64,000 bases of DNA. Source: Salinispira sp. (lineage in GTDB: Bacteria; Spirochaetota; Spirochaetia; DSM-27196; Salinispiraceae). The stretch covers positions 1,856,001 to 1,920,000 of the forward strand of contig OZ271918.1 in assembly GCA_965602015.1 (NCBI GenBank), written 5' to 3'. The position numbers were made by a program, and so were the translations under genes. Numbering within the stretch: the stretch's first letter is position 1; every line of letters starts with the position of its first letter. Positions 1 through 64,000 of the stretch are shown one piece after another. The notes beneath the pieces were generated by a model. It worked only from the letters and a program-made list of their open reading frames with translations. It ran no database searches and was not told the DNA's origin.

Positions 1-207
1 GAATATATCCTCCGCCATGCCCCCGTATGTGAAATTATCTTCCTGATTCCTGGTGTCCCGCATTGAATCGAGCATCATCTTCACAAAAAGTGATTCAAAT
101 TCCTGGGCAACTTCTTCAAGTTGTTCGCGGTTTCCCGCCGACTCAATGCGCGGCAGATTTGTATTGCTGTTGAGGGCGTCTAACCGGCTTAAGGCTATAT
201 CAGACAT
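1..207 (-). CDS. flgJ: Flagellar rod-binding protein FlgJ-like (N-terminal part, runs off window)
   Basis: Manual translation from ATG at 207: MSDIALSRLD...QLEEVAQEFESLFVKMMLDSMRDT...YGGMAEDIF, the Rod-binding motif; directly downstream of flgG. Confidence 0.85.
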   Translation of the reverse strand, partial: MSDIALSRLDALNSNTNLPRIESAGNREQLEEVAQEFESLFVKMMLDSMRDTRNQEDNFTYGGMAEDIF

Positions 208-221
208 TGTTCGATCCTATC

Positions 222-1016
222 CTATCTCTTAAGATTCGCGGCTATGCCCAGCATGGTGTCCGAGGTTTGAATCGCCTTGGAATTGAACTCGTATGCCCGC
301 TGTGCCACGATCATGTTAACCATTTCCTGGACGGTCTGTACGTTGGACATTTCCAAAAACTTGTGGATGGTCTTTCCCATACCATCGAAACCCGGTTGGC
401 CTCCGATGGGGTCACCCGACGCATTGCTGACCCGGAAAAGATTTTCTCCAATGGCCTGAAGGCCGGCGGGGTTTACAAAGCGGTAGAGCTCCAGCTGCCC
501 CACATCAAGGGGGTCATCCTGACCGGGGACCCGTACGGTCACCAGGCCGTCGGCGGATATGGCGATGCTGTCCCGAATAAATCCCTCGGGCATAATAATC
601 TCGGGAAGAACCCGGTAGCCGTTGCTGGTTACCAGTTGACCGTTGCTATCGATTTTAAATGCTCCGTCCCGGGTATAACCGAAGCTGCCGTCATACTGCA
701 GCGTTCGAAAAAAGCCCTCGCCCTCTATGGCGATGTCGCTGACATTCCCGGTATTCTGGAGAGAGCCCTGGGTAAAAATCTTCTGGGTTGCCGCAACCCG
801 CACCCCGTGTCCAACCTGGACGCCCACAGGCACCAGGGTCTGTTCGGTTGCCGGAGTGCCGGCGGTGCGCTGGGTCTGGTACAGCAAGTCCTCAAAATCC
901 GGACGGTTCTGTTTAAAACCCGTGGTGTTGACGTTTGAAAGGTTGTTCGAGATGGTGTCGATGTTAAACTGCTGGCCGATCATTCCTGACGCCGCAGTCC
1001 ATAGTGATCTCATCAT
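222..1016 (-). CDS. flgG: Flagellar basal-body rod protein FlgG
   Basis: MRSLWTAASGM, SNNLSNVNTTGFK, YTRDGAF, LEMSNV...EMVNMIVAQRAYEFNSK. Confidence 0.96.
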   Translation of the reverse strand: MMRSLWTAASGMIGQQFNIDTISNNLSNVNTTGFKQNRPDFEDLLYQTQRTAGTPATEQTLVPVGVQVGHGVRVAATQKIFTQGSLQNTGNVSDIAIEGEGFFRTLQYDGSFGYTRDGAFKIDSNGQLVTSNGYRVLPEIIMPEGFIRDSIAISADGLVTVRVPGQDDPLDVGQLELYRFVNPAGLQAIGENLFRVSNASGDPIGGQPGFDGMGKTIHKFLEMSNVQTVQEMVNMIVAQRAYEFNSKAIQTSDTMLGIAANLKR

Positions 1017-1060
1017 ACCCTATCGCTCCCCTATGTATTCAGCGCGCGCACGCGCGCCTC

Positions 1061-1927
1061 TTAGAATCTCATTGCCTGATTTATTAGTTTATCGGTGGCC
1101 TGATCGTGGGACTGAATCACCTTTTGATTGGCTTCGTAGGCCCGGTTGACCTCGATCATTTTCACCATTTGCTTGATGGCATTTACATTGCTTGTTTCCA
1201 GGAAGCCCTGGCGAACCAGCGCCCTGTCTTCCCCCTCGGCGACAAAGGCGTCGCCGCTATCCCAGGTGGTTCGGTACAGACTTGATCCCTGTTTTTCAAG
1301 ATAGCGTTCGCGATCCACATGCACGATGCGTAGGCGATCGACCTGAACGGTATTCGCCCAATCGTTCTCGGTGATGGACACCAGCCGCCGGGGATCTTCA
1401 GCGAAGTCATCGTTCTGAAAAATTCTCCCCGACTGATCCACGATGAAGTTATTCAGTTTTACGCTTACCGGACCGTTTTCGCCGAGGACCGGGTAGCCTT
1501 CTTTGGTAACCAAAAGCCCCTCGGGACCAATGTGAAAGCTGCCGTTGCGGGTGAGCCGCTCGCCGTATGGGGTCTGAACGGTAAAGAATCCGTCGCCTTC
1601 CAATGCGAGATCAAAGGGATTGGTGGTTTCTTTGAACGAGCCCTGGGAAAAGACCGTATAGACCTCATTTTGTTCCACGCCGGTTCCCAGGGTTCCCACA
1701 ACCGGAGCCCGGTCCACCGAACCCAGGTGAGGCGCGGTCCTGCTTATCGGCAGATGGGTTTCCTCCACCTGCATTCTGCGCAGAAGGAGTTCGGGAAACG
1801 CCTTGTGAACCGAAAGGTCTTCCTTGTATCCGGTGGTATCCACATTGGCCAGGTTGTTTGAAATCGTATCCATGCTGTGCTGTTGAACCACCATACCGGC
1901 GGCTCCGGTATACATTCCGCGTATCAT
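1061..1927 (-). CDS. flgF: Flagellar hook-basal body rod protein (FlgF/FlgG family)
   Basis: MIRGMYTGAAGM, SNNLANVDTTGYK, TRNGSF, GFLETSNVN...RAYEANQK; lies upstream of flgG. Confidence 0.85.
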   Translation of the reverse strand: MIRGMYTGAAGMVVQQHSMDTISNNLANVDTTGYKEDLSVHKAFPELLLRRMQVEETHLPISRTAPHLGSVDRAPVVGTLGTGVEQNEVYTVFSQGSFKETTNPFDLALEGDGFFTVQTPYGERLTRNGSFHIGPEGLLVTKEGYPVLGENGPVSVKLNNFIVDQSGRIFQNDDFAEDPRRLVSITENDWANTVQVDRLRIVHVDRERYLEKQGSSLYRTTWDSGDAFVAEGEDRALVRQGFLETSNVNAIKQMVKMIEVNRAYEANQKVIQSHDQATDKLINQAMRF

Positions 1928-1934
1928 ACTCCGA

Positions 1935-1961
1935 ATATCGGCGGGAATGGATTTTTATGTA
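1935..1961 (-). promoter_or_regulatory. Putative sigma-28 (FliA-type) promoter for flgF-flgG-flgJ
   Basis: Minus strand TACA-N15-GCCGATAT (consensus TAAA-N15-GCCGATAA), 7 nt before the flgF ATG. Confidence 0.6.
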
Positions 1962-1982
1962 GCTTATTGCTACTATAATTAC

Positions 1983-3107
1983 ATGATAGTTCATCACATC
2001 CGCCGCACATCGACCGGCGCCGCAATGCTATTCACCGCAATTTTGGTATTCGGAGGCTGCAACCTGCTCACCGAGCTCGGGGTCCCCGGGCTTCAGGGGC
2101 CGCAGGCGCCGGTGGCCGTGGTAACTGCCAGCCAGGGTATAGCATTCGCCAGCCTCATCGACCCGGGAGTTCCGGTCATTGTGGATTTGAGCTCGAGCTT
2201 TGACCCCAATGAAGACCCCTTCGGAATAAGCTGGCAGCTGACGGTACCCGAGGGGTCCTCCTCACAGCTCGTGACCTCGGCGGGAAGCCGCGGCGAGTTT
2301 ACTCCCGTGGTCGGCGTGGAGGGAACATATGTTCTGTCGGCGACCCTGAGCGACGGCCGCCTCAGCAGCGAATACAGCATTACCCTGAATACCCCCGCGA
2401 GCGGGAACGTAAGCGGCAGCCTCGCTCAAGCGGAGGCCGGCTGGAACTTTGACGGCAACACCGCGGACCTGTTTAGCGAAGGAGTCCCCCGCAGCGAATT
2501 AAACGGTGGAGGCGGAGTATACGATGAAGACCGCTACGGTCTTGCTTCGTCGGCCCTCCTACTCTCAACAGCCAACAGCTATTTTTACGGCGGCAGCCCG
2601 GGAGAACTGATTCTCTCCCCCGCCGATGCGACCAACGGCGACTTCAGCCTGTCAGTATGGATATACTTTTCCGTCTTACCAGCTGACGGCAGCGCGATTG
2701 TATCTTTTGATGACGGTGATGCCGCTACAGCTCCGGGCTGGCGCCTGGGCAGCGATTCCAGCGGCAGACTCGGAGTCGTGGCGGACAGCGATCAGTTCAT
2801 CGGCGGCATCGCCGATCCGGCGGCGACATTTGAGGTCAACAGCTGGTATCACCTGGCCATTGCCTACGATCAGGACGTCAGCCAGCTGGATATATACCTG
2901 GATGGAGAACCTGTCGCCGAAAATGTGAGCGTAGGCACCGCTCTTGGCGCCATACACAATACCGCCGGTCAGATGCAGATAAACGGCCAGGGTGCGGCGG
3001 TGCCGGGTTTTACCGGACGACTCGATGATCTGGTTATTTTTAATGCGGTGCTGTCGCAGGAAGAGATAGATCTTCTGGCGGCCTACGAAGCCCCCCCGCA
3101 GAACTGA
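1983..3107 (+). CDS. Putative lipoprotein with Ig/PKD-like and LamG/concanavalin-like domains
   Basis: Hydrophobic stretch ending VFGG-C; SWQL...YVLSATLSDG Ig-like repeat; FSLSVWI, WYHLAIAYD, IYLDG, FTGRLDDLVIFNAVLS LamG motifs; start uncertain (1947/1983/2025). Confidence 0.75.
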   Translation: MIVHHIRRTSTGAAMLFTAILVFGGCNLLTELGVPGLQGPQAPVAVVTASQGIAFASLIDPGVPVIVDLSSSFDPNEDPFGISWQLTVPEGSSSQLVTSAGSRGEFTPVVGVEGTYVLSATLSDGRLSSEYSITLNTPASGNVSGSLAQAEAGWNFDGNTADLFSEGVPRSELNGGGGVYDEDRYGLASSALLLSTANSYFYGGSPGELILSPADATNGDFSLSVWIYFSVLPADGSAIVSFDDGDAATAPGWRLGSDSSGRLGVVADSDQFIGGIADPAATFEVNSWYHLAIAYDQDVSQLDIYLDGEPVAENVSVGTALGAIHNTAGQMQINGQGAAVPGFTGRLDDLVIFNAVLSQEEIDLLAAYEAPPQN

Positions 3108-3749
3108 TTAGCGCTCCCGGCGGCGGCTTTGAACAAATCTCTTGAGATCGTGAATATTTCGCACCATGATGCGACCGGGGGTTACCTCGATTTTATTCTG
3201 GGTAATAAGCTGATTGATGATGTCACGGGTTTTTTCCGGGGAGATACCCGCCCAATGTGCCACGTCATCGATTGACACCTCAAAGACCTGCTGATTCCGT
3301 TCAGCCTGATCGGCGGGAAGCTGTTCGCTGAGCATGAGAAACACATCGGCGATCCGGGCCTGGTTGTCGTCCAGGGTGAGTATCTGAAAACGCCGACGCT
3401 GATCGTAAATCCGTTTGGTAAAGAGCTTCAACAGCTTGGTGGCAATCTGAGGATTGCCCTGCAGCAGAATCTCAAAATTCTCCCGGTTGAACTCCAGGGC
3501 CTTGACCCGGTCGAGGGCGATGGCGCTTGCAGAGCGGGGAGCTTCTTCCAGAATCGCCATCTCTCCGAAAATTTCCCCGGGGTAGAGAACGTCGATGGTT
3601 TTTTCGATGTCCCCCATAATTTTTGAGATTCGTACCCGGCCTTCCTGTATCAAGTAGAAAGCGTCGCCGGGCTCGTACTCGCAAAATATGATGTCGCTTT
3701 TTTGAAAATTCACTGCGAAACGCTCGAAGGCCGCGGTGTTGAAATTCAT
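3108..3749 (-). CDS. Crp/Fnr family transcriptional regulator
   Basis: cNMP-binding GEIFGEMA...PRSASA and C-terminal HTH (DDVAHWAGIS). Confidence 0.9.
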   Translation of the reverse strand: MNFNTAAFERFAVNFQKSDIIFCEYEPGDAFYLIQEGRVRISKIMGDIEKTIDVLYPGEIFGEMAILEEAPRSASAIALDRVKALEFNRENFEILLQGNPQIATKLLKLFTKRIYDQRRRFQILTLDDNQARIADVFLMLSEQLPADQAERNQQVFEVSIDDVAHWAGISPEKTRDIINQLITQNKIEVTPGRIMVRNIHDLKRFVQSRRRER

Positions 3750-4759
3750 GCCTTGCCCTCCAGTTTGCGGATGGCCGCGTTGGCTTTTCGACGGTTTGCT
3801 TCGTCGATGGACGGCAGCTGCAGCGCCCGTTGATATACCTTGGCTGCCTGGGCCCGGTCGCCTGAGTGGGCATATGCTTCGCCGAGATACACCAGAGCTT
3901 CGGGCACCCGGCGGTTATCCGAATTATTCTGGATGTATGCCGACAGGTGTTTCACGCAGGTCTCGCTTTTTCCCAGTCCCAATAACGCCTTCGCCATTTC
4001 GATATTAGCATCGTGAAAGTTACCGTGCTTTGGACCTTTTTTAATGATGTCCGCAAGGATTTCCGCCGCCCTGAGGTAATCCTGCTGACCGAGAAAGCTT
4101 TCGGCCTTGTAGTACTCCTGCTCTTCCTCGCTGAGTTGAGGCTTTTCCTTCGGCGCAAGGTTTGGATTATTTCCCGCGGCCTGCGCTCCGGCGATAATCG
4201 CCGGCCCCCTGCCCCGTCCGTACTGCTGGGCATACTCTTCTGCAGTCTTTAAGTAGCCCGCAGCCCGGGAAACATAGGCTCCTGAGGGAAAGTGTTCCAG
4301 GTATTTTCTCAACGTGTAGATGGCTTCGGGATACGCCTGCTTCTTCAGGTAGTACTCCGCGATTTTATACAGCCCGTCCTCGGGAACTTCCCGCTTTCCC
4401 ATCGCCAAAAGATTGCGAACCTTCCCGTGTATTCTCCGCAACTGATTGCTAAAAACCTTGAGCATTTTCATGATAATGCGGGTATTTTTACTGACGAGGA
4501 TTTCAAATTCCGGCACGGTGAACATGAGGCATTCGCTGTCCGACAGTACAATGGCGTCTTCCTCCCGGGGATAATGGCCCAGGGCCGACTTCACTCCGAA
4601 AAACTCGCCGGTGCGAATCAGATCGGTAAGCTCTTCACCGGTTTCGATGTCAACGGATTTGAGAATGATCTTTCCGGATTGGAGGATGTAGATCTTATCG
4701 CCCATATCCCCGGTGAAATACACCACCGAGTTGGCATTGTAGCGCATCGCTTTCGGCAC
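3746..4759 (-). CDS. Cyclic nucleotide-binding domain plus TPR protein
   Basis: GEFFGVKSALGHYPREE cNMP domain followed by TPR-like helices; overlaps the Crp gene by 4 nt. Confidence 0.85.
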   Translation of the reverse strand: MPKAMRYNANSVVYFTGDMGDKIYILQSGKIILKSVDIETGEELTDLIRTGEFFGVKSALGHYPREEDAIVLSDSECLMFTVPEFEILVSKNTRIIMKMLKVFSNQLRRIHGKVRNLLAMGKREVPEDGLYKIAEYYLKKQAYPEAIYTLRKYLEHFPSGAYVSRAAGYLKTAEEYAQQYGRGRGPAIIAGAQAAGNNPNLAPKEKPQLSEEEQEYYKAESFLGQQDYLRAAEILADIIKKGPKHGNFHDANIEMAKALLGLGKSETCVKHLSAYIQNNSDNRRVPEALVYLGEAYAHSGDRAQAAKVYQRALQLPSIDEANRRKANAAIRKLEGKA

Positions 4760-4849
4760 AGAAACTCCTAAAATCTACAATAATTGCTCGGCATGCTAAA
4801 ATCAAGCGTTTGTTGCCAATGCGGCGTATTGAGAATATGCTGACCTTAC

Positions 4850-5680
4850 ATGGCCATCCACGAACTACATTGTCACAGCACCGCATCCGACGGCAGCCTT
4901 AGTCCCGCGCAACTGGTCACCCGGGCTTCGCAGGAAGGTTTGGCGAGCATTTGCATAACCGATCACGATACCATTGCGGGAATCGAAGAAGCCGAGAATG
5001 CCGCAGCCACCCTCGATCTTGAGGTGATCCCCGGCATCGAGATTGAGATTTCTCATCCCTCAGGGGCATTTCACCTGCTGGGACTCGGAGTTCGTTTTCA
5101 CAAGGGAATTTTGGATGATATCCTTCCCCGCATCATACAAGACCGGGAAATGAGGAACCGGACAATAGCAAAAAAGATGGGGCGCATCGGCGTTCCCGGC
5201 TCGTACGCCGATGTGGTCAAACTTGCCCGGGGAACTGTGGTCGGCCGCCCGCATTTTGCCGAATATCTCATTCTGAAGGGATTCGCCGTCGATACCGCCG
5301 ATGCCTTTGAGCGCTTTTTGGGACCCGGCCAGCCCCTGTACACGCCCCGGGAAGGCATTCCCCTGGATGAAGCCATCGAAAAAATCCATCTGGCAGGGGG
5401 GAAGGCCGTAATAGCCCATCCATCGAGTCTCCATTTGAGCTGGTCAAAGCTACGGCGGGAGCTGGCCGAATGGGTAACCCTGGGCCTTGACGGACTGGAG
5501 GCATTTCATTCCTCCACAAAATACCGGGACGGCCTGAAGTTTCAGGCCATCGCAAGAGATTTTGGTATCCTGGCCACGGCGGGAAGCGATTTTCACCATC
5601 CCGATCAGCCCCACAAGCGCTTAGGGCACCACAGCATTGAGCAGATGGAGATCGGCGATGAGTTTCTGGAGGGATTGTGA
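4850..5680 (+). CDS. PHP-domain metal-dependent phosphoesterase (YciV/TrpH-like)
   Basis: HELHCHSTASDG, TDHDT, GRPH, AHP, GSDFH. Confidence 0.92.
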   Translation: MAIHELHCHSTASDGSLSPAQLVTRASQEGLASICITDHDTIAGIEEAENAAATLDLEVIPGIEIEISHPSGAFHLLGLGVRFHKGILDDILPRIIQDREMRNRTIAKKMGRIGVPGSYADVVKLARGTVVGRPHFAEYLILKGFAVDTADAFERFLGPGQPLYTPREGIPLDEAIEKIHLAGGKAVIAHPSSLHLSWSKLRRELAEWVTLGLDGLEAFHSSTKYRDGLKFQAIARDFGILATAGSDFHHPDQPHKRLGHHSIEQMEIGDEFLEGL

Positions 5681-6624
5681 CAGGCTCCCGGGAGAGGTCA
5701 TGGGCAAACAGATTTCGAGCTTCCGTTTTTACACTGCTGCTTCAAAGTCTATTTATCATTCTCCCCGTTAACGGACAGAGTTTTCCCGAACTGGAAAGCC
5801 TTACCAACAGCGATCCCATCTTCCTTCAGATAATAGATGACATTCAGGCCTTTTACCGCTGGGAGGCCGGGGTTGAAGAGTCGCCGCGGCTGAGCATCTA
5901 TCACTACCGGATCGCAGAATCCGACACCCTGTTTTCCCTGGCCGCGCGATTAAATCTTCCTCAGGCAAGTCTGGCGACCATTAACCGGCTGGACAACCCT
6001 GACCTGCCTCCCCCGGGAAGCCTCATACGCGTACCGAATATCCCCGGCATTTTTATCCCCGAGACCGCGGTAAGCGATTTCGAGCGGATACTCAGTTCCC
6101 GAATACGGGAGGACGGAAGCTTCGAGCTGAGCGAGGTCTTCCGCATTCCCGGCAAGGACGGAACCACCGAAGCCTGGCGATTTATTGTGGCCGGTGATTT
6201 TACATCCCTTGAGCGCCGGGCCTTCCTTCAGGTGCTGTTCCGCGATCCCCTACCGGGAAGCCGGATTTCATCACCTTACGGTACCCGGCTGAGCCCCATA
6301 ACCGGCCGTCCCCAGTTTCACATGGGAATCGATATGGTTGCGCCGGCGGGCACCGAGGTCGGGGCCAGCGCGGAGGGATCGATAATCGACCGGGGTTTTG
6401 ATCCGATTTATGGAAACTACCTCAGCATCGGGCATCCCGGGGGCTACGAGACCACCTATGCTCATTTGGATGAAATGTTTCCGGTTATCGGGCAGACCGT
6501 GAGGAGCGGAGAGCGTATCGGGACGGTGGGCTCCTCCGGGCTTTCCACGGGATACCATCTTCACTTCGAAATACGATATTTAAAGCGGAATCGCGATCCC
6601 CAGGACTACATTCGTCGGGATTAG
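5677..6624 (+). CDS. LysM plus M23 peptidoglycan endopeptidase
   Basis: DTLFSLAARLNL LysM; HMGID, YAHL, STGYHLHFE M23 motifs. Confidence 0.9.
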   Translation: MTGSRERSWANRFRASVFTLLLQSLFIILPVNGQSFPELESLTNSDPIFLQIIDDIQAFYRWEAGVEESPRLSIYHYRIAESDTLFSLAARLNLPQASLATINRLDNPDLPPPGSLIRVPNIPGIFIPETAVSDFERILSSRIREDGSFELSEVFRIPGKDGTTEAWRFIVAGDFTSLERRAFLQVLFRDPLPGSRISSPYGTRLSPITGRPQFHMGIDMVAPAGTEVGASAEGSIIDRGFDPIYGNYLSIGHPGGYETTYAHLDEMFPVIGQTVRSGERIGTVGSSGLSTGYHLHFEIRYLKRNRDPQDYIRRD

Positions 6625-6653
6625 GATTTTTTTTGCTATTGCGTGCTTTTCTA

Positions 6654-6682
6654 TTAACGTTTTGGCGGGAATTTACGATAAT
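6654..6682 (+). promoter_or_regulatory. Putative sigma-70 promoter for candidate sRNA
   Basis: TTAACG-17 nt-GATAAT immediately before the structured region. Confidence 0.5.
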
Positions 6683-6686
6683 AGCA

Positions 6687-6781
6687 GTGTCGGCCGGGGT
6701 ATAGTTCCCCTCCCAGTTTGCTATATTTCCTGGTCGATACCCTTAAGGGTTGGCCGGTTCTAACGAACCGGCCTTTTTTTT
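6687..6781 (+). ncRNA. Candidate small RNA with C-rich (anti-SD-like) loop and intrinsic terminator
   Basis: 13-bp stem (4 G-U pairs) plus 5-bp upper stem enclosing TTCCCCTCCCAGTTTG; followed by a terminator; no credible ORF. Confidence 0.6.
6752..6781 (+). terminator. Intrinsic terminator
   Basis: GGCCGGTTC-TAAC-GAACCGGCC followed by T8. Confidence 0.9.
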
Positions 6782-6813
6782 ACTGCTGTCCCTTTCCTGC
6801 CGCCCAATCCCGA

Positions 6814-6843
6814 TTGACATTCCTTCGGGGAACGGCGTAATCT
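6814..6843 (+). promoter_or_regulatory. Putative sigma-70 promoter of the PBP1A gene
   Basis: TTGACA-18 nt-TAATCT, 9 nt before ATG 6853. Confidence 0.55.
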
Positions 6844-6852
6844 CTACCCTGT

Positions 6853-9489
6853 ATGGCTTTATCTCAAAAAGGAAAAACCCGAATAAAAATTATCGCCGGA
6901 GTACTGGCGTTTTTTGTTGTGGCTTTTGCCGCCGTAATCGGCATCGCCATCGGTTCGACATATAACCTCGAAGGACTCAGCGATTTTAATGAATCCAGCG
7001 CCGCCCTGCCGACTCAGGTCTACGACCGGGACGGGCGCCTGATTACGGAATTCTTCTCCGATGAAAAGCGCGAGTTGATATCCATCGAAGAACTCCCCCG
7101 CCACCTTATATACGCGGTAATTACCCGGGAGGACCGGAACTTCTTCGAGCACTGGGGCGTCAGCATTACCGGCACCACCCGGGCGGCCATCGGTTATTTC
7201 ACCGACAATTTTGTCGGCGGCGGTTCAACCTTGACCCAGCAGCTGGCCACCATGCTCTATCTCGATAAAAGCGATGTGAGCGTCAGTCGGAAACTGCGGG
7301 AAATATGGATAGCCCTTCAGCTTGAGCGGAACTGGTCGAAGAACGAGATTCTCGAGGAATACCTCAATAAATCATGGTTCGGTCACAACACCTACGGGGT
7401 GGAAGCCGCCAGCCAGTTTTTCTTCGGACATTCGGCCCGGGACCTGACAATCGCCGAGAGCATGATGCTGGCGATCCAGCTTTCTTCCACCAGGCGATAC
7501 AGCCCCCTTGTTAACCCCAATGTGGCCCGGGAGCGCCAACGGGAAATGCTCAATGAGATGGTGGTCCAGGGCTATGCGACGCAGGAAGAGGTGGACCGTT
7601 CCTTCGATGAATTCTGGGCGAACTACGATTATACCCGCTCGGGGACCACGACAGCCTTTTTCGAACGCCAGGACCGGGCACCGTACTTCAGCGAACATGT
7701 GCGCTTCCTCCTGGAAAACGAAATTCTCCTGGGAAGTTCGGACATTTATCGGGACGGATACAGCGTCTACACCACGCTGGACCTGGAGTATCAGGACATC
7801 GCCCGGGAAGAACTTCAACAAGGCATAGCCAGCGCCAACGAAATCTACGACCGCAACACCGCCGCCAGGGCGAGTTTTGCCACCGAGGTGTTCGTTCCGG
7901 TTATAGACCTGCTGTCCTTGGGTTTTGATGTAGAGCAGCTTAGGGTCGCCGGTGAAAAACAGCTGCAGGGAGCCAAGCAGTATTTTCAAAATGAACTGAC
8001 TCCCATGGTCGATATGCTCACCCTGCTTACCGACAGCACAAATGTCGGCGGCCTGCGGGAGCTCACCGCCGTAAGTTATGAGTCCAAGGAAGAGAACCAG
8101 AAGCAAAATACCGTCGAAGGGGCCATAATTTCCCTCGAGAACGACACTGGTCACGTTGTCGCCATGATAGGCGGCAACCGCTTCGAGCAGACGAACCAGT
8201 TTAACCGGGCCCTCCAGGCATCGGTTCAACCGGGGAGTTCCTTCAAGCCGCTGTACTACGCAGCGGCCATCGAAGAGGAAGTGGTCACCCCGGCGACCAT
8301 GATCTACGACAGCCCGGTTGTGTTCTGGAACGATGACGGAACTCCCTACACTCCCACAAATTACCGGGGAGAATGGGACGGTCCGGTGCTCACCCGATAC
8401 GCTTTGGCAACAAGTATGAATGTTCCTTCCTTGAGGATCTTGAGCAGGCTCGGATTTGACGACGCCATCGACATTACCTCCCGGCTTTTAAACATCGACG
8501 AGCGGGACCAGGTTGGTCACGGGCTGGTACGCAAGTATCCCATTGGCCTCGGGGTTATTTCCGTGTCGCCGATTATGATGGCCCAGGCCTTCGCCACCTT
8601 TCCCAATGAGGGGCGCAGGGTTACTCCGCTGTTTGTCCGCTACGTCGAAGACCGGACAGGCCGGATAATCGCCGAGCCTGAGAGGCAGCTACGGGAAGAA
8701 CAGGCAAGAATGGGGCGGGAGCTTCAAATAATCAGTCCCCAGACCGCGTACATGATGACAAACATGCTCGAATCAACCATCGATTACGGCACCCTGGCGA
8801 ATCGTCGCCGTCTTGTCGGCGGATTCGACGACATGCCCATTGCCGGAAAGACCGGCACCACCCAGAACTGGTCTGCCCTATGGACCGTCGGCTTCACTCC
8901 CTATTACACCACCGCGGTGTGGATAGGCTTCGATGAGGGTAACAATTCCCTCGGCGTTAACCAAACGGGAGCCGTCACCGCCGGTCCGATTTGGGCGTGG
9001 TACATGAAACGGGTACACGAGGGCATGCAGCCCCGGCCGTTTGTCAGACCCTCCAGTGGCTTGGTCGAACTGGAAGTCACCAGCCGAAACGGACTCCTGC
9101 CTCCGGCGGGATTCCAGGGCTCGACCTACACGGAAATTTTCAGGGAGGGTACCGAACCCCGGGTCTTCGACAGCAGCGAGCAGTTTTACCAAAATGTCGC
9201 CGAGAGCGGAACCCAGAAACTGGAAGTGAATATTCAGGAAGGCCGCCTTGATATCAGCACCATAAACGGGCGGAATATCGGTTCGGCGAACTTCGGCCTG
9301 GAACTCAACCTGGATCTCTCCTTGACACTCGATCCGCTGGTCTTTCCTGATCAGGCGGAGAGCTCCCAATCGCTGAGTTTTGACGATGATTTTTCAAATC
9401 CGTTTTTTGATGACGAGGAAGACCGGGATCTTATTCCGCCCGAGGGCGGCAGTACCAGTGACGACGGTTTTAACCCGTATTTGGACTGA
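6853..9489 (+). CDS. mrcA: Class A penicillin-binding protein 1A
   Basis: N-terminal TM; EDRNFFEH and GGSTLTQQL transglycosylase motifs; SSFK, SMN, KTG transpeptidase motifs; acidic tail. Confidence 0.93.
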   Translation: MALSQKGKTRIKIIAGVLAFFVVAFAAVIGIAIGSTYNLEGLSDFNESSAALPTQVYDRDGRLITEFFSDEKRELISIEELPRHLIYAVITREDRNFFEHWGVSITGTTRAAIGYFTDNFVGGGSTLTQQLATMLYLDKSDVSVSRKLREIWIALQLERNWSKNEILEEYLNKSWFGHNTYGVEAASQFFFGHSARDLTIAESMMLAIQLSSTRRYSPLVNPNVARERQREMLNEMVVQGYATQEEVDRSFDEFWANYDYTRSGTTTAFFERQDRAPYFSEHVRFLLENEILLGSSDIYRDGYSVYTTLDLEYQDIAREELQQGIASANEIYDRNTAARASFATEVFVPVIDLLSLGFDVEQLRVAGEKQLQGAKQYFQNELTPMVDMLTLLTDSTNVGGLRELTAVSYESKEENQKQNTVEGAIISLENDTGHVVAMIGGNRFEQTNQFNRALQASVQPGSSFKPLYYAAAIEEEVVTPATMIYDSPVVFWNDDGTPYTPTNYRGEWDGPVLTRYALATSMNVPSLRILSRLGFDDAIDITSRLLNIDERDQVGHGLVRKYPIGLGVISVSPIMMAQAFATFPNEGRRVTPLFVRYVEDRTGRIIAEPERQLREEQARMGRELQIISPQTAYMMTNMLESTIDYGTLANRRRLVGGFDDMPIAGKTGTTQNWSALWTVGFTPYYTTAVWIGFDEGNNSLGVNQTGAVTAGPIWAWYMKRVHEGMQPRPFVRPSSGLVELEVTSRNGLLPPAGFQGSTYTEIFREGTEPRVFDSSEQFYQNVAESGTQKLEVNIQEGRLDISTINGRNIGSANFGLELNLDLSLTLDPLVFPDQAESSQSLSFDDDFSNPFFDDEEDRDLIPPEGGSTSDDGFNPYLD

Positions 9490-9525
9490 TATAGCCCGGC
9501 GGCGGGGAGTAACGAGGAGCGAGTT

Positions 9526-9921
9526 GTGCAGATTCCGATTCAGGACATCCTGGTAAAAAACCGGATCAGGAAAAATCTCGGCGACATCGGCGGCTTGAAG
9601 GAGTCTATCCACCGCCACGGCATACTCAATCCGATTGTCATTAATGGAAAGAACGAGCTGATAGCCGGCCACCGCCGACTGGAGTCCGCCCGCCAACTGG
9701 GATGGACCCTGGTGCCGGTGAGGATAATCGATGAAGAGGATTCCGCCCAGAAACTCGAAATGGAGATCGATGAAAATCTCTACCGGAAAAATCTAAGCGC
9801 TGATGAATTGGCGGACGCCTACGAGCAGCTTGAAAAAATGCGCAACCCCGGATGGTTTTCCAAAATCCTGCGCGCCATTGCGGAATTTTTTAAGCGACTG
9901 TTTACGAGAAAAAAGCGCTAA
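9526..9921 (+). CDS. Stand-alone ParB/Srx N-terminal domain protein with C-terminal amphipathic helix
   Basis: HGILNPIVI, LIAGHRRL, EIDENLYRKNL; ends GWFSKILRAIAEFFKRLFTRKKR; no HTH. Confidence 0.88.
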   Translation: MQIPIQDILVKNRIRKNLGDIGGLKESIHRHGILNPIVINGKNELIAGHRRLESARQLGWTLVPVRIIDEEDSAQKLEMEIDENLYRKNLSADELADAYEQLEKMRNPGWFSKILRAIAEFFKRLFTRKKR

Positions 9922-9967
9922 GTACCGCAATCGCAATGCGGCTGCCGAACCCGTCACCGTCTGTCTG

Positions 9968-11548
9968 TCACTGGTCCCAGATTTCACTGAATAAATGGGG
10001 GGTTTCGCAGTAACGGCAGGTGAACCGGTTCTCCCCTGAGCGCACGAAATCCGCAAAAATCGGTTCGTGGTTGTCCGGATTGCTGACGCAGGCCTCGTTC
10101 TTGCAGCGCAGCCCCGGCAATCGGTATACCCTCGGCGGAGTGCTCAGGCGGTATTTCTCAATCACCTCATGATCGGAAATAACGTTGAGGGTAACTCCCG
10201 GCGAGATTGCAGAAAGCATCTTCATCTTTTTTTCACCGGGCATGGCCTGGTCGGGAAGCGAAATGATTCCCTTATAGGCACCCTCTTTGAAGCTGGGAAA
10301 TACTCCATGGGAGCCCATGGTGTTCAAGTCTATAATCCGACGTATCTTGGTGATCTGCTCCCAAATATCGCCGGGCTCCTTGTTTTTGGCGATGTGATCG
10401 ATGACGATACCCTTCTCCACCGGTTTTATCCCCACCTTAAAATCGGGCTTGGATGATGAGCTGCGGGTCGCCTGCTTGATGAAGTCATCGGTATACTTTT
10501 CGCTCTCCCGACTCTCCCCCTGGTAATCCTCCCCGAGCCTTCCGCCGACCATTGCCAGTTCGATAATCCTCGTCAGATAGCCGTTCATGCTTTGCTCGTC
10601 CCATCGGTTCAATGGAAGGGTATCGAGGAAGGTTGGTATGGTTGGCGTTTCGGAATGCCGCGGCAGGGGATGATAGAAGCGCAGATTTTCATCTACCACA
10701 TCGAGCTGCTCCCGGCGGAACGTCACCGAGCGGCGAAGCCGTTCAGCCTTATTCAGCAGTTTTTCTCCCATGCGCTCCAACTGAAGTCGGGTGAAGTACC
10801 ATATAGGAGCCTGCTTCTTCTGGGCGAGATACTCATCGATCGATGCAAAAATTCGGATTTCAAAACCCTTAGCCTTCATGGCATGTATGTAATGCTCGGG
10901 CATGGCAAGCTCGGGCGGAGCGATCAGGTCGACCTCCACCTCCCGGAATACTTCGAGACCGTCCACTTTGGAGTGAACCGTCCGGCCGTGAAAAAGATCA
11001 CCGACCAGGGCGATGTGGATGTGCTCCCGTTTCCAATCAAGCTGTTCGAGAAAACTGAACTCATCGAGAAATTCCTGGGTCGGATGCTCGTGACGGCCGT
11101 CCCCGGCATTAATGAAGGCCGGGCGCGGCACGCCGATTTTCTCGGCGTATTCGCTCATGCTGCCTTCAAGCCAGCGGCATACTCCTTCGATGCGGCTCCT
11201 GACAACAAAAACACTTGCTGAGGTTGAATAACCCACGAGCATCTTGATGGTGTCGGTGATGCTTTCCTTTTTCTGGAAGCTGGAGTTTTTCGCATCAAAA
11301 TCGTTGAGCTTCACCCCATGGAATTTGCCGGCATTGCGAAAAGACTCCTTGGTGCGGGTGGAATCCTCCATAAAAAATAAATACATGCCCAAATCCGGAT
11401 TATTGAGCCTGAAGTGCTCCAGGTCTCCGCCGGTTCTCAGTGCATCCTTCAGCTGGCGGGTTTTCTGATACAGGTACCATTGTTCATCGGAATGCAGATC
11501 CCGGACGATCTGAATTGTCCGGCCGGCAAAAACTGAGCTCATGGGCAT
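9968..11548 (-). CDS. pyrBI: Fused aspartate carbamoyltransferase catalytic plus regulatory subunit
   Basis: DSTRTKESF, INAGDGRHEHPTQ, TRLQLER, HPLPR; then GIVIDHI and CKNEAC...CRYCE zinc site; start moved to the ATG after GGAG. Confidence 0.93.
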   Translation of the reverse strand: MPMSSVFAGRTIQIVRDLHSDEQWYLYQKTRQLKDALRTGGDLEHFRLNNPDLGMYLFFMEDSTRTKESFRNAGKFHGVKLNDFDAKNSSFQKKESITDTIKMLVGYSTSASVFVVRSRIEGVCRWLEGSMSEYAEKIGVPRPAFINAGDGRHEHPTQEFLDEFSFLEQLDWKREHIHIALVGDLFHGRTVHSKVDGLEVFREVEVDLIAPPELAMPEHYIHAMKAKGFEIRIFASIDEYLAQKKQAPIWYFTRLQLERMGEKLLNKAERLRRSVTFRREQLDVVDENLRFYHPLPRHSETPTIPTFLDTLPLNRWDEQSMNGYLTRIIELAMVGGRLGEDYQGESRESEKYTDDFIKQATRSSSSKPDFKVGIKPVEKGIVIDHIAKNKEPGDIWEQITKIRRIIDLNTMGSHGVFPSFKEGAYKGIISLPDQAMPGEKKMKMLSAISPGVTLNVISDHEVIEKYRLSTPPRVYRLPGLRCKNEACVSNPDNHEPIFADFVRSGENRFTCRYCETPHLFSEIWDQ

Positions 11549-11605
11549 TTCTCCGTAAGAATAAGGTGGGCGGCAGACCGATTTCTGCCGCATATCTGGG
11601 CTATC

Positions 11606-13147
11606 TTATTGACCTACTCTCAGTTCGTCCAGATCAAGGGCAGTAAATCTTCCGTCCTTGCGCTGAACCAGCAGGGCGCCGCCTTCGATGACCAGGTCGC
11701 TTGCCTGATCCACGGGGATCACCGAACGGAAGAGCAGATTGAGATTCGCATCGAAGCGCCCGGCGTACCATTCGCCACCGTCGCGGATAACCGCATACAG
11801 GTCATCTCCGCTTCCGGCGATCACCGGGCTGTATACGCTCACTTCAGCATTACCCGCGAGCACAAAGCTCAGGTCTTCGCTGTCGAACAACACAAGGGCC
11901 GGGCTCCCGCCCTCCTCGCTTATCGCGACGATTCCCTGTCGGGTGGCCACGTAGTCCCTGCCGATAATCTCCCGTTCTCCGCTGGTGATAACATCACCGT
12001 CGTTGGCGTCAACCATGACGATGGTGCTGAACAACCGGTCTCCGGACACCCGTGCCCGGGTAAGCCGAACGGGATTCGGATTGACGACGGTTTGGGTAGA
12101 TGCCTGTTCTATGTCCTCGGCCACCTCTTCACGGATTTCCTGTGCCCGCTCGTCTGCGGCTTCGGTTTGCGCTTCCCGTTGCTCGTTGGCCGTCTCCCGC
12201 TCATCCAGATCTTCCTGTTGCTGCCGGATTTCCTCCTGCCTCTCCTGCTCCTGTTCGAGCTGTTCTTCAAGCTCTTCTCTTTCAGGGCTTTCTTCGGGCA
12301 GCTGGGCTATCTCTTCTTCGAGTTCTTCCACCGCCTGCTCGGTTTCCCGTTCCTGCTGAGCCAGCTCCTGCCGCTCATCGGCGATCTGCTGCTCTTCTTC
12401 CTCAATCTCGGTCGTTTCTTCATCGACTGTGCGGTCTATGAGGTCAGCGGCCTCCATTCGGTCCTCGAGGCCCTGGTCCTCGGCATCGGAGAGGGTCTCT
12501 TCCACCGCCTCGTCGAGCAGCTCATCCGCGGGAACCGAAGAAAGTTGCCCCGGAGCCGCATCAGATGCCAGAGGAATAACGATCTGTGAGGCGCCGGCCC
12601 ATTCGCTCCAGATGAGGGAGAGACCTGCGCTTTCGGGCCTCAGGAGGCTGACGAGCTCGGGTACATAGGCTTCAGAAAACTTGGTGAGATTTCCCCGATG
12701 AACCGCGTTGTATATGGTGACCAGGCGGCCGAGAAGTTCGGCATCCTCCCGGGTGTAGGCGTATCTGCTTTCCAAATAGGCTGAAATAATTCTCCTCAGG
12801 TTGTCGATATGATCGACCCGGGCGCCGGGAAGAAGCTCAAGAAGATCGGCACCCCGAAGAGGCGAATCCGGTGAAGGCAGAATGTGGGTAATCCGGTATT
12901 TCCCGGCGAAATCCCGGCTCTCGCCTGAGGCAATTTCGAAAGACAAACTCACCCCGATGCCGCGGATTTCATCTATGGTATCGATATCTTCGTAGGGCCC
13001 TGTATAATTGATAAAATTCACCGTATCGGTGACAGTGCTTTCCAATTCCTCAACATCGACCTCGAGGGCGAAAAGTCCGGACACAAAAAAGCCCATGGCT
13101 ACGAGCAGGAAAAAACACAGCTTATGCGAGAAATACTTCATGATCAC
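11606..13147 (-). CDS. P83/100-family spirochaete protein
   Basis: Signal peptide, FINYTGP, VDHIDNLRRIISAYL, TIYNAVHRG, acidic coiled coil. Confidence 0.8.
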   Translation of the reverse strand: MIMKYFSHKLCFFLLVAMGFFVSGLFALEVDVEELESTVTDTVNFINYTGPYEDIDTIDEIRGIGVSLSFEIASGESRDFAGKYRITHILPSPDSPLRGADLLELLPGARVDHIDNLRRIISAYLESRYAYTREDAELLGRLVTIYNAVHRGNLTKFSEAYVPELVSLLRPESAGLSLIWSEWAGASQIVIPLASDAAPGQLSSVPADELLDEAVEETLSDAEDQGLEDRMEAADLIDRTVDEETTEIEEEEQQIADERQELAQQERETEQAVEELEEEIAQLPEESPEREELEEQLEQEQERQEEIRQQQEDLDERETANEQREAQTEAADERAQEIREEVAEDIEQASTQTVVNPNPVRLTRARVSGDRLFSTIVMVDANDGDVITSGEREIIGRDYVATRQGIVAISEEGGSPALVLFDSEDLSFVLAGNAEVSVYSPVIAGSGDDLYAVIRDGGEWYAGRFDANLNLLFRSVIPVDQASDLVIEGGALLVQRKDGRFTALDLDELRVGQ

Positions 13148-14898
13148 CCCTTTACTATAGATAATAGCGTGTCATCGCGTACATTGCGAGAGGAATTCAT
13201 GCGCAGGATGCGCCGGCGGGCCTGTGGGTCATCGAGAAACGTAAAAAGAAGCTCCAGGGCGTCGACAACCTGCCGCCGATACTCGGCCGAGCGAACTACC
13301 CCGGATTCCCCGTCCGCCAGGTCCATAAGGTAGCGGTAATAGCTCTCGAGCAAATACCCCGGACGCTGCCATTCCTGTGATGAAAGAAGAAATCCCTCGA
13401 CAAACTCTACCAGGCGCAGCTCAGCGGGATGGGTCCGTCCTGTCAGCCCATCAAGAACCGCACTTATCACCTCTGGGCTGACTTCCCTACGAATCCCTTC
13501 GACGACGGCCGCAGCGAGACCGTCTCCTCCCAGGCTCAGACTGGCATTGATCACTTTTAACCGGAGAGCGGGATCGCTTAGCTGATACGCCCCTCCTTCT
13601 GCAGGCCGGTAGGACCAGGTGAGGAAATTCTCCAGGGCTTTTTGGTAGGAGAAAAGTCTTCCCCTCAGAGCCCCCCGCCGGGCGGACAGGATGATGGAGT
13701 CGAGCTGACGTTCGAGCTCGGTACCATCGGCTGAACTGCTTATCAAAAGGTTGTAAAGAAAGCGCCAGTGTTGCGCCTCAGGGATATTTCTCTCGCCAAT
13801 AACCAGACGCGCATCAAAAAAATCCAATGCGGTCTGCTCGAGATCGATCCGGTGAACCCGCCATGCGCTGTCAGCCAGGTATAACCAGGACCCCTTGATG
13901 ACCACATGAGTAAGGGTCCATTGCTCCTCGAGCCGCAAAAGTTCAACTTCGTTGCCCAGACCGTCACTGAGCCAGACACTATTGGCATCGTAGGATATAT
14001 AAAGGCCGTACCGGTCCCGCCCGGTCAGAAGCGGCTGGAAGAGCAGCCCTGAGCCGGTGAAAATGCCGCTGTCTACCTCGCTGAGGTCAGGGCTGTAGCC
14101 GGACCACAATCTCGATTCATCGTCGTGAAGAAAAAGCCGGTTGGATGACACAAAACTCCGGTCCGGGGTGAATGGCAGAGCAACCTCGCCGAGTAACGCT
14201 CCGTCAGCAGAAAATCTGCTGATTTTTTCGGCACTTATTGCATACACATCATTGACCTCTCCAGCGATGATGTGAGAATCGCCGGAGATCTGTAGTGCAA
14301 AGACCAGGTCCCCTCCCCTTCGCCCGCCGGCATCAAAACTGAGGTGCAGCTGTCCGTTTTGCAAAATCCGCAGCAATCGGCCGTCGGCCAGGGAGCGAAA
14401 CAGCTCAGGCGAACCTCCCTCTCCCAGGGGGAGTTCCTCATAGCGGTACCGCGGTTCTCCGTCCCGAATGGATACAACCTGAACATCGCCGCTGCGCATG
14501 GGTACATGAAGCATGCCCCCGGGACTGGCATACCATCTTTCCGCCGCTAAGCGCGGGAGGCGGTACTCCCACAGCGCTCCCCGCTCGAAATCCTGAAGGA
14601 GAATGCGCCGGTCTTCGGTGAGAAGTAAAAGGAGCTGCCTTCCCGACCCGTCAATCATCACCTCCGGGGTCTGCAGAAGCCGGCCGGTAAGAACCAGGTT
14701 GTCGTACCAGCTTTGGCCGTCCCGGTTCGCCGGCGTCGGAATAGTCGATTCCGTGGGAATGGTCTCCAGGGCTTGATCATTTTGGGCGGACAGAAAGGGA
14801 GCGAATACAATAGAAAAAAAGAAAAACAGGATAAAAAGCGCGCCCTGTATTGTGCGCAATACGCTAGAGTTCAACAAGCTTCGGGGCACTGCGCTCAC
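13144..14898 (-). CDS. Exported hypothetical protein (beta-propeller-like N-half, helical C-half)
   Basis: 584-aa ORF with signal-like N-terminus, overlapping both neighbours by 4 nt. Confidence 0.65.
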   Translation of the reverse strand: MSAVPRSLLNSSVLRTIQGALFILFFFFSIVFAPFLSAQNDQALETIPTESTIPTPANRDGQSWYDNLVLTGRLLQTPEVMIDGSGRQLLLLLTEDRRILLQDFERGALWEYRLPRLAAERWYASPGGMLHVPMRSGDVQVVSIRDGEPRYRYEELPLGEGGSPELFRSLADGRLLRILQNGQLHLSFDAGGRRGGDLVFALQISGDSHIIAGEVNDVYAISAEKISRFSADGALLGEVALPFTPDRSFVSSNRLFLHDDESRLWSGYSPDLSEVDSGIFTGSGLLFQPLLTGRDRYGLYISYDANSVWLSDGLGNEVELLRLEEQWTLTHVVIKGSWLYLADSAWRVHRIDLEQTALDFFDARLVIGERNIPEAQHWRFLYNLLISSSADGTELERQLDSIILSARRGALRGRLFSYQKALENFLTWSYRPAEGGAYQLSDPALRLKVINASLSLGGDGLAAAVVEGIRREVSPEVISAVLDGLTGRTHPAELRLVEFVEGFLLSSQEWQRPGYLLESYYRYLMDLADGESGVVRSAEYRRQVVDALELLFTFLDDPQARRRILRMNSSRNVRDDTLLSIVKG

Positions 14899-16076
14899 CT
14901 CAAAGGCTCCAGGGTAACCAGGCTTTCGACATGGTGGTTTTGGGGAGAAAGGTCGAAACCCCGGATAGCCGTCACCCGATACGCGGCTTTTAATGTTGCC
15001 AGGTCACGGGCGAGAGTGACCGGATCGCATGATACGTAGACCAGGCTTCCGGGCCTGTGCCGGACAAGCAGGTCCTTCAGTGGCGAGTCGAGGCCGCTCC
15101 GGGGAGGATCGACAATTACCAGGTCTATATCATTGAAATTCGGCGTTTTACGAGCCGCAATCCATTTTTCCACTGACAGCGAATGGCAGCGACCCCTGGC
15201 GCCGATATTTTTCCTGGCATACTCAAGACTTTTTGGGTTTCTCTCAACAGCGTGCACCTCGCTGTAGGATTCCGGAAGAACAGCGGCGAATAATCCCGCG
15301 CCGCAGTATATATCGACGGCTTTTGCACCGCGCAGCGGAATTTGCGTCAAAAAATACTCCAGCAGTTTTTCAAGGCCGATAAGATTGCTCTGAAAAAAAC
15401 CCCGGACATCGAAGCGCAATTTCACCCCGGCGATAAAGAGCTCTATCTCCCCTTTCCCGGCAATGGTCCTCCCGGCTTGGGGAGTGAGCCCATAGGGTCC
15501 GGGGCTAAAAAGCGGAAGCCTTACGCCCTCCTCCTTTAAGTGGACCGGAAGGGATTTCCAGCCGCCGTCGAGAAATTCCTGAACAGCTTTTTCGGATACC
15601 GGACAGCGTTGTATCGGCACGATTTCATCACTGCCGGCCCGCATAAAACCGGGGCCGGACGCGGTCATATGGAACTGAAGACGGTTTCTGCTGTTCCATG
15701 CCTCACTGGGTACCACCATGAGGTCCGTGATTAAGGGGTCACCGGAGTCAAACCCGCCCTGTCTGACCAGGGCGTCGCGGAGAATTTCTTCCTTTATGCT
15801 TAGCTGCTGTTCATAGCGGATGTGCTGAAAGTCGCAGCCCCCGCAAATTCCGTAGTGCTCACAAAGCGGCTCTGTGCGATCCGGGGAGGCAGTGATTATC
15901 TGAGCCACCTCTGCCCTGCGGGCACCTTTTTTCTTTCGAATGGGCCCGAGTCGCACCAGGTCTCCCGGCGCGGCACCGGAAACAAGCACAACGCCATTGT
16001 CATCCCTGCTTAACCCGACTCCGCCGGGAAGGATTTTCTCAATATGGTATTCGTTCTGCACAGGATCAGCGTTCAT
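14895..16076 (-). CDS. rlmD: RNA m5U methyltransferase (RlmD/TrmA family)
   Basis: TRAM-like start, CEHYGICGGC Fe-S motif, FFQSN, VDPPRSG, YVSCDP, HHVE; start re-assigned to ATG 16076 (TACAAT 7 nt upstream). Confidence 0.85.
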   Translation of the reverse strand: MNADPVQNEYHIEKILPGGVGLSRDDNGVVLVSGAAPGDLVRLGPIRKKKGARRAEVAQIITASPDRTEPLCEHYGICGGCDFQHIRYEQQLSIKEEILRDALVRQGGFDSGDPLITDLMVVPSEAWNSRNRLQFHMTASGPGFMRAGSDEIVPIQRCPVSEKAVQEFLDGGWKSLPVHLKEEGVRLPLFSPGPYGLTPQAGRTIAGKGEIELFIAGVKLRFDVRGFFQSNLIGLEKLLEYFLTQIPLRGAKAVDIYCGAGLFAAVLPESYSEVHAVERNPKSLEYARKNIGARGRCHSLSVEKWIAARKTPNFNDIDLVIVDPPRSGLDSPLKDLLVRHRPGSLVYVSCDPVTLARDLATLKAAYRVTAIRGFDLSPQNHHVESLVTLEPLR

Positions 16077-16229
16077 TGAGGGTATTGTACATTGGCCGAC
16101 CGGCTGAGGAAAAGAGCTGCCTGTCACCAGGGGGTAATAGCTGGCGAAATCACCGGATTCCCTTGTGAACCGCGGGTCATTAGGGATATACTGCGGAATA
16201 CCGTTCACTTATACTAATTGAGGTAAGCC

Positions 16230-16877
16230 ATGCCCAGTGTGAAATTAGCTAGCCTGCCGACTATAAAGCGGCTGCCTTCATATCTCCATGTTGTGGAAAG
16301 CGCCCTGAAAGAGGGCCGGGAATTTATATCGGGAACGATTATTGCCGAGGAACTCGAACTTGAACCCATCCAGGTGAGAAAAGACCTGGCGATTACCGGA
16401 ATCGTCGGCAAGCCCCGTATCGGCTTTCCCGTAGCGGACCTCATTGACGCAATCAACGCCTTCCTGGAATGGAACAAGACGCACCGGGCAATTATCGTCG
16501 GAGCCGGTCATCTCGGAACCGCGCTTATGGGGTACTCGGAGTTCAAGCGGCATGGCATGAGCATCCTGGCTGCCTTCGATCCGGACAGCACAAAAATCGG
16601 CGACACCATCAATGGTATTCCGGTGTTCAGCCTTAATCAAATGGTGAACAAGATCAGGGAACTGGAGGTGGAAATCGCCATCCTCACGGTTCCATCGGAC
16701 CAATCACAGGCCGTCGCCGAACTGCTGGTAAAGGCGGGAATCCGGGCAATCTGGAACTTCACCAATGTAAAGCTCAAGGTGCCCAATCACATCGTCGTCC
16801 AGAAAGAGGACCTCTCCTCGGGCTATGCCGTCCTGGCGGTCAAGATGGCCCGCATTCCTAAAGCAGTAACAAGCTGA
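16230..16877 (+). CDS. rex: Redox-sensing transcriptional repressor Rex
   Basis: TIKRLPSY, QVRKDL, VGAGHLG, IWNF. Confidence 0.93.
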   Translation: MPSVKLASLPTIKRLPSYLHVVESALKEGREFISGTIIAEELELEPIQVRKDLAITGIVGKPRIGFPVADLIDAINAFLEWNKTHRAIIVGAGHLGTALMGYSEFKRHGMSILAAFDPDSTKIGDTINGIPVFSLNQMVNKIRELEVEIAILTVPSDQSQAVAELLVKAGIRAIWNFTNVKLKVPNHIVVQKEDLSSGYAVLAVKMARIPKAVTS

Positions 16878-16880
16878 CCC

Positions 16881-17885
16881 ATGTCAGACGATACCACCTC
16901 TATGTCAGACGATACTACCATTGACACAAAGACTTCGGAGCAGGCTTCCATGCTCGCCAACCGGGTGAAGAAACGTCACCAACACCTAAGAAAGTGGGCG
17001 AAGCGCGAAGGGGTCGAAGCCTTCCGTATTTACGACAAGGACATCCCCGAAGTTCCCCTGCAGATCGATATATACGGAAAATATCTGCACATCGCCGAGC
17101 TGATCAAATTCAAGGATAAGGATGAATTCCAGCAGGAAAAATGGACGGTGCTGATGGCCGAAAACGCCGCCCGCGCCCTTGGAATTCCCGAGGAAAACGT
17201 ATTTATTAAAACCCGTAGAAAGCAAAAAGGCTGCAACCAGTATGAAAAATTTGCCAGGGACGGGTTTACAACCGTCGTTCATGAGGGCGGGCTTGAGTTT
17301 GAATTAAATCTTACAGATTATCTTGATACCGGACTTTTTCTGGATCATAGAACGACCCGCTCATTGGTACGGGATATCGCCGAGGGTGCGCGGATGCTCA
17401 ATCTCTTTTGCTACACCGGGAGCTTCAGCGTGTACGCCGCCCACGGAGGCGCTTTAAGCACCACGAGCGTCGATATGTCCAACACCTATTGCGCCTGGGC
17501 GGAGCGCAATCTGGAGCGGAACGGTTTCCCAACGGGAAATCTCCACAGGCTGGTAAACGCAAACGCACTGGAATGGCTGGATCAGGCAGTATCGAGAAAG
17601 GATCAGTACGATCTCATTGTCTGCGATCCGCCGACCTTCTCAAACAGCAAAAAGATGGACGGCGTTTTGGATATTCAGAAAGATCACCCCCGCATCATCG
17701 AACAGTGCGTCAGCTTGCTCTCCAAGCGGGGTATACTGGTGTTCAGCAATAATTTCCGCCGTTTTAAGCTCTATCAGGATTTGCTCGATAAATTCGCTTT
17801 GGTGGATGAAATCACAAACAAAACCATCCCCGAAGATTTTATCAAACGCAAACCCCACCGCTGCTGGATAATCCAGAAGCGCTGA
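16881..17885 (+). CDS. rRNA methyltransferase, RlmK-like (C-terminal half of RlmKL)
   Basis: RIYDKDIPE, DYLDTGLFLDHR, NLFCYTG, DPPTFSNSK, FSNN. Confidence 0.85.
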   Translation: MSDDTTSMSDDTTIDTKTSEQASMLANRVKKRHQHLRKWAKREGVEAFRIYDKDIPEVPLQIDIYGKYLHIAELIKFKDKDEFQQEKWTVLMAENAARALGIPEENVFIKTRRKQKGCNQYEKFARDGFTTVVHEGGLEFELNLTDYLDTGLFLDHRTTRSLVRDIAEGARMLNLFCYTGSFSVYAAHGGALSTTSVDMSNTYCAWAERNLERNGFPTGNLHRLVNANALEWLDQAVSRKDQYDLIVCDPPTFSNSKKMDGVLDIQKDHPRIIEQCVSLLSKRGILVFSNNFRRFKLYQDLLDKFALVDEITNKTIPEDFIKRKPHRCWIIQKR

Positions 17886-17895
17886 GCATCTGTCA

Positions 17896-18573
17896 CTAAT
17901 CGTCCCTTCCATCCCGGGCATCCAGGAACAGCAATATCGCGATACATATTGCGAGAATTAAGGCGTAGTGACACATAAGCGAGGGCATGGCCCGCTGCAG
18001 CCGGCTAAAAATCAAGGCGGTCACTGCGCTGGGAAGCATAAATCCCAATACTCCAAGCTGAAACAGGCTTAGAGAGCGACCCTCAGCCGGGGAAAGCGCC
18101 AGACCTTTCCTGAACAGCGGCAAGAGCATCAGCAGGAGGACGCCGGACTGGTAGTAGATGCCGTAAAGAGCCCGTCCGGGTTGGGGGCTGGTGTAAAGGG
18201 CGATAACCGTGTCGCAGTGGCGGAGCATCACCGACTGATTAAAAAAGGCGTACCACAGGCTGAAGGCAGCGGCCGCGAGAATATAGAGAAAAGCCGTTAT
18301 GCGGTAGCCCTTTCTGGGCATCATCAGCGCAATGTACACCAGGCCCAGGGGAGGCAGCCAGGTAATATCAATAAAGGCAGCCCGGGCGAAGCGGCCCAAG
18401 GTGGCAGGGCTGCAGTTCAGAGCTTCGAAAATCTGATACCCCCCAAGCAGAATGAGAATTCCGATTAACACCCAAAATGTCCCGCCCTTCTTTTTATGAA
18501 GAATCAGTGCGGCGATGATGATGCCTATTTCAATTCCTGCGGTAATCCAGGACAGTAGCGGTGAATACTCCAT
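17896..18573 (-). CDS. Polytopic membrane protein (about 7 TM), unknown function
   Basis: Alternating hydrophobic segments across 225 aa; immediately downstream of tyrS. Confidence 0.7.
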   Translation of the reverse strand: MEYSPLLSWITAGIEIGIIIAALILHKKKGGTFWVLIGILILLGGYQIFEALNCSPATLGRFARAAFIDITWLPPLGLVYIALMMPRKGYRITAFLYILAAAAFSLWYAFFNQSVMLRHCDTVIALYTSPQPGRALYGIYYQSGVLLLMLLPLFRKGLALSPAEGRSLSLFQLGVLGFMLPSAVTALIFSRLQRAMPSLMCHYALILAICIAILLFLDARDGRDD

Positions 18574-18580
18574 AGCTCAA

Positions 18581-19963
18581 TTACTCCAGGACGAGGCGGG
18601 CGTAGCGCTTTTTCCCGGCCTTAAGCACGATGCCGTTTTCCGTCATATCGGCTTTTCCAACCAGATGATCCGGGCTATCAATTTTGACATCGTTGACCCG
18701 TGCCCCGCCCTGCTGGACAAGGCGGCGGGCTTCCCCGTTTGAGCTGCAGAGACCGGCGATTTTAAACAGTTCAAGTACGCCTATCCCCTGCTGCAAAACC
18801 TCAGCGCTGATAGTAGCCGTCGGCATGGAATCAATACTGGCAGAACCGGCGCCGTAGGAAAACGCTGAGCGAACAGACTCCAGCACACTGTCTGCGGTCT
18901 CCTTTCCATGAACCAGGGCAGTGAACTCATAAGCCAATCGCTCTTTGGCCTGGTTGATTTTCTGGTCCTTCCATTCTGCCATCTCGTTGATTTCATCCAT
19001 GGGCAAAAATGTGAACAGTTTCAGGAAGGAAATCACGTCGGCATCGGCTACGTTTCTCCAGTACTGAAAGAAATCAAAGGGAGTGAACATCTCGGCGTCA
19101 AGAAATACCGCACCTTTTTCGGTCTTGCCCATTTTCTTCCCGTCGGAGCGGGTTACCAGGGGAAAGGTCAGGGCGTAGCTTTCCGCCTCGGATCCCTCCA
19201 CCCGGCGAATCAGGTCGATTCCCGACACGATATTACCCCACTGATCGTCGCCGCCGATTTGCAGCTGACAATTGTGCTTTCTGTAGAGTTCGAGGAAATC
19301 AAAGCTCTGCAGCAGCTGATAATTGAATTCAATAAAAGAAAGTCCGGTTTCCATTCGCATTTTGTACGCTTCGAAGCTGAGCATGCGGTTTACCGAGAAA
19401 TGCCGGCCGATGTCCCGAAGGAAATCAATGTAGTTCAGGTTGGCAAGCCAGTCGGCATTGTTGACGAATTGCACGTCTTCGGTAACGCCCGCCCGGGCAA
19501 AAAACGAACTGAGCTGCTTTTCAAAGCGTTTGCCGTTAGCCTCGATGTCATCGCTGCTTATCATCTTGCGCATTTCGGTTTTGCCGCTCGGGTCTCCGAC
19601 CATCGCCGTGCCTCCGCCTATAAGAACCGTCGGACGGTGACCTGCACGGGCGAGATGGGCAACGGCGAACATGGGAACCATATGGCCGGCATGCAGACTC
19701 GGCCCGGTAGGATCGGTCCCCACATAGAGGGTCACGGGTCCCTGGCTCATCCGTTTTTCCAGCCCTTCGAGGTCTGAGCACTGCTTGAGAAAACCCCGTT
19801 CGGCCAAAACCTTGAGGGCTTCGTTATGTACCCTTTTATCAGAAATATGCGTTCCCGGAGCGGTCCAATCTCCGTCAGAGGAGGGAGCCGCGGCCTGTGA
19901 GCCGGTCTCGGAAATGCCTGCGCTGGAGACTTCCGGGGGGCCTGAAGGTCCCCCGGCGGCCAT
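18581..19963 (-). CDS. tyrS: Tyrosyl-tRNA synthetase
   Basis: GTDPTGPSLHAGH, QIGGDDQWGNI, KMGKT, C-terminal S4 domain; start uncertain. Confidence 0.95.
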   Translation of the reverse strand: MAAGGPSGPPEVSSAGISETGSQAAAPSSDGDWTAPGTHISDKRVHNEALKVLAERGFLKQCSDLEGLEKRMSQGPVTLYVGTDPTGPSLHAGHMVPMFAVAHLARAGHRPTVLIGGGTAMVGDPSGKTEMRKMISSDDIEANGKRFEKQLSSFFARAGVTEDVQFVNNADWLANLNYIDFLRDIGRHFSVNRMLSFEAYKMRMETGLSFIEFNYQLLQSFDFLELYRKHNCQLQIGGDDQWGNIVSGIDLIRRVEGSEAESYALTFPLVTRSDGKKMGKTEKGAVFLDAEMFTPFDFFQYWRNVADADVISFLKLFTFLPMDEINEMAEWKDQKINQAKERLAYEFTALVHGKETADSVLESVRSAFSYGAGSASIDSMPTATISAEVLQQGIGVLELFKIAGLCSSNGEARRLVQQGGARVNDVKIDSPDHLVGKADMTENGIVLKAGKKRYARLVLE

Positions 19964-20072
19964 TTTGAGTCGTTTTTTTGATTGCATCATGCGTTGTACC
20001 TGTAGGTTTACCTTTTGCGGATTCCCTGAAAGCATTCCGCGGCCGCCGGAATAAGCGGCCTGCGGTATGGGG

Positions 20073-21404
20073 CTAAACCCGCTTGTATTCTTTGACGGCC
20101 TTCCTAATAAAGGCCGACAATTCGCTCACCGGTACCCTGACCTGCTCCATACTGTCCCGGTAGCGCAGGGTCACGGTGTTATCTTCCTTGCTGTCGTAAT
20201 CGACGGTCACGCAAAACGGCGTGCCGATTTCATCCTGACGGCGATACCGGCGGCCGATGGCACCGGATTGATCGTAGAAGGTAGAGAAATCCTCTCGCAG
20301 TTCCTTCTCGATGCTCCGGGCCAGTTCGGCAAGACCATCCTTTTTTACCAAGGGAAAAACGCCGACGGTAACCGGCGCGAGATCGGGGTGGAAGCGCAGA
20401 ACGGTTCGCACATCTCCTTCGGAGACCTCTTCTTCCTCATACGCGTCCGCCAAAACCATAAGAAGAGATCGACTGAGCCCCGCACTTGTTTCGATAATGT
20501 AGGGAACAAAGCGCTCCCGGGTCTGATCATCGAGGTAGCTCATATCCTTGCCGGAAAACTCCGCATGGCGCTTCAAGTCAAAATCTGTGCGGTTGTGTAT
20601 ACCCTCCAGTTCCTGCCAGCCGAAAGGAAACTCGTATTCGATATCGAATGCGGCCTTGGCGTAGTGGGCCAGTTCGTCAGGTCCGTGCTCGGCAAAGCGC
20701 AGCTTGTCCATCCGGATACCGATTTTTTCGTAATAGGCCATACGGGCTGCTTTCCAGGTTTCGAAAACCTGGTCGTCTTCTTCGGGATTGATAAAATACT
20801 GCATTTCCATCTGCTCGAATTCACAGGTTCGGAAAATAAAATTCTTGGTGACGATTTCGTTCCGGAAGGCCTTGCCGACCTGGGCGATACCGAAAGGAAT
20901 CTTGACGCGACCGGACTGCAGCACGTTCTTATAATTTACGTAAATGCCCTGGGCGGTCTCGGGACGCAGGTACACAGTAGTGCCCCCTTCGTCGGTGGGG
21001 CCCATGGTGGTTTTGAACATAAGATTGAACTGACGGGGTTCGGTAAAACTCTCCTTGGCGCCACAGTTCGGGCATGCCTTGGCCAAATCGATGTGGTCAG
21101 CCCGAAACCGCGCCTTGCAGTTTTTACAGTCGACCATGGGATCGTGAAAATTTTCCACATGACCCGAAGCTTCCCACACCCGGGGGTGCATAAGTATGGA
21201 TGCGTCGATCCCCACAATGTTGTCGTGAAGCTGGGTCATTTCCTTCCACCAGCGCTTTTGAATGTTGTTTTTGAGTTCTATTCCAAGGGGACCGTAGTCC
21301 CAGGCCGATGAAAGACCGCCGTAGATTTCCGAGCTTTGAAATACAAAGCCCCGCCTTTTGGACAGAGATACTATTTTTTCAAGGGTCACGTCATTTTTTG
21401 CCAT
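20073..21404 (-). CDS. glyQS: Glycyl-tRNA synthetase (homodimeric alpha2 type)
   Basis: SSEIYGG, LRPETAQG, FRNEI, EFEQME, IGRRYRRQDEIGTP. Confidence 0.96.
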   Translation of the reverse strand: MAKNDVTLEKIVSLSKRRGFVFQSSEIYGGLSSAWDYGPLGIELKNNIQKRWWKEMTQLHDNIVGIDASILMHPRVWEASGHVENFHDPMVDCKNCKARFRADHIDLAKACPNCGAKESFTEPRQFNLMFKTTMGPTDEGGTTVYLRPETAQGIYVNYKNVLQSGRVKIPFGIAQVGKAFRNEIVTKNFIFRTCEFEQMEMQYFINPEEDDQVFETWKAARMAYYEKIGIRMDKLRFAEHGPDELAHYAKAAFDIEYEFPFGWQELEGIHNRTDFDLKRHAEFSGKDMSYLDDQTRERFVPYIIETSAGLSRSLLMVLADAYEEEEVSEGDVRTVLRFHPDLAPVTVGVFPLVKKDGLAELARSIEKELREDFSTFYDQSGAIGRRYRRQDEIGTPFCVTVDYDSKEDNTVTLRYRDSMEQVRVPVSELSAFIRKAVKEYKRV

Positions 21405-21479
21405 TGCTAAACTCCTGAGTAGTTGGGCCGGAATATTCCAGCATGGTAAACTCCGGCGGCTGCCGGATTTATACGGTGA

Positions 21480-22958
21480 TTAATCCTGAAGCAACTCGAT
21501 AGCCGCAGTAAGACGCCGCAGGGCGGTCTCCCGGCCCATCAGGCGAATAGAATCCGAGAGCGGCGGACTGGCCTTGCTTCCGGTTATCGCCATGCGAAGG
21601 GGCATCATGACCTTCCCCATGCCGGTCGAAAAGGCCTCGGCCATCCGCTCAAAATAAGCATGGAAGGCCTGTTCATCGAGATTCGCTATTTTATCGAAAT
21701 CATCCCGGATTGCTTTAAGAATATCAAGGGTTTGAGAGGGTTCCTGTTTTTTTTGTACCAGATCTTCGGGTCCCGAAAGGGTCACTTCGGAGAAGAGAAA
21801 GCCCACCACCGATGAGATATCGGACAAGAGCCTCATCCTTTCCTTTGCAAGGGGCATGACCTGGAGCAAAAGTCCGCTCTTGTCACCGGGAGCGTCAATT
21901 TCAGAGCTGTCCATCAGTCCATCGGCGATGAGAAACGGTTTGCACAGTTCAACAAGGCGGGCATCGTCCGCCCTGGCGATATACTGTCCGTTATACCATT
22001 GGAGCTTTTTGTAATCGAAGATTCCCGGAGCCTTGTTGATCTTGCCGTCGGCAAAAACCCGCTCGAAATCCTCCTTGCTGAAGAATTCCGTCGTTTCATC
22101 GTAACCCCAGCCAAGCATGGTTACATAGTTCATCAATGCTTCGGGCAGGTACCCGTCTTTTCTGAACTCAATGACGCTGGTGGAGCCGTGACGTTTTGAG
22201 AGTTTCGAGCCGTCCTTTCCCATGACCATAGGCAGATGGACGAACTTGGGCACCTCCCAGCCAAATGCCTCATAGAGGAGCACATGAAGGGCAGCGGAGC
22301 TGACCCATTCCTGTGCCCGCAGCACGTGACTAATTTCCATAAGGTGATCGTCGATCACCACTGCCAAATGATATGTTGGAAAACCGTCTCTTTTTAAGAG
22401 GACAGGATCGGGATTGATATCAACGTGCTTACGCCGGGTAGAACCGAGTATTTCATCGGCGACCACTGTTTCTCCCTCCAAGGGCACTGCGAAGCGCACA
22501 ACGAAGGGCTCGCCGGCGGCTTCTTTTTCGGCCCTCTCGGCCTCAGTCAAGTTCCGGCACTTTCTGTCATAACCCTGATGGCTGTCTTTAGATTTTGCCT
22601 GTTCTTCCCGGAGGGCTGCCAGACGCTCTTCTGTACAGAAACATTTGTAGGCCTTGCCCTCGTCGATGAGCTGCCGGGCAAACTTTCGGTACAAATCCAC
22701 CCGCTCGCTTTGGATATAGGGGCCGTAGCTGCCCCCCACGTCGGGACCTTCATCCCAATGGATGCCAAGCCATTCGTAGGTATCGTAAATATCCTGGAGG
22801 GCCCGTTCGTCAAAGCGATTTTGATCGGTATCTTCGATGCGGAGAATGAATTTCCCGCCCCTGCTTTTAGCCAGGAAATAATCAAATAGAGCCGTTCTCA
22901 GACTCCCAATGTGCTGCAACCCCGTTGGACTCGGGGCATAGCGGACTCGGACGCTCAT
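21480..22958 (-). CDS. gltX: Glutamyl-tRNA synthetase
   Basis: RYAPSPTGLQHIG, RIEDTD, KLSKR. Confidence 0.96.
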   Translation of the reverse strand: MSVRVRYAPSPTGLQHIGSLRTALFDYFLAKSRGGKFILRIEDTDQNRFDERALQDIYDTYEWLGIHWDEGPDVGGSYGPYIQSERVDLYRKFARQLIDEGKAYKCFCTEERLAALREEQAKSKDSHQGYDRKCRNLTEAERAEKEAAGEPFVVRFAVPLEGETVVADEILGSTRRKHVDINPDPVLLKRDGFPTYHLAVVIDDHLMEISHVLRAQEWVSSAALHVLLYEAFGWEVPKFVHLPMVMGKDGSKLSKRHGSTSVIEFRKDGYLPEALMNYVTMLGWGYDETTEFFSKEDFERVFADGKINKAPGIFDYKKLQWYNGQYIARADDARLVELCKPFLIADGLMDSSEIDAPGDKSGLLLQVMPLAKERMRLLSDISSVVGFLFSEVTLSGPEDLVQKKQEPSQTLDILKAIRDDFDKIANLDEQAFHAYFERMAEAFSTGMGKVMMPLRMAITGSKASPPLSDSIRLMGRETALRRLTAAIELLQD

Positions 22959-23029
22959 TGAGTGCTCCGTTTACGTGGGTTATCCCGCCGCAGGCAGGAC
23001 ATCGCTCTGACTCAGAGCAATAGGCGGCC

Positions 23030-23058
23030 ATTATACGCAGCGGGGAATTCGCGGTCAA
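23030..23058 (-). promoter_or_regulatory. Sigma-70 promoter of gltX
   Basis: Minus strand TTGACC-17 nt-TATAAT. Confidence 0.8.
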
Positions 23059-23170
23059 GGACAGCTGGTTTTTCTGCCCTCGTAGACCGGCGAGCTGTCG
23101 CGCCGCCAAAAGGTCTGTCCGGCGGATATGCGGGGCGGAAAACCGTCGAGAACTCGGATCGGCGAACTGG

Positions 23171-23743
23171 CTAGAGATTCAGTGATTCCCAGTCCCGGCG
23201 AAAAAGTGCCATCTGGATAATGTCGTGATACTCGCCGTGTCGGTAAATGTCCTGCTGTAACACGCCTTCCCGGGAGAAGCCCAGTTTTTCATAGACCCTG
23301 ATCGCCCGGGGATTAAAGGAGTACACTTCGAGCTTGATTTTGTTGAGGTTCATTTCCCAAAAACCGAAGTTAAGGAGCAGCTTCATGGCTTCACTTCCGA
23401 AACCCTGTCCGGTAAAGCGCTCTCCGAGAAATATCCCCAGTTTACCGTGGCGGCTTTTCCAGTCAACGCCGACGAACCCGCACCCCCCCATATAATCTCC
23501 GGTTTTGGGGTTTTCGATGGCAAAGGAATAACTTTCGGGGTTCATGGCGCTTTGCCGGTCCACGAAACCTTCCTCGTCCTTCCGGGTGAACAGCATGGCC
23601 ACCCCGGGCATGAGAAACTGTTTTACCGATTCATCGTTTATTAACCCGAGAATGGCATCGATGTCGCTGCGGTCATAGGGTCGCAGGCGCACGGTTTCAC
23701 TTGAAAACCGCAGTTTCCGCCTGTGGTCAATATTTTCGTTCAT
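23171..23743 (-). CDS. GNAT acetyltransferase (RimJ/SpeG-like)
   Basis: GQGFGSEA, NPRAIRVYEKLGFSREG. Confidence 0.88.
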   Translation of the reverse strand: MNENIDHRRKLRFSSETVRLRPYDRSDIDAILGLINDESVKQFLMPGVAMLFTRKDEEGFVDRQSAMNPESYSFAIENPKTGDYMGGCGFVGVDWKSRHGKLGIFLGERFTGQGFGSEAMKLLLNFGFWEMNLNKIKLEVYSFNPRAIRVYEKLGFSREGVLQQDIYRHGEYHDIIQMALFRRDWESLNL

Positions 23744-23761
23744 CGTGACAAACCCCCTGCG

Positions 23762-25069
23762 CTATTGCCGGTACCAGCTGAAAAAGTCGGCCATGTCTGC
23801 AATAACCTTTTTGAGAACATCTTTTTCCGGGAGGAAAACCAGACGGAAGTGATCCGGCCGGGGCCAGTTAAACCCGGTGCCCTGCACCAACAGGATCTTT
23901 TTTTCGATAAGGAGGTCGAGAATAAGCTTTTGGTCGTTGGAGATATTGAACTTATTCTGGTCAACCCTGGGGAACAGATAGAGAGCGCCTTTGGGCTTTA
24001 CGCAGCTGAGGCCGGGGATTTCATTGATCATCTGATAGGCGATGCTGCGCTGTTCCTCAAGCCGGCCGCCGGCGGCGGTCAAATCGGCGATGCTCTGGTA
24101 GCCCCCAAGGCTCGCCTGTACCGCATACTGGGCCGGCACATTCGCGCATAGTCTCATGGACGCGAGTATGTCGATGCCTTCCTGATAATCACGGGCCGAG
24201 TTGAGCCGGCCGCTGAACAGCATCCAGCCGCTGCGAAAGCCCGCCGCCCGGTAGCTTTTAGACAGACCGTTAAAGGTGACGCAGAGAATGTCTGTACAAA
24301 TAGAGCCCATGGCGATGTGCTCATGACCGTCATAGGTTATTTTGTCATAGATTTCGTCGGCAAACACGATGAGCTGATGCTCCGCGGCGATTTCATGAAT
24401 GGCTTCCAATACTTCCCGTGGGTAGACAGCGCCGGTGGGATTGTTCGGATTGATGACAACGATCGCCTTGGTGCGGGAGCTGACCTTCGAGCGAATATCG
24501 CGTATATCGGGATTCCATTCCGAGGATTCATCGCACATATAATGCACAGCCCGTCCGCCGGAGAGGTTTACCGCCGCGGTCCACAGAGGATAATCCGGCG
24601 AGGGAATAAGCACCTCATCCCCGTCGTTAACCAGGCCCTGCATGGCCATAACGATAAGTTCGCTCACTCCGTTGCCCAGGTAGATGTTTTCTAAATCTGC
24701 GTCGGGAATGCCCCGGGTCTGATAGTACTGCATAATGGCTTTGCGGGCGCTAAAAAGCCCCTTGCTCTCGATGTACCCCTGGGCATTTCTCAGATTATAT
24801 ATAACGTCGTGGATGAGCTCATCAGGGGCTTCGAAACCGAATGGGGCGGGGTTCCCGGTATTGAGCTGAATGATTTTGGTGCCCTCTTCCTCCATTCGCT
24901 TGGCCTCTTTGAGAACCGGTCCGCGGATGTCGTAGAGAACGTCGGCGAGCTTGCCGCTTTTCACATGAAGCCGCTGGCCCGCCTCGGGTTCGCTGGAGTA
25001 GAGCCTGGAGAGCTGCTGATCTAATACATCCTCCGAATTGGGGTTATTTTTTGCCGCTTCGTCACTCAT
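23762..25069 (-). CDS. alaA: PLP-dependent aminotransferase (AlaA-like)
   Basis: YDIRGPV, LNTGNPAPFGF, NPNNPTG, DEIYDK, GLSKSYRAAGFRSGW. Confidence 0.88.
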   Translation of the reverse strand: MSDEAAKNNPNSEDVLDQQLSRLYSSEPEAGQRLHVKSGKLADVLYDIRGPVLKEAKRMEEEGTKIIQLNTGNPAPFGFEAPDELIHDVIYNLRNAQGYIESKGLFSARKAIMQYYQTRGIPDADLENIYLGNGVSELIVMAMQGLVNDGDEVLIPSPDYPLWTAAVNLSGGRAVHYMCDESSEWNPDIRDIRSKVSSRTKAIVVINPNNPTGAVYPREVLEAIHEIAAEHQLIVFADEIYDKITYDGHEHIAMGSICTDILCVTFNGLSKSYRAAGFRSGWMLFSGRLNSARDYQEGIDILASMRLCANVPAQYAVQASLGGYQSIADLTAAGGRLEEQRSIAYQMINEIPGLSCVKPKGALYLFPRVDQNKFNISNDQKLILDLLIEKKILLVQGTGFNWPRPDHFRLVFLPEKDVLKKVIADMADFFSWYRQ

Positions 25070-25920
25070 GGTGATTCTTCCATCGGCTCAGCGCTGGCAA
25101 CCGCCGTGGATTGCCCTTCATAATCTTTAATCAGCCAGTCGCCCGCCTGCTGCAATACCGCGCTGAGAGTGAGGATATAGAGCCGGTCCTTGCGGGAATC
25201 AATTTTTTTTGCCCACAGGGCCGGGCTGTATTTCTTTTTTACCGCTGCTATTTGCCCGCGGTGTTTCTCTGCAGATTGGCTGTCCCCGACTACGGAAATC
25301 AGCATGTACAAACTGAGCACAAGCAGCAGATCATCACGGCTCTGCTCGGCAATGCGCCTGAGCACAGCGATTCCCTCTTCCTGGAATCCACTGCGCAGCC
25401 GGGCGAAGGCCCAATACCAGTCAATCCATCCGCCCAGTGAAATGCGGTTTTCATTGACCGCCGGTGCGAGAAATTCACCGAGGCCATTGTAATCCTCCCT
25501 GAGAAGGTAAGCGAGAGAGAAATTCAAGAGCTGTTTAGTGTGCAGCCTGGGCCGGATTTCCCGGACCAGTTCGCCCAGGCGCTGAATTTCATCCGGACGG
25601 TTAGACTGAACATACACGGTCAACAGTATCTGAACCGCCTGCTCTCCTACTTTTTTTTCCTCGAATACCCGGGTCTCCAAATAATCCCGAATATCGTCCC
25701 AATTCTGGGTTTCCAGTAGGGAGAAAAATTTCCAGTTTCTGATGAAGTACCAGTCCAGCCCCCCGAGAATTACCAGGAAGAGCAGCAATAAGTACCAGGA
25801 CCGCTGCCAAAACGGCGCCGCGTAATCCCAGCCGAGCATAAAAATGGGGAGCAGAGCTATGAACAGAAAGGAAAAGAGCACGATGGCGTTAAAAATGATA
25901 AAAATCAGCTTAAATTTCAT
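25066..25920 (-). CDS. Hypothetical membrane protein (2 TM plus helical repeats)
   Basis: MKFKLIFIIFN start after GGAG; two hydrophobic helices. Confidence 0.7.
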   Translation of the reverse strand: MKFKLIFIIFNAIVLFSFLFIALLPIFMLGWDYAAPFWQRSWYLLLLFLVILGGLDWYFIRNWKFFSLLETQNWDDIRDYLETRVFEEKKVGEQAVQILLTVYVQSNRPDEIQRLGELVREIRPRLHTKQLLNFSLAYLLREDYNGLGEFLAPAVNENRISLGGWIDWYWAFARLRSGFQEEGIAVLRRIAEQSRDDLLLVLSLYMLISVVGDSQSAEKHRGQIAAVKKKYSPALWAKKIDSRKDRLYILTLSAVLQQAGDWLIKDYEGQSTAVASAEPMEESP

Positions 25921-26030
25921 AGCTATTGCTCCTATAATATATTTAGGGAGTATAATTTTATTAGCTTTTTGATACAAGAGATATTACTTCCGGCCACCGC
26001 GGCCTGCAGGGCGGCGCCGAAAGGATTACG

Positions 26031-27203
26031 ATGAACGATTTTCTATTGAGCCAGATTGAGGAGGGAAAGTACTTCAATCTCGGAGCATTTCTGGATGAAA
26101 ACTACATCCTGCTCTCCCCCGAGACTCCCGTTAGCGAACCCTTGCTTGAGCGGCTAAAGCGATGGGATTACAACTACCTCTATTCCAATGGCGACATGAC
26201 CGACCGGCCGGGCAGCGCAACTTCTACCGCAAAGGGCGATGATGTCGAGGTAGCAAATCTCAACTCCCAGTTTAAAGAAAAGGAAGAGCTGGAGAGCGCG
26301 GAAAAAGAGTTTCGAAGCATGGTGGAGTATACCGAGAGAACGTTTACCCAATTCGTCACCCGGGGCGACCTTCCCCACGGCGCTATCTCCAAGAGGGTAA
26401 AGGAATTCGCCGAGGTCATACGCCAGTCCCGCCCCTATATGCTTCGCTACAATGAATTTGACAGCAACATTAACTACATCGTGGTTCAATCAGTCAAGAC
26501 AACCATAATCGGCATCATACTCGCCATGGAGTTAAAGCTCCCGCCCTTCAAGCTCATCGAGCTTGGAACCACCTGTCTTCTCCATGAAATCGGAATGATC
26601 AAGCTTCCCAGCCAGCTGTACATGACAGATAAAATCCTCAGTGAACAGGAGCGCCGAGCCATATCCGCCCATCCGGCGCTTGGATTCAAAATATTAAGAA
26701 ATCACGACTACCCCATGGCAATATGCCTTGGAGTCCTCGAGAGCCACGAGCATATAGACGGCAGCGGGTATCCCCGAAACCTCACGGGCGAACGAATCAG
26801 CATGTATGCCAAAATCGTCGCGGTGGCCTCGTCTTATGCGGCAATGAATTCCGACAGACCCTTCAGATTGGCGCTGGACGGACACCACGCGGTGCTCGAA
26901 CTCCTGAAGCACGGCCGAAGCCGCTACGATGAGCTCGTTCTCAAGGCTCTGATAAAGGCCTTTTCGGTGTACCCCATCGGCACCTTTGTGAATGTGCAAA
27001 ACGGAGCCCAGGGGATGGTCGTCCAAACCTTCCAGGAAAACCCCAAGACTCCCCATGTCAAGCTGCTCTTGGGACCAAACGGAGAACGATATCTGGAAAA
27101 CCCCATAGTCAATACAAACAACAACGACTACCGTATAATTTCCGTCCTTGCTCCAAGCAAGGCGAAAAAACTCCGGGAGGCCCTGCAGCTGGCCACATCC
27201 TGA
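26031..27203 (+). CDS. HD-GYP domain protein, degenerate (HE instead of HD)
   Basis: LLHEIGM, SHEHIDGSGYP, RPFR, YPIGTFV. Confidence 0.88.
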   Translation: MNDFLLSQIEEGKYFNLGAFLDENYILLSPETPVSEPLLERLKRWDYNYLYSNGDMTDRPGSATSTAKGDDVEVANLNSQFKEKEELESAEKEFRSMVEYTERTFTQFVTRGDLPHGAISKRVKEFAEVIRQSRPYMLRYNEFDSNINYIVVQSVKTTIIGIILAMELKLPPFKLIELGTTCLLHEIGMIKLPSQLYMTDKILSEQERRAISAHPALGFKILRNHDYPMAICLGVLESHEHIDGSGYPRNLTGERISMYAKIVAVASSYAAMNSDRPFRLALDGHHAVLELLKHGRSRYDELVLKALIKAFSVYPIGTFVNVQNGAQGMVVQTFQENPKTPHVKLLLGPNGERYLENPIVNTNNNDYRIISVLAPSKAKKLREALQLATS

Positions 27204-27221
27204 TCCGCCGCCCAGGAGGTT

Positions 27222-28904
27222 TTGATGGACATTCTCATCCACAGCCCCGACGGAAGACAGCATCAGCTAAAAAAGGGTATTTCCGGCGGTGAAGCCCTCG
27301 CCTCCCTGCCGATGTATAGCCATCTGTTTTCCGATCCTCCCCTCGGGGATACGCCGGTGGGCATCGTATTCGATAATGAAATCCGCTGCCTGACCGGACC
27401 GCTGATGAGCGACGGTACAATCGCCCCGATCCTGTTGAAGGATCCCGAGGGAGTGCGGATTTACCGGCGAACGCTCAATTTCCTCCTTGCCATGGCCTCG
27501 CTTCGATGCTTCCCGGACCGCCGTCTGATAATCGGACATTCCATCGGGGACAGCATGTTTTTCTCTTACCGGGGAAGCAATCAGGTGGAAGAACGCGATC
27601 TTCAGGAACTCCAGATAATCCTCGCGAAGCTCATCGAGGAAGGTCCGGCAATTGAGCAAAAGCTGGTCAAGCATCAGCAATTTGAGCAGTACTTTCAACG
27701 CAATTTCCGGGAGAACAGCCTGTTGCTTCTTCAGCATTACACCGATGCCATGATTAGCGCCTACCAATGTGCCGAGTATATGGACCTGGACTTCGGGCCC
27801 CTTCTTCCCTCGGCCTCATTGGCGAAGAACTATGAAATCCGGCGACACCGCGAGGGATTTGTCCTGGTTTACCCGCCTGGGGAAAATATCGAAGATAAGC
27901 CGCAGTTCGCGGATATCCGGGTGTTATCGAGAACCTACAGCGAATATCATCGATGGGCGGAAATTCTCGAAGTGGATACCGTCGGCAAGCTCAATTCACA
28001 GGTTGAAAAGAAACAGATCCGCGAATTTATCTGGGTGGCTGAAGCTCTTCAGAACCAGAAGCTGGCTGCCATTGCGCATCTCATCGCCGAACGCGATACA
28101 ATACCCAGGCTGGTGCTCATTGCCGGCCCCTCCTCCAGCGGAAAAACAACCTTCGCCAAGCGCTTAAACATTTATCTGCGGAGCCTGGGATTCAAACCCC
28201 TTACCCTTTCTCTGGATGATTATTTCGTCAGCCGCGACAGGACGCCTCTCGATGAGGAAGGAAACTACGATTTCGAGAGTCTGCATGCAATCGACGTCGA
28301 TCTGCTCAACAAACAGCTGGTAAACATCATAGCCGGCGAAGCGGTGGAGATTCCCAGTTTCAATTTCAAAACCGGGCGCAGCGAATACAAGGGAAGGACA
28401 TTGCAGCTTAGCCCCGACGGAGTGCTGATAATCGAAGGCATACACGGCTTAAACGATGCCCTCACACCCCTCATTCCCGAGGAGCAAAAATATAAAATTT
28501 ACATCTCCGCACTCACCCAAATCAACCTGGACGAGGCGAATCGCATCAGCACCACTGACAACCGCCTCATCCGCCGAATCGTCAGGGATTATCGATACCG
28601 GGGCTACTCCGCCGGGGAAACCCTGATGCGCTGGCCGTCGGTGAGACGGGGGGAAGAACGGAATATTTTCCCCTTCCAGGACCGGGCGGACAGCGCATTC
28701 AACTCCGCCCTGGATTATGAGCTCGCCGTGCTCAAACAACAGGCCGAATCGGTGCTCCGGCAAATCAAACCGGGGTCCGAACATTACGGGGAAGCCCGAA
28801 GGCTGATAAAGATCCTCCAGTCGTTTCTGCCGGTTCCCCGGGACTTTGTACCTGATAATTCCATTCTCCGGGAATTTGTGGGCGGAAGCGTTTTTCAGTA
28901 CTAA
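27222..28904 (+). CDS. Nucleoside (uridine) kinase family protein with ThrRS-like N-terminal domain
   Basis: IAGPSSSGKTT, SLDDYF, EGIHGLN, DNRLIRRIVRD, WPSVRRGE. Confidence 0.88.
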   Translation: MMDILIHSPDGRQHQLKKGISGGEALASLPMYSHLFSDPPLGDTPVGIVFDNEIRCLTGPLMSDGTIAPILLKDPEGVRIYRRTLNFLLAMASLRCFPDRRLIIGHSIGDSMFFSYRGSNQVEERDLQELQIILAKLIEEGPAIEQKLVKHQQFEQYFQRNFRENSLLLLQHYTDAMISAYQCAEYMDLDFGPLLPSASLAKNYEIRRHREGFVLVYPPGENIEDKPQFADIRVLSRTYSEYHRWAEILEVDTVGKLNSQVEKKQIREFIWVAEALQNQKLAAIAHLIAERDTIPRLVLIAGPSSSGKTTFAKRLNIYLRSLGFKPLTLSLDDYFVSRDRTPLDEEGNYDFESLHAIDVDLLNKQLVNIIAGEAVEIPSFNFKTGRSEYKGRTLQLSPDGVLIIEGIHGLNDALTPLIPEEQKYKIYISALTQINLDEANRISTTDNRLIRRIVRDYRYRGYSAGETLMRWPSVRRGEERNIFPFQDRADSAFNSALDYELAVLKQQAESVLRQIKPGSEHYGEARRLIKILQSFLPVPRDFVPDNSILREFVGGSVFQY

Positions 28905-29665
28905 GCTTTTCTCTGCAGATTAAAATCACGGTACCATTCAGCCAGTTCTCCCGAGCTCCAGCACAGGTCTTCCCACCCGTGTAAATCGTCCCTGGCGACG
29001 GAACGCGACAGCTCTTCAAGATAGTCTTGGCGGGGTATTTCCCTGCCGCCTAGCCGCTCCATATGCGGATTCTTGATTTGGGAATCGATAAAATGAGACC
29101 CCTGCCTGGGCAGAAGCCAGCGAACCAGTCCGGCAAGGGCGAGCTTTGAGGCTCCGGGCTCTGTACTGAACATAGACTCACCGCAGAACATGCCACCCCT
29201 GTTGACGCCGTACAGGCCGCCGACGAGCCGGGATTCCCCGTCGAAAACTTCCACTGAGTGCGCTGCGCCGAGCTCGTGCAGGCTGCAGTACGCTTTTATC
29301 ATGTCCTCGCTGATCCATGTCCCGTTCTCTCCGGGGCGGTAGATTTCTGCGCAGCGGCGAATTACCGAAGAAAAAATGGAATCGCAGCGCAGTATCAGGG
29401 AATCTGTTTTCCACTCCCGAAGAGTGCGACGGGATATATGAAGTTCGGCGAGATACAACACAAATCGGGGGTCGGGAGACCACCAGATTATCGGATCGCC
29501 GGGAGAAAACCAGGGGAAATACCCCTGCTCATAGGCCGACAATAGAACTCCCTGGGAAAGATTGCCTCCGAACCCGATAATCCCCTCATCGTTACATTCT
29601 TCGGGGTCAGGTAAGGGTACGCGGTAGTCCTGGGAAAGAACGGGTATTCCGTCAAAATTATACAT
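28901..29665 (-). CDS. aat: Leucyl/phenylalanyl-tRNA--protein transferase
   Basis: AYEQGYFPW, WWSPDPR, LVGGLYG, GESMFS, ASKLAL. Confidence 0.95.
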   Translation of the reverse strand: MYNFDGIPVLSQDYRVPLPDPEECNDEGIIGFGGNLSQGVLLSAYEQGYFPWFSPGDPIIWWSPDPRFVLYLAELHISRRTLREWKTDSLILRCDSIFSSVIRRCAEIYRPGENGTWISEDMIKAYCSLHELGAAHSVEVFDGESRLVGGLYGVNRGGMFCGESMFSTEPGASKLALAGLVRWLLPRQGSHFIDSQIKNPHMERLGGREIPRQDYLEELSRSVARDDLHGWEDLCWSSGELAEWYRDFNLQRKA

Positions 29666-29751
29666 GGGGATTGCTCAGCGTTGGATGCGGCATATGCCGC
29701 CTCACAAGTAGATTTACGCGCCGGCACCGGGGACCCCGGCGCCGGCCTGTC

Positions 29752-32295
29752 TTACGCATCGACCAGCTGCTCGCCCTTTGAAGCCTTTCCTTTACCGCTC
29801 TTTTTTTTGCGTGAACGGCTAAAGGTAAACTTGAGCCGTTCTTCAGGCGCCAGGTCTTCTGATTTGAGGGTAATTTTCGCCCGGCCGCCGTTTTCCAGCT
29901 TTCCAAAGAGCACCTCATCAATGAACCGTCCGCGGATGAGGTCGTCCACCGTACGGCTGATATTTCTGGCGCCGAATTCCTCGGAATAGCCGACACGAGC
30001 TATGTATCGGATTACCTCGCGGCTCACATCAATTTCCACGGACTTATCGACCAGCTGATCGCGGAATTCGTTGATCTCCTTCTCGACGATTTCAACTATG
30101 GCCCGTTCGCTTAGTCCGTTAAACACCACGATTTTATCCAAGCGGTTGCGGAATTCCGGGCTGAACGCCTTGTCCACCGCTTCCTTGATTGCGCTGCGGT
30201 CGGTGACCCGGTTGCCGAATCCGATGAGGCTTTTACCGATATTCCTGGCACCGGCATTGCTGGTCATAATTAATATGATATTCCTGAAATCCGCCTTTCT
30301 TCCGGAATTATCCGTGAGAGTGGCATAATCCATAATCTGCAGAAGAATGTTATAAATGTCGGGGTGGGCCTTTTCGACCTCATCCAGGAGCAGAACCGCG
30401 TGGGGATTACGCCGTACTGCTTCGGTAAGCATGCCACCCTCCTCATACCCAACGTATCCCGGAGGTGAGCCGATCAGCCTGCTCACCGAATGGCGCTCCT
30501 GATATTCGGTCATATCGAATCTCAGGAGCTGTACTCCAGTCTGATCCGCTAGCTGTCGAGCCAGTTCGGTTTTACCGACCCCGGTGGGTCCGACGAACAA
30601 AAAGTTGGCAACCGGCTTGGTTCCCTTGCGAAAACCGGCGCGGCTTCGCTTGATTGATTCCACCACCGATTTGACCGCTTCATCCTGGCCGTACAGAGAA
30701 CCGAGTATCGACGGCTCGAGGGTTTTGAGCTTATCCCGTTCATTTCCGTATACCCGTTTGCGGGGAACACGGGCGATCTTCGAGATTACCGTTTCAATAT
30801 CTTCAACACTCACTTCCGGCCACTGATCCCGGTCCGCAGCGCTTGTATTATCCGCACTGTCCTCAGCCTCTGCGTCCTTCTCCCCTGCCTGATGTTCCCG
30901 GCCGTCGGTCAATAGGGCGGCTGGGGCTTCCCCGCCGACAGGCGCCGACTCCGGGGTTGCTTTCTCTTCCGGTTCCGGAGGCAGTTTAAAGGTCTTTAGA
31001 CGGATCAACGCGCCGATTTCATCTATGACATCGATGGCCTTGTCGGGAAGAAAGCGCTCATTGATGTACTGCGACGATAACTCAACGGCCTGTCTCAGGG
31101 CATCGTCAGAGTAGCGGACTTGATGATGCTCTTCGTAGTGCTTGCGCAGGCCCTTCAGGATTTCGAAGGCGTCATCGATGTTTGGCTCATCGACCTCGAT
31201 GCTCTGAAACCGCCGGGCAAGGGCATGGTCCCTCTCGATAAACCGTCGGTATTCCTCGGGAGTTGTGGCGCCGACAATACGGATTTTCCCCGAGGCCAGG
31301 GCCGGCTTGAGCATGTTCGATGCATCCATGGTTCCGCCCGAGGCGGCACCGGTGCCAACGACGGTGTGGAGCTCATCGATGAATAAAATGATTTTATCCT
31401 CGGACTCCACTTCTTTCATAAGCAGTTTCATCCGCTCTTCGAAATCACCCCGGTATCGGGTTCCGGCAACAAGGGCCCCCATGTCCAGGGCCAGCAGCTT
31501 GTATCCCTTCAGAAGATCGGGGACATCGTTTTCTCCGATGGCAAGGGCCAAACCCTCGATAATTGCGGTTTTTCCCACACCGGGCTTTCCGATGAGGACC
31601 GGATTGTTCTTTATGCGGCGCATAAGCACCTGCATGGTGCGCTCCAGCTCTGATGCACGGCCGATTATGGGGTCGATCTCGCCGTTTTTGGCGGCGCTCA
31701 CCAGGTCGCGGGTGAAGGCTTCGAGGGCTTTTTTCTTTTTCTTTCGTCCGCTTTGCTGCCCATCTTCCGATGCCTGAAACTCCCCTTCTTCCGGCTCTTC
31801 CTCGCCGGAGAAAAAACCGTCGTCATCTTCATCGCCCTCCGGACCTTCATCATCGTTCATGTCCTGTTCGCTGCGGCCGAGAACGTGACTGATCACTTCC
31901 AAAAGCGCAAGGCGGTTTATGCCCGCCTGCTCGAGGAAATAGCGGCCGTGACTTTCGGGCTCTTCAAATAACGACACCAGAATGTCGCCGGGCTCAATGG
32001 TGTCCCGGCTTACGTGGTGGCTGTGAAGCACGGCACGCTCAAACACGTGATTGAACGAGGCCGATGAAAGAGGCTCCTGATTATCTACCGAAGGCGTATT
32101 GTCGACAAGAAAGGCCCGAAGGGTCTCCCGGATTTCATCGGGCTCTCCCCCGCACTGCAAAATCACTTCCCGGGGATACGGGTAGTTCAACGCGGCATAC
32201 AGAACATGCTCGGGGGTGAGGAACTCGTGTTTCCAGCTCAGCGCTTCCTGATACGCGCTGTTTAATATATCCTGAACTTCGCCACTAACTTTCAT
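29752..32295 (-). CDS. clpA: ATP-dependent Clp protease ATP-binding subunit ClpA
   Basis: Two AAA+ modules (GKPGVGKT, GPTGVGKT), IGF loop; flanked by clpS and aat. Confidence 0.95.
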   Translation of the reverse strand: MKVSGEVQDILNSAYQEALSWKHEFLTPEHVLYAALNYPYPREVILQCGGEPDEIRETLRAFLVDNTPSVDNQEPLSSASFNHVFERAVLHSHHVSRDTIEPGDILVSLFEEPESHGRYFLEQAGINRLALLEVISHVLGRSEQDMNDDEGPEGDEDDDGFFSGEEEPEEGEFQASEDGQQSGRKKKKKALEAFTRDLVSAAKNGEIDPIIGRASELERTMQVLMRRIKNNPVLIGKPGVGKTAIIEGLALAIGENDVPDLLKGYKLLALDMGALVAGTRYRGDFEERMKLLMKEVESEDKIILFIDELHTVVGTGAASGGTMDASNMLKPALASGKIRIVGATTPEEYRRFIERDHALARRFQSIEVDEPNIDDAFEILKGLRKHYEEHHQVRYSDDALRQAVELSSQYINERFLPDKAIDVIDEIGALIRLKTFKLPPEPEEKATPESAPVGGEAPAALLTDGREHQAGEKDAEAEDSADNTSAADRDQWPEVSVEDIETVISKIARVPRKRVYGNERDKLKTLEPSILGSLYGQDEAVKSVVESIKRSRAGFRKGTKPVANFLFVGPTGVGKTELARQLADQTGVQLLRFDMTEYQERHSVSRLIGSPPGYVGYEEGGMLTEAVRRNPHAVLLLDEVEKAHPDIYNILLQIMDYATLTDNSGRKADFRNIILIMTSNAGARNIGKSLIGFGNRVTDRSAIKEAVDKAFSPEFRNRLDKIVVFNGLSERAIVEIVEKEINEFRDQLVDKSVEIDVSREVIRYIARVGYSEEFGARNISRTVDDLIRGRFIDEVLFGKLENGGRAKITLKSEDLAPEERLKFTFSRSRKKKSGKGKASKGEQLVDA

Positions 32296-32304
32296 ATCTA
32301 CCTC

Positions 32305-32613
32305 TTATGCTTTTTCGACACGGCAGCGGAGAGGGTATTCCCGCTCCTTGGCGTATCTATGGACCTGCTGGATTTTGCTCATGGCAATGTCATAGGTGTA
32401 GGTTCCCACATCGCCAGCGCCTTTCTCATGGATTTCCAGCATTATCCGTTGGGCGTCATGGGAATCTTTCCTGAATATTTTCATTAAAACCTCGACCACG
32501 AACTCCATGGTCGTGTAATCATCATTGAGCATGATGACCTTGTACATTTCCGGTTTTTTAATAACGGTCTTTTTCTTGGTTTTTACGTCACCCTGACCGC
32601 CGAGCTCCGGCAT
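32305..32613 (-). CDS. clpS: Clp protease adaptor ClpS
   Basis: YKVIMLNDDYTTMEFVV, MLEIHEKG. Confidence 0.96.
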   Translation of the reverse strand: MPELGGQGDVKTKKKTVIKKPEMYKVIMLNDDYTTMEFVVEVLMKIFRKDSHDAQRIMLEIHEKGAGDVGTYTYDIAMSKIQQVHRYAKEREYPLRCRVEKA

Positions 32614-32630
32614 GTATTGCCTCCGAAATC

Positions 32631-34694
32631 CTAGAATTCGAGAGGTGCGAAATACCCGCCTTCATCCCTTCCACTCTTGGTGAAATGGGAAACCTCCACT
32701 TCAATAGGAAGATACTTTCTTCCAAAGTCAGCGTCAAACAATGAAGTGGTGCTGAGGGTATAAATGCCGGTCCTTCGGTTCAGGAAATCGTCCTGCAGCG
32801 GGGCGAGGCCCGCTTCAGCAAAAATGGTATAGATGTGGCCGCCGGTTTGTTCAACCAGGAAGCGAAGAGCATTGTCCAGCGGCGCCTGTGAACTATGGGC
32901 GATATTAAAGCGGATGTGATTATTCTGCAGATAGGCAAGGGATTGAGTCAGCCCGATATTTTCGAATGCCCAATCGGGCAGCTGGCCACCGGAAACGAAG
33001 AGTATCTCCCGCTTGGCCTGATCGAGCAGAAGCCGGTCCCCCGCCAGACGGATGGCCTGATCGAGGCGCCACTGGCCGTCTCCGGCGATGCCCCGGAGAA
33101 CGGGAATGATGTCATCCGCACTGTCAGTCCGGTCCCATTCCAAAACCGGCGAGAGGCCCGCGGAAAAAATCCTCAGCCCTGACTGGGGGGGAAGATTTTG
33201 AATGGCCTGAAGGGCGGCTTCCTGCTGTCTTGAGCGGAATAACTCGTCGGAGCGCCGTTCGCTTGCTTCTACAATCATCGCGACACTGCTGAGCTCGTCG
33301 AATGAACCGCTGTAGTCCAAATCCCAGTTATCGAAGGTCAGCCCTTCCTCGGTGAGGATAAAATTTTCCGATTCCAGACCGAGCACATCATTTCCCAGGA
33401 TATCCCGAACGGAAACTTCTACGGAGACACGGGGAAAATCAGAGGCCTCGACCCGAAGTATCTCGACCTGATATCCGGAATACAGGCCCGAAAGCCTTGA
33501 GAGATACAGGACCCGACTGTTTCGAAAATCGCTGATGATGAGATTGCTGTTATCGTCAAATATCGCAGATACGAACTGGGCGTTCTCCCGTTCGCCGGCC
33601 CGATGAAGCGGGGTGAGACGCAGAGCCGAGGGATCAAAGGAGTACACGGCTTCCCGGCTGGTCAAAAGGAGCCGACCATTTTCGCCGGCGGAAATATCTT
33701 CCAGGTCGCTGACCCCTGGCAGCTCGAATGCCTCGAGAAGATTGCCGCTGACATCGAAGCGGTACAGAATCGACTGGTCGTTCCGATTATCACCGACAAA
33801 AATGTGATCACCGTCGGCGTGAACTCCGGCTATCCGGCTGAATCCGGGAAATTCCGACGATACCCTCCTGAAAGCCGCGGGCTCGCCGAAGTGGAAGAGA
33901 AAATCACCGCCGGTGGTGTATTTCACAATCCGCTGATTACCAAAATCGCTGACGTAGACCGCAGGTTCCCGGGATACGCTGATGTATTGGGGACCGAGAA
34001 GCTGCCCCTCCCCTATGCCGCTAGAACCGAACTGCCGGATGGTGTTCCCATCACTGCTGAGAACGGAAATAAAATCGCCGAGGAAGTTCGTTACGAACAC
34101 TTCATCTTCATAGCGGTCGCTGTCGAAGGGGCCTGCAAGGGGCGAAAATCCGCCATTGAGATTTATTAGCAGTCTCCCGCTCTGATTAATCAGACTGATA
34201 TTGTTGCTGCCGAAGGATGTGAGAAGAATCCTTCCACGTCCATCGGGCAAAACTCCGCCGGGAAAAACCATGGAATTGGAGTACTCACTGCGCTCAAACT
34301 GCTCGACGATGAGAAAATCCCGGTCTTCCTGCAGTTCCTGCGCAAGACTGCGCCGGGCCAACAGGTGATCGATAAATGCCCGAAGGAATGGAGCCGCCAG
34401 CCCCTCTTCCTCGAGGTCCTGCCATTCATTAAGCGCCGCATCCTCAAAACCGGAAAAATAGTACGCCCTGCCGAGCCAAAGGCGTACCAGCGGGTCGTCG
34501 GGAACAAAACTCAAGCTCCGCTGAAAGGAAAGAATCGCTTCATTGTAGCTGGCCCTGTGAAAGCGGACCACTCCTTCGCGAAAGCTCTCGTCGGCGTTAA
34601 GGACATCAAAATCCACCTGGGCAAACAGGGACGCGGAAACTGCAATGAGGAAGAATAAGGCTGCAATGTGCTGGAGACGGCGGAAGTACTTCAT
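32631..34694 (-). CDS. Exported TPR plus NHL beta-propeller plus vWA-like protein
   Basis: Signal peptide, TPR (WLGRAYYFSG), NHL repeats (GPQYISV, YVSDFGNQRI), C-terminal alpha/beta domain. Confidence 0.8.
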   Translation of the reverse strand: MKYFRRLQHIAALFFLIAVSASLFAQVDFDVLNADESFREGVVRFHRASYNEAILSFQRSLSFVPDDPLVRLWLGRAYYFSGFEDAALNEWQDLEEEGLAAPFLRAFIDHLLARRSLAQELQEDRDFLIVEQFERSEYSNSMVFPGGVLPDGRGRILLTSFGSNNISLINQSGRLLINLNGGFSPLAGPFDSDRYEDEVFVTNFLGDFISVLSSDGNTIRQFGSSGIGEGQLLGPQYISVSREPAVYVSDFGNQRIVKYTTGGDFLFHFGEPAAFRRVSSEFPGFSRIAGVHADGDHIFVGDNRNDQSILYRFDVSGNLLEAFELPGVSDLEDISAGENGRLLLTSREAVYSFDPSALRLTPLHRAGERENAQFVSAIFDDNSNLIISDFRNSRVLYLSRLSGLYSGYQVEILRVEASDFPRVSVEVSVRDILGNDVLGLESENFILTEEGLTFDNWDLDYSGSFDELSSVAMIVEASERRSDELFRSRQQEAALQAIQNLPPQSGLRIFSAGLSPVLEWDRTDSADDIIPVLRGIAGDGQWRLDQAIRLAGDRLLLDQAKREILFVSGGQLPDWAFENIGLTQSLAYLQNNHIRFNIAHSSQAPLDNALRFLVEQTGGHIYTIFAEAGLAPLQDDFLNRRTGIYTLSTTSLFDADFGRKYLPIEVEVSHFTKSGRDEGGYFAPLEF

Positions 34695-35362
34695 ACGTCA
34701 ATCATACCAGCTTTTTTCACCAGTTCAAGATGCTCGCGTATTTCGCTTTCCTTGGGAGCCAGGTCCACAGCCTTGTTGAGGACCCGGCGGGCGTTTACCG
34801 GATCGCCCATTTTATGAAGAACCCAGCCGAAGGTGTCCAGATAGGCCGGATGATCTGGCTTGAGCTCCAGGGCCTTGCGGATATAATCCCTGGCCTTGGG
34901 CAGCTGGATGCCCTGATCGGCCATGATAAACGCCAGGGAATTTAATGCGGTGGCGTTTTCCGGATTTATGGCCAGGGCCTGTTCCAGATTTTTTATGCTG
35001 GCGGGAATGTTTTCCTGTTTGTAGAGGATATACCCCAAGGCAGCGTGCACTTTTGAGCTGTCATAGCCTTCATCGAGAAGATGCTGGAACTCGTATTCAG
35101 CCAAACGGTAGCGGCCGGTGTTGGCGTACACATATCCGATGAGCATCCTGCTCTGGTAAACCTGGGCGAAATCCTCTGAGGATGCCACCACCTGGTCGAG
35201 ATAAATCAGTGCCTCGTCAAACTGTTCAAGCTGAGCGTAGCAGAGTCCCAGGTAGTAGGAAATTTCGGCATAGCTGTCCTCATTGGCCTGGATACTCCGG
35301 AAATGCCTGAGAGCCTCGTTGTATTTTCCGCTCCGGTAGAGCTCGATTCCCTTTTTCATCAT
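34691..35362 (-). CDS. TPR protein
   Basis: Repeated YYLG/ALG..Y helices, ALNSLAF, YLDTFGW. Confidence 0.88.
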   Translation of the reverse strand: MMKKGIELYRSGKYNEALRHFRSIQANEDSYAEISYYLGLCYAQLEQFDEALIYLDQVVASSEDFAQVYQSRMLIGYVYANTGRYRLAEYEFQHLLDEGYDSSKVHAALGYILYKQENIPASIKNLEQALAINPENATALNSLAFIMADQGIQLPKARDYIRKALELKPDHPAYLDTFGWVLHKMGDPVNARRVLNKAVDLAPKESEIREHLELVKKAGMIDV

Positions 35363-36109
35363 CTACACTTTAAACTCGGCCTTTTTATACACCTCATCAA
35401 TAAGATTATTCACCGGATGAAGATGTACGGGACTAATGGAGATGGCTCCAGCCAAAACCGCTTCCTGATCCGAACCGGGGTCTTCCAGACTCTCATCCGG
35501 CACCCCGGACAAGAACCAGTATTGGTCGCCGTCGGGAGCCTCGAAGCTGTGAAGGGCGTCTTTATACACCCGTTTACATGGGTGGGTTATTCTGATGTCT
35601 CCGGTTTCATGGCCCGGACCGTTTATATTGATAAAATGATGCTCATCCCACAGGCGGATAAACCCGCCGACATTCCGGGAGACCATGCGGGCCAGGGGCA
35701 TGAAGTTATACGGCGGGCGAGTGGATATCAGGCTGATGGCAACTGAGGGGATGTTCATATAAGCGCCTTGCCGGGCTGCAGCGGCGGTGCCCGAATAGGT
35801 CAAATCGGTTCCCAGGTTTGGACCGTAATTGATTCCCGAGAGAATGATATCCGGCGGACCATCCATGATCCCCAAAATAGCAGTCATGACGCAGTCCGCA
35901 GGGCTTCCGCTGGTCTGAAACTGACGCTCCGAGAGCCGTCGGCTGCGAATTGCGTCCTTCAGGGAAATTGAATGGGAATTGCCGCTGCGCTCGCCGTCAG
36001 GGGCGACGATCCATACATCTGCCTGGGGATAATCGCTCAGAAGAACCTCGCGCAGAAGCTGAAGACCCTCGCTGCTTATTCCGTCATCGTTTGTCAGTAA
36101 TATTTTCAT
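35363..36109 (-). CDS. surE: 5'/3'-nucleotidase SurE
   Basis: LTNDDG, GSPADCV, SGINYGPN, YSGT. Confidence 0.95.
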   Translation of the reverse strand: MKILLTNDDGISSEGLQLLREVLLSDYPQADVWIVAPDGERSGNSHSISLKDAIRSRRLSERQFQTSGSPADCVMTAILGIMDGPPDIILSGINYGPNLGTDLTYSGTAAAARQGAYMNIPSVAISLISTRPPYNFMPLARMVSRNVGGFIRLWDEHHFININGPGHETGDIRITHPCKRVYKDALHSFEAPDGDQYWFLSGVPDESLEDPGSDQEAVLAGAISISPVHLHPVNNLIDEVYKKAEFKV

Positions 36110-36115
36110 TGCTGC

Positions 36116-37264
36116 CTATATTTCCCGGGTGCTGCCCTTCCCGGGCACAATCGGGTAGATATTCGGATGGAAGCCAAAAATGCGCTCGTATTCTTCCATT
36201 TTATCTCGGTAACTGTCCATGGCGTCATGGCGTATCATGACTAACACGCAGCCCCCGAACCCCCGCCCGCTGAGCCGGGATCCCAGAACACCGTCCATTT
36301 CGCTGCCTCGTTTCACAATCCAGTCGATTTCCGGAACCGATACTTCCATAAGGTCTCTGAGTCCTTCATGACTGCGCATCATTTCCTTGCCCGCATGTTC
36401 AAAATCCCCTTCGGCGAGCATGGCGCTGACCTCGCTGACCCGATGGAACTCCTGGGCTACATGAATGCACACCCGCCGGCGGGATTCGGGGAGAATTCCC
36501 AGGCTCTGACGGATTTCGCTCAGACTCAGGTGACGGTAGTCCCGTCCGCCGAGCCGGTTTTTTAACTGGGTCATACACTGGTTGGAAAGTTCAATCCGCT
36601 CTTCCCGGTCTTCTTCGGCTTCCTGTGACGGCACCCTGGTATCTACCAGCAGAAGGCGTATGTCAGCGGGATCGAAGGGAATGTGCTGAACGGTCAGATT
36701 GTGGGTGTCGATGAAGCTGATGTGTTTTTCCCGGGCGTGATGACTGGCCAAATGAGGAAGAAACCCCGTGTCTTCATGGAGGAATGCGGTTTCAGCCTGA
36801 TGGGCGCATTGCAATAACTGGAGTTCGGTGAGGTCAAAATTCTCGAGTTCGGCTATGGCCCTTGTTGCGGCGACCACTATTGCGGCCGAACTTCCCAAAC
36901 CGATGCCCCCGGGGACGTCGCCTCCGACGGTGACATTCAGTCCGTCGATGGGGCAGCCCATGTTCTGAAGTCCGTAAATAGATCCTTTAAGGTAGTTGGC
37001 CCAACGGTCTTCCCGTTTGTATTTGAGATTGGTAAGACTGCATTTTTTGCGCTCCTCGTAGTCCGGAGCGAAAAAGCGGAAACTGTGATCGCCTCGACGG
37101 GATACCGCGACGGTCATTCTAAAAGGAAGAGCGAATGAAAGACCGTGGCCTTCGGCGAACTCGGTGTGTTCGCCCAAAACATTGGCAACTCCGGGGGCGG
37201 AAACCATGACTTCGGGATCTTCCTGATATTCCCTGATGTGTAGCGCTCGGTAGTCCTGATCCAA
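36116..37264 (-). CDS. Galactokinase-like GHMP kinase (catalytic residues altered)
   Basis: APG..N..GEHT, PGGIGLGSSAA, SGRGFGG. Confidence 0.85.
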   Translation of the reverse strand: MDQDYRALHIREYQEDPEVMVSAPGVANVLGEHTEFAEGHGLSFALPFRMTVAVSRRGDHSFRFFAPDYEERKKCSLTNLKYKREDRWANYLKGSIYGLQNMGCPIDGLNVTVGGDVPGGIGLGSSAAIVVAATRAIAELENFDLTELQLLQCAHQAETAFLHEDTGFLPHLASHHAREKHISFIDTHNLTVQHIPFDPADIRLLLVDTRVPSQEAEEDREERIELSNQCMTQLKNRLGGRDYRHLSLSEIRQSLGILPESRRRVCIHVAQEFHRVSEVSAMLAEGDFEHAGKEMMRSHEGLRDLMEVSVPEIDWIVKRGSEMDGVLGSRLSGRGFGGCVLVMIRHDAMDSYRDKMEEYERIFGFHPNIYPIVPGKGSTREI

Positions 37265-37348
37265 TAACTCCCCCTGGGCTAAAAATATAGTACCCGATTA
37301 TGTAAAACGTATCAATTAAAACCCATTTTTCTGCTATCCTGACTCAAC

Positions 37349-39037
37349 ATGAAAAATCAACAATCATCCCTGCTCGAACCGCTTGCCCTCGTTCTTCTTT
37401 CAGCTCTCCTGAATTGGCTTTCCCAACCAAACGAGCTGTTTGTCGGCGGCAACTGGTTTTTCGGATTGATCAGTTATATCCCGCTGTACGTGATGTTTGC
37501 TTCATTTCCCCTCAGTATCAGAAGCTCCGGTCGGCTCGGCCTGCTGTATGCCCTTATCAATACCTTGAGCTCGTATTTCTGGCTCACAAATTTCGGAGAC
37601 TACTCGCTGTGGACCATAAGCGGCGTAACCCTGGTATACCTGATTTTTTACCGGGCTTTTTTCCGCATGATGCAGCATCTTTTTGCCCGGTCACCGCGGC
37701 CGGTTGTATCCAATTCCTCCGACGGAGACCTTCGTGTCGGAGAGTCCAAAGCGCAGACGTTTTTCTCTGCCGGGGAATCAGGACCGCTGATTTTCGCCGT
37801 CGCCTGGACGGCGTTTGAATTTTTCCGGAGCCGGGGCTATTTGGCCTTCCCGTGGAATCTGGCGGCCTTTCCCTTCCACGAAGCGGTGTTTTTCAACCAG
37901 ATAGCCGAGCTAAGCGGAGTATGGATTATCAGCTTCGCGGTTCTATACCTTCAGGCGGCTTCCGCAGACCTGCTCATCATGGGGCGAGGAGGTATGAGGT
38001 TTCACCTCTACGGCCCGGAGCACCGTTTCGCATCAGCGGCATTGATTCTCCTTATTGGAGCTTACGGGCTTATACGAATGAGCAGCTTCGCTACTTCCGA
38101 TGACCGTGGCTCCGGAGAGGAGCTGATCGTGCTGCTGGTGCAGCAAAATGTTGACAGTTGGGCGCAGGAAGACCGCACCCTCGGCGTAAGCCGGGCCATC
38201 GACCTGAGCATGCAGGGCATCGACGAATCCGCAGAGCGCTTCGGCAGAGAGCCCGACCTCATTGCCTGGAGCGAAACCAGCCTCACCTACCCGTATTCTC
38301 CTGAGGGAAGTTATTATCAGCATCGACCTCGCCCCATAAGTTTGCGGGATTTCCTGGAGTCGAGCTCAGCGGAACTCATAACCGGAGCGCCGGTAATAGA
38401 AAGCATCCAGCCCTTCACGGCATTCAACTCGAGCATCCATATCGACAGCGAAGGCAGGCTCCTTGGCGAGTACGGTAAAATTCAGCTCATCCCCTTCGCC
38501 GAGCATGTCCCCTTTACGGATTTCAAGCCGCTGGCGGATTTCCTGGAAGGCGTTGTCGGCATACCAGCCAGCGGCTGGACTCCGGGCAGATCGGTTGAGC
38601 TGTTCACCCTCGACAAGGGCATAAAGCTCGGCACCCCCATATGCTTCGAAGACTCCTTCGCCTCCAACACCAGATATTTTACCCGGGCCGGCGCCGATGT
38701 GCTTCTGAACCTGACAAATAACGCCTGGTCCGAAACCCGCTCCGCCCAAATGCAGCACCTGGTATCCGCCCGCTACCGGGCAATTGAAAACCGCCGATAC
38801 CTTCTTCGATCGACAAACGGCGGTGTGACGAGCATCATATCTCCCGACGGCACAATCCTCGCTGAGATACCCATGTTCGAGGAGGCCTTCCTGCTGGAGA
38901 GGATAATCATTCCGGACCACAGACCTCTCACGGTTTATGCCCGGTTCGGAGACTGGTTCGCCTGGGTTATGGTACTGCTGCTGTTTGGTTTCCTGGTACA
39001 GCGCAAACTGGACCTGGAGGATAAAAGTACAGGGTGA
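37349..39037 (+). CDS. lnt: Apolipoprotein N-acyltransferase
   Basis: Multiple TMs; WSET, K..LIPFAE, ICFED, NLTNNAW. Confidence 0.92.
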   Translation: MKNQQSSLLEPLALVLLSALLNWLSQPNELFVGGNWFFGLISYIPLYVMFASFPLSIRSSGRLGLLYALINTLSSYFWLTNFGDYSLWTISGVTLVYLIFYRAFFRMMQHLFARSPRPVVSNSSDGDLRVGESKAQTFFSAGESGPLIFAVAWTAFEFFRSRGYLAFPWNLAAFPFHEAVFFNQIAELSGVWIISFAVLYLQAASADLLIMGRGGMRFHLYGPEHRFASAALILLIGAYGLIRMSSFATSDDRGSGEELIVLLVQQNVDSWAQEDRTLGVSRAIDLSMQGIDESAERFGREPDLIAWSETSLTYPYSPEGSYYQHRPRPISLRDFLESSSAELITGAPVIESIQPFTAFNSSIHIDSEGRLLGEYGKIQLIPFAEHVPFTDFKPLADFLEGVVGIPASGWTPGRSVELFTLDKGIKLGTPICFEDSFASNTRYFTRAGADVLLNLTNNAWSETRSAQMQHLVSARYRAIENRRYLLRSTNGGVTSIISPDGTILAEIPMFEEAFLLERIIIPDHRPLTVYARFGDWFAWVMVLLLFGFLVQRKLDLEDKSTG

Positions 39038-39104
39038 ATGACCAGGTTTCGGTCCGCCCCTGAGCGCATGTAAAATTCGCAAACCGCCTGCATTGTGATT
39101 GCAT

Positions 39105-39136
39105 AAAAAAAGACCGGGCACAGTGCCCGGCCTTTT
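39105..39136 (-). terminator. Intrinsic terminator after rpmE2 (possibly bidirectional)
   Basis: Minus strand GGCCGGGCA-CTG-TGCCCGGTC-T7; T4 on the plus side. Confidence 0.85.
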
Positions 39137-39169
39137 CCTTCCGCTCCCGCATATGGGAGGCTATACGTC

Positions 39170-39415
39170 TTACTTGATATTGTACTTTCTCTTGAAACGC
39201 TCGACCCGGCCCGCGGTATCGACCAGCTGCTGCTTGCCGGTAAAGAAGGGATGGGATGCCGACGAGATTTCCAGCTCGTAGAGCGGATATTCGTTGCCGT
39301 CATCGTGCTTCATGGTCTTGTTTGTCTCAACAGTAGACTTGGTAAGAAATACGGTTCCGCTGGCGATGTCCTTGAAGGCCACCAGGCGGTAGTCAGGATG
39401 GATGTCCTTTCTCAT
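39170..39415 (-). CDS. rpmE2: 50S ribosomal protein L31 type B
   Basis: [26 protein letters not shown]; no zinc cysteines. Confidence 0.95.
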
Positions 39416-39507
39416 TTTTACAAACCTCTCTTTGCTATTGCTCCCCGCCGTGCGAGGCTGATGCTGTGCGGCACTTTTGCCGACGCTGCTCCCCGGGAAA
39501 GAGTAAT

Positions 39508-41283
39508 TTACTCTCCAGTCGGCGAGGTATTCATCGACCGGAGGAAGGCCTCATTATTCTTAGTTTTCCTCATCCTGTCAATAAGAAGCTCCAGGACCTC
39601 GGTGTCCTCCATGGGGTTGATAACCTTGCGAAGGACCCACATTTTTTGGAGTTCGGTTTCTGCAAGCAGCAGGTCCTCCCGGCGGGTGCCCGAGCGCTTA
39701 ATATTAAAGGCGGGAAAGAGCCGGCGATCTGCCATTTTTCGGTCGAGATTGACCTCCATATTGCCGGTTCCCTTGAATTCCTCGAAGATAACCTCGTCCA
39801 TTCGGCTCCCGGTTTCGATGAGGGCGGTAGCCACGATGGTAAGGCTGCCGCCGTGTTCAATATTCCGTGCGGCTCCGAAAAAACGCTTCGGTTTATGAAG
39901 TGCGTTGGAATCCACACCACCGGAGAGAATTTTACCCGAGGTGGGAACAGTCTGGTTGTATGCCCGAGCAAGCCTCGTAATTGAGTCCAGCAGAATAACA
40001 ACGTCCTTGCCGTGCTCAACCAGGCGGCGGGCCTTTTCAAGCACCATCTCCGCTACCTGCACGTGCCGGGTAGCCTGCTCATCAAACGTTGAGGAGATGA
40101 CTTCGGCTTTAACGTTTCGCTGCATGTCGGTTACCTCTTCGGGACGCTCATCGATGAGCAGGACAATGAGGTAGACTTCAGGATGGTTTTCCGTAATGGC
40201 ATTGGCGATTCTCTGCAGCAGAATGGTTTTACCGGTTCTCGGGGGGGCGACAATAAGCCCGCGCTGGCCCTTACCGATGGGACAAAACAGATTTATCATC
40301 CTGGTGGATTTTTCCCCGTTTTTTGTCTCCATGTTCAGCCGCTCGTCGGGATACAGGGGCGTGAGGTTGTCAAAGGGTATCCGGGTTTGAGCTACCGTGG
40401 GATTGTCGAAGTTGACCGATTCAACCCGAAGCATGGCGAAAAACCGCTCGCCGTCTTTCGGCGGACGGATTTGCCCGTACACCGTGTCGCCGGTCTTTAG
40501 ATTAAAGAGGCGTATCTGACTCGGGGAAATATAAATATCGTCAGGTCCTGGAAGGTAGGAGTTTTGCGGCGAACGCAGGAAGCCGTACCCGTCGGGAAGT
40601 ATTTCAAGGCTTCCGTAGGCGTAAATGGTGCCGTTCCGCTCGGTATGCGCCTTGAGAATGGCGAAAATTATCTCCTGCTTCTTGAGGGACAGCATGTTTT
40701 CCTTGCTGATTCCCATTTGTCCGGCCAAATCTCTCAGCCCCTGCATGTGGGTGGTAATCAGGTCGTTGATGCTCAGGGAACGGCTCATGGCTTTCTGACC
40801 GGTGCCCGAAGACCCTCCATTGCCGCCGCCTCCCTTGGAGTTGGCTCGCTCGGCGGAGTCTGACGCGCTGTTGTCGTCGCGGCTATCTCCGTTGTCTTTT
40901 TTCACCTCGACCCTAACCTTGCGCTTGCGCGAACGGCCTGAATTTTTTCGTGGTGAATCTTTTTCCCTGGCTTCCCGGGAGGAAGAAGCATCTGCAGTGG
41001 CTTCCTCACCGTCGGCGGCCTCGTTCTTTTCACCTTCGCTTTTGTCTGTTGTGTCAGATTCTTGGGGAGGGGAACTAGCGCCTGGTTGGGAACCTTCGTC
41101 GGGAGCAGCATGTTCGCTCTGTGCGGCGGATGCCTGGTCAGACGGGGTTTGATTGTTTGATTGCTCGGAGGATTCGGTCTGCCCGTTCTGCTCATCGCCG
41201 GGATTGCCGTTGGTGGGGTTTTCGTTTGAGGACAATGCGTCGTCGGAAGCATTATCCTCTCGTTTTCTTCTGATAATTGGCAT
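39508..41283 (-). CDS. rho: Transcription termination factor Rho with long low-complexity N-extension
   Basis: [45 protein letters not shown]. Confidence 0.97.
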
Positions 41284-41372
41284 GTAAAAAACTCCAGAAA
41301 TGTTATCGGTGGTGTATGTCGCGCAATTGCTGATTTTTGAAAGGAATCAAGGAATTATTGGACTGCACGTCA

Positions 41373-41402
41373 AATATAGTATGCTGTTTCAACAACTGTC
41401 AA
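41373..41402 (-). promoter_or_regulatory. Putative sigma-70 promoter of rho
   Basis: Minus strand TTGACA-18 nt-TATATT. Confidence 0.55.
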
Positions 41403-41971
41403 GCTCCGCTCATGCTCATGAGAATTTGCATCAAAGCGGCAGTTCCGGCAAAGCTCCGCACCTGTCGTCGGTCGCCGTCAAACTCCCACCTGATAATTTC
41501 GGGCTCTCCGTTTATTCCGCTGCGTTCAGAATTACCTGCTGTGGCGATATAGACCAGGCCAACAGGCTTTTCATCGCTGCCCCCTCCCGGTCCGGCAATT
41601 CCAGTCACCGCGACGGCGATATCTGCGGGAATACGGCGCAAAACCCCCTTCGCCATTTCGCCGCAGCATTCCGCCGAAACAGCGCCATAGTTATTGAGCA
41701 CCCGGGGGGAAACCCCAAGGAGCCGGGATTTGACGTCGTTGTGGTAGCTCACGACTGATCCGAGAAACACCGAAGAACTTCCGGGAATCTCGGTGAGGTC
41801 GCGGGAAATGCCGCCGCCGGTACAGGACTCCGCGGCGGCAACGGTAAGCCCTTCTGCCCTTCCGATGGTAACGATGCGCTTGGCTACCAATTCCCGTACG
41901 GATTCCCAGGAGATGTCCGATGCGCTATGGGAATCGGGAAGCGTGAGAATCAGAGCTGAGTCATCTCGCAT
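41399..41971 (-). CDS. CinA C-terminal domain / NMN deamidase (PncC-like)
   Basis: AAESCTGG, PGSS, GAVS, TGIAGPGGG, KPVGLVY; start uncertain (up to 42064). Confidence 0.88.
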   Translation of the reverse strand: MRDDSALILTLPDSHSASDISWESVRELVAKRIVTIGRAEGLTVAAAESCTGGGISRDLTEIPGSSSVFLGSVVSYHNDVKSRLLGVSPRVLNNYGAVSAECCGEMAKGVLRRIPADIAVAVTGIAGPGGGSDEKPVGLVYIATAGNSERSGINGEPEIIRWEFDGDRRQVRSFAGTAALMQILMSMSGA

Positions 41972-42126
41972 TATCTCACTGCCGGAGCTGCCAAGGCTGC
42001 CGGAGCCGCCGCGAGTAAAATGTGCTTTGGTTATTTTTTGGGAGAACGGAAAATATATGTGCATTGCAGCCTTTTTCTCCCCGGATGCGGCAGGAAAGCC
42101 TATCGGCCAAAGAACACCGCTTGGGA

Positions 42127-42549
42127 CTAATTATGCTCGCCGGACTGGATATTTTCCCTGAGTTCCTTGGCGGGAGATGAGAAAATGTCGAGGTTTTCCG
42201 CCTTGCGTATCATTTCGCATCGGCCTTCGAATACCACACCGTCGGCGATGCGCAGTTTTACCGAGCGAACGTTCCCGTAAATTCTGGCGCTCTCGAGCAT
42301 TTCCACCATTCCGGAGGCTTCGATATTTCCCTTTACGGTTCCGCCGATTACCACATCCTGTACGAAAATATCCGCTTCAATTTCCGCGCCTTCTTCAATG
42401 TACAAAAATCCGCCGGAGGAGATTTTTCCCTTGAACCGTCCGCTGATTTTCATGGAACTGTCGAATTTGAGTTCACCGTTTAAGAACGTCTGGGAACCAA
42501 GACGGGTCTTGGTTTGCTCGAGGACACTTTTATCAAATGACGAGGGCAT
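42127..42549 (-). CDS. Bactofilin (polymer-forming cytoskeletal protein)
   Basis: Beta-helix repeats ISGRFKGKI, VIGGTVKGNI, IADGVVFEG; ATG after GGAG. Confidence 0.9.
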   Translation of the reverse strand: MPSSFDKSVLEQTKTRLGSQTFLNGELKFDSSMKISGRFKGKISSGGFLYIEEGAEIEADIFVQDVVIGGTVKGNIEASGMVEMLESARIYGNVRSVKLRIADGVVFEGRCEMIRKAENLDIFSSPAKELRENIQSGEHN

Positions 42550-42578
42550 AGAAACTCCGGATATAAACGCGGCGGGCG

Positions 42579-42800
42579 TTACTTTGTTTTCATTGTGAAC
42601 ACCCCGTCCCAATCTTCCTCGGGGGGGTTTTTTAGGTAGTGCTTGCAGCGCACCTCATAGACCCTGGAGGGGCCGTCATCGGGTTCGATTGTCCTGGCTT
42701 TTTGAAAAAACTTCAGCGCTTCCTCGAAATTCATCAGCTTATACTGACGACGTCCCTCGGCGAATAACTCCAGCAGCTGCTTTTTTTCTTCGGTTATCAT
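42579..42800 (-). CDS. Small TPR protein
   Basis: FAEGRRQY..F.EAL..F, PDDGPS, NPP..WDGVFTMKTK. Confidence 0.8.
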   Translation of the reverse strand: MITEEKKQLLELFAEGRRQYKLMNFEEALKFFQKARTIEPDDGPSRVYEVRCKHYLKNPPEEDWDGVFTMKTK

Positions 42801-42831
42801 ATATCGCTCCCGACTACGCTTAGGCCCAGGA

Positions 42832-43560
42832 TCAGATTTTTACGTTCTTAGCCTTATAACTATTAAAATGCTTCTGGTATTTCATTTCAAGGCTTTCCAG
42901 GCTAACTTCATCTTCCTTGAGCTTGTCGCCACGCGCCTGCAGGTCTTCGACCTTTTCTTCAAGCCCCCGGATTGTTGCCAGGGTCTCTTCGGTTTCGGCG
43001 ATTACCGACTGGACAAATTTTTTCACATCATCGGCATTGCCCACATCGATGTTTTGAGCCTGATCGAGCAGGTCGGCGGTGGGTTTTTTCACGTGATTGG
43101 TAAAATACAATAGTGACTGATTAAGACTCTCGGTTAATGCGATGCGTTTTTCCCGCTGAAGGATCTGCTGGGTAAGGTCGCGGTTGCGCAAGACAGCCTT
43201 GATTCGCGCGAGTACCTCGGAAAAATTAAAAGGTTTGGTGATGTAATCTTCAACACCAAGCTCGAATCCCTCGATTTTATCCTTCACGTCATCCATGGCG
43301 GAAAACATGACCACTGGAATTGTCGCGTAGTCTGCATACTCAGCGTCGTTCTTGATGATTTTTGTCACTTCCCAGCCGGACAGCCGGGGCATAATGTTGT
43401 CAAGAATGATGAGGTCCGGGTTGCACTCTTTCACTTTTTGAAGAGCCCGTTCGCCGTCCTCCGCCTTCTCAACGCTGAAACCGAGTTTGGAGAGCATGAC
43501 TTCAAAGAAATCGAGGTTTATCTGCTCATCATCAACTATTAAAATTTTCTCTTTTTTCAT
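42832..43560 (-). CDS. Response regulator (receiver plus coiled-coil output)
   Basis: IVDDE, ILDNIMP, YITKPF; no DNA-binding domain. Confidence 0.9.
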   Translation of the reverse strand: MKKEKILIVDDEQINLDFFEVMLSKLGFSVEKAEDGERALQKVKECNPDLIILDNIMPRLSGWEVTKIIKNDAEYADYATIPVVMFSAMDDVKDKIEGFELGVEDYITKPFNFSEVLARIKAVLRNRDLTQQILQREKRIALTESLNQSLLYFTNHVKKPTADLLDQAQNIDVGNADDVKKFVQSVIAETEETLATIRGLEEKVEDLQARGDKLKEDEVSLESLEMKYQKHFNSYKAKNVKI

Positions 43561-43629
43561 GCCTTATACCCCCAGGTGGCGTATGTCTATTTTCACAGGA
43601 ACTGCCTATTCTGTCAATTGACCATTGAT

Positions 43630-45300
43630 TTAGCGGATATCACGCCCAGCGCGCCGCCGGATCAACAGGGTCAGGCTGATGAGAATCGCCAGTATTCCCA
43701 GGATGAGGAAAAGATACGCAAAGGCGTCACCGATAACGGTGTATACCCCGGTGCGCTCGGTGTAGATCGGGACATCGCTGACGATATAGCTCTCGGTGAA
43801 CGGCTCGTTGCTGTCAATTATAACACCATTGGGGTCAATAACCGCGGTCATACCGCCGTTGGTCGACCGGACCATTGTCCGCCGATTTTCAACTGATCTG
43901 AAGACTGCCATCGCAAGATGCTGGGTTGCCGAGGGAACCGATTCGGACCAAGAGTCATTGGTGAGGTTGATGATGACCTCAGCCCCCCGCCTGACGAATC
44001 CCCTGGAGAGATAGCCGAAGGTATCTTCGAAACAGATTGGCGTGGCAAATTTGAGACCGTTGACATCAAAAATTGTCCACTCGTCGCCCTGGTACCAGAA
44101 GCTGGTGTCGTTCTCCACCAAGAGGCGATGAAGCCAGGGGAACTGACGCTCATAGGGGAAGTGTTCGGTGAACGGAACGAGGTGGAGCTTCCGGTATATT
44201 TCCCGGTCCTGCCTGTTGGTATACACATACACGGCGTTATAGTCATGACGCTCGAATTCCCCGTCATCATTGAGCACCAGCTGACCGTCCCCGTTGCCGA
44301 TGATAAAGGGCCGGCTCTGCCCGTCGATGTAATCAAGCAGCTCATCCACCAACTCGTAGCGCTCGGGGTCGGTGCGGTAGCGGCTATGCCAGTCAATAGA
44401 GGGAATAAAACTCGTTTCGGACCACACCACGAATTCCGCATCAGGAGCCTCGTTCAGGGCCAAATCAGTCTGCCGGATGCTCGCGTCCATTGATGCCCGG
44501 TATGCCCGGGTCCCGCCTATCCACGGGTCGACATTTTGCTGTACCAGAATCATTTTTCGCTGGGGTGAGTCGCTGTAGTCAACTTGGGAAAAAAAACCGG
44601 CCAGGGGGGCCACTACTACCAGTGAAACAAGTGCGATGATTTCGGTCCTTCGCCCTGCGGCTAATTCTTTCAGGAAGACGCCGATCCCCTCTTTCCATTG
44701 TGCTGCGGCAGGTTCCAGGCGGGAAGCCAGGAAAATCTGGGGAGCCAACACCACCAGCGAGACCCCCCACACCCCGGTGAACTGTGCGAAGTTGACCAGA
44801 GGAATATTGAGATACTGGGTATACCCGATAATACCGTAGGCATAGCCGAGAAAGCCCTGCGTTCGAAGAAACTCATACGCCAGCCAGATAACCAGCTGCC
44901 CCAGCCATGCCGCCCGTCCCAAAGCCAAAACCGGAAGCTTGAGCAGGGGCAGAAGGATGGTGTAATACGCCGCGTATATGACCGGAACGATAAAAATCGC
45001 CATCGGGTGGAAATTAATCAGCCATACGTTAAATGTCGCATAGGTGGCAAAACCGGTCAGGGGGCCGTAGATAAACAGACGCCACAGCGGCGCCCGGTTA
45101 ACCACCCAGAACAGGGGAAGAAGGGCTGCAAACCCCAAAAACCCGAACCCGTCGTAGTGTATGTCATTCGGAAAAGCCAGATAAAACAAAAGAACTGACA
45201 GCGAAAGGGCCGTCAGTTCTTGTATTATCCGGGCCGGAGATTTCCATCTCCGGGCGCCAGACGTCGCTGTTTCCGTTGCATGTACTGTGGAAGCCTTCAC
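43630..45300 (-). CDS. lnt: Apolipoprotein N-acyltransferase (second paralogue)
   Basis: TMs; WSET, KLHLVPFTE, ICFED, NLTNDSW. Confidence 0.92.
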   Translation of the reverse strand: MKASTVHATETATSGARRWKSPARIIQELTALSLSVLLFYLAFPNDIHYDGFGFLGFAALLPLFWVVNRAPLWRLFIYGPLTGFATYATFNVWLINFHPMAIFIVPVIYAAYYTILLPLLKLPVLALGRAAWLGQLVIWLAYEFLRTQGFLGYAYGIIGYTQYLNIPLVNFAQFTGVWGVSLVVLAPQIFLASRLEPAAAQWKEGIGVFLKELAAGRRTEIIALVSLVVVAPLAGFFSQVDYSDSPQRKMILVQQNVDPWIGGTRAYRASMDASIRQTDLALNEAPDAEFVVWSETSFIPSIDWHSRYRTDPERYELVDELLDYIDGQSRPFIIGNGDGQLVLNDDGEFERHDYNAVYVYTNRQDREIYRKLHLVPFTEHFPYERQFPWLHRLLVENDTSFWYQGDEWTIFDVNGLKFATPICFEDTFGYLSRGFVRRGAEVIINLTNDSWSESVPSATQHLAMAVFRSVENRRTMVRSTNGGMTAVIDPNGVIIDSNEPFTESYIVSDVPIYTERTGVYTVIGDAFAYLFLILGILAILISLTLLIRRRAGRDIR

Positions 45301-45321
45301 AAAATTACCCCGAAACAGTTC

Positions 45322-45624
45322 CTATTTTCTCAGCGGCCATGCGCTGTCTTTTAACTCTTTACCCGGACGGAAGTTTACCACGCCGTGATCCTCAACCTTC
45401 ACAGTCTGACCGGTTTTCGGATTGCGGGCTTTTTCCCTTCCCTTGCGGGTGCGGATCTCGAAGGTGCCGAAGCCCCGGAGTTCGATAATCCGATCTTCAG
45501 CCAGGGCGTCCTTCACCTGCATCAGCATCAAATCGATGATGTGGTGGACGCTCTTTTTCGGAAGACCTGTCGACTCAGAAATATTGTCGACGATCTCCGC
45601 CTTAGTCATTTTTACTTTGGACAC
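45322..45624 (-). CDS. hbb: HU/IHF family DNA-binding protein (Hbb-like)
   Basis: IELRGFGTF, ARNPKTG, FRPGKELK; downstream of rpsT. Confidence 0.88.
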   Translation of the reverse strand: MSKVKMTKAEIVDNISESTGLPKKSVHHIIDLMLMQVKDALAEDRIIELRGFGTFEIRTRKGREKARNPKTGQTVKVEDHGVVNFRPGKELKDSAWPLRK

Positions 45625-45756
45625 AAAAACTCCTCATCACCGGTATAAAAAATGGCCCGCTCGAGGATTCCCATTGGCGGGAACCATCTGTCGGGCTAAA
45701 CGGGTGAAGGATAAAAACTCCGCCCCGTCAAAACGCCGGGGCAAAAGCTTTCAGAA

Positions 45757-46020
45757 TTAGTTCATGCTGTTAAGGTGTTTCGCCAGACGTGATTTCTTGC
45801 GGGCTACTGTATTCTTGTGCATGATGCCGCGGCTCACAGCAGTGTCCATCAGCTTTTTGATAGCATTAAATTGCTTGTCCGCACCGTCTTTACTACCGTC
45901 GTTTACCGATACGAGAAACTTCTTGATTGCGCTGCGGATTTCGCTCTTCGCCGTGCGGTTCCGCATGCGACGGCCCACACTCTGGCGGTGACGCTTTTCA
46001 GCTGTTTTTGAATTCGCCAA
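45757..46020 (-). CDS. rpsT: 30S ribosomal protein S20
   Basis: MANSKTAEKR, HKNTVARKKSRL. Confidence 0.96.
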   Translation of the reverse strand: MANSKTAEKRHRQSVGRRMRNRTAKSEIRSAIKKFLVSVNDGSKDGADKQFNAIKKLMDTAVSRGIMHKNTVARKKSRLAKHLNSMN

Positions 46021-46080
46021 GGATTAACCTCCGATGAGTTTTGCGTTACAATGGGCATCGCTGCCGTGCAACAGGCGCAA

Positions 46081-46109
46081 AAACTATCAGATAAATCTTT
46101 AGCTGTCAA
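46081..46109 (-). promoter_or_regulatory. Sigma-70 promoter of rpsT
   Basis: Minus strand TTGACA-17 nt-TAGTTT with TG extension. Confidence 0.7.
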
Positions 46110-46127
46110 TAGTATATGCGAGGTCAT

Positions 46128-46880
46128 ATGAATGTGCTGATTTTCCTGAGTCTTGTCCTGTTTTATCTCATTGTAATAGATATCCGCCTTGCGGCGATCA
46201 GCATTTTTCTCAAAGACCGACGGAGGGATCTGGCTGTGCAGCGCCAGGGAGTCCTCGGTTCCCGGTGGATCCTGTTTTGGGGAGAGCGGCTTATCGGCCT
46301 CAAGGTGAGAATGGAGACCCCGTCGGAACCCCTGCCCGCCCGGTTCGTGATGCTCGCCAATCACCAAAGCCTGCTGGACATTCTGGTTGCCTTGGCCGGT
46401 TTTCCCGATTCGCCCCTGAGATTCGTGGCAAAGCGCGAGCTGGGGCGCCTGGTTCCCGGTGCGTCCCGGGTCCTGCGCTACGGCCGCCATGCGCTGATAC
46501 ACAGAAAAAGCAACCTCAGGCAGACCGCCGCGGCGCTCAAGCTATTCGCCCGGCGATGCGAACGCCGGCACTGGTGCCCGGTCATTTTTCCCGAAGGAAC
46601 CCGGAGCCTGGACGGAAAGCTCAAGAAATTCCATCCGGGGGCATATCGATTCGTGCAGGAGCCCCTTATGCTGCCGACGGTTGTGCTAGCCATTGACGGC
46701 GGGTGGAAATTCAGCCATTTCAAAGACTTTCTTCGCAAAAAAGCGTATTTTTACCGCATACGGGTCGTATCAGTTTTGCCGCCGCCTGCCAGCCCCAAGG
46801 GCATCGCCGCTGACCTCGAAACCGCCCGCAATCGAATCCAGGATCAGCTGGAAAGCTGGGGCTCTGGACAACCCGCATAG
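46128..46880 (+). CDS. Lysophospholipid acyltransferase (PlsC-like)
   Basis: NHQSLLD, FVAKREL, FPEGTRS. Confidence 0.9.
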   Translation: MNVLIFLSLVLFYLIVIDIRLAAISIFLKDRRRDLAVQRQGVLGSRWILFWGERLIGLKVRMETPSEPLPARFVMLANHQSLLDILVALAGFPDSPLRFVAKRELGRLVPGASRVLRYGRHALIHRKSNLRQTAAALKLFARRCERRHWCPVIFPEGTRSLDGKLKKFHPGAYRFVQEPLMLPTVVLAIDGGWKFSHFKDFLRKKAYFYRIRVVSVLPPPASPKGIAADLETARNRIQDQLESWGSGQPA

Positions 46881-46924
46881 CCCAAGCCTTACTGCGCACG
46901 GCACATCATTCCCGGGAGGCACTG

Positions 46925-48670
46925 TTGTTCAAGGAATACCGCACATTAATTCGCCACATGAAACCCTACCGCTGGTGGTACCTGGCCGGCTTCGTCAGCC
47001 TGGTTGCCACCAACGGCTTCCAGCTGCTGATACCTCAGTTCATCCGCCGGGTCATCGACACCTTGACCCTGCCACAGTTCGCGTTGGCTGACGTCGGGAG
47101 GATTGCCCTCTCCATGCTTGCCGCCGCCGCTGTGGTGGGTCTGGGCCGGCTGGGCTGGAGGTTTTTTCTGGGGACCACCTCCCGCAGAATCGAAGCGACT
47201 ATCAGGGAAGATCTGTTCACCCATTTGATGAAGCTCGATACCCGATTCTATCAGGAGAACAGCATCGGCGACCTGATGGCCCGGGCCACCAATGATATGA
47301 GGAGCATCAGGATGGCTTCCAGTATCGCGTTGGTCGCCGCGTTCGACGGTTTGTTTATTACCGTATTTGTGCTTATCATCCTCTTCAGTCAAAATGCCCG
47401 GCTGGCGTCATTGGTCATCATCCCGCTTCCGGCCATTACGGTGCTTTTGATTTACTTCGGAAAATTCATTGGACCACTGTTCAAAAGCGTTCAAGAGGGC
47501 TTTTCCAAACTCAGCGATCACAGCCAGGAAACCTTCGCGGGAATACGGATTATCAAATCCTTTGTCAAGGAAGGCTTTTTTACCCGCCGTTTCGCCGTTC
47601 TAAATGATGAATACCGCTCGAAAAACATGCGGCTCACGGCGATTCACGGCGTACTCTTCCCGGTGGTGATGTTCCTCTCGGGTTTGACAATGATGATCCT
47701 TCTCATGGTGGGCGGGCGGCTGGCCATCCTCGAAGAGCTCACTCCAGGCGAGCTGGTTGCGACCCTGAGCTACCTTCAGATGCTCATTTGGCCGATGCTC
47801 GGCGCGGGCTTCACGGTAAACCTCCTGCAGAGGGGGGCCGCGAGCCTGGGGAGAATCAACCGCATAATGGAATATGACCCCGCAATTCAAAATCCCGAAA
47901 ATGCCTTTAGCGGCCCCCTTAAGGGAGATATACAGCTTGAGCACGTCAGCGTGGAACTGGAGGGAGCCGAAGTCCTGAACGATGTTTCCTTCATCCTGCG
48001 TCGGGGAACCCTGCTGGGAATAACCGGGCCGGTCGGGGCGGGAAAAACTACCCTGTTAAATACCCTTCCGAGAATATGCGATACGAGCTCGGGGATTATC
48101 CGCATCGGGAAGCAGGACATCGGCAGCGTGGATCTGGGTCATTTACGGGCCCAATTCGGGTACGTGCCCCAGAGAAGCTTTTTATTTTCCGCCAGCATCA
48201 GGGACAACATCTCCTTTGGAAATGAAACCCTCGCCAAGGAAGATCTCGACCGGCTTATTCACGCTGCCAGCCTGGATCAGGATTACAAGCTGTTTCCCAT
48301 GGGCTGGGATACCGTCGTCGGCGAGCGGGGAATCACCATCTCCGGCGGACAGAAGCAGCGGGTGAGCATCGCCCGGGCCCTGGCGGTGGAGCCCCCGATT
48401 CTGCTCTTGGACGATCCTCTCAGCGCCGTCGATGCGGATACCGAAGAGCGGATTCTCAGTGAAATTCTCAAGAACATCGAAGGCCGCACCGCGGTAATTG
48501 TGAGCCACAGAATATCAACGTTGAAACACTGCGACGAAATTCTGGTTCTGGAGGGCGGAGCAATCACTCAGAGGGGCAGTCACGATGAGTTAAAGGAAGG
48601 CGGGGGCTACTACCGGACCATTTTCGATATCCAGCAGGTGGAAGCGGCGACCTTGGGAGGCGTACAGTGA
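46925..48670 (+). CDS. Heterodimeric ABC exporter subunit 1 (TMD plus NBD)
   Basis: GDLMARATND, GPVGAGKT, ISGGQKQR, LLLDD. Confidence 0.92.
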   Translation: MFKEYRTLIRHMKPYRWWYLAGFVSLVATNGFQLLIPQFIRRVIDTLTLPQFALADVGRIALSMLAAAAVVGLGRLGWRFFLGTTSRRIEATIREDLFTHLMKLDTRFYQENSIGDLMARATNDMRSIRMASSIALVAAFDGLFITVFVLIILFSQNARLASLVIIPLPAITVLLIYFGKFIGPLFKSVQEGFSKLSDHSQETFAGIRIIKSFVKEGFFTRRFAVLNDEYRSKNMRLTAIHGVLFPVVMFLSGLTMMILLMVGGRLAILEELTPGELVATLSYLQMLIWPMLGAGFTVNLLQRGAASLGRINRIMEYDPAIQNPENAFSGPLKGDIQLEHVSVELEGAEVLNDVSFILRRGTLLGITGPVGAGKTTLLNTLPRICDTSSGIIRIGKQDIGSVDLGHLRAQFGYVPQRSFLFSASIRDNISFGNETLAKEDLDRLIHAASLDQDYKLFPMGWDTVVGERGITISGGQKQRVSIARALAVEPPILLLDDPLSAVDADTEERILSEILKNIEGRTAVIVSHRISTLKHCDEILVLEGGAITQRGSHDELKEGGGYYRTIFDIQQVEAATLGGVQ

Positions 48671-50745
48671 TACACAGCGAAGAGGCGGAAATCCGCGGAT
48701 ATGACCCGGCGACGGTAAGACGCATTTTGAACTACATGAAGCCCTACTGGCTTCTTGTGGGATTAAGCATGCTTTTTATCCTCCTTTCCACCGGCGGTCA
48801 GCTCCTGCTTCCGGTGATTATTCAGCGCACTGTCGATGAGCACCTGAGGCCCGCCTGGCTCAGCGCCCCGGCATCGGATTTACCCGAGATTCTCGAGTTT
48901 GACCCGCGGATAGAACAGGAGTATCGGCGTCTGGGAGAACGGGTGTTCATCCCGGAAAACAGCGGCGGCCCCTGGTTCCGCTCGCGATATGAAAACATTG
49001 AACTGCACTTTCTCATAGACCTGGACGAAACGGAAATGAGCCAGGCACAGCTTGTCCGGCTGGCCGAAACAGAGGGTGTGACCATAATGAGCGGCAGCGT
49101 CGCGCTGTCCGAGCTTTCATATGCCGGGCTGGACAGCGAGCTCAAAAATCTTCTTCGGAGCGCTGATATCGATGGGGTGGGACAAAAGGCCATGCAGTAC
49201 CTGGGAGTCCTGGTGGTTGTTCTGGCAGCAAGCTTTTTGCAGATTTTCCTCATGGCGCTGGCAGGTCAAAACGTGATGAAGGACCTTCGAATGGACCTCT
49301 ATTCCCGCACGGTCAACCAGAATCTGCGATTCCTCCAGGACCAGCAGGTCGGTAAGCTGGTGACCCGGGTTTCCAGCGACGTGGAAACCATCAACGAGCT
49401 GTTTACCAATGTGCTCAGCGCCATCATTTCAGATGTGGTCATGATGATCGGGGTGGTCATCACCCTTTTTCTCCTCAATCCCCGATTAGCATTCTATTCC
49501 CTGGTAATCCTGCCGCCGGTTATCATTCTCATGCTGATTTTCCGGGTGAAGGCCCGGGATGCCTACCGGAAAGTGAGGAGCTGGGTGTCTTCGGTGAACG
49601 CATACATCTCCGAGCACCTTGCCGGCGTTTCCCTGGTGCAGGCCTTTGTTCAGGAAAAGCGGGTGAACAGCGAGTTCCGGTATAGGAACACCAAGCTGTA
49701 CAAGGCCAATGTGGGCGAGCTGTATGTGTTCACGGTTTTTCGGCCCCTGGTCGACTTATTGGCCATAGCTTCCGTCGCCATGATTATCTACTTCGGAGCT
49801 TCATCCCTCATCAGGGGTCTGGTGAGCCTCGGGGTTCTGATTGCCTTTATCAATCTTATTCAGCGCTTTTACCAGCCCGTGCAGGATATGGCGGAGAAAT
49901 TCACCCTCATTCAATCCGCAATGGCCGGAAGCGAACGGGTTTTCGCCCTATTGGATGAAGACCACCAGGAAGACAGGGAGGGCAAGAGTGAACCAGTCGC
50001 TTCCCAGGTCCGAGGCGATTTGCGTTTTGACAATGTGCGCTTTGCCTACAAGCAGGGCGAAGACGTTCTCAGGGATATCAGTTTTTCCTGCACCGCCGGA
50101 GAGCGCATTGCCCTCGTGGGCTATACAGGCTCGGGCAAAACCACAATCGCCAATGTATTGTCCCGCCTGTGGGAATACGATTCCGGCCGGATCAGCCTGG
50201 AAGGCACCGATATCCGGGATATACCTCTGGACAGCCTGCGGCAGATTATCCAGCCGATTCAGCAGGATGTTGCCCTTTTTCATATGAACGTCAGGGACAA
50301 CCTGCTTCTGGGCAACGAGCTGAACGACGAAGAAATATACGCGGTCCTCGACGAGGTCCAGGCGGGAGACTTTATCAGGCGATTGCCGAAGGGCCTGGAA
50401 ACCATAGTTGCGGAAAACTCCGGGAATTTCTCCGCAGGTCAGCTCCAGCTCCTGTCATTTGCCCGGCTATTAATCCAGAACCCGAGGATAATCATTATGG
50501 ACGAGGCCACGGCGAACATCGATACCGACACCGAGCAAAAAATCCAGGCGGCGATGCAGCGTATTATGGAGGGCAGAACTTCAATCGTTATCGCCCACCG
50601 GCTGTCGACAATCAAGGATGCCGACAGGATTCTGGTGCTCAATCGGGGAAAGGTTGTGGAGTCGGGAAACCACGAAGAACTCCTGGAGAAACGAGGGCTG
50701 TATCATGCCCTGCAGGAAATACAGTTTAACCGTATGGGAGCCTAG
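48667..50745 (+). CDS. Heterodimeric ABC exporter subunit 2 (TMD plus NBD)
   Basis: GKLVTRV, GYTGSGKT, FSAGQ, DEATANID, IAHRLST. Confidence 0.92.
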   Translation: MIHSEEAEIRGYDPATVRRILNYMKPYWLLVGLSMLFILLSTGGQLLLPVIIQRTVDEHLRPAWLSAPASDLPEILEFDPRIEQEYRRLGERVFIPENSGGPWFRSRYENIELHFLIDLDETEMSQAQLVRLAETEGVTIMSGSVALSELSYAGLDSELKNLLRSADIDGVGQKAMQYLGVLVVVLAASFLQIFLMALAGQNVMKDLRMDLYSRTVNQNLRFLQDQQVGKLVTRVSSDVETINELFTNVLSAIISDVVMMIGVVITLFLLNPRLAFYSLVILPPVIILMLIFRVKARDAYRKVRSWVSSVNAYISEHLAGVSLVQAFVQEKRVNSEFRYRNTKLYKANVGELYVFTVFRPLVDLLAIASVAMIIYFGASSLIRGLVSLGVLIAFINLIQRFYQPVQDMAEKFTLIQSAMAGSERVFALLDEDHQEDREGKSEPVASQVRGDLRFDNVRFAYKQGEDVLRDISFSCTAGERIALVGYTGSGKTTIANVLSRLWEYDSGRISLEGTDIRDIPLDSLRQIIQPIQQDVALFHMNVRDNLLLGNELNDEEIYAVLDEVQAGDFIRRLPKGLETIVAENSGNFSAGQLQLLSFARLLIQNPRIIIMDEATANIDTDTEQKIQAAMQRIMEGRTSIVIAHRLSTIKDADRILVLNRGKVVESGNHEELLEKRGLYHALQEIQFNRMGA

Positions 50746-51656
50746 CTCTCGACCCGAAGGGGTACGGGCTCCCAGACGTTTTTTTCTCTCAGGAATCTCA
50801 GAGACTCCGAGGAGAACTCCCGCCGAATACCGTCCCGGTCGCTGGCGTAGACTTTTTTATTGAGTATGTTAACCTCGAAAATTCGAAGGCGCGAATCGCC
50901 TTCATTGATCCATTGGCCTTCCCGGGGCAAACCCCGCTGCTCGTTCTGGTAGGTCTCGTATTCGAATGCCAGGCAGCACAGCAAACGACCGCAGGGGCCG
51001 GAGATTTTTTGGGAATTAAGGCTGAGCTTTTGAACCTTCGCCATTTTAATGGAAACCGGTTCAAGATTATGGCTCACAGCGGAACAGCATAATGATCGGC
51101 CGCACACTCCCCGGCCTCCTATCATCCGCGATTCGTCGCGCACCCCGATCTGTCGAAGCTCAATTCTGGCCCTGAAATGGCTGACCAGATCTCGAACGAG
51201 ACCGCGGAAATCCACCCGTTTTTCGCTGGTGAAGAAAAAGACGATGCGGCTTTCTCGGAGAACGAAGTGCACCTTGACCAGCTTCATGTTCAGCCCGTGC
51301 TGTTCGATTAGCTCCCGCGAAATAGTCAGGGCTTCGTTCGCCTTTTCCCGGTTTACCCGGTACTCTTCAAGATCCTGGGGCGCAGCCTTGCCCTCGGGCA
51401 CCACGAGGGAAACATCATCGCTGTTGTTATCCTTGGACGGCAAAAGGCATCCGAGGCAATCACCGCTGGTTCCCGTCAGCCTGGCAAGATCCAGTCCGAA
51501 CTTTGTCGGAACTATTACATGATCACCGATGTCGAGTCCGAGATCGGCATTTATTTCTCCGAAAAGAATTTCCTTGGTATCGAGAACGGAAAAAACCCAA
51601 TACTCCCCGGTGTTTTGATTGGCAGCGGCCGTACAGGCCGGTGAATTTTGCGACAT
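50742..51656 (-). CDS. ricT: PSP1 domain protein RicT/YaaT
   Basis: RVDFRGLV, RIELRQIGVRDE, GVCGRSLCC, KISGPCGRLLCCL. Confidence 0.92.
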   Translation of the reverse strand: MSQNSPACTAAANQNTGEYWVFSVLDTKEILFGEINADLGLDIGDHVIVPTKFGLDLARLTGTSGDCLGCLLPSKDNNSDDVSLVVPEGKAAPQDLEEYRVNREKANEALTISRELIEQHGLNMKLVKVHFVLRESRIVFFFTSEKRVDFRGLVRDLVSHFRARIELRQIGVRDESRMIGGRGVCGRSLCCSAVSHNLEPVSIKMAKVQKLSLNSQKISGPCGRLLCCLAFEYETYQNEQRGLPREGQWINEGDSRLRIFEVNILNKKVYASDRDGIRREFSSESLRFLREKNVWEPVPLRVES

Positions 51657-51765
51657 ATATGTTCTCCCGAATGGGCTTATCTTTTTATTACTCTCATACT
51701 ACCCCATCGGGAGGAAAAATTAAAGGTATTTTGATTACTATTATTTTTGGACTTTTATTACTATA

Positions 51766-52911
51766 TTACTCAGGAATTACCTCTGTCAGCACAGCGCCGA
51801 TGTACCGAAGGGGAATCTCCCAGAGCAGGATTGATACGCCGAACTCAGTCAGGGACTGTCCCTCAAGGGCTTCGAGCATCGGTTCCAGGGGCCCCCTGCC
51901 TTCCCGGGCCAAAGCAACAACATCGGCTTCCAGGGCTCCCCGCAAAAAGCCTTCAAATCCCCAGGCCTCCCCTGCGCTGTAGCTGGTTCCCACGAGAGCC
52001 ACGGGAACCCGCGGCGTATCGAACAAGCCGAATTGCGGCGATTCCACCGTGTAATGCTCCCACTGACTAATGCGGTCCTCCCTGGGTAAGGACCGGGAAA
52101 AAACTCCGATCTTCGGCGAGCTGTCCGGCAGAAACTCGAACAGGTCGCCCCGGTAATAACCAGTGCTTATCCTTCGGGATGCGAATTGTCCCCGGGGAAT
52201 ACCGTCCAACAGCCTGCTATAGTCCAGGTGCCGGCGTATTTCTTCCGCCGCAATTCGGGCGCCCTCAGGGGTCCAGTGAGTGTCGGTCCGCAAATACAGA
52301 GCATGCCGGGAGCGCTCCCGAAGGTATACCGTCCTGAGATCCAGCGCATGAATCCCCGATTGCTTCATATGGTTGAGAAAATTTTCATAGGCGGACTGTA
52401 GCTGCGAATCTATGGGCACGGAGAGTTGGGCATTGTAGATGGTGTTTTTTGCGGGAACCGGAACGATTACCAGCTCAATATCACGTTCTGCCAGCCGCCG
52501 CTGAATTTCGGGGATGGAACGAAGCAGTTCCCCGGCGCCCTCCGGCGCCTGGCGCCATTCCTCGGCAGTGTACAGCCATCCTCCCTCGCCAATAAGCACT
52601 CCATCGGCGCCCTCACCGGTGATCAAAAACCGGGATGCATTCCACAGCGATATTAGTCCCTTCCTCAGAGGCAGAGCCGCTTCAAATTCCTGCTCAAAAC
52701 GAAGAGCCCACCCCCCACTGACAAACTGGTCAAATGACCGGGGTCGGGGAAGGTGCATGGTGAACAGGGAAAAGCCGCCGGCAAAGAGAATAATCACCGA
52801 AAAAAGAAGAATGTAGAGCCCGGTTAAATGGCGCTTGGTCCTAGATGTCCTGCGCATGCTATTATCACCATGACCGGCATGTAAAACCTGTTTTTTAACT
52901 CTATTATCCAC
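51766..52911 (-). CDS. algJ: AlgJ/AlgX-family SGNH-like O-acetyltransferase
   Basis: GEGGWLY, VPAK, YLRTDTHWTPEG, LVGTSYS, WEIP.RY. Confidence 0.85.
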   Translation of the reverse strand: MDNRVKKQVLHAGHGDNSMRRTSRTKRHLTGLYILLFSVIILFAGGFSLFTMHLPRPRSFDQFVSGGWALRFEQEFEAALPLRKGLISLWNASRFLITGEGADGVLIGEGGWLYTAEEWRQAPEGAGELLRSIPEIQRRLAERDIELVIVPVPAKNTIYNAQLSVPIDSQLQSAYENFLNHMKQSGIHALDLRTVYLRERSRHALYLRTDTHWTPEGARIAAEEIRRHLDYSRLLDGIPRGQFASRRISTGYYRGDLFEFLPDSSPKIGVFSRSLPREDRISQWEHYTVESPQFGLFDTPRVPVALVGTSYSAGEAWGFEGFLRGALEADVVALAREGRGPLEPMLEALEGQSLTEFGVSILLWEIPLRYIGAVLTEVIPE

Positions 52912-52926
52912 GGACCTATCTCCCGA

Positions 52927-54450
52927 TCAGAATTGAAAATACAGAAACGGCGAATAGCTGTCAGCAAGTAACTTCACCACTGCCAGGATAAAAAAGCCCA
53001 GGGCAGCTCCACCGGTGATGATTTTGCCTTCGAGCCGGTGTAACCATGCTGCGCGCGTCCGTGATGCCTGCATCGAGCGAAACCATCGAACAAGCGCCGG
53101 TTCGGCAATGACAAAACTCAGGGCCAGGAAGAAAACAATTCGCTCCCCGACTCCGAATTGCCAGGCATAGGCATCGGACAGGGTCAGGCCATTGGCTCCG
53201 AAAAGCCCCCAAATCATTCCCAAGGCTGATGCCGCATCGGGCGATCTGAAAAACACCCAACCGATTGCTACAAACACCAGGGTTATGATGCGGTACAACC
53301 AGAATCCCGGCATCCGGGAAACGAGACGCCGGCGCAGCCGGAGCTGCTGATCATCGCTCCTCTCCGCCAGGAGAAGCAGGCCGTGCCATGCGCCCCACAA
53401 TAGAAACGTCCAGTTCGCCCCGTGCCAGAGACCCCCAAGCAGCATTACCACAAAGAGATTTACCCTGGTGCGCCACGGTGAAACTCGATTACCCCCCAGG
53501 GGAATGTATAAATAATCCCTCAACCAGGTTGAAAGGCTGATATGCCAGCGCTGCCAGAACTCGGTAATGCTTGCCGAGTGATAGGGCTGACGGAAATTTT
53601 CCCGAAAGCGGAAACCGAGCATGAGGCCCAGACCTATCGCCATGTCGGAATACGCCGCAAAGTCCAAATACAGCTGCAGGGAATATGCCAGCACCCCTAT
53701 CCAGGCATCGGCGGCGTGGGGATGTGCCAGGGCAAAGCTTCCGCTGACCAATGCGGCAAGGCTGTCAGCCAGAATAATTTTCTTCGCGAAGCCAAACATA
53801 AATCGCCGCAAACCCCGTGCGAGGCGGCCGGGTGAACGGTGGGGCTCTGTCAATTGATCTGCAATATCCTTGTACCGGACAATGGGCCCGGCAATCAGCT
53901 GGGGAAACAGGGCGATGTAGGCGGACAACTCCATAAAGTTCTTCGCGCTTCTGGCGTCTCCCCGGTACACATCAATGCTGTAACTCATGGCCTGAAAAAC
54001 ATAAAAGGATATGCCCACAGGGAGTATGACCGCGGTCCACGGCAGGGCCGGCAGAGATGCCCGCTCAAGCAGGCTGTTAAAGGATTCCACCCCGAAATTC
54101 GCGTATTTGAAATACCCAAGAATGGACAGGTTTACCACAACGCTTGTAACCACAATAAAACGCTTTGAGGAAACCACAGCCCTAAGCCTGTGACAGAATG
54201 AATCGAAGCTGCCGGTGTCGGACCCGTGCTCTCTTCCGCCGTCGGGAACTCGGTCCATAAGCAAACCGGCGAAATAATTGATGGCGCTGACAAAAATGAG
54301 CAGAAAAAGAAAATCTATCCGCCAGAATGCATAAAACAGCCAGCTGCCAAAAAGAATCCACGGTATGAGCATGGTTTTTTTTATTGGGTAGTACACCAGC
54401 ATAAACAGAGGAAGAAAAAGGAATAAAAAAAGTGGGGAACTAAAAACCAT
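52927..54450 (-). CDS. algI: MBOAT O-acyltransferase (AlgI/PatA-like)
   Basis: MVFSS..FLF.FLP, LPVGISFY, FPQLIAGPIVR, FWQRWHISLS, GLWHGA, FLYFQF. Confidence 0.9.
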   Translation of the reverse strand: MVFSSPLFLFLFLPLFMLVYYPIKKTMLIPWILFGSWLFYAFWRIDFLFLLIFVSAINYFAGLLMDRVPDGGREHGSDTGSFDSFCHRLRAVVSSKRFIVVTSVVVNLSILGYFKYANFGVESFNSLLERASLPALPWTAVILPVGISFYVFQAMSYSIDVYRGDARSAKNFMELSAYIALFPQLIAGPIVRYKDIADQLTEPHRSPGRLARGLRRFMFGFAKKIILADSLAALVSGSFALAHPHAADAWIGVLAYSLQLYLDFAAYSDMAIGLGLMLGFRFRENFRQPYHSASITEFWQRWHISLSTWLRDYLYIPLGGNRVSPWRTRVNLFVVMLLGGLWHGANWTFLLWGAWHGLLLLAERSDDQQLRLRRRLVSRMPGFWLYRIITLVFVAIGWVFFRSPDAASALGMIWGLFGANGLTLSDAYAWQFGVGERIVFFLALSFVIAEPALVRWFRSMQASRTRAAWLHRLEGKIITGGAALGFFILAVVKLLADSYSPFLYFQF

Positions 54451-54452
54451 GG

Positions 54453-55136
54453 TTAGGGTTGTTGGATTTCCGCTCTGCGAAGGCTGGGAATAAGCGTTCC
54501 GTCTTCCGAATCCCGCAGAGCTATGGCAATGCTGTCTCCCCTGCTCATGGCCGGGTCGAAGGCTTCGCTGATGCGGCGGCCATCCTGAGAAAATATCGCT
54601 AGTTCGACGGAAACCGGATTGACCGAAACGAAGGAAGACCGACCCGCATCGATGTCAGAAATAAGCGTCTGATTACCGTCGGCGGTCCGCAGGGACAGCT
54701 TTTGCTGGTAAGACCCCGAATAGACGTAAAGCTGACAGCGAATCGGATCGTTGTGGGCCTGGTCTTCAAGAATCTCAAGAGAATCGTCAAAAAGCAGGAT
54801 GCTGTATACTGTGCCCTGCTGAGGAAGGAACTCGGTGTTTTCACCATGGTGACGCAAAATAAACACATCGGCCGGAATGGGGTAATAGGTGCTGATGTCA
54901 CCAGGGGCATCGAGGGAAATGCGATTGGCACCGAGACGCAAACTCACGCTGTCCTGGCTCCGGAGATTTATCAGGCGCACCAGAATGGCCGAATCGTCGA
55001 GGCTCAAACCGTACAGCGATGCGCTTTGGGCAGATAGCGAAAAAGCGGTGAACAGCAGCAGCATCAGCACCATCAACACCCTTGGGGAATATCTCGTAGA
55101 GCAGGAGCAATGCGGTAAGGACTCAGGTTCGAACAT
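54453..55136 (-). CDS. algF: AlgF-like exported O-acetylation accessory protein
   Basis: Signal peptide then SLYG....SAILVRLIN (resembles AlgF LY...P..SAFVR); first gene of the MBOAT-AlgJ operon. Confidence 0.6.
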   Translation of the reverse strand: MFEPESLPHCSCSTRYSPRVLMVLMLLLFTAFSLSAQSASLYGLSLDDSAILVRLINLRSQDSVSLRLGANRISLDAPGDISTYYPIPADVFILRHHGENTEFLPQQGTVYSILLFDDSLEILEDQAHNDPIRCQLYVYSGSYQQKLSLRTADGNQTLISDIDAGRSSFVSVNPVSVELAIFSQDGRRISEAFDPAMSRGDSIAIALRDSEDGTLIPSLRRAEIQQP

Positions 55137-55143
55137 AGGGGCA

Positions 55144-55172
55144 ATACTATCACAGGGTATAAATGGTTTGAA
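55144..55172 (-). promoter_or_regulatory. Putative promoter of algF-algI-algJ
   Basis: Minus strand TTCAAA-17 nt-TAGTAT with TG extension, 7 nt before ATG. Confidence 0.55.
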
Positions 55173-55178
55173 GTAGAA

Positions 55179-55199
55179 AGTGCCCCCAAAACAGCTGAT
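55179..55199 (+). repeat. Left terminal inverted repeat
   Basis: AGTGCCCCCAAAACAGCTGAT. Confidence 0.9.
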
Positions 55200-55208
55200 T
55201 TCCGCCCC

Positions 55209-56342
55209 TCAGGCCACCGCATAACCGGGTAGGTCGATCTTCAACGCACTCACCGGCGTCTTCCAGATCCGGTGCCAGGTCTTCCATTGGCTGATGTCCA
55301 GCACCAGATGATGAACGAATGCCCGCTGTGTAAACATCCTTTTTGCCAACGTGAGTACCCGCCTTCGGTCAAACCCCGCAACCTCACCATGGCTGATATC
55401 GTTTCTTCCGTTTATCCGATACGGCTTGAGCAGGTTATGATAGGCGATGTAAATCATCATCCGCTCCATGCTGTTGTTCACCGATTTTGACCACTGGACA
55501 CTCTGGCGGACATGACAGGATTGATCCTTTCGTATCTCCCGGTCCAGGTAATTCACCGGAAACAGGGGGTTTTCAGTGGTCCTGACAACCCTCGATGAGG
55601 TTCGGTGATGGATAACCCGCCCTGCATTTTCCAACGCCGCCCAGTCCCGATGAGCGCACAGCTCACGGCGGTATTCGAGTTTTTCATCGCTCAAGAGATA
55701 GCATGGCCTCTTCGATGAATAAGCCTTCCACCGGGGAAGAATGGTGTTTATCACATCCCGGAAAGATCGCGCAATTTGTCCCCCTGCAATAGGATACCGG
55801 CGATTGAGCTCATCGCGCCGGCGCTTTTGCGCGGGGGTCATCCGCCCTTTGCGCCGCATCTGCGCATAGTCGCACGCATAGACAACCTGGCTGTCGGAAC
55901 CCACCGCGAGAGTGAAGTTGTTCGGCCAGTATTGGCTATATACAAAGCTTTCAAACCCATCAACGGCAATATCCTCATCGATTGTATGATCATTCAATAA
56001 CTGGGCCATGGCAGCGATCGCCTGACGGGACAGGCGGCTCAGCCGATTGAGAATGACCTTGTCGGTGACATAAAACTCCCGGGCAATGTCGCGGATGCCG
56101 GAAGCCGAGTTGATTGAAGAGAAGATGCGCCGGTAATCGAGGCGATGATGTGCGCGATAATCGAGGTGAAACGCGCTTTCGCAGAAGTATCGACGGCAAT
56201 GCTTACAGCGATAGCGCTGGGAAGAACCGAGGCGGCGGCAGTGATAGTGGCCGTTTCGGACAAACCAGCATCGGCTTGATTCTCTGTCGCGATGATGCTG
56301 AGAACAGTCCGAGTACGGACAGAAACGGGGGTGAAATGCCAT
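55209..56342 (-). CDS. Divergent IS1-like transposase (Zn ribbon, HTH, RNase H-like domain)
   Basis: FCPYSDC...RNG...QRYRCKHCRRYF InsA-type zinc ribbon; GIRDIAREFYV HTH; IAVDGFE, LLSDEK acidic motifs; RBS AGGAG. Confidence 0.78.
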   Translation of the reverse strand: MAFHPRFCPYSDCSQHHRDRESSRCWFVRNGHYHCRRLGSSQRYRCKHCRRYFCESAFHLDYRAHHRLDYRRIFSSINSASGIRDIAREFYVTDKVILNRLSRLSRQAIAAMAQLLNDHTIDEDIAVDGFESFVYSQYWPNNFTLAVGSDSQVVYACDYAQMRRKGRMTPAQKRRRDELNRRYPIAGGQIARSFRDVINTILPRWKAYSSKRPCYLLSDEKLEYRRELCAHRDWAALENAGRVIHHRTSSRVVRTTENPLFPVNYLDREIRKDQSCHVRQSVQWSKSVNNSMERMMIYIAYHNLLKPYRINGRNDISHGEVAGFDRRRVLTLAKRMFTQRAFVHHLVLDISQWKTWHRIWKTPVSALKIDLPGYAVA

Positions 56343-56408
56343 GGTAATCTCCTATGAACTGGTAATCGTGTCATAGAAGACTACTGGCAAAAGAGTTATG
56401 TTGATTCG

Positions 56409-56429
56409 ATCAGCTGTTTTGGGGGCACT
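56409..56429 (-). repeat. Right terminal inverted repeat
   Basis: ATCAGCTGTTTTGGGGGCACT on the plus strand. Confidence 0.9.
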
Positions 56430-56438
56430 ACTAAATTA

Positions 56439-56467
56439 TTGTAAACCCCGTTGAGTTCTGATAGTGT
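56439..56467 (+). promoter_or_regulatory. Putative promoter of the tandem esterase genes
   Basis: TTGTAA-17 nt-TAGTGT with TG extension, 9 nt before ATG 56477. Confidence 0.5.
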
Positions 56468-56476
56468 CTCATTACT

Positions 56477-57709
56477 ATGCCAATTTTTCCCATCCGATTA
56501 CCGGTTTACCTTGCACTCGCCCTTGCTTGTTTGAGTCCGGCGCTCAGCGCCATGCCTGGAGATATTATATCTTTGGAATTCGAACGGAGTTTCACCCCGG
56601 CCCAGACGGAAAATTTCATTTCCACCCTGTATGACGGATACAAAACGCCTGAAGCACTGTACCCGGTAGACGTATATCAGCTCGTTTTCGAAAGCACCTA
56701 TCCCGACGGTTCTCCCGCCCGGGCATTCGCTCAGGTTTTTCTGCCCCGCTTCGGCAATGAAGAACGGGATTTTCGGGGCTTATATGTCTTTGCTCCGGGT
56801 TCTACCGGACTTCTGGACAACTGCCGGGCATCCAGGGAACACGAGGCGGGAATCAGGTGGGGACTGTACCGGGCCCACGTGCTCAGCCACGCCGCCCGAG
56901 GAACTATAGCCATTCAACCCGACTATCTGGGGTTTCGCGATCCTGAGAGGTATCAATACTACATGGTCGCCGAAGCAGAGGCGGCGGTGTTGCTGGACAG
57001 CATACGAGCGATGAAAAAAGTATTTATGCGCACCGACTACCGCTATGTGAGCGAGACTGTCAATTTCGCCGGGGGTTTCAGCCAGGGTGGCCATGCTATT
57101 CTCGCTGCCGCGGATTTTCGAAGCCGTTATGCCCCTGAACTGGAATTAACCGGCGTCGTGGGATTCGGTGCCACCGCCAATCCTCTCCAGCTTATGCTGG
57201 AGTACCCGGGAGTTGCGCCGATGATTGTGTACACCTACTGGCAACTCTACGGCAGGGACAGGGTGGATCCCTGGCGGATACTCAGACCGGAGTATGCGGA
57301 CTTCCTGGAAGACGATGTCCTCAGCCAGTGCGTGGGAGGTATGCAGTCATACTACCCTCATGACCCGGAGGACCTGTACACCCCCGAGTTTTACCGCGCC
57401 TTGCGAAACGGAAGTGTGGAATCCGAGTACCCCGAACTTGCCCGGGTTATGGCGGATAATACTGTCGGGTATCGAAGCTACGGAACAGATATTCTCCTCA
57501 TGCAGGGGGGGAACGACATCGTAATTTTCCCAGATACCCAGAGGGCATTTCTCGACAGTCTGCAGCAGCGGGGGCTGGAGGCGGAAATGATTTTTTATCC
57601 TTCCGCCCGTCATGACACCCGACAGATTTCCTATAATCAATTCCGTCAGTGGATGGACGGGCATATTCAGACAAAAAAAGACGTTGAAAGCACCGGCGTA
57701 GCCCGGTGA
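56477..57709 (+). CDS. Secreted alpha/beta hydrolase (secretory lipase LIP-like)
   Basis: Signal peptide; PDYLG, GFSQGG nucleophile, QGGND, ARHD. Confidence 0.85.
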   Translation: MPIFPIRLPVYLALALACLSPALSAMPGDIISLEFERSFTPAQTENFISTLYDGYKTPEALYPVDVYQLVFESTYPDGSPARAFAQVFLPRFGNEERDFRGLYVFAPGSTGLLDNCRASREHEAGIRWGLYRAHVLSHAARGTIAIQPDYLGFRDPERYQYYMVAEAEAAVLLDSIRAMKKVFMRTDYRYVSETVNFAGGFSQGGHAILAAADFRSRYAPELELTGVVGFGATANPLQLMLEYPGVAPMIVYTYWQLYGRDRVDPWRILRPEYADFLEDDVLSQCVGGMQSYYPHDPEDLYTPEFYRALRNGSVESEYPELARVMADNTVGYRSYGTDILLMQGGNDIVIFPDTQRAFLDSLQQRGLEAEMIFYPSARHDTRQISYNQFRQWMDGHIQTKKDVESTGVAR

Positions 57710-57776
57710 ACGGGAACCATCCCGACAGATAGTAACATATGCGGCGGATGCGCCGTAGATTTATGGAGGAACTACC

Positions 57777-59030
57777 ATGTACACTACATCGCCGAAACGC
57801 AGGATGCTATGTATCCTCGGGTTTCTGTTGATTCTGGCTTCAATGCTCACCGCTCAGCCGCGACCGCTTGAAGAGATCGCCGTAGAGCCGGCCTCTTCGG
57901 CCGGAACCCTGGTGGAAATACGGCAGGGCAGCTTTCACAGCATTGAAGATCTTAGTCAGACGATTCCGGGATTCTTCGAATTCTATCCCGTGCCCGTACC
58001 CCGGTATCCGGTCCAATCCTGGAGCCTCACCTTCGTGAGCACGGACTATGACGGGAGCCCGGTAGAGATACGCGCCCAGTTTTTTACGCCGGTTACCCAG
58101 GTCCCCGAACAGTTTCCCAGTTATGTATTTGCGTCGGGAACCACCGGATTGGGGGACGAAAGCGCTCCGTCATTAGAGATCCCCACTGAAGAGCGCTGGG
58201 GATGGTATACCCAAAACATGCTCGCCTATGCATCACAGGGTTTTATTGTCATGTTTCCCGATTACACGGGCTTTAACGATCCGGAGCGCACCCAACGCTA
58301 CTTCAGCCGCTTTGCCGAGGGATACATGATGCTCGACGCAATCCGGGCGCATTTGTCGTTTTTTGATACGGAAGATGCAGCCGACGTCCTTGTCAGCCCC
58401 GACGGGCATGTGTTTACCGCCGGCTACAGTCAGGGCGGCCATGCTGCTATGGCCGCTGCCGACCTGAGGCCTTACTATGCGGCGGATGTGCCTCTTACCG
58501 GGGTAATTACCTTCGGTTCAACTAACGATGTTGAAGCCCTGTTCAGGGAGGGTGTGGCCTACGGCCCCCTCATCCTCTACTCCTATCGGGAAATCTACGG
58601 TGAAGACTCAATAGATGTTAGCCGGTATCTGCTGCCGCGCTGGCTCGAGAACTTCGAAACCGAGGCCCAGGGAAGGCTGCCCCAATTTCAAGCGACCTAC
58701 GGGTTTTCGCAGGAGCGGGTATTTACCCCGGAATTCCGCGACGCCCTGAATAACCGGACGGTAGCCAGGGATTTCCCCGAAATACATCGTCTTATGGCGG
58801 AGAACCACAGCGGGCATAGCGGACACGGCCTGCCCTCGCTGGTTATCCAGGGAGGCCGGGACTTCATTGTCACCACTGCAAGCCAGGCGCTATTTGTCGA
58901 CGGCCTGAGGGAACGGGGAAGTCAGGTTCGCTTCCTGGTGTATCCAAAAGCAACCCATCGCTACACCCGCCATGCGGGATTCCCCGCAACCGTCTGGTGG
59001 ATGAACGAATTGACGGGCCGGAACGACTAA
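57777..59030 (+). CDS. Secreted alpha/beta hydrolase (secretory lipase LIP-like), paralogue
   Basis: Signal peptide; PDYTG, GYSQGG, QGGRD, ATHR; RBS GGAGG. Confidence 0.85.
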   Translation: MYTTSPKRRMLCILGFLLILASMLTAQPRPLEEIAVEPASSAGTLVEIRQGSFHSIEDLSQTIPGFFEFYPVPVPRYPVQSWSLTFVSTDYDGSPVEIRAQFFTPVTQVPEQFPSYVFASGTTGLGDESAPSLEIPTEERWGWYTQNMLAYASQGFIVMFPDYTGFNDPERTQRYFSRFAEGYMMLDAIRAHLSFFDTEDAADVLVSPDGHVFTAGYSQGGHAAMAAADLRPYYAADVPLTGVITFGSTNDVEALFREGVAYGPLILYSYREIYGEDSIDVSRYLLPRWLENFETEAQGRLPQFQATYGFSQERVFTPEFRDALNNRTVARDFPEIHRLMAENHSGHSGHGLPSLVIQGGRDFIVTTASQALFVDGLRERGSQVRFLVYPKATHRYTRHAGFPATVWWMNELTGRND

Positions 59031-59064
59031 CCCATCCTGGCAATCAGCGAGCGCCATCAAGGAC

Positions 59065-59093
59065 CCCCGCCGGACTGTCGGCGGGGTTTTTTT
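59065..59093 (+). terminator. Intrinsic terminator after the esterase pair
   Basis: CCCCGCCGG-ACTG-TCGGCGGGG-T7. Confidence 0.85.
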
Positions 59094-59592
59094 AGCTTCT
59101 ATGAAGGATATTCACCAACAGGCCCTGGATTTCCTCCAGGTTGGCGAGCATGTCGATTTGGCTTGACTGGCTGACAAAGACCTTTCGGCTGAGATCATCC
59201 AGACGTTCATCGATTACTTTTATGATGGTGTACTTTTTTTGATTCAGAATGGTACGACGTGAGATATGTTCCTCTGTGCTGTACGCGTTATCGGTAACAT
59301 GAGCGATAAAATCCCGGATGGCCTGCTTGTATCGGGTAAGATTATCTATACCCGGGTATTTAACCAGCTCCTCTCCGAGGCGCTGAATGTCCCCGATTAT
59401 CTCCTGAAGCTCATGGTCGCTGTTGATGGGATGAACCGAGTCCAGCCTCGCATCGGCCGACTGGTTTGAACTGAACAGCTTTCCCAGCACTCCGGTAAAT
59501 CCTCCGGATTTACCGGTCTTTTCCTGTTTCTTTTTTTCAGGCGTATAATCTGGGCGGAACGGCAGGCCGCTGGTGCCGTCAATTTTCTCCAT
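59092..59592 (-). CDS. yaaR: YaaR (DUF327) family protein
   Basis: GEEL...P....L..YK.AIRDF, IIKVIDERL, LEEIQGLLVNI. Confidence 0.8.
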   Translation of the reverse strand: MEKIDGTSGLPFRPDYTPEKKKQEKTGKSGGFTGVLGKLFSSNQSADARLDSVHPINSDHELQEIIGDIQRLGEELVKYPGIDNLTRYKQAIRDFIAHVTDNAYSTEEHISRRTILNQKKYTIIKVIDERLDDLSRKVFVSQSSQIDMLANLEEIQGLLVNILHRS

Positions 59593-60160
59593 GGCTTCCG
59601 CCGCCGGAACCCTTGGACCGGGAGGCATCTTTGCGCCGCCGACGAAAACCGCGAATGAATTTGGAACCCGAAGGTTCATCGGACGACTGATCTGCCGTGT
59701 TCCCCCGCCTGCTTTCGGCAGAGGGATCAGACAGCTGCCTTGACGCCGGAGCTTCAGCGGCTTGCAGGGACTCGCCTGACCGCCCGGCCCGGGTTCGAAT
59801 CATTTTCTGCCGCTTATCGCTTTTGCCGGTAATCACCAGGGAGCAGTGCATCAGAACCCCCTCCTCTGCAATCAGCCTGGGAGTGTAGAGATTTCCGATA
59901 ACCACCGCCGAAGCGAGGATGAGGATTTTATCAGTTGCGTAGATCGTTCCGCGGAAAACCCCGCCGATTACCACCACCCGGGCATTGACTGTGCTGTCGG
60001 CCCGCCCGTGAGTGCCGATGAGAACCTTGCCCTCAGTTTTTATTGATCCTGAAAAGTCGCCGTCTACCCTGAAAAGACCTTCTATTTCTATATCGCCTTT
60101 AAAGCGGCTGCCGAAACCGATGAGAGAATTTACATACTGTTCTTCCGGGAATCGTTCCAT
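59579..60160 (-). CDS. Bactofilin with low-complexity C-tail
   Basis: NSLIG.GSRFKGDI, RVDGDFSGSI, VIGGVFRGTI. Confidence 0.9.
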   Translation of the reverse strand: MERFPEEQYVNSLIGFGSRFKGDIEIEGLFRVDGDFSGSIKTEGKVLIGTHGRADSTVNARVVVIGGVFRGTIYATDKILILASAVVIGNLYTPRLIAEEGVLMHCSLVITGKSDKRQKMIRTRAGRSGESLQAAEAPASRQLSDPSAESRRGNTADQSSDEPSGSKFIRGFRRRRKDASRSKGSGGGSHGEN

Positions 60161-60175
60161 GTGAACGGGATTATA

Positions 60176-61192
60176 TCACCGACGGGTGCTGTTCGACCAG
60201 CGGATAAAGTCGTTATTGATGTTGAGGAAGGTTGTGGGGTCCAAAACCTCGGTACCGAGCATTATTTGAAAGTCCAAATGGCGCCCGGTGGACAGGCCGG
60301 TGTTTCCCATGACCCCGATTCTCTGGCCCTGATAGACGATGTCGCCGGCGTTAACTGATCGGGACTGGAGGTGGGAGTACCGGGTTCTGAAACCGTATTT
60401 ATGTTCAATGAGCACGTAATTTCCAAAGCCCGTCTCACCGAACTTTGATTCGATAACTTTGCCGTTTGCCGCCGCAACGATGGGAAGGCTTTGAGATGCG
60501 GCGATGTCTATTCCCTTGTGCATGTACCAGTTTCCGTACACAGGGTGAATGTTCGGCCCGAATTCCATGGTGACTATGGAACGGGCCGTGCCCACTACCG
60601 GCCACATGGTGGGGAGATCGGCCATAATTTCAGATCTGGTCTGGAGCGCCGAGGCGATATTATTCAGGGGATCGAGTGCGCCGGAGAGAGACTCCCTGAG
60701 TTGGCGCAGATCGTAGATTTCCCGAGCTTCTCCGTTGTTTATTTCCTGGAGATTGTTGATTGAGGCCAAATCGCCGCCCTGATTGATGGAGCTGTCCTCA
60801 CTGGCGCTCAACTCCAGCTCCCGAAGGGTATTGAGCATGCTGCTTTCGAATAATTCAAAAACCTTGACCGTGTCGGTTACCTCGTCGCGAATGGCGTCGA
60901 GATTTCCCTGAGTGATGATTAAATCATCCTGCTGTTCGCTGATGAGCTGTTCAGAACCGGTAAAATGGGTAGTCATGTAAAAGAAGCCGCCAACCATACC
61001 CATAAAAACCGCGGCGAGGAAAATAAGCAGCAGGGTGCTCATTTGGAAATTCACCACTTTTTTTTCGGAGTGAGGAATAAACATGACCGTAAATTTCTGG
61101 CTCATAATTGAAGTAAACCATGAGCCTGTGCGTCGGAAGAGTGTGTTGATGCCGCTAAAAATTGTTTTTTTGATGTGCTTGTCTGACCGCAT
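60176..61192 (-). CDS. Membrane-anchored M23 peptidase family protein
   Basis: TM plus coiled coil plus HKGID, YSHL, STGRHLDF. Confidence 0.9.
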   Translation of the reverse strand: MRSDKHIKKTIFSGINTLFRRTGSWFTSIMSQKFTVMFIPHSEKKVVNFQMSTLLLIFLAAVFMGMVGGFFYMTTHFTGSEQLISEQQDDLIITQGNLDAIRDEVTDTVKVFELFESSMLNTLRELELSASEDSSINQGGDLASINNLQEINNGEAREIYDLRQLRESLSGALDPLNNIASALQTRSEIMADLPTMWPVVGTARSIVTMEFGPNIHPVYGNWYMHKGIDIAASQSLPIVAAANGKVIESKFGETGFGNYVLIEHKYGFRTRYSHLQSRSVNAGDIVYQGQRIGVMGNTGLSTGRHLDFQIMLGTEVLDPTTFLNINNDFIRWSNSTRR

Positions 61193-61358
61193 GGGGCTCG
61201 TCTGGTCCTCCGCCTCTTCGCTAGCAAAATAAATCTAACGGTATTGTACAGTACTCCGTGAAAAGAGCATAGATGTACCCTCTATATGTTTCGACAGTAT
61301 TATACCAATACCTAATATTTTTTTAATTTTGAGCACATTATACGAGATTAATTACGAA

Positions 61359-61388
61359 AATGTACCACGAAAGCGACGCATTTGTCAA
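61359..61388 (-). promoter_or_regulatory. Putative promoter of M23-bactofilin-yaaR
   Basis: Minus strand TTGACA-18 nt-TACATT with TG extension. Confidence 0.6.
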
Positions 61389-61413
61389 ATATTAGGGGTT
61401 TTATCTATAGATA

Positions 61414-61442
61414 TTGACGATCACTTTGCCGCGTGATACCTT
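61414..61442 (+). promoter_or_regulatory. Putative promoter of tatD
   Basis: TTGACG-17 nt-TACCTT with TG extension. Confidence 0.55.
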
Positions 61443-61500
61443 TGAAGCAATAACACCATGCTACTGCATGTGTTGTACATCTTTTCTTACTGGAAATCAT

Positions 61501-62271
61501 ATGAAGTTATTTGATACTCACGCCCATATCGGGTTGATTCACGAAGACCCGATCGAACAGCTCATTATTACTCAGGAAGCCCGCCAGTCCGGCGTGGAAG
61601 GCATAATCAGCATCTGCAATAATCTGCATGATTTTTTTGCCGTCTATGAAAATCTAAAGACCGCAAACAATGTGTATCACGCCGTCGGCGTATCTCCCTC
61701 TGAAGTACAGAATCCGGGCCTCGACTGGGAAGGAAAAATCGAGCAGGGCGCCGCCCTAGACCGGGTCGTAGCTATCGGCGAGACGGGTCTGGACTACTAC
61801 CGCAAATTCGGCGATAAGGACAGTCAGGTCGAACTGTTTATCCGCCAACTGGAACTCGCTGATAAGCTCGATTTGCCGGTTATTATTCATAATCGTGATG
61901 CGGGCTCCGATATTCTCGATATTCTGCGGGAGAGAATACCCTCCCGAGGCGCCGTGCTGCATTGTTACGGAGAGGATTGGGCATTCGCTCAGAAAGCCCT
62001 GGAGCTCAACCTGTATATTTCGTTTGCCGGCAATGTCACCTACCGAAACGCGCGAAATCTTCACGAAACCGCCAAAAACATGCCTCTTGAGCGCATTGTC
62101 ATTGAGTCGGAGAGTCCCTTTATGGTCCCGGCGGCTTTCAGGGGAAAACGAAACAAGCCGAGCTATATGGTAAGCACTGCGGAATTCCTCGCGGATTTAC
62201 GGGGAATCAGCGCAGAGGAGTTTGCGGAGACCAGTTACGCCAACGCGTGTACCCTCTTTAATATCAGCTAA
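61501..62271 (+). CDS. tatD: TatD family nuclease
   Basis: FDTHAH, IGETGLDY, IHNRDA, LHC. Confidence 0.9.
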   Translation: MKLFDTHAHIGLIHEDPIEQLIITQEARQSGVEGIISICNNLHDFFAVYENLKTANNVYHAVGVSPSEVQNPGLDWEGKIEQGAALDRVVAIGETGLDYYRKFGDKDSQVELFIRQLELADKLDLPVIIHNRDAGSDILDILRERIPSRGAVLHCYGEDWAFAQKALELNLYISFAGNVTYRNARNLHETAKNMPLERIVIESESPFMVPAAFRGKRNKPSYMVSTAEFLADLRGISAEEFAETSYANACTLFNIS

Positions 62272-62331
62272 GCTGTACGCCGGAAGGCCCATACGGTCCG
62301 CGGCGAACGCTTTTACTGGCAAACCTGTCAC

Positions 62332-62364
62332 AAAACCGCAGCGGCAAAGCGCTGCGGTTTTTTT
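62332..62364 (+). terminator. Intrinsic terminator after tatD
   Basis: AAAACCGCAGCG-GCAAAG-CGCTGCGG-T7. Confidence 0.85.
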
Positions 62365-62455
62365 ATTATGTGTTTTCAGATTGCGCGTATCGGCCCCGCT
62401 TGCGGGTTTTTATCACACTTGACCCTGGTAAAAACAAGGTGGTATACAATCTAGC

Positions 62456-63901
62456 GTGAATGCAGAAAAGCCCGGACATTATTGCGGGGTTGTTGGAATA
62501 TACAGCCCCGAACCGATAAACATCCCGGAAAAAATTTATTTCCCCCTCTTTTCGCTCCAACACCGGGGGCAGGAAAGCGCCGGCATCGCATTCCGGCAAG
62601 CGGACGAAACAATCGTGCACAAGGATCTTGGCATGGTCAGCACCGTTCTCAGCAGCTACCTCGATTCTGAACATCTTTCCCGGGTAGGCATCGGACATGT
62701 GCGCTACTCCACCCACGGGGGAAACAAAAAAGAAAATGCTCAACCGCTTCTGGTGAACAGCAACAAGGGCGAGATTGCCATTGCCCACAACGGCAACCTC
62801 ACGAACACCCGCGAACTGCAAAAAGAACTCTTTGACGAAGGCGCCATATTCCAGACGACTTCAGACACCGAGGTCATTCTTCATTTGTTGAGCCGTTCTC
62901 GCGCCGATGACTTTCAGCAAGCGCTCATGGAAACCCTGAGCAGGCTGAGAGGGGCATTCTCCATAACCGCCGTTCACGACAACAGCCTGATTGCAATCCG
63001 CGATCCCTGGGGTTTTCGCCCGTTGTACATCGGCGAGTTGGACGGGGTGACGTATCTCGCCTCGGAAACCGTTGCCCTCGATATGATGAGGGTAACGGAA
63101 TACCGTTCGGTAGAGCCGGGGGAAGTCATTGTCATAAACGAATCGGGCCGCCATAGCTATCGGATCGAGAGGGAACCGGAGGGCGTACATCAGTGCGTTT
63201 TTGAAATGATTTACTTCGCCCGACCGGACTCAGAGGTGTACGACAGATCGGTGCATGAATTCCGAAAGAGCATCGGCGCCGCTCTGGCGCGACGGGACAG
63301 GGAGCTGCTCAGCAGGCCCTTCCCTGCGGGAGATGTGGTGGTGCCTGTTCCCGACAGCGGTACAATCGCCGCCCTGGGCTATGCACAGGAGTCCGGTCTG
63401 CCGTTTGAAATGGGTCTGACGAGAAACCACTACACCGGCCGTTCATTTATCATGCCGAGCAATGCGGAGCGCGAACTGATGGTGCGTCTCAAGCTCCATC
63501 CGGTCAAATCGGTAATTAAGGGCCGGAGGGTATTCCTGATCGATGACAGCCTGGTTCGGGGCACCACCGCGAAAATACTGGTAAAACTTATTAAAGAAGC
63601 CGGCGCCGCCGAAGTCCACCTGCGCTTGTCAGCGCCGGAGATCCGTTGGCCGTGCTTTTTCGGAATTGATATACCCACCCGCGACGAGTTGATCAGCAAC
63701 TTCAAAACGCCGGATGAGCTTGCAGAGGAGCTCCAGGCCGATTCGCTTATGTTTCTGGAGGTGGGAGATCTCGAGGAAAACAGCTCTTCGCCCGGGGCAT
63801 TCTGTTATTCCTGTTTCACGGGTACATATCCCTTCGACGTGCCGCTGCGGCCGGAGGCCCGGCGGCTGTATCCCAGAGATAATAAAACCGCAGGAAGATA
63901 A
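62456..63901 (+). CDS. purF: Amidophosphoribosyltransferase (propeptide and Fe-S type)
   Basis: CGVVG, LQHRGQE, GHVRYST, YFARPDS, DDSLVRGTT, CYSC. Confidence 0.96.
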   Translation: MNAEKPGHYCGVVGIYSPEPINIPEKIYFPLFSLQHRGQESAGIAFRQADETIVHKDLGMVSTVLSSYLDSEHLSRVGIGHVRYSTHGGNKKENAQPLLVNSNKGEIAIAHNGNLTNTRELQKELFDEGAIFQTTSDTEVILHLLSRSRADDFQQALMETLSRLRGAFSITAVHDNSLIAIRDPWGFRPLYIGELDGVTYLASETVALDMMRVTEYRSVEPGEVIVINESGRHSYRIEREPEGVHQCVFEMIYFARPDSEVYDRSVHEFRKSIGAALARRDRELLSRPFPAGDVVVPVPDSGTIAALGYAQESGLPFEMGLTRNHYTGRSFIMPSNAERELMVRLKLHPVKSVIKGRRVFLIDDSLVRGTTAKILVKLIKEAGAAEVHLRLSAPEIRWPCFFGIDIPTRDELISNFKTPDELAEELQADSLMFLEVGDLEENSSSPGAFCYSCFTGTYPFDVPLRPEARRLYPRDNKTAGR

Positions 63902-63951
63902 GCTTCCGGTAAAATCGCTCCTTCGGAGCATAGTTTGCCTCAGGAGAACGT

Positions 63952-64000
63952 ATGAAACCCAAAAAGTATTCCGAAGCTGGAGTGGACATTGAAAAAGGTG
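63952..64000 (+). CDS. purM: Phosphoribosylaminoimidazole synthetase (5' fragment)
   Basis: AGGAG RBS; MKPKKYSEAGVDIEKG matches the PurM N-terminal Y..AGVDI motif; follows purF. Confidence 0.8.
   Translation, partial: MKPKKYSEAGVDIEKG

Follow-up and report, generated by a model that had tools for sequence, protein, structure and literature searches.

What is encoded between the M23-type peptidase gene (5677..6624, plus strand) and the PBP1A gene (6853..9489, plus strand) of this Salinispira window, i.e., of the whole 64,000-nucleotide stretch analysed here? An earlier note had placed a self-contained unit in this spacer, and its coordinates hold, with a predicted small RNA (sRNA) of ~95 nt (6687..6781, plus strand, the 5′ end inferred from the position of the −10 box) that has its own promoter form and its own terminator. 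The 5′ hairpin (6687..6740, plus strand) is built on a lower stem in which 6687-6699 pairs with 6728-6740 through four G-U pairs, an arrangement already proposed and borne out by folding, followed by an upper stem (6700-6705/6720-6725, plus strand) around a C-rich 14-nt loop (6706..6719, plus strand). This loop presents the seed UCCCCUCCCA (6706-6715), complementary to UGGGAGGGGA, and contains CCCCTCCC (6707-6714); opening the loop costs 0.4 kcal/mol in the window copy, and predicted folds leave the seed free in 156/160 distinct copies. A small linker hairpin (6740..6749, plus strand, from folding and alignment), variable and missing from some copies, precedes an intrinsic terminator (6752..6781, plus strand) with the perfect 9-bp stem (6752-6760/6765-6773) and T8 (6774-6781) expected from the earlier reading. 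The fold of 6686-6781 on the plus strand reaches −43.6 kcal/mol (z −4.69, equalled in 0/200 shuffles), and the previously proposed preference for a plus-strand RNA is recovered for the 5′ hairpin by itself, with a z of −5.03 on the plus vs. −0.47 on the minus strand. The element is present once in the source genome (G000), and the plus strand of this copy shows no conserved reading frame.

Such an element might instead act in cis, either closing off the upstream operon at its 3′ end or serving as a leader that controls PBP1A. PBP1A (TIGR02074 above cut-off) is indeed the usual 3′ neighbour of the RNA (115/131 copies with flank), and no terminator-like site was scored between the M23 gene and the sRNA, so that read-through from the former would end at the terminator of the RNA. 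The upstream gene is however variable, the M23-type peptidase (best NCBIfam matches under cut-off) being the 5′ neighbour here and not in general (20/127 copies with the window's protein as query), many copies from outside the class are not beside PBP1A, and the element combines its own conserved promoter with a terminator that looks constitutive. Moreover, the next gene has a separate sigma70-type promoter candidate, as had been anticipated (TTGACA ... TAATCT, 6814..6843, plus strand, with TTGACA at 6814-6819), and TTGAC[ACT] occurs 25-330 nt beyond the hairpin in 96/124 copies with enough flank. A cis element is thus very improbable. Two further features of this neighbourhood are worth recording. 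The PBP1A start codon lies ~10 nt past the candidate −10 box without a Shine-Dalgarno sequence (window 6814-6855), likewise in two same-genus genomes, and the message may thus be leaderless; and two neighbouring CRP/FNR-like genes, one with a fused TPR domain, lie beside flgF/flgG-like genes (window 3108-4759, minus strand).

Broadly speaking, the element is conserved across much of the phylum. It was identified in 58/61 order-level genomes (loci read after a DNA search matching 59/61), the three others being 74-88% complete, and the 14-mer around the loop is exact in 57 of these 58 copies, with one mismatch in the last. A covariance model built from the 58 copies matched 85/85 further loci tried and 108/151 genomes of a class sample. 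Within a phylum sample, 73/151 genomes were carriers, 30 by covariance model and 43 by diverged copies, which synteny, a pattern or a DNA search brought up and which were accepted after visual inspection of promoter, loop and terminator. Finally, a pattern scan of named genomes yielded at least 120 loci: 115 of the 120 listed share the architecture, no record name comes from outside Spirochaetota, and the carriers include records named Alkalispirochaeta, Sediminispirochaeta, Marispirochaeta, Salinispira and Treponema. The remaining five loci were dismissed as chance matches (covariance model 0/5), and phage carriage was likewise rejected, as four viral matches were the reverse of ribosome-binding sites, without stem or promoter.

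The structure covaries. Changes on both sides were found at 18/19 pairs of the model-fitted alignment (A3; 12/12 hairpin pairs and 6/7 terminator pairs), in which 95.8% of cells are paired and the pairing exceeds 500/500 shuffles and every slid control, and at 9/19 pairs of the unfitted alignment (A1; hairpin 6/12). The earlier proposal of an unannotated RNA gene, most likely acting in trans, whose loop exposes an anti-Shine-Dalgarno-like sequence is thus supported by both conservation and covariation, and we infer that it is expressed as a discrete transcript. Rfam 15 offers no known cis-element or other family in its place, with no gathering threshold reached by the window (best 24.0 of 41 bits) or by the element at eight further loci (best 25.1 of 41 bits). 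The families suhB/mmgR (RF00519), SorX (RF02784) and SorY (RF02651) resemble it in having a GC-rich terminator and C-rich bases of anti-Shine-Dalgarno-like character, but score 20-25 bits against gathering thresholds of 41, 46.6 and 111 in alignments resting on the terminator, and have nothing corresponding to the spirochaete 5′ hairpin.

Across its range, the element varies in form and is lacking from several families. Some diverged copies are without the 5′ stem (families f26 and f38), and five of these (L351-L355) represent a minimal ~60-nt form made of promoter, unpaired seed and terminator, located before PBP1A in an FlmR-like layout. Two others (L216 and L217, f24) carry an additional hairpin 3′ of the loop that creates a three-way junction with the seed still unpaired, and a second, weak model match in one genome (G016:C62:109738-109828, 33.8 bits) is a possible paralogue. 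In G148 (C1 775181-778252), 2.3 kb separate the RNA from fliA, and in G122 (C1 497518-501422) it is located downstream of fliF at a distance of 2.1 kb. By covariance model, no copy was detected in families f25 and f30 (0/21 each) or f56 and f58 (0/8, with nothing upstream of PBP1A in the 2/2 genomes read), and neither pattern nor DNA search returned one from the genomes tried of f32, f21, f22, f29 and f42. The element was also lacking from f46 (0/6 genomes) and was not found in f15, where the loop motif is absent upstream of PBP1A in 2/2 genomes. A typical copy (L159) in a record titled Borreliella garinii (MAG), unlike the f15 genomes tried, probably reflects a mislabelled bin.

Which sigma factor would transcribe this RNA? 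The TTAACG-17-GATAAT promoter of the earlier note exists as a match, but its sigma70 reading does not stand: it agrees at 9 of 12 positions, a chance-level score for the region (two such matches found vs. 1.5 expected), the hexamer starts with G, and the mean agreement with the consensus TTGACA is 2.4 of 6. The same window bases can be read as TAAC-N15-TACGATAA, and this is the form conserved in relatives, i.e., a sigma28-type −35 element TAAC (6655..6658, plus strand; TAAA, TTAA or TAAG in relatives) and a sigma28-type −10 element TACGATAA (6674..6681, plus strand) with a conserved CGA core. In the conserved pattern, TAA-N-15 nt-nnCGATAA, the spacing to T[AT]A is 15 nt in 107/160 distinct copies (vs. 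1 at 13 and 11 at 17), and the CGA core is present in 57/57 order-level and 156/160 distinct copies. The sigma28 −10 consensus is GCCGATAA, and against this sequence the −10 box averages 6.6 of 8 positions. One of the three flagellin genes of the source genome carries TAAA-N15-TCCGATGT (within 400 nt), and the Treponema denticola promoter PflaB2 has the −10 box CCGATAA and the −35 box TTAA (PMC9481697). A genome scan with the promoter matrix gave 133 matches, mostly noise and no usable regulon, among which the element ranks 6th. In 26/160 copies (e.g., L021, L027 and L010), the sigma28 spacer holds an inverted repeat, TCGTCG-N-GAGACGA, that overlaps the −10 box; this possible operator is conserved in part of the order and is not in the window copy.

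The RNA co-occurs with FliA, which the source genome encodes. In the class sample, the RNA was detected in 108/125 FliA-positive vs. 0/26 FliA-negative genomes, and 17/125 FliA-positive genomes had no covariance-model match. The FliA-negative genomes comprise family f15 plus f59, f64, f68, f69 and f73, and an FtsZ tree of 49 rows separates them into two well-supported groups, the second of which is nested among carriers. Families f59, f64, f68, f69 and f73 are likely the non-motile Sphaerochaeta group (compare the listing in PMC3372971); a PBP1A match was lacking in 3/3 genomes tried from this set. Family f15, with small genomes in which fliF is retained, is likely Borrelia, which according to PMC11607428 is sigma28-less and alone in this among spirochaetes. 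Together with the promoter form, this co-occurrence suggests that synthesis of the RNA is driven by FliA.

The loop in turn points to fliF as a candidate target. In 51/65 carriers, fliF has the loop's complement, GGGAGGG(G), as its ribosome-binding site, and the predicted duplex reaches −16 kcal/mol or lower in 59/65 carriers with a fliF start read. Across the division-flagellar cluster, GGGAGGG precedes fliF in 21/22 carriers, whereas none of the 29 other genes compared has it in more than three. GGGAGG is in itself a strong Shine-Dalgarno sequence. A coding origin of the motif was rejected, since the sites sit in non-coding spacers of 23-351 nt past the upstream stop, 1-10 nt from the start codon. 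In the source genome, the fliF site (G000:C1 2126640, minus strand) has an opening cost of 2.1 kcal/mol and is enclosed by a predicted local hairpin; cofolding of the whole molecules gave no loop-ribosome-binding-site duplex there, with a program that cannot model kissing loops. The fliE-fliF spacer is long in this genome (351 nt, G000:C1 2126641-2126991, minus strand, vs. 325 in G002 and 31-270 elsewhere), leaving room for a promoter or structure of its own. Genome-wide, GGGAGGGG precedes 9/3259 crude gene calls in G000, with fliF 4th and ftsZ 5th by duplex energy, and the sole matches to the pattern in G003 are fliF and the opposite strand of the RNA itself.

Variants of the seed provide a further line of evidence. 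In family f28, 4/4 genomes combine a 3-C loop with GGGAGGG-A at fliF, and G074 combines a CCCUG loop with a UAGGG target. The permutation value for seed covariation is 0.005, a figure that ignores kinship, and this covariation is thin, given six carriers in which a 4-C loop nonetheless faces a 3-G site and given that kin are not independent. Pairing at fliF is weaker in G066, G075 and G118 (−13 to −14 kcal/mol; two of the three belong to f12), and the fliF match is absent in 3/3 genomes of family f50, where the RNA is present (duplex −6 to −9.5). Conversely, GGGAGGG stands at fliF in 10/36 genomes with no RNA found (including 3/3 of f32 and 2/2 of f42); fliF or ftsZ sites in such genomes may reflect missed RNA copies or a site retained for another reason.

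The second gene with a recurrent site is ftsZ, whose ribosome-binding site is the loop complement in 42/49 carriers overall. After 14/17 carriers of a first set, ftsZ was checked in 70 genomes not used earlier, and the motif was found in 22/24 class and 6/8 outside-class carriers, vs. 0/18 FliA-negative genomes and 0/6 outside-class genomes without the RNA. It is also present in 4/14 FliA-positive genomes without a model match, all from f79, a family that also has carriers, and there is no ftsZ site in G071. The motif was found in 0/7 genomes of f56 and f58; these families keep FliA without RNA or ftsZ site, which suggests that the site tracks the RNA and not motility alone. The source-genome site (2136287, minus strand) has an opening cost of 6.9 kcal/mol.

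Other genes were considered as well. The same RNA could be a broad anti-Shine-Dalgarno regulator with lineage-specific targets (fliE, fliI, fliM, fliA, fliP, murF, flagellin), fliF and ftsZ being merely the most conserved and division control incidental. Consistent with this, the motif also precedes murF and fliI in G000 and is nearly matched at fliA, duplex energies of −16 kcal/mol are reached by fliE in 8/21, fliM in 6/16 and fliP in 3/16 carriers, and f50 has the RNA without the fliF site. Yet fliF and ftsZ are the only genes to recur between genomes when the motif-led genes of seven genomes are read (16/27 sites for G089, part for G148), and the median duplex of every other gene is −14.4 kcal/mol or weaker, which makes the broad regulator unlikely. 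As a general target, fliP was set aside (3/16 carriers, absent in G000, although blind-chosen starts may be off), as was rRNA, whose longest exact complements measure 9 nt and include one within a 23S CCCC-GGGA-GGGG hairpin. In one case, that of a 522-aa protein (L632, G000:C1 1382970-1384585, plus strand; probably a lipoprotein, no Pfam match), a full GGGAGGGG site is combined with a sigma28-type promoter close to consensus immediately upstream.

Could the loop bind a protein, such as a KH-domain or other C-rich binder, with the fliF and ftsZ match reflecting a shared strong ribosome-binding site? A protein ligand would also fit a loop that stays invariant while its stem varies, the fliF motif is kept in those 10/36 genomes where no RNA was found, and Hfq (PF17209) was not found in G000 (99.67% complete; control positive in 5/14). 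On this account, however, it is hard to see the ftsZ motif gone both where the RNA was not found and FliA is lost (0/18) and in f56 and f58 (0/7), the motif leading just 9/3259 genes in G000, and two seed variants fitting their own fliF sites. We consider protein binding quite improbable.

Taken together, these results make it probable, in our judgment, that this is a ~95-nt trans-acting RNA with a sigma28-type promoter, whose UCCCCUCCCA loop pairs with the ribosome-binding sites, GGGAGGGG, of both fliF and ftsZ, thereby lowering translation of the two genes. In the proposed sequence of events, completion of the hook-basal body would render FliA active and FliA would transcribe the RNA, whose loop would then cover the Shine-Dalgarno sequences of fliF and ftsZ inside long operon messages. 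Given the lack of a detectable Hfq in the genome, this loop pairing would be Hfq-independent. The bases predicted to pair in vivo make up the Shine-Dalgarno sequence, at 1-10 nt from the start codon, and pairing there would block the 30S subunit. This argues against an RNA that pairs but activates or stabilises its messages, or is titrated by them as a sponge; the local hairpin predicted around the fliF site in G000 would suit such a role, and MotR, a sigma28 sRNA of Escherichia coli, raises flagella synthesis (PMC10578931), but we see little likelihood in it. Under the repressive reading, translation of FliF and FtsZ would fall in a late-flagellar feedback. FliA activity follows completion of the hook-basal body (PMC11607428), and the RNA, made from that point on, would prevent the initiation of further MS rings and keep FtsZ low, tying flagellar number to the division cycle. 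It is tempting to extend this, tentatively, to an ancient phylum-wide checkpoint in which the finished flagellar base frees FliA and one RNA shuts off both FliF and FtsZ, coupling the number of periplasmic flagella to division, with FliA-less lineages having lost the RNA and both sites having decayed; we regard this wider scenario as possible, if somewhat less likely than not.

How does this RNA compare with known systems? It has two features of a FliA-dependent feedback sRNA, a sigma28-type promoter and complementarity to the fliF translation start. According to PMC4626219 and PMC11187230, CJnc170/FlmR and CJnc10 (CjNC4 and CjNC1) of Campylobacter jejuni are likewise stand-alone, FliA-dependent and terminator-ended, with a CGAT-type −10 box, and are predicted to cover the ribosome-binding sites of earlier flagellar genes; for the spirochaete RNA, FliA dependence and terminator use are predicted from sequence. 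Hfq independence in a reporter and shortened flagella on overexpression are also described there. These RNAs differ in being <50 nt long, with a single-stranded 5′ seed and an AT-rich pairing region, in having the sigma54-class targets flgE, flaB and flgP, and in being restricted to thermophilic Campylobacter (PMC4626219 and PMC11187230), whereas the spirochaete RNA is ~95 nt long, has a C-rich hairpin-loop seed and the predicted targets fliF and ftsZ, and spans much of a phylum. By length and architecture, it falls outside the CJnc170/CJnc10 family as this is described in PMC4626219. It would work like FlmR/CJnc170, a likeness we draw as an analogy and not as kinship. In E. coli, a late flagellar sigma factor also drives feedback sRNAs (UhpU, MotR and FliX, together with FlgO), but these are UTR-derived, Hfq-bound and found only in some Enterobacteriaceae, and MotR and FliX pair within coding regions, with no targeting of the FtsZ or FliF ribosome-binding sites seen in the sections of PMC10578931 covered. 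No description of the spirochaete RNA was found in the literature searched; for spirochaetes, the main texts of two Breaker/Weinberg motif papers (PMC8632094 and PMC5737381), checked by term, give only Leptospira motifs and ldcC.

Beyond the earlier reading, this analysis contributes a sigma28-type promoter and two conserved candidate targets, fliF and ftsZ, as predicted from the genomes compared. Spirochaetes assemble their flagella at the ends of the cell, and division is poor in flagellar mutants. One conserved sRNA with predicted sites at both fliF and ftsZ makes the division-motility link directly testable, a link that PMC11607428 describes as open for spirochaetes. Regulatory RNA families with broad conservation are few in this phylum, and the sRNA would add one, Treponema-named records included, as well as a case of predicted Hfq-free loop pairing in which seed and targets can be traced through independent losses.
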